Source: Anaerohalosphaeraceae bacterium (GTDB lineage: Bacteria > Planctomycetota > Phycisphaerae > Sedimentisphaerales > Anaerohalosphaeraceae). From it: 11,526 nt of DNA. The first letter of the stretch is position 1, and the number at the start of each line of letters is the position of its first letter. Positions 1 to 11,526 of this stretch are shown piece after piece. The DNA lies in the NCBI GenBank assembly GCA_050309605.1, contig JBNRMN010000046.1:1-11526 (forward strand), given 5' to 3'. The notes beneath the pieces are model-generated. The model saw nothing but the letters and a program-made list of their open reading frames with translations, was not told the origin of the DNA and searched no databases. The position numbers and the translations under genes were made by a program.

Positions 1-774
1 TATTATGCTCACGATCGGCTGGGCAGTGTGCGGCTGGTGGTTGTGCCGGAGTATGACCAGCAGCAACAAGCGTGGGTCGTCCGTGCGGCCAACAGCACTA
101 CCTATACGCCGTTCGGGCAGCTTTACGAGGGGCAGGCCGTCGAGACCCTCGCCAACCCCTGGAAGTTCACCGGCCAGTGGCACGACGTCGAAATCGACCA
201 ATACCACCTCCGCGCCCGCCAATACGACCCCGCCATGATGCGATTTACCAGCCGGGATCCGATTGTGGGAAAATCGAAACAGCCTTTGACATTACATAAA
301 TATATATATACAGCTAATGATCCTTTAAATCACGTAGATTTAACTGGTGAATCAATGGCAGCTATACTGGTTGAACCAATTATGGCAGGATATAGTGTAC
401 ATGGATTTGCTACCTCTGTTGTTGCACTTGGGGTAGCAAAAATGGATTGGGATATAATGAGCTTTGGAATTGAATTAGAAAAAACAATTCTACCCGTTAT
501 GGCGTTGTCGGTTGTAATGAGAAAAGGTTCATACAAGGACCCCTTTTATGAGGATTTTAAGCCGTATTTTGATGGTATGAACTCTAATCTAATGGGCGGT
601 GGCAGTGGAGGGAACTGGGGATGGCCAAAATGGGCTGCGTTAGCTGGTGGTGTCGCCTTGTTATCTGCTCAAATTCGTGGGTGCGATGATGTTTTGCGAG
701 GATTTAGAAAGTTTGACGAATTTCTTGACGATTTATTTGAACCAGAAAACTCAAGAATTACCCGTGACCCTTAA
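1..774 (+). CDS. Rhs repeat-associated core + C-terminal toxin tip (module 1, core type A); 5'-partial
   Basis: Frame 1 is open from base 1 (YYAHDRLGSVRLVV...). Rhs core motifs: YTPFG, NPWKFTGQWHD, YHLRARQYDP, RFTSRDP, LHKYIYTANDPLNHVDLTG. A hydrophobic/Gly-rich tip follows and GC drops after about 260. Confidence 0.92.
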   Translation, partial: YYAHDRLGSVRLVVVPEYDQQQQAWVVRAANSTTYTPFGQLYEGQAVETLANPWKFTGQWHDVEIDQYHLRARQYDPAMMRFTSRDPIVGKSKQPLTLHKYIYTANDPLNHVDLTGESMAAILVEPIMAGYSVHGFATSVVALGVAKMDWDIMSFGIELEKTILPVMALSVVMRKGSYKDPFYEDFKPYFDGMNSNLMGGGSGGNWGWPKWAALAGGVALLSAQIRGCDDVLRGFRKFDEFLDDLFEPENSRITRDP

Positions 775-785
775 AAGACGAAAAG

Positions 786-1790
786 ATGTGCTGCTTTTTC
801 ATAAAAATTCGACCTTGGCATATATTTTATCTTCCTTTTTGGTGGTACAATACCGTCTTGGATTGCGTTAAAACTTCTGTAATTGAGATGACAAGGAGTG
901 ATTCCAAAGGTACAGGCTTTTGGCACTATTCGATTCGCCTTGCTATCTGTTTACAGGATCGACGATTTATTGACAATGCTACAAGTCGAGTGTCATTTAA
1001 TTTATGGCCTCCAAATTGTCAATGGCAAGCCTTTTTTGATGTTGGGCTGGCTCTTTATGACTTAGGTTATAGAGATGAAGGGATTGATTATTTGGAACGC
1101 GCATTATCTATAAGTGATCAAATAGATTATTCATACATTAATTATCATCAATTGTGCTGCCGTTTGAATATGCGGAAAAATTGGGATAAGCGACTCGAAT
1201 ATGCTCAAAAATATGAAAAGCGGTTTCCCCAAAAAAATGAAATTGCAAAAATGATGCTTGCAAAATCTTATATTGATTTTAAAGAATTTGAAAAAGCCAA
1301 TAAAATTACCAATGAGCTAATCACAATCCATCCTAACTATAATATCTTTTTAGCTGATTTATATTATGCCAAAGGTGAATACCAGAAAGCTTCCAACTAT
1401 TTTGAAAAATATCAGCTACAAAATAGCCTATATGTTTGGTTTCCACAATACGACTACAAGGAAGCAGTCTCATATTATAAATCCGGTCAACCAATAAAAT
1501 GGCAGGATAAGGCGAAAAAGATGGGCAGGCGGTTGGCATGGGATAAATTTTATACACTCGATTATTTGGAAGACGAAGGAGTCGAGCGAATACCCGAGAT
1601 CGATCAAACCATTGAATGGTCGAGACAGAAAAAAAGACTCATCTATATAGATAAGTTGTCATTGTGCTTGCAAAGGCTGCCTTGGGTTTTGTGGAAAACT
1701 TATTTGATGTATCCCTACGAAGTATTGCTTCTTACGGCAGGTACTATTTTTTTTATAATGCTTATTCGTGCGTTCGTTTTATATCTGTAG
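786..1790 (+). CDS. Putative immunity protein; TPR-like helical repeats and a C-terminal hydrophobic segment
   Basis: 334-aa AT-rich ORF 11 nt after the toxin stop. TPR-like patterns (GLALYDLGYRDEGIDYLERALSI; LADLYYAKGEYQKASNYFEK) and C-terminal VLLLTAGTIFFIMLIRAFVLYL. Immunity role inferred from position. Confidence 0.72.
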   Translation: MCCFFIKIRPWHIFYLPFWWYNTVLDCVKTSVIEMTRSDSKGTGFWHYSIRLAICLQDRRFIDNATSRVSFNLWPPNCQWQAFFDVGLALYDLGYRDEGIDYLERALSISDQIDYSYINYHQLCCRLNMRKNWDKRLEYAQKYEKRFPQKNEIAKMMLAKSYIDFKEFEKANKITNELITIHPNYNIFLADLYYAKGEYQKASNYFEKYQLQNSLYVWFPQYDYKEAVSYYKSGQPIKWQDKAKKMGRRLAWDKFYTLDYLEDEGVERIPEIDQTIEWSRQKKRLIYIDKLSLCLQRLPWVLWKTYLMYPYEVLLLTAGTIFFIMLIRAFVLYL

Positions 1791-1798
1791 GCAGTTGC

Positions 1799-1930
1799 TC
1801 TTTGAAAAAATGATACGTTTACGCCGATGCGCAGGTTCTGTGTCAGCGGCATCACGAGCCGGTTGATCCGGACTTCTATGATGCGTCGTACACCGTTCAC
1901 GACCGGCTGGGCAGTGTGCGGCTGGTGGTT
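1799..1930 (+). pseudogene. Disrupted upstream part of Rhs core of module 2
   Basis: Frame 2 reads SLKK*YVYADAQVLCQRHHEPVDPDFYDASYTVHDRLGSVRLVV. It is near-identical to 3543-3673, is interrupted at 1931 by a palindromic insertion, and is out of frame with 2044..2712. Confidence 0.85.
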
Positions 1931-2032
1931 AAGCTCCCCGCCTTTTGAAGGAGGGGTGGCCGTAAGGCCGGGGTGGTTGATAATACCCCCTCCCCCCTTC
2001 GGGGTACTCCCCCTTTTCAAGGGGGAGAGCTT
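1931..2032. repeat. ~100-bp GC-rich double-hairpin element (REPIN/MITE-like) inserted in the Rhs core
   Basis: Ends AAGCTC...GAGCTT are inverted. Internal hairpins: CCCCGCCTT/AAGGAGGGG, GGCC-GTAA-GGCC, CCCC-TTC-GGGG, CTCCCCCTT/AAGGGGGAG. The element is absent from the paralogous cores at about 40-80 and about 3670-3700. Confidence 0.8.
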
Positions 2033-2043
2033 TCGAGAGGGCG

Positions 2044-2712
2044 GTGCGGGCGGCCAACAGCTACACCTATACGCCGTTCGGGCAGCTTTACGAGGGGCAG
2101 GCCGTCGAGACCATCGCCAACCCGTGGAAGTTCACCGGCCAGTGGCACGACGCCGAGATCGACCAATACCACCTCCGCGCCCGCCAATACGACCCGACGA
2201 TGATGCGCTTCACCAGCAGGGATCCGGTGAGAGGAGAACAAAACGAGCCGTTGACATTGCACAAATATCTTTATTGTTTGAACACTCCAATCAACCGTGT
2301 TGATCCGACTGGTGAAATAAGTGCGACCAGTCTGGCGAGTGCGGTAATTACTGGGTATTCATTATATGGTCATGGTGTTAGTCTTGCTGCTTATTCTGTT
2401 GAGACTGGAGATGAGCGGTTTTGGCAACTTGCAGAGTTAACGTTTAATTTTATACCTGTTGCGATAACAGTTGCATCATTTAATCCTTATGGTCCTGCGA
2501 CGAATCTAGCAACATTTGCTGCTGTACGTTTAAACCAGATGGCCTATGGATCTACCACAGGCATGTCTACGGTACAAGGATTAGCAGTAGATCCTTTAGC
2601 ATTTTTGCTATACCGTGGTGTTATGGGTACTGCGCAGAAATATATTGGTACTGATGCAAATGATATGCAAAACTTCATGAGTTGGATGGGAGTAGATTGG
2701 TTGGATAGATAG
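2044..2712 (+). CDS. Orphan Rhs core remnant + C-terminal toxin tip (module 2, type A)
   Basis: NPWKFTGQWHDAEIDQYHLRARQYDP...LHKYLYCLNTPINRVDPTG followed by a unique hydrophobic tip. The GTG start is internal to the core and may not be used. Confidence 0.88.
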   Translation: MRAANSYTYTPFGQLYEGQAVETIANPWKFTGQWHDAEIDQYHLRARQYDPTMMRFTSRDPVRGEQNEPLTLHKYLYCLNTPINRVDPTGEISATSLASAVITGYSLYGHGVSLAAYSVETGDERFWQLAELTFNFIPVAITVASFNPYGPATNLATFAAVRLNQMAYGSTTGMSTVQGLAVDPLAFLLYRGVMGTAQKYIGTDANDMQNFMSWMGVDWLDR

Positions 2713-2714
2713 AT

Positions 2715-3497
2715 ATGAAGAAAAAAACAATATTTATTGTATACTCACTAATACTTTTTGTTACCATTATCATTTTCGAAACCGTCGCGAAAAGATTAGA
2801 ACCGAAATGGGGTAACAATCCGATAGAACAGCTATCCGGAATGTATATTGCCGCTATTTTTTACTTGGGATATGTACTTTATTCATGGAAATCTGATTTG
2901 CCTGAATTCCTAAAAAGATTTTCTATTTCTGTCCCCTTTGGAATGATGTTTTCGGTCTTTATAATGGTATTAGGGTATGATATTTATTGGAGTACATTAG
3001 CGGGAATGTTTTGTTCTATACTGTTGCTTTTGAAGACAGCGAACTGGAAAAAGCACTTTTTTATTATCATAGTGTCCTCTTGTGTGTTCAGCATATTTGG
3101 AACCTTGTTTTTTAGCTATTCGGGCGAATTACAAGTAATTTCATTTGCGTATCAAGGATTTCTACTCCTATGTTTTGTGCTAACTTTTAGTTTTCTTCTG
3201 CTCTATCTGGCGAAAATAGTGAAAGAGGAAAGAATTCCTGATCTCAAAGTAATTTTTATCCGATCCTTAAAATTCAGCATCGCTCTCAGCCTGTTTTTTT
3301 TCGTATACCTTGTCTTGAATTTCTACGACCGATTATCATTACCTTTTTCGGTACAACTACCGGTGAATACTTTGCTTGCGATTTTGTTTATTGCAATTGC
3401 TTACAAATTTGATCTTTTCTTAATTGAACAAAAAAAATTGTCAGAAAATATTATCTTGAGAAAATGTAAAGGGTGTCTTACTCAAAAATCTATCTGA
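2715..3497 (+). CDS. Putative immunity protein, polytopic membrane protein
   Basis: 260 aa, starts 2 nt after the toxin stop, with roughly 8 hydrophobic segments. The last codons (CLTQKSI*) lie within the IS-end-like motif at 3474. Confidence 0.78.
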   Translation: MKKKTIFIVYSLILFVTIIIFETVAKRLEPKWGNNPIEQLSGMYIAAIFYLGYVLYSWKSDLPEFLKRFSISVPFGMMFSVFIMVLGYDIYWSTLAGMFCSILLLLKTANWKKHFFIIIVSSCVFSIFGTLFFSYSGELQVISFAYQGFLLLCFVLTFSFLLLYLAKIVKEERIPDLKVIFIRSLKFSIALSLFFFVYLVLNFYDRLSLPFSVQLPVNTLLAILFIAIAYKFDLFLIEQKKLSENIILRKCKGCLTQKSI

Positions 3498-3517
3498 CCG
3501 CTAATTCAAGTGATTTG
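3474..3517 (+). repeat. Degenerate copy of the integrase-element terminus
   Basis: TGTCTTACTCAAAAATCTATCTGACCGCTAATTCAAGTGATTTG versus 9072-9115: 35/44 identical, ungapped (counted by hand). Confidence 0.8.
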
Positions 3518-3556
3518 TGAGGCCAGGACAGATCATTTTTGCTCTTTGAAAAGTGA

Positions 3557-3697
3557 TACGTTTACGCCGATGCGCAGGTGCTGTGTCAGCGGCATCACGA
3601 CCCGGTTGATCCGAACTTCTATGATGCGTCGTATTACGTTCACGATCGGCTGGGCAGTGTGCGGCTGGTGGTGTGGTAAGATGACGGGACGCAAACG
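3557..3697 (+). pseudogene. Upstream part of Rhs core of module 3 with in-frame stop
   Basis: YVYADAQVLCQRHHDPVDPNFYDASYYVHDRLGSVRLVVW*DDGTQT, in frame with 3698..4441; TAA at 3677-3679. Confidence 0.85.
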
Positions 3698-4441
3698 GTG
3701 CGGGCGGCCAACAGCTATACCTATACGCCGTTCGGGCAGCTTTACGAGGGACAGTGGGGCGAGACCATCGCCAACCCGTGGAAATTCACCGGCCAGTGGC
3801 ACGATGCCGAGATCGATCAATACCACCTCCGCGCCCGCCAATACGACCCCACCATGATGCGCTTCACCAGCAGGGATCCGGTGAGAGGCTTTCGCGAAAA
3901 TCCATTGACGTTGCATAAATATCTGTATTGTCTTAATGAACCAATAAATAAAATTGATCCAAGTGGTAAGTTTTTTTCCGGTTTATGGGCGAGAACAAAG
4001 AATGCAGTTGCTTGTGCTGGTGCTAAAAAAACCGTCACAGAATCAGTCATATGGAGTGCGTCTGTAGCGAATGGTTTAACACAAGGCTGGATAAATGTGT
4101 TATTTGGTCCCAGTGATATATCCGATAAAGCAGCGTTTTGGGTTGGCTTTGCAGCAGGTTTTGGTGAAATGCAAATAGGATTACGTACGGGAAGTGCTAC
4201 ATTGGCCACAACAGCGGCATCCACCTTTACTGCTGCCGCAAATTCAGCACTATCCAAAAGTTCAGATTTCTTAACTCTTAGAAATGCGATTAGTATTGGG
4301 ATATCAGCATCTGTTGGTGGTTTTGGCGACTGGGCAAGCGATAGCGCTATTGATGCGGTCACGTTATGGGCCATTGGAGTTGATGCAGCCCTGTTTTCCG
4401 GGCTTGGTCAAATGGGTTATGATGAAGTTTATGGAAAATGA
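3698..4441 (+). CDS. Orphan Rhs core remnant + Gly/Ala/Ser-rich hydrophobic toxin tip (module 3, type A)
   Basis: Core near-identical to module 2 up to RDPVRG, then PINKIDPSG and a small-residue-rich hydrophobic tip. Confidence 0.88.
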   Translation: MRAANSYTYTPFGQLYEGQWGETIANPWKFTGQWHDAEIDQYHLRARQYDPTMMRFTSRDPVRGFRENPLTLHKYLYCLNEPINKIDPSGKFFSGLWARTKNAVACAGAKKTVTESVIWSASVANGLTQGWINVLFGPSDISDKAAFWVGFAAGFGEMQIGLRTGSATLATTAASTFTAAANSALSKSSDFLTLRNAISIGISASVGGFGDWASDSAIDAVTLWAIGVDAALFSGLGQMGYDEVYGK

Positions 4442-4998
4442 TTATGCAGGATAATAAGGAAATCATATTTAATAAAAGCTTTTGTGTTTTCTTTTCTATT
4501 GTATATGGGAGTCTTTTTAGCTTGGCCATATCGCTTTCATTGTATTTATTGTATTTATCTATAAAAAATTTCTCGCTTTCGGAAATCAGTTCTAAAGAAA
4601 TTATAGCCCTTGGGTTCGGGTTATGCCTGGCTTTCATTTTTCTAATGCTTGCCAAGTCCATGTTCACAGACTTATGGGCATGTATAAGACTGTGTGGAAT
4701 TCATATTTCTCTGCATAAAGGTGGGCTTACAATAAGAAAGGGTTCACAAGAGCTTATTATTGACAGAGAAGAATCAAATGTGTTGTATTGTATGACAGGT
4801 TGGCTCATAATATGGCCTTCAAATATGATTCTTTTACGAAAGGGGTTTTTGCTATGGCATGGTAAGACAATTATTCCTTACTTCAAAGAAAAGATGAATT
4901 ATCTTGAGACAACTAAAGAAAAAAAACAATTAATAAAATCACTTTCTATCAATACCAATAATCCGATAAGGTATATTAAATGGCCTGATACTATATAG
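4438..4998 (+). CDS. Putative immunity protein (2 N-terminal TM segments + soluble domain)
   Basis: ATGA overlap with the toxin stop (translational coupling); 186 aa, AT-rich. Confidence 0.78.
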   Translation: MIMQDNKEIIFNKSFCVFFSIVYGSLFSLAISLSLYLLYLSIKNFSLSEISSKEIIALGFGLCLAFIFLMLAKSMFTDLWACIRLCGIHISLHKGGLTIRKGSQELIIDREESNVLYCMTGWLIIWPSNMILLRKGFLLWHGKTIIPYFKEKMNYLETTKEKKQLIKSLSINTNNPIRYIKWPDTI

Positions 4999-5081
4999 GT
5001 TTGGAGTAGCCAGCCATTTGCATATAAAAAGAGTAAATTTAACTGTGACTGTTCCAGGTTTTTCTTGTTGAGATTACACAT

Positions 5082-5300
5082 ATGCAGCCACAAAGAAGCC
5101 ATATCAAAAAGAAAAAACAATGGAATGTAGTGGCATGGTGTGTTTTACTTTTCTTAATTGTTGGTGCTGTTGTAGAGAGTTGGACAGGCTCTGGTATTTT
5201 TGTTGCGGCAGCAATTGCATTTTTGGCAGGTGAAGTCATCGTGAGACTATACCAACTTCTTGTGATATTTACCAAGAGAAAACGCCGAAAATATGATTGA
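5082..5300 (+). CDS. Small 2-TM hypothetical protein (possible orphan immunity/accessory)
   Basis: 72 aa, two hydrophobic helices flanked by basic clusters (KKKK, KRKRRK), co-oriented with the array. Confidence 0.55.
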   Translation: MQPQRSHIKKKKQWNVVAWCVLLFLIVGAVVESWTGSGIFVAAAIAFLAGEVIVRLYQLLVIFTKRKRRKYD

Positions 5301-5309
5301 GATCGACCG

Positions 5310-5454
5310 TGTCCTCTGCAAAAATCCATCTGACGGCTGAATTGGGTGATTTGGCTCGACGAGAAAACAGGAATTCGATCTTTGGCAACTAAAGATTGAT
5401 GGATTCGGGGCAGATTCCGAAGGCTCGAAGTCTGGATTTGAAGCGAATTTTCGG
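5310..5454 (-). mobile_element. 145-bp remnant of the integrase-element terminus downstream of the ORF
   Basis: Ungapped direct repeat of 9072-9216 with 8 mismatches in 145 nt. It begins exactly at the terminal TGT and is fused at CGG to Rhs core sequence. Confidence 0.92.
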
Positions 5455-6334
5455 CCTCGGCTCGGTCGCGGCTCTTTCACAATGGAATACTGCTGGCTCA
5501 CAGGTCGAGATTGTTGAGCGGTATCGCTATGACGATGTCTTTGGGCGGACGACGGTGTGCGACGGCAGCGGCACGCCGCTGGCGGTGAACGCGTCCGCCT
5601 ACGGCAACCCCATCCTGTTCACCGGCCGCAGGCTCGACGCCGAAACCGGCCTGTACGACTACCGCCACCGCATGTACAGCCCCGACCTGGGCCGCTTTCT
5701 CCAGACCGACCCGCTCGGCTACATCGACGGCATGAACCTCTACGCCTACGTCAACAACAACCCACTGAATTGGATCGACCCTTATGGCTTAAGTCGATGG
5801 ACAAACTTTCTTGAGTGGTCAGCCTCCCGAATTGAGAGTTTTGAAAATACAGGTTTCGCCAGTTACACCAATGATGTCAGAGAAATGTTAATCGGTGAGG
5901 CTCAGGGTGTTGGCGATGTGGCCGTAGGTGTGTATAATATGGTGCGGCATCCTGTTGAGACCGTCAAGGGTACTGCATCTGCCACTGCCACTGCGATTGT
6001 CAGCCCTGTAGAAACAGCAAAGGCGATAGGGAAAAAGTTGGTATGTAAAGGTCAGCAGCTATTAGGCGATGACCCGCGAGCCGCAGGCCGGGTAGTCGGC
6101 CAAGCGGCAGGAACAGCGGCGGTAACCGCAATAGGCGCAAAAGCAGGTAATTTTATTCATAGAGGAAAAGAATTCAGTATTGGAAATAATTTCAGGGTTG
6201 CGCCATTTGGAAACAGAACAGGACATCCTGTTGGAAGATGGCCTCATTACCATCGAAGAATATACGGTCCTGATGGTACAACTGTTCCGGGCGGTAGCAT
6301 GAATTGGCATCGTCCTTGGGAGAAAGGATGGTAA
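5396..6334 (+). CDS. Orphan Rhs core remnant + toxin tip (module 4, core type B); Rhs homology starts at 5453
   Basis: GLGSVAALS...YGNPILFTGRRLDAETGLYDYRHRMYSPDLGRFLQTDPLGYIDGMNLYAYVNNNPLNWIDPYG. The tip has HPVET/SPVET segments and a basic His-rich end (PHYHRR...WHRPWE). The first 19 codons are borrowed from the IS remnant. Confidence 0.9.
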   Translation: MMDSGQIPKARSLDLKRIFGLGSVAALSQWNTAGSQVEIVERYRYDDVFGRTTVCDGSGTPLAVNASAYGNPILFTGRRLDAETGLYDYRHRMYSPDLGRFLQTDPLGYIDGMNLYAYVNNNPLNWIDPYGLSRWTNFLEWSASRIESFENTGFASYTNDVREMLIGEAQGVGDVAVGVYNMVRHPVETVKGTASATATAIVSPVETAKAIGKKLVCKGQQLLGDDPRAAGRVVGQAAGTAAVTAIGAKAGNFIHRGKEFSIGNNFRVAPFGNRTGHPVGRWPHYHRRIYGPDGTTVPGGSMNWHRPWEKGW

Positions 6335-6339
6335 TTGAT

Positions 6340-6756
6340 ATGTACACACGTCTGATATTTATTGCTGATAAGTTCGGTGAAGATATCGGTATCTTTGGAT
6401 CTATCGAAGACGCAGCAGCACATTTGGAAGCTGTTGATGTCAGAAATGAAGAATATGTCGGTTTTGATAGCGATGGGAAACTTTTGAAGATAGAAGCCGA
6501 TAATAATAGGGTTTTTATATACCCTTCAGAAGATGTGGCGACTCACATCAAAGACTTAAAAGAAAGGTTGATAACATATCTTGAAGCTGTTGGAGAAGAA
6601 CTTGACGAAAATGTTAAACTCAGCCTTCCTTGCCTTGTGGAAATTAGCTCAAAATATAAATATGCCTGTCAAAAACCATCTCATATCATTAAAATATCTT
6701 TTTGTCAACTTTTCAGAAAACTTCTGTATATGCTACGCATAAACGATGATGGGTGA
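6340..6756 (+). CDS. Putative soluble immunity protein
   Basis: ATG 5 nt after the toxin stop (alternative ATG at 6328). Acidic N-terminal two-thirds (SIEDAAAHLEAVDVRNEEYVGFDSDG), complementary in charge to the basic toxin end. Confidence 0.75.
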   Translation: MYTRLIFIADKFGEDIGIFGSIEDAAAHLEAVDVRNEEYVGFDSDGKLLKIEADNNRVFIYPSEDVATHIKDLKERLITYLEAVGEELDENVKLSLPCLVEISSKYKYACQKPSHIIKISFCQLFRKLLYMLRINDDG

Positions 6757-6787
6757 CCTCGGCGAGAATGCAAATTAATCAATCGAT

Positions 6788-6808
6788 AATTGTCAATAGT
6801 CAATTGAA
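6788..6808. repeat. Heptamer short tandem repeat
   Basis: AATTGTC AATAGTC AATTGAA. Confidence 0.55.
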
Positions 6809-6812
6809 AACC

Positions 6813-6838
6813 TGTTCTCTGCAAAAATACATCTGACG
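6813..6838 (+). repeat. Short copy of the integrase-element terminus
   Basis: TGTTCTCTGCAAAAATACATCTGACG: 24/26 identical to 5310-5335. Runs directly into Rhs-coding sequence. Confidence 0.85.
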
Positions 6839-6951
6839 ACGGGTGGGGCCTGCATGCGTATGATTATGACCCGTCCTACCAACTGACCGAAGCGGATTAC
6901 GCCTACGATTCCTTCGGGCGGCGGCTGTCCAGGACCGTCGCGGCTACCGGC

Positions 6952-7848
6952 GTGACGACGGCGTATGTCTATGACGGGGCGCATGTCGTCGCCGAGTATG
7001 AGGATTCGGGAAGTGGAGCTGTTTTGGCGAGAATGTACGTCTATGGCCCCGGCCTGGATGAGCCGATAATGATGCTTGACGTAATCGGTCAAAGTCGTTA
7101 CTTTTACACGTGTGACGGGCTGGGTTCCGTCACGGCTCTTTCAAATATGAATGGACAGATCGTCGAGCGCTACGCCTACGACGCCTTCGGCAAGACGCAG
7201 ATTCTGGCTCCGAACTACGAACTAAGAACTACGAGCTTATACGGCAACCCCATCCTGTTCACCGGCCGCAGGCTCGACGCCGAATCCGGCTTCTATGACT
7301 ACCGCTTCCGTATGTACAGCCCCGATCTGGGCCGCTTCCTCCAGCCCGACCCGCTGGGCTATATCGACGGCATGAACCTCTACGCCTACGTCAACAACAA
7401 CCCCCTCAACTGGATTGATCCGTGGGGGTTGTGCAAGACCAACGAACCGACAAGACTTATTGGTCCAGATGTGGCTAAAGTAGCAAGGGATTTCTACAAT
7501 GACAGACTTTATGATGATAGTGGATGGCTTCCTTATAATGATGAATGGATGAGTGCAGACACATGGTTTCATTATAATAGGGGACGATATAAGTATGCTG
7601 GTAAGGAATATTGTGCTACACAAGTAAACTATATTGGCGTGGGAATGAGAGCCGCTCATGTGGGATTGCCGAGAGGTATGCTTCATATATATGTTGTAGG
7701 GCATAACCGAAAGCATAACCGCAATTGGGCTACGAGAGGAGAGCATTTCTGGGCAAGCTGGGGTTACGATTATTATTTGCGAAACTATGAACCTGATGAT
7801 CGAAATACTGGAATGCATAAAAGGAAACACTATGGGCGTAAAAAATAG
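6952..7848 (+). CDS. Orphan Rhs core remnant + toxin tip (module 5, type B); Rhs homology extends upstream in frame to ~6835
   Basis: In-frame upstream DDGWGLHAYDYDPSYQLTEADYAYDSFGRRLSRT. Core motifs: YVYDG, YVYGPGLDEP, DGLGSV, FTGRRLD, NNNPLNWIDPWG. 7240-7421 is a close repeat of 5600-5781. Confidence 0.92.
   Translation: MTTAYVYDGAHVVAEYEDSGSGAVLARMYVYGPGLDEPIMMLDVIGQSRYFYTCDGLGSVTALSNMNGQIVERYAYDAFGKTQILAPNYELRTTSLYGNPILFTGRRLDAESGFYDYRFRMYSPDLGRFLQPDPLGYIDGMNLYAYVNNNPLNWIDPWGLCKTNEPTRLIGPDVAKVARDFYNDRLYDDSGWLPYNDEWMSADTWFHYNRGRYKYAGKEYCATQVNYIGVGMRAAHVGLPRGMLHIYVVGHNRKHNRNWATRGEHFWASWGYDYYLRNYEPDDRNTGMHKRKHYGRKK
7212..7232. repeat. In-frame heptamer tandem repeat inside Rhs core loop
   Basis: GAACTAC GAACTAA GAACTAC (encodes NYELRTT). 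Confidence 0.65.
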
Positions 7849-8470
7849 AATATTTCATATAGGTTCTATAGGTTTGTTGGTAGCGGTTTCAGGTGGACTA
7901 TTTATGTTTGTCACTGGCCAGATATTATCTTATCGCGAAGGCTATAGCTTGAGCGGCAATATTATGGCTGCTCAAATAATAATTTTTTACTCTTATATTT
8001 TAATATGTGCATTATTTTCGCTATTGATGTTGATTAAATCCATTTGGGATATAATCAAATGGCGAAAGAAATGGTTTTGGGACATTTTAATTTGCTTATG
8101 CATTTTGCTTGTTTGCTTCTTGGCAATAGAGATGCAAAGCATTGGGACACCCTATGAAAAGGGTTTTCGTAAAAGGATTACACAAGAAATTGATCCAGCC
8201 TCTCTACGTTTGTTTTTGAAGTCAAGTCAAACACTTGCAGGAAGTATATTAACTGAGGAACAATATCCTGATAACATTCACGAGTTAAAACCTAATAAAT
8301 ATGTCAAAATCGATCAAGATCGAAATGGTTACTTTTTGAGATTAGTTTGGGGAAGCCCTTTTGGATATTTTGGAATTGCTCTCGGGCAAGAAGACTGGAT
8401 ACCTTCTGGTAATTCTTTTGAAGAATTTAGCGAAATGGATAAAGGATTGTATTTCTGGAGAGAGAATTAA
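7832..8470 (+). CDS. Putative immunity protein (3 N-terminal TM segments + soluble domain)
   Basis: ATG at 7832 with AAGGA 6 nt upstream; overlaps the toxin end by 17 nt; 212 aa. Confidence 0.78.
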   Translation: MGVKNRIFHIGSIGLLVAVSGGLFMFVTGQILSYREGYSLSGNIMAAQIIIFYSYILICALFSLLMLIKSIWDIIKWRKKWFWDILICLCILLVCFLAIEMQSIGTPYEKGFRKRITQEIDPASLRLFLKSSQTLAGSILTEEQYPDNIHELKPNKYVKIDQDRNGYFLRLVWGSPFGYFGIALGQEDWIPSGNSFEEFSEMDKGLYFWREN

Positions 8471-8632
8471 ATTGGACTTATGTTTTGTCATACTGTATTG
8501 GTTCAGCGACGGGTGGCCTATGCAAGATTGATAAATAATCAATCGCAATGGGTGTTAAGGTTGCGGATTGACAGTACGAATTGTAAGGGTATAATCGGGA
8601 ACATAAAACGCTCTTTGGCAACTTGGATGTTG

Positions 8633-8695
8633 GTAGTCCACGCTTCAGTGATTTTTTAGAAGGTTCCTGTTTCAACAAGCTGAAGCTTGAACTAC
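8633..8695. repeat. Inverted pair of GTAG-type REP sequences (REPIN-like)
   Basis: + strand GTAGTCCACGCTTCAG (8633) and - strand GTAGTTCAAGCTTCAGCTTG (8695-8676); 14/16 identical. The latter contains the CAAGC/GCTTG palindrome. Confidence 0.7.
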
Positions 8696-8702
8696 GAGCG
8701 GT

Positions 8703-8724
8703 GATGGGCTAAAGCCCATCCTAC
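8703..8724 (-). repeat. GTAG-type REP of a second family
   Basis: - strand GTAG-GATGGGC-TTTA-GCCCATC: GTAG tetranucleotide followed by a perfect 7-bp hairpin. Confidence 0.8.
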
Positions 8725-8734
8725 GCTTGGCGGG

Positions 8735-9071
8735 TACTACGCGATGCGTTGGGGTCGATTCGGGTGCTGTCGGATGCGGACGGCGTGGAGACGGTCTATG
8801 TCTATGACGGGGCGCAGATGATTGCCGAATACGTCCTTGTCAGCAGTGAATTGTCCTTGCGCAAACGCTTTGTTTACGGCCCCGGGATTGATGAGCCGAT
8901 TGCGATGATTTTGGTTGACGCCGGTCAGGAATTCTGGTATTTTTACCACACAGACGGCCTCGGCTCGGTCGTGGCTCTTTCACAATGGAATACCTCGCAG
9001 GTCCAGATCGTCGAGCGGTATGTGTATGACGCCTTCGGGAAATGTCAAATTCTGACCTCTGACTTCTACCC
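8735..9071 (+). pseudogene. Truncated Rhs core fragment (module 6, type B) with no toxin tip
   Basis: YY/DALGSIRVLSDADG, YVYDGAQMIAEY, FVYGPGIDEP, YHTDGLGSVVALS, YVYDAFG. Cut off at 9072 by the integrase-element end, before YGNP/FTGR. Confidence 0.88.
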
Positions 9072-10325
9072 TGTCCTACGCAAAAATCCATCTGACGGCT
9101 GAATTGGGTGATTTGGCTCGACGAGAAAACAGGAATTTGATCTTTGGCAACTAAAGATGGATGGATTCGGGGCAGATTCCGAAGGCTCGAAGTCTGGATT
9201 TAAGGCGTTTTTTCGGTATCGGTGCAGACGGCGGGTGTGGTGACAGTGGGGCGTCCACGATTTACGCGACGCGGGTGTAGATGTGATGCAGGCCGCCAAG
9301 GATGGGCTTGCTCACAATTTCACCTTCGGCTTGCACCGGACGGGAAACAGGCGAATCCTTATTGAGCGACAAGTGCGGGCGGGCGACGTTGTAATAGGTG
9401 TCGATGTAGTCGGTCAGCACGGAACGCAGATGTTCTTCGTTCAAGATGATGACATGATTCAGGCACTCCCTGCGTAACGTCCCGATGACCCGTTCGGCAA
9501 AGGGGTTTTGCCATGGCGAATGCGGTGCGGTGGGTGTGTCTTTGAGGCCGAAACGTGTGATGGTTTGCTTGAATTCCTCGCTGAAGATGCCGTCGTTGTC
9601 ACGAATCACATACTTTGTCGTCGTGTCAAAGTCAAAGGTCTGGCGAAGCTGCTGGATGGCCCACTCGGAATGCGGCCTGTCGGTGACGCCCCAATGCAGG
9701 ATTTTTCGCCGGTCGTGTGAGATGGCCACATAAACATAGAGGGCCTTAAAGAACATCGTCCGAACGACAAGGAAGTCAATTCCGACGGTATGTTTGGCGT
9801 GATTTTTCAGGAAGGTCCGCCACCGCTGGCGTTTGTCGGCATCGGGTTTGGGCTTACCCATGTATTTGAGAACGGTATTGTCGCTGACAGTCATTCCAAG
9901 TTTTGCCAGTTCCCCCTGAATCCGTTGGGCCGACCATGTTGGGTTCTCGTTGTGCATGCGTCGGATGAGCTTTATGAGCGGCCAATCGATGCATGGACGT
10001 CCGGCAAGCCGGGACTTCCATTTCCAATAGAGCCTGAATCCCTGGCGGTGCCAGCCGATGACCGTATCCGGCCGGACGATCACTAAAGCTTTCTTCCAGC
10101 CGGAAAAGACCCGCGATAACCAGACCATCAGGATGCGATCTCGCGGCATCAATTTGGGGCGTCTTGCCGACCGCAGGCAGATGACCAACTGTTGACGCAA
10201 TAGGGCATTTTCCAACAGCAGGTTCTTGCGTGTTTGGAACAGGCTCCACAAGAGCTTTACAAGGCCGATCAGCATAATCCCTCTGTGGTTTTGGAGTATC
10301 AAAAAAAGTGATTATATCGTGAGGT
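9072..10325 (-). mobile_element. IS481-like (rve DDE) insertion element; end at 9072 well defined, upstream end uncertain
   Basis: The - strand ends ...GATGGATTTTTGCGTAGGACA at 9072, exactly where Rhs homology stops and where the 5310 repeat starts. No convincing inverted partner end or TSD was seen; the upstream boundary is a guess. Confidence 0.65.
9262..10275 (-). CDS. Integrase core (rve) domain DDE transposase, IS481/IS3-related, single ORF
   Basis: HTH (NPTWSAQRIQGELAKLG), catalytic D (VGIDFLVV), D (IRDNDGIF), E (QNPFAERVIGTLRRECL), YN..RPHLSL, C-terminal GGLHHIY. ATG at 10275 is preceded by AGAGGG; no disruptions. Confidence 0.93.
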   Translation of the reverse strand: MLIGLVKLLWSLFQTRKNLLLENALLRQQLVICLRSARRPKLMPRDRILMVWLSRVFSGWKKALVIVRPDTVIGWHRQGFRLYWKWKSRLAGRPCIDWPLIKLIRRMHNENPTWSAQRIQGELAKLGMTVSDNTVLKYMGKPKPDADKRQRWRTFLKNHAKHTVGIDFLVVRTMFFKALYVYVAISHDRRKILHWGVTDRPHSEWAIQQLRQTFDFDTTTKYVIRDNDGIFSEEFKQTITRFGLKDTPTAPHSPWQNPFAERVIGTLRRECLNHVIILNEEHLRSVLTDYIDTYYNVARPHLSLNKDSPVSRPVQAEGEIVSKPILGGLHHIYTRVA

Positions 10326-10339
10326 TGTGCTGTCGAAAA
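10311..10339 (-). promoter_or_regulatory. Candidate sigma70 promoter for the integrase
   Basis: Perfect TATAAT (10316-10311) with only a weak -35 (TTTTCG) 17 nt upstream; the -35 lies in an end-like motif. Confidence 0.4.
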
Positions 10340-10354
10340 GGAGCGGTCAATGAA

Positions 10355-10759
10355 TTATTGAAGCTTGGTGAGGAATTGACGCGGGGTGATGATGTCCGTA
10401 TCCAAAAAGGTGCCGAGTTTGAGCAGGTGTTTGTCGCCGCTGACCAGATAATGACTTTTAGAGAGCATCGCACAGGCCAGGAATTTGTCGTCGTCGGGAT
10501 CTTCACAGATCGGCTGTTCAAACGTATAATCGGCGACCATCTCCGCTTCGATGACGATCCGCTCCAAAATGGGAGCCAAGTCAATGTCGCCCAGCTTTTC
10601 AGAAAGCGTCTCAATAACCCGTTTGTATTCGTGGAGAATGACTTCCGAGACTGCCATAACGAATTGGCCGTCATCCCACGCTTTGAGAATCCGGTATGGC
10701 GGTCCGCTGAAAAACAGGCCGGACACAAAGACATTGGTATCGATGACGGCCTTGAGCAT
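10355..10759 (-). CDS. PIN-domain toxin (VapC-like) of type II TA system
   Basis: MLKAVIDTNVFVSG...ILHEY...CEDPDDDKFLACA...LVSGDKHLL, with conserved acidic PIN residues. TAATG overlap with the antitoxin. Confidence 0.93.
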   Translation of the reverse strand: MLKAVIDTNVFVSGLFFSGPPYRILKAWDDGQFVMAVSEVILHEYKRVIETLSEKLGDIDLAPILERIVIEAEMVADYTFEQPICEDPDDDKFLACAMLSKSHYLVSGDKHLLKLGTFLDTDIITPRQFLTKLQ

Positions 10760-11025
10760 TACTTTCTGCCCCGCACTTCCGCAATGGCATTCGTGACATC
10801 GCCGGGTTCCAGCCCCGTTGCCTTGGCGGTCTTGCGAGCCTTGGCCAGAAGTCCAGCAAACTCTTTTTTGGAGGGGGAGGAAATGGTTTTCAGGATCACC
10901 GCATCTTTTTCGCCCAGAACCAAAAACTGGCAGCCGCTTTCCAGTCCCAGGGTTTTACGTATGGATTCGGGGATAACGACCTGCCCCTTTGAAGACATTT
11001 TAGTTGTGGATAGATTGGCTATCAT
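10759..11025 (-). CDS. AbrB/MazE/SpoVT-family antitoxin
   Basis: TTKMSSKGQVVIPESIRKTLGL signature. ATG at 11025 with GAGGA 7 nt upstream gives 88 aa; the 143-aa ORF call is over-extended. Confidence 0.92.
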   Translation of the reverse strand: MIANLSTTKMSSKGQVVIPESIRKTLGLESGCQFLVLGEKDAVILKTISSPSKKEFAGLLAKARKTAKATGLEPGDVTNAIAEVRGRK

Positions 11026-11049
11026 TTTTATATCCTCATAAAACAACAA

Positions 11050-11100
11050 AATCTTATTTCTTACTTTTAAGATTATACGATCAGCCCCGCTGCTTAGCAA
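11050..11100 (-). promoter_or_regulatory. Sigma70 promoter and likely autorepression operator of the TA operon
   Basis: TTGCTA (11100-11095)-N17-TATAAT (11077-11072). Inverted repeat AATCTTA (11050-11056)/TAAGATT (11068-11074) overlaps the -10. Confidence 0.75.
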
Positions 11101-11254
11101 GTGAAAAGTCGCATTTTCAAAAAATCCGGATAGGAAAGCCCCAGAAGCAGTGCTGCTTTCGGTCCATTTGGCCAACAAACATGTCGGCATTATCCGAACA
11201 ATAAACCGCTACAAGTACTCTACTGCTTTCACTCCCCCAAAACCGGTGCGCTTC

Positions 11255-11300
11255 ACGCAATGAATGCTATGGGGTGCAATGGGACGCAATAAATGCAATG
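11255..11300 (+). repeat. Five helically phased 8-mers (RYGCWATR)
   Basis: ACGCAATG 11255, ATGCTATG 11264, GTGCAATG 11274, ACGCAATA 11284, ATGCAATG 11293. Confidence 0.65.
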
Positions 11301-11403
11301 AAAATCGGATTTCTCTTGGCTTATCGCGCGGAATATAGACCCTTGTGGCCAAAGAGGTTACGGCAAATCGCGACAGTTCGCGATGGACCGAGCGGGCATC
11401 GGA

Positions 11404-11444
11404 TCACACCCGTGAGGTCACAGGTTCGAATCCTGTATCGCCCA
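11404..11444 (+). other. 3' fragment of tRNA-Val(CAC), probable att site of an integrated island
   Basis: TCACAC-CCGTG-AGGTC-ACAGG-TTCGAAT-CCTGT-ATCGCCC-A: anticodon loop, 3' stem, variable loop, perfect T arm and 3' acceptor strand. No complementary GGGCGAT or D arm upstream. Confidence 0.82.
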
Positions 11445-11526
11445 GTGATGTAAGTTACGCTGAAATCGGAAGTTGCGATTACCTGCCAATGTGTAGAGCG
11501 GCCGTAACCTTGCTTTAAAAACCGGT

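What the first reader, a model, noticed from the sequence alone, without database searches (positions are those of the whole stretch)
3474..10340. Rhs toxin/immunity modules punctuated by same-orientation copies of a DDE-integrase terminus: candidate integron-like cassette system
Seen: the motif TGTyyTmykCAAAAATmyATCTGACs occurs in one orientation at 3474 (44 nt), 5310 (145 nt), 6813 (26 nt) and 9072 (the end next to an intact rve integrase). The first three sit at or just after the 3' end of the last gene of a module (overlapping its stop, 9 nt after it, 56 nt after it) and shortly or immediately before the next Rhs core fragment. All copies begin at the same TGT, upstream flanks are unrelated, and no inverted copy was seen. 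Established: orphan Rhs arrays are normally explained by homologous recombination through core remnants, and IS481/IS3-type ends are TG..CA inverted repeats. Inference: random IS scars should not share orientation and junction position. The integrase may add or shuffle units of [end-core-tip-immunity], analogous to attC cassettes but with DDE chemistry, or it may insert repeatedly at the growing edge of the array and then be deleted.
Basis: partly seen in the sequence, partly recalled or inferred. Interest (0 to 1): 0.85.

Follow-up and report, generated by a model that had tools for sequence, protein, structure and literature searches.

The report
IS end stubs between Rhs modules
Short leftover right ends of an ordinary insertion sequence sit between the toxin-immunity modules of an Rhs array, most likely as scars of recombination and not as the sites of a new cassette-capturing system.

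Summary
The motif occurs four times on the + strand (0 expected). A profile also finds stubs before Rhs core fragments on C82 and C2.

The motif is the right end (IRR) of a 1.33-kb rve/DDE insertion sequence. Relatives about 70% identical have normal imperfect inverted ends. The window copy has an intact integrase but no recognisable left end, and none was found in the genome.

- Right ends of this family tend to abut the 3' end of a gene that reads towards them. Several such genes in relatives are ordinary ones. This accounts for orientation and position without a cassette mechanism.
- One IS-to-core joint recurs in three modules here, in another species and in metagenome contigs.
- A metagenome variant breaks synteny inside core homology, not at TGT.
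- The ends have no conserved fold.

Best reading (0.6): an IS caps Rhs modules. Illegitimate joints between its right end and Rhs core leave stubs, and these spread as linkers by homologous recombination.

Left open: strong enrichment in Rhs loci, tandem stubs, and purifying selection on the integrase without a left end. An integron-like DDE system is not supported (about 0.07).

The parts
1..774 (+). 3' end of Rhs core type 1 (1-330) with toxin tip 1. The first 51 nt equal the ends of C39 (intact rhs, open frame of at least 3151 aa) and of C82 (orphan module).
   Evidence: TIGR03696 E 3.7e-21; contig overlaps
786..1790 (+). TPR protein, presumed immunity or accessory gene of module 1
   Evidence: Pfam TPR_2 and related families; the role is inferred from position
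1795..1812 (+). IS-interior remnant that lacks the TGT terminus. It has the same IS/core joint as 3538-3557 and is followed by core fragment 1813-1929.
   Evidence: Repeat D4; alignment to the G001:C59 linker; too short to score on its own
1930..2038 (.). Short dispersed repeat (MITE-like) inserted in the core fragment of module 2
   Evidence: More than 20 blastn hits across the genome
2039..2712 (+). Core type 1 end and tip 2
   Evidence: TIGR03696 E 6.3e-23
2715..3497 (+). Membrane protein, presumed immunity 2. Its last codons and stop come from the IS stub. The homologue in G001:C59 runs about 20 codons further (my count from the printed sequence).
3474..3557 (+). Stub 1: IS right end, positions 1-83, from a diverged IS lineage
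   Evidence: nhmmer E 1.6e-12; orthologous junction in L154
3558..4441 (+). Core type 1 fragments (3558-3672, 3693-3949) and tip 3
   Evidence: Repeats D1, D4 and D5; TIGR03696 E 6.9e-22
4438..5300 (+). Two small ORFs (4438-4998 and 5082-5300), presumed immunity genes of module 3
   Evidence: ORF list; no Pfam family; the role is inferred
5310..5461 (+). Stub 2: IS right end, positions 1-152; 98% identical to the resident IS over 122 nt
5452..6334 (+). Core type 2 fragment and tip 4. 5452-5490 is 97% identical to 8955-8993.
   Evidence: Repeats D7 and D2; TIGR03696 E 1.3e-25
6340..6756 (+). Presumed immunity 4
   Evidence: ORF list; no Pfam family
6813..6840 (+). Stub 3: IS right end, positions 1-28. 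The following ACGGGTG is shared with the tandem stub of G002:C86.
   Evidence: nhmmer E 0.0046
6841..7848 (+). Core type 2 and tip 5
   Evidence: TIGR03696 E 1.8e-25
7787..8470 (+). Membrane protein, presumed immunity 5
   Evidence: ORF list; only weak Pfam hits
8749..9071 (+). Core type 2 fragment cut off by the IS
   Evidence: Repeats D8-D11; weak RHS_repeat hit
9072..10302 (-). IS copy. The right end is at 9072, followed by 190 nt of non-coding sequence. The integrase gene is 9262-10275 (337 aa, DDE residues intact). No left inverted repeat is present.
   Evidence: Pfam rve_3 E 5.8e-15; NCBIfam IS3 and IS481 models below their cut-offs; invariant D167, D226 and E261; no left end
10355..11041 (-). 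PIN toxin (10355-10759) and MazE/AbrB-type antitoxin (10759-11041), directly upstream of the integrase. The same junction is present in G004.
   Evidence: Pfam PIN_3 E 1.6e-18 and MazE_antitoxin E 2.2e-4; 90.5% identity over 1225 nt
11400..11446 (+). 3' part of tRNA-Val(CAC), from the anticodon stem onward. This is an island boundary.
   Evidence: Loose end in run X6; intact tRNA on C50

Best explanation
The repeated motif is the right inverted repeat of an ordinary DDE insertion sequence of about 1.33 kb, with a single integrase ORF and an IS481/IS3-like transposase.

In this lineage the IS tends to lie just behind a gene that reads towards it. It therefore often caps the last immunity gene of an Rhs module.

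Arrays then grow by the known routes, which are C-terminal displacement, homology-facilitated illegitimate recombination, or unequal crossing-over. One breakpoint falls in Rhs core homology. The other falls at an arbitrary place within the first 20 to 230 nt of the capping IS.

Each such event keeps the immunity|TGT junction and leaves a stub of variable length fused to a core fragment. Orientation is fixed because the cap is always convergent with the Rhs genes.

Once formed, stub plus core fragment is a linker that is copied and exchanged by homologous recombination, within a genome and between genomes. The transposase is not needed for any of these steps.

Shown: the identity of the motif, the stub anatomy, shared joints, the bias to gene 3' ends, and a synteny break inside core. 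Inferred: the order of events and the recombination route.
For: 1. Identity of the motif.
- 9072 is followed by 190 nt and then the stop of an rve integrase.
- Copies 68-71% identical in other Planctomycetota (L007, L008, L010) are 1326-1334 bp long. Their ends read TGTCCTAC.CAAAAAT in inverted orientation.
- More than 7000 relatives exist. Sources name several of them transposases, and many of the listed ones lie on 1.1-1.7 kb contigs.

2. Stubs are collinear with the IS from its position 1. The aligned ranges are 1-83, 1-152 and 1-28.

3. General bias to gene 3' ends.
- At 11 of 24 right-end junctions, an ORF of at least 150 aa that reads towards the IS ends within -90 to +60 nt of TGT.
- On the other strand this holds at 0 of 24 junctions.
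- At random oriented positions it holds at 11.5%.
- In relatives the upstream genes include a RhaT-like transporter, a GntR/LacI-type regulator, a response regulator and an Exo_endo_phos protein.

4. Spread by recombination.
- The same joint..GCTCTTTGAAAA.TGA|TACGTTTACGCC.., occurs at 3557/3558, at 1812/1813, at C82:86113 and in G001:C59. Variants occur in L154 and L156.
- L154 is 92% identical to window 2114-3672, including imm2|stub 1. It then continues with the short repeat, a core, a tip not found in this genome, and a 51-nt stub. The break is inside core homology.

5. The stubs come from different IS lineages. Stub 2 is 98% identical to the resident IS over 122 nt. Stub 1 matches it at only 20 of the first 26 nt.

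6. Stubs are not a general feature of Rhs arrays.
- Across 14 regions from 9 relatives, only G001:C55 (E 3.3e-5) and G007:C63 (E 0.009, weak) have a stub next to a core.
- The G037 array with 9 core ends has none.

7. [quoted passage not shown] It also proposes homology-facilitated illegitimate recombination for such arrays (PMC5361080, passages).
Against: 1. The enrichment in Rhs loci is stronger than a passive model predicts unless hitch-hiking with modules is assumed.
- In this genome 6 of 8 profile hits lie directly in arrays.
- At least 7 different genes abut TGT inside arrays, counting the window, C82, L153, L154 and L156.

2. The integrase has been under purifying selection while lacking a left end. 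G000 and G004 share the PIN|integrase junction, yet dN/dS is 0.166 at dS 0.29. This hints at a retained activity.

3. Tandem same-orientation stubs occur in three independent forms:
- a stub of about 28-31 nt directly before a second end, in G002:C86, L157 and contigs of X5 and X6;
- a 22-nt stub before a 79-nt stub in L156/L160;
- a piece covering positions 41-88 just outside the end in L006.
These suggest repeated arrival at the same spot.

4. No target-site duplication was seen in 4 of 4 two-ended copies.

5. Short homology does not explain the type 1 joint. The best IS-to-core matches in the main rhs gene lie elsewhere for 13 of 13 IS variants tested.

6. The bias statistic uses junctions that are not all independent, and 5 of the 24 had under 700 nt of upstream sequence.
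Confidence: 0.6

Rival explanations
1. Repeated insertion at the array edge. The IS prefers its own right end, or the place it marks, as a target. It arrives repeatedly in the same orientation, and each older copy is reduced to a stub by deletion or by recombination between copies. Rhs core fragments are joined later. It overlaps with the best explanation, differing mainly in how the immunity|TGT junctions and the nested stubs arise.
For: - Tandem stubs: a stub of about 28-31 nt followed directly by a second TGT end occurs in G002:C86, in L157, and as a joint 5335>5309 with ACGG between in contigs of X5 (depth 21.8) and X6.
- A 22-nt stub is followed by a 79-nt stub in L156/L160.
- A second weak right-end hit, covering positions 41-88, lies just outside the IS end in L006.
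- Targeting of their own ends by IS30 and IS911 is recalled from the literature and was not looked up here.
Against: - The window itself has no tandem stub.
- The resident copy has no left end, and the genome holds no other integrase of this lineage.
- Stubs 1 and 2 come from clearly different IS lineages.
- It does not by itself explain why core fragments follow the stubs.
Confidence: 0.2
2. An integron-like system with DDE chemistry. The integrase uses the IRR as a recombination site to capture, shuffle or excise units of [end-core-tip-immunity].
For: - Same orientation at every Rhs-associated end seen: 5 in the window, plus C82, C2, G001:C55, L153, two in L154, and L156.
- An intact DDE triad.
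- Purifying selection on an integrase that lacks a left end, next to the array.
- Conservation of the first 26 nt across 24 ends.
Against: - DDE transposases join 3'-OH termini to targets. The variable joints lie inside the IS, at positions 28, 83 and 152, so they are not products of terminal strand transfer.
- Core fragments do not start with an end-like sequence.
- No conserved fold: 0 predicted pairs in 24 ends.
- The same ends occur behind ordinary genes.
- One joint is shared by several modules and species, which implies copying and not fresh catalysis.
- The mapped polymorphism breaks inside core.
- Several Rhs arrays of relatives have no stubs.
Confidence: 0.07
3. The stubs are kept because they are useful as portable homology. 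Core on the left and IS end on the right flank each tip-immunity pair, so modules can be swapped between strains by double homologous recombination whatever the chromosomal context.
For: - Near-identical stub sequence follows other upstream flanks in other samples. Two contigs of X5 have loose ends with different sequence directly before 5310.
- The imm2|stub 1 junction is conserved at 92% between the window and L154, while the neighbouring modules differ.
- Stubs are enriched in arrays.
Against: - Stubs of 22-28 nt are too short for efficient homologous recombination.
- Stub lineages differ by about 25-30%.
- The one mapped break lies in core, not in a stub.
- No test of selection on stubs was possible.
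Confidence: 0.12
4. Assembly artefact: the joints are chimeric paths through repeats in a metagenome assembly.
For: - The window is a whole 11.5-kb contig of a 97-contig genome.
- Both of its ends lie in repeats.
Against: - Independent Logan contigs of X1 bridge 3474-3557, 6813 and 9072 with 0 differences.
- L154, from another data set, carries the same imm2|stub 1|core joint.
Confidence: 0.02

Closest known systems
Rhs C-terminal displacement and orphan rhs-CT/rhsI arrays (Jackson et al. 2009, PMC2935791, passages read; Koskiniemi et al. 2014, cited in PMC4927057, not read)
   Same: - An intact rhs gene (C39) is followed by core fragments.
- Each core fragment carries a different AT-rich tip and a small downstream ORF.
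- The core fragments supply the homology for exchange.
   Different: The linkers between modules carry oriented stubs of one IS family. Two core types are joined into one array.
[quoted passage not shown] 2016, PMC4927057, passages read)
   Same: Mobile-element genes and remnants are interspersed with tandem toxin/immunity modules on a genomic island.
   Different: - Here they are solo ends of 28-152 nt, not genes.
- All have one polarity and all start at the exact IS terminus.
- I did not find this detail described in the 2 answered literature searches or in the passages I read.
Homology-facilitated illegitimate recombination as the route to immunity-gene arrays (Kirchberger et al. 2017, PMC5361080, passages read)
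   Same: One crossover falls in conserved sequence and the other is an illegitimate joint. The resident module is retained downstream.
   Different: The illegitimate joint repeatedly falls in the right end of a capping IS. This is inferred and was not shown experimentally.
IS481/IS3-type insertion sequences
   Same: - A single rve DDE transposase of about 340 aa.
- Element length about 1.33 kb.
- Imperfect inverted repeats that begin with TGT.
   Different: - Scores fall below both NCBIfam cut-offs: IS3 99 bits against 160, IS481 89 bits against 224.
- No target-site duplication in 4 of 4 copies.
- The lineage in the window has no left end in 2 of 2 independent loci.
Integron (IntI, attI, attC cassettes)
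   Same: Only the outward look: an integrase at one edge of a one-directional array of short gene units separated by a repeated element.
   Different: - The integrase is DDE, not a tyrosine recombinase.
- The repeats have no conserved hairpin.
- The units are gene fragments with their own homology.
- The repeats are truncated at variable internal positions.
H-rpt (ISAs1-family) elements inside E. coli Rhs elements; IS30 and IS911 targeting of their own ends (both recalled, not looked up here)
   Same: - An IS family habitually found inside Rhs loci.
- Insertion next to an existing IS end, which gives tandem ends.
   Different: The IS family is different. I tested no mechanism, so this resemblance is only a lead.

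Membership tests
Rhs orphan toxin/immunity array | Rhs-associated core domain directly before a variable C-terminal tip | tested here: met
   TIGR03696 above its cut-off in 5 of 5 tip-bearing ORFs tested, E 3.7e-21 to 1.3e-25
Rhs orphan toxin/immunity array | A full-length rhs gene upstream that shares core sequence with the fragments | tested here: met
   C39 ends in an open frame of at least 3151 aa. Its last 51 nt equal the start of the window. The link rests on this contig overlap only.
Rhs orphan toxin/immunity array | Cognate immunity function of the downstream ORFs | not testable with these tools
   No Pfam family for 5 of 7 downstream ORFs. The role is inferred from position.
IS481/IS3-like insertion sequence | DDE (rve) transposase with an intact catalytic triad | tested here: met
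   rve_3 E 5.8e-15. D167, D226 and E261 are invariant in 14 sequences. Assigning them to the triad is my reading of their spacing.
IS481/IS3-like insertion sequence | Score above the curated family cut-off | tested here: not met
   NF033516 (IS3) 99 bits against a cut-off of 160; NF033577 (IS481) 89 bits against 224
IS481/IS3-like insertion sequence | Terminal inverted repeats | tested here: met
   Met in relatives L007, L008, L010 and the 152-bp derivative in L123. Not met for the window copy, which has no left end.
IS481/IS3-like insertion sequence | Target-site duplication | tested here: not met
   No direct repeat flanks any of the 4 two-ended copies
Integron | IntI tyrosine recombinase | tested here: not met
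   The only integrase is an rve DDE protein
Integron | attC-like imperfect hairpin at each cassette border | tested here: not met
   RNAalifold on 24 ends gave 0 pairs and a consensus structure energy of 0 kcal/mol. RNA parameters were used; no DNA-parameter test was run.
One-ended or surrogate-end transposition unit (ISEcp1-like) | An intact left end, an end-like sequence at the far border of the mobilised DNA, and a target duplication around the unit | tested here: not met
   No left end in the genome. The core fragments start with TACG, CCTC and ACGG, not with an end-like TGT.

The most novel reading that the evidence does not exclude
The integrase has lost its left end but has been kept under purifying selection. 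It sits at the distal edge of the array and still acts on right ends. By one-ended strand transfer, or by capturing DNA that carries an IRR, it brings new IS-capped [core-tip-immunity] units next to existing stubs. The IRR would then work as a portable docking site for toxin cassettes, giving a DDE-driven counterpart of cassette capture. The tandem same-orientation stubs and the strong enrichment of ends in Rhs loci would be its footprints.
Probability: 0.1. Interest if true: 0.8.

Novelty: new variant of a known kind. Interest (0 to 1): 0.4.

Why it matters
How orphan toxin-immunity modules are added without losing the resident one is still argued only from sequence patterns. These arrays carry dated, oriented markers at each joint, the IS stubs. 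The markers show three things:
- at least five independent illegitimate IS-to-core joints;
- the same linker copied into several modules and species;
- a strain polymorphism that breaks inside core.

This is direct anatomical support for recombination-based growth. It is also a caution against reading same-orientation IS ends as a recombination system.

The open points make a small, testable question about IS biology in Planctomycetota. They are the integrase under selection without a left end, the tandem stubs, and the missing target duplications.

Tried and rejected
1. Short homology as the cause of the joints.
- The IS interior (positions 68-80, GCTCTTTGAAAA) resembles core DNA at the type 1 joint and at the C2 and G001:C55 joints.
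- The best IS-to-core match in the 9.5-kb main gene lies elsewhere for 13 of 13 IS variants. I do not claim it as the cause.

2. A further IS remnant in 8471-8748. A 12-nt exact match at 8612 scores 24 against a shuffle maximum of 25, so it is not significant.

3. The short repeat at 6748-6785 and 8508-8545 as IS-derived. It has copies on C53, C73 and C90 in both orientations and no match in IS loci, so it is a separate element.

4. An Rhs core next to the IS in G004. No tool supported it, so I dropped the claim. For G012 (L128) a 25-aa piece does match the core at E 9e-6.

5. A left end hidden upstream of MazE. I saw none by eye in 11041-11230, and the profile found none.

6. Rfam on the window, L003 and L004 gave 0 matches at E<=1. 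ARAGORN found no tRNA in the window.

7. Promoter and terminator scans showed nothing at the stubs.

8. Depth over the integrase is zero in contigs of X5 and near zero in X6. This is not used as evidence, because contigs cannot show absence.

9. The first control for the gene-end bias, at a threshold of 70 aa, was too permissive (38%). I replaced it with a 150-aa threshold.

10. Two look-ups of earlier findings of this scan returned nothing.

11. Three weak 1-31 hits in marine metagenome loci (L155, L158, L162) and the sites at C10:67475, C10:215, C55 and C71 from the 26-mer search were not followed up.

Full report
**What is in the window**

The window is a whole contig (C46) of a 3.4-Mb, 97-contig genome. 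Its closest relatives by the integrase and by DNA are Phycisphaerae and Sedimentisphaerales metagenome bins.

It starts inside an Rhs core. Its first 51 nt equal the ends of two contigs. C39 ends in an open frame of at least 3151 aa that is the intact rhs gene. C82 ends in an orphan module.

Five tip-bearing ORFs carry the Rhs-associated core domain, with E from 3.7e-21 to 1.3e-25. Each is followed by one or two small AT-rich ORFs, most with no Pfam family.

Two core types are present:
- type 1 at 1-330, 1813-2295 and 3558-3949;
- type 2 at 5452-5790, 6841-7431 and 8749-9071.

After the last core fragment come, in order:
- an rve integrase on the minus strand (9262-10275);
- a PIN/MazE pair;
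- a repeat of about 250 nt;
- the 3' part of tRNA-Val(CAC).

**The observation**

The motif has exactly four matches, all on the + strand, with none in 200 shuffles.

A profile of 13 right ends shows that the copies are collinear with the IS from its first base. It aligns 3474-3556 to positions 1-83, 5310-5461 to positions 1-152, 6813-6840 to positions 1-28, and 9072 onward to the full end.

The same profile finds four more sites in the genome:
- C82:86053-86117, directly before a type 1 core fragment;
- C2:783-840, before another Rhs core fragment;
- C29:13509-13317, a 195-nt remnant;
- C83:733-600.

C29 and C83 also carry Rhs cores 2-3 kb upstream in the same reading direction.

An 18-nt piece of IS interior without the terminus lies at 1795-1812.

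Logan contigs of run X1 cross the joints at 3474-3557, 5310 (left side), 6813 and 9072 without a difference. A metagenome contig from another data set (L154) carries the same imm2|stub|core joint. The joints are real.

**What the motif is**

In three Planctomycetota loci the integrase is 68-71% identical to the window's (L007, L008, L010). There the element is 1326-1334 bp long.

The left end reads TGTCCTACTCAAAAATTCGAAC and lies about 130 nt before the start codon. The right end has the window's type and lies about 190 nt after the stop. By my count from the printed ends, 14-15 of the first 22 positions match in inverted orientation. L123 holds a 152-bp derivative with both ends.

The protein has more than 7000 relatives at E<=1e-20. 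Sources name several of them transposases, and many of the listed ones lie on contigs of 1.1-1.7 kb. It scores below the NCBIfam cut-offs for IS3 and IS481. D167, D226 and E261 are invariant in 14 sequences. This is an ordinary insertion sequence of an uncurated branch.

Two things are odd:
- None of the 4 two-ended copies has a target-site duplication.
- The window's lineage has no recognisable left end. In the window and in G004 (91% identical) the PIN gene ends 77 nt before the integrase start. In L006, L159 and L161 (85-88% identical) a different flank begins right at the start codon. A left-end profile finds nothing in the whole genome at E<=10.

**Why one orientation, and why behind the last gene**

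I collected 24 right-end junctions from this genome, from relatives and from other bins.

At 11 of them, an ORF of at least 150 aa that reads towards the IS ends within -90 to +60 nt of TGT. On the opposite strand the count is 0 of 24. At random oriented positions it is 11.5%.

In several cases the ORF runs into the end and stops at a TGA within the first 24-53 nt. The upstream genes in relatives include a RhaT-like transporter, a GntR/LacI-type regulator, a response regulator and an Exo_endo_phos protein. On C83 the upstream gene is an arabinofuranosidase.

The junctions are not all independent, and 5 had little upstream sequence.

Whether this reflects target choice or survival of harmless insertions I cannot tell.

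**How the stubs relate to array growth**

The right border of each stub is a joint between IS interior and Rhs core. These joints lie at different IS positions: about 28, 83 and 152 in the window, about 67-80 in C2 and G001:C55, and about 165 in a contig of X5 and X6 and probably in G007:C63. They also lie at different core positions. Terminal strand transfer by a transposase cannot make such joints.

One joint, ..GCTCTTTGAAAA.TGA|TACGTTTACGCC.., is present at five or more places:
- 3557/3558 and 1812/1813 in the window;
- C82:86113;
- G001:C59, where no TGT terminus precedes the linker;
- as variants in L154 and L156.

A joint made once has therefore been copied into several modules and genomes, as expected if stub plus core fragment acts as a homologous linker.

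L154 is 92% identical to window 2114-3672. It then continues with the short dispersed repeat, a core, a tip not found in this genome, a 51-nt stub and a chromosomal gene. The synteny break lies inside core homology, and the imm2|TGT junction is conserved.

The stubs come from different IS lineages. Stub 2 is 98% identical to the resident IS over 122 nt. Stub 1 matches it at only 20 of the first 26 nt, and its 83 nt are recognised through the family profile.

Stubs are not a general feature of Rhs arrays in the family. Across 14 regions from 9 relatives, only G001:C55 and, weakly, G007:C63 have one next to a core. An array with 9 core ends in G037 has none.

**Best explanation**

An IS that tends to sit convergent behind genes caps Rhs modules. 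New modules are added by displacement, homology-facilitated illegitimate recombination or unequal crossing-over.

One breakpoint falls in core. The other falls somewhere in the first 20-230 nt of the cap. This keeps the immunity|TGT junction, leaves a stub, and fixes the orientation.

Later exchange uses the linkers as homology. This agrees with the published models for orphan arrays and with the statement that such arrays carry intervening transposase and integrase genes (PMC2935791, PMC5361080 and PMC4927057; passages read).

I give it 0.6.

**What this does not explain**

1. Enrichment. In this genome 6 of 8 profile hits lie in arrays. In 16 metagenome loci, 4 of the 7 loci with truncated ends also hold an Rhs core (L153, L154, L156, L160). 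Hitch-hiking of stubs with modules can produce this. At least seven different genes abut TGT within arrays, however, so many separate cappings are needed.

2. Tandem stubs of one polarity occur in three forms. They point to repeated arrival at an existing end.

3. Selection on the integrase. G000 and G004 share the junction that lacks the left end. Since their split the integrase has dN/dS 0.166 at dS 0.29, while the 190-nt right-end region is only 74% identical. The protein has therefore been kept under selection without a canonical partner end.

These points keep a catalysed, IRR-centred process alive at about 0.1.

**Tests of the integron analogy**

- The integrase is DDE.
- 24 ends share sequence in the first 26 nt but have no predicted pairs.
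- Core fragments do not begin with an end-like sequence.
- No second end closes any module.

I tested short homology between the IS interior and core as a cause of the joints. It did not stand up for the type 1 joint.

**Verdict**

The exotic interpretation is not supported. The ordinary one explains most, but not all, of the pattern.

Noticed in passing
window 11175-11428; also C58:856-1074, C79:293-532, C29:13238-13109: A repeat of about 250 nt. It holds five tandem 9-10-nt units containing GCAATG, a promoter-like TTGGCT..TATAGA, and a perfect 7-bp hairpin. In three copies it ends with the first 29 nt of the tRNA-Val 3' part. In three loci it lies next to a DDE transposase or its remnant. 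It looks like the arm and core of an attachment site of an integrative element, but no tyrosine integrase was seen and Rfam has no match.
   Followed up: partly
window 11400-11526 and C50:1-156: The last 127 nt of the window equal the start of C50, which holds an intact tRNA-Val(CAC). The window has only the 3' part, from the anticodon stem onward. Occupied and empty forms of the site, or a duplication, are both in the assembly graph.
   Followed up: partly
L005 (G004:C89) 380-470: In G004 the same IS-PIN-MazE-repeat block (90% identical) is followed by what reads as the 3' part of a different tRNA, by eye only.
   Followed up: no
window 1930-2038: A short G+C-rich dispersed repeat with more than 20 partial copies in the genome, and depth above 500 in run X1. 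It is inserted in the core fragment of module 2. L154 has it in the corresponding core fragment after stub 1.
   Followed up: partly
window 6748-6785 and 8508-8545; C53, C73, C90: A 40-60-nt repeat ending in AATAATCAATCG occurs just after two immunity genes and at other sites in both orientations. In contigs of X5 and X6 it directly follows an IS right end truncated near position 165.
   Followed up: partly
window 8568-8595: A perfect sigma-70 consensus (TTGACA, 16 nt, TATAAT) on the + strand, in the 278-nt spacer before the last core fragment.
   Followed up: no
L007, L008, L010, L123: No target-site duplication flanks any of the four two-ended copies of this IS family.
   Followed up: partly
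C83:1-560 (minus strand), continuing into C58:10-657: A second transposase of the same superfamily, 39% identical over 71 aa, lies next to the C83 stub in the opposite orientation. It appears to run across the C83/C58 contig ends and is followed on C58 by the 250-nt repeat and a 1514-aa ORF that ends in an Rhs core.
   Followed up: partly
L128 (G012:C252) 1535-1609: In another genus a full IS right end abuts a 25-aa Rhs core fragment (E 9e-6 to window core residues 37-57). The junction falls at about the core position where orphan fragments of G001:C55 and C2 begin.
   Followed up: partly
L120 (G003:C26) 1448-1539: A solo end is followed by sequence complementary to it and a run of T. By eye this looks like a terminator-like hairpin built on the IS end.
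   Followed up: no
L006 about 255-285 (the same sequence is in L159 and L161): About 95 nt upstream of the integrase start lies a sequence similar to the right end in direct, not inverted, orientation (GATGGATTTTT shared, about 20 of 27 positions by eye). It may be the end of a neighbouring copy.
   Followed up: no
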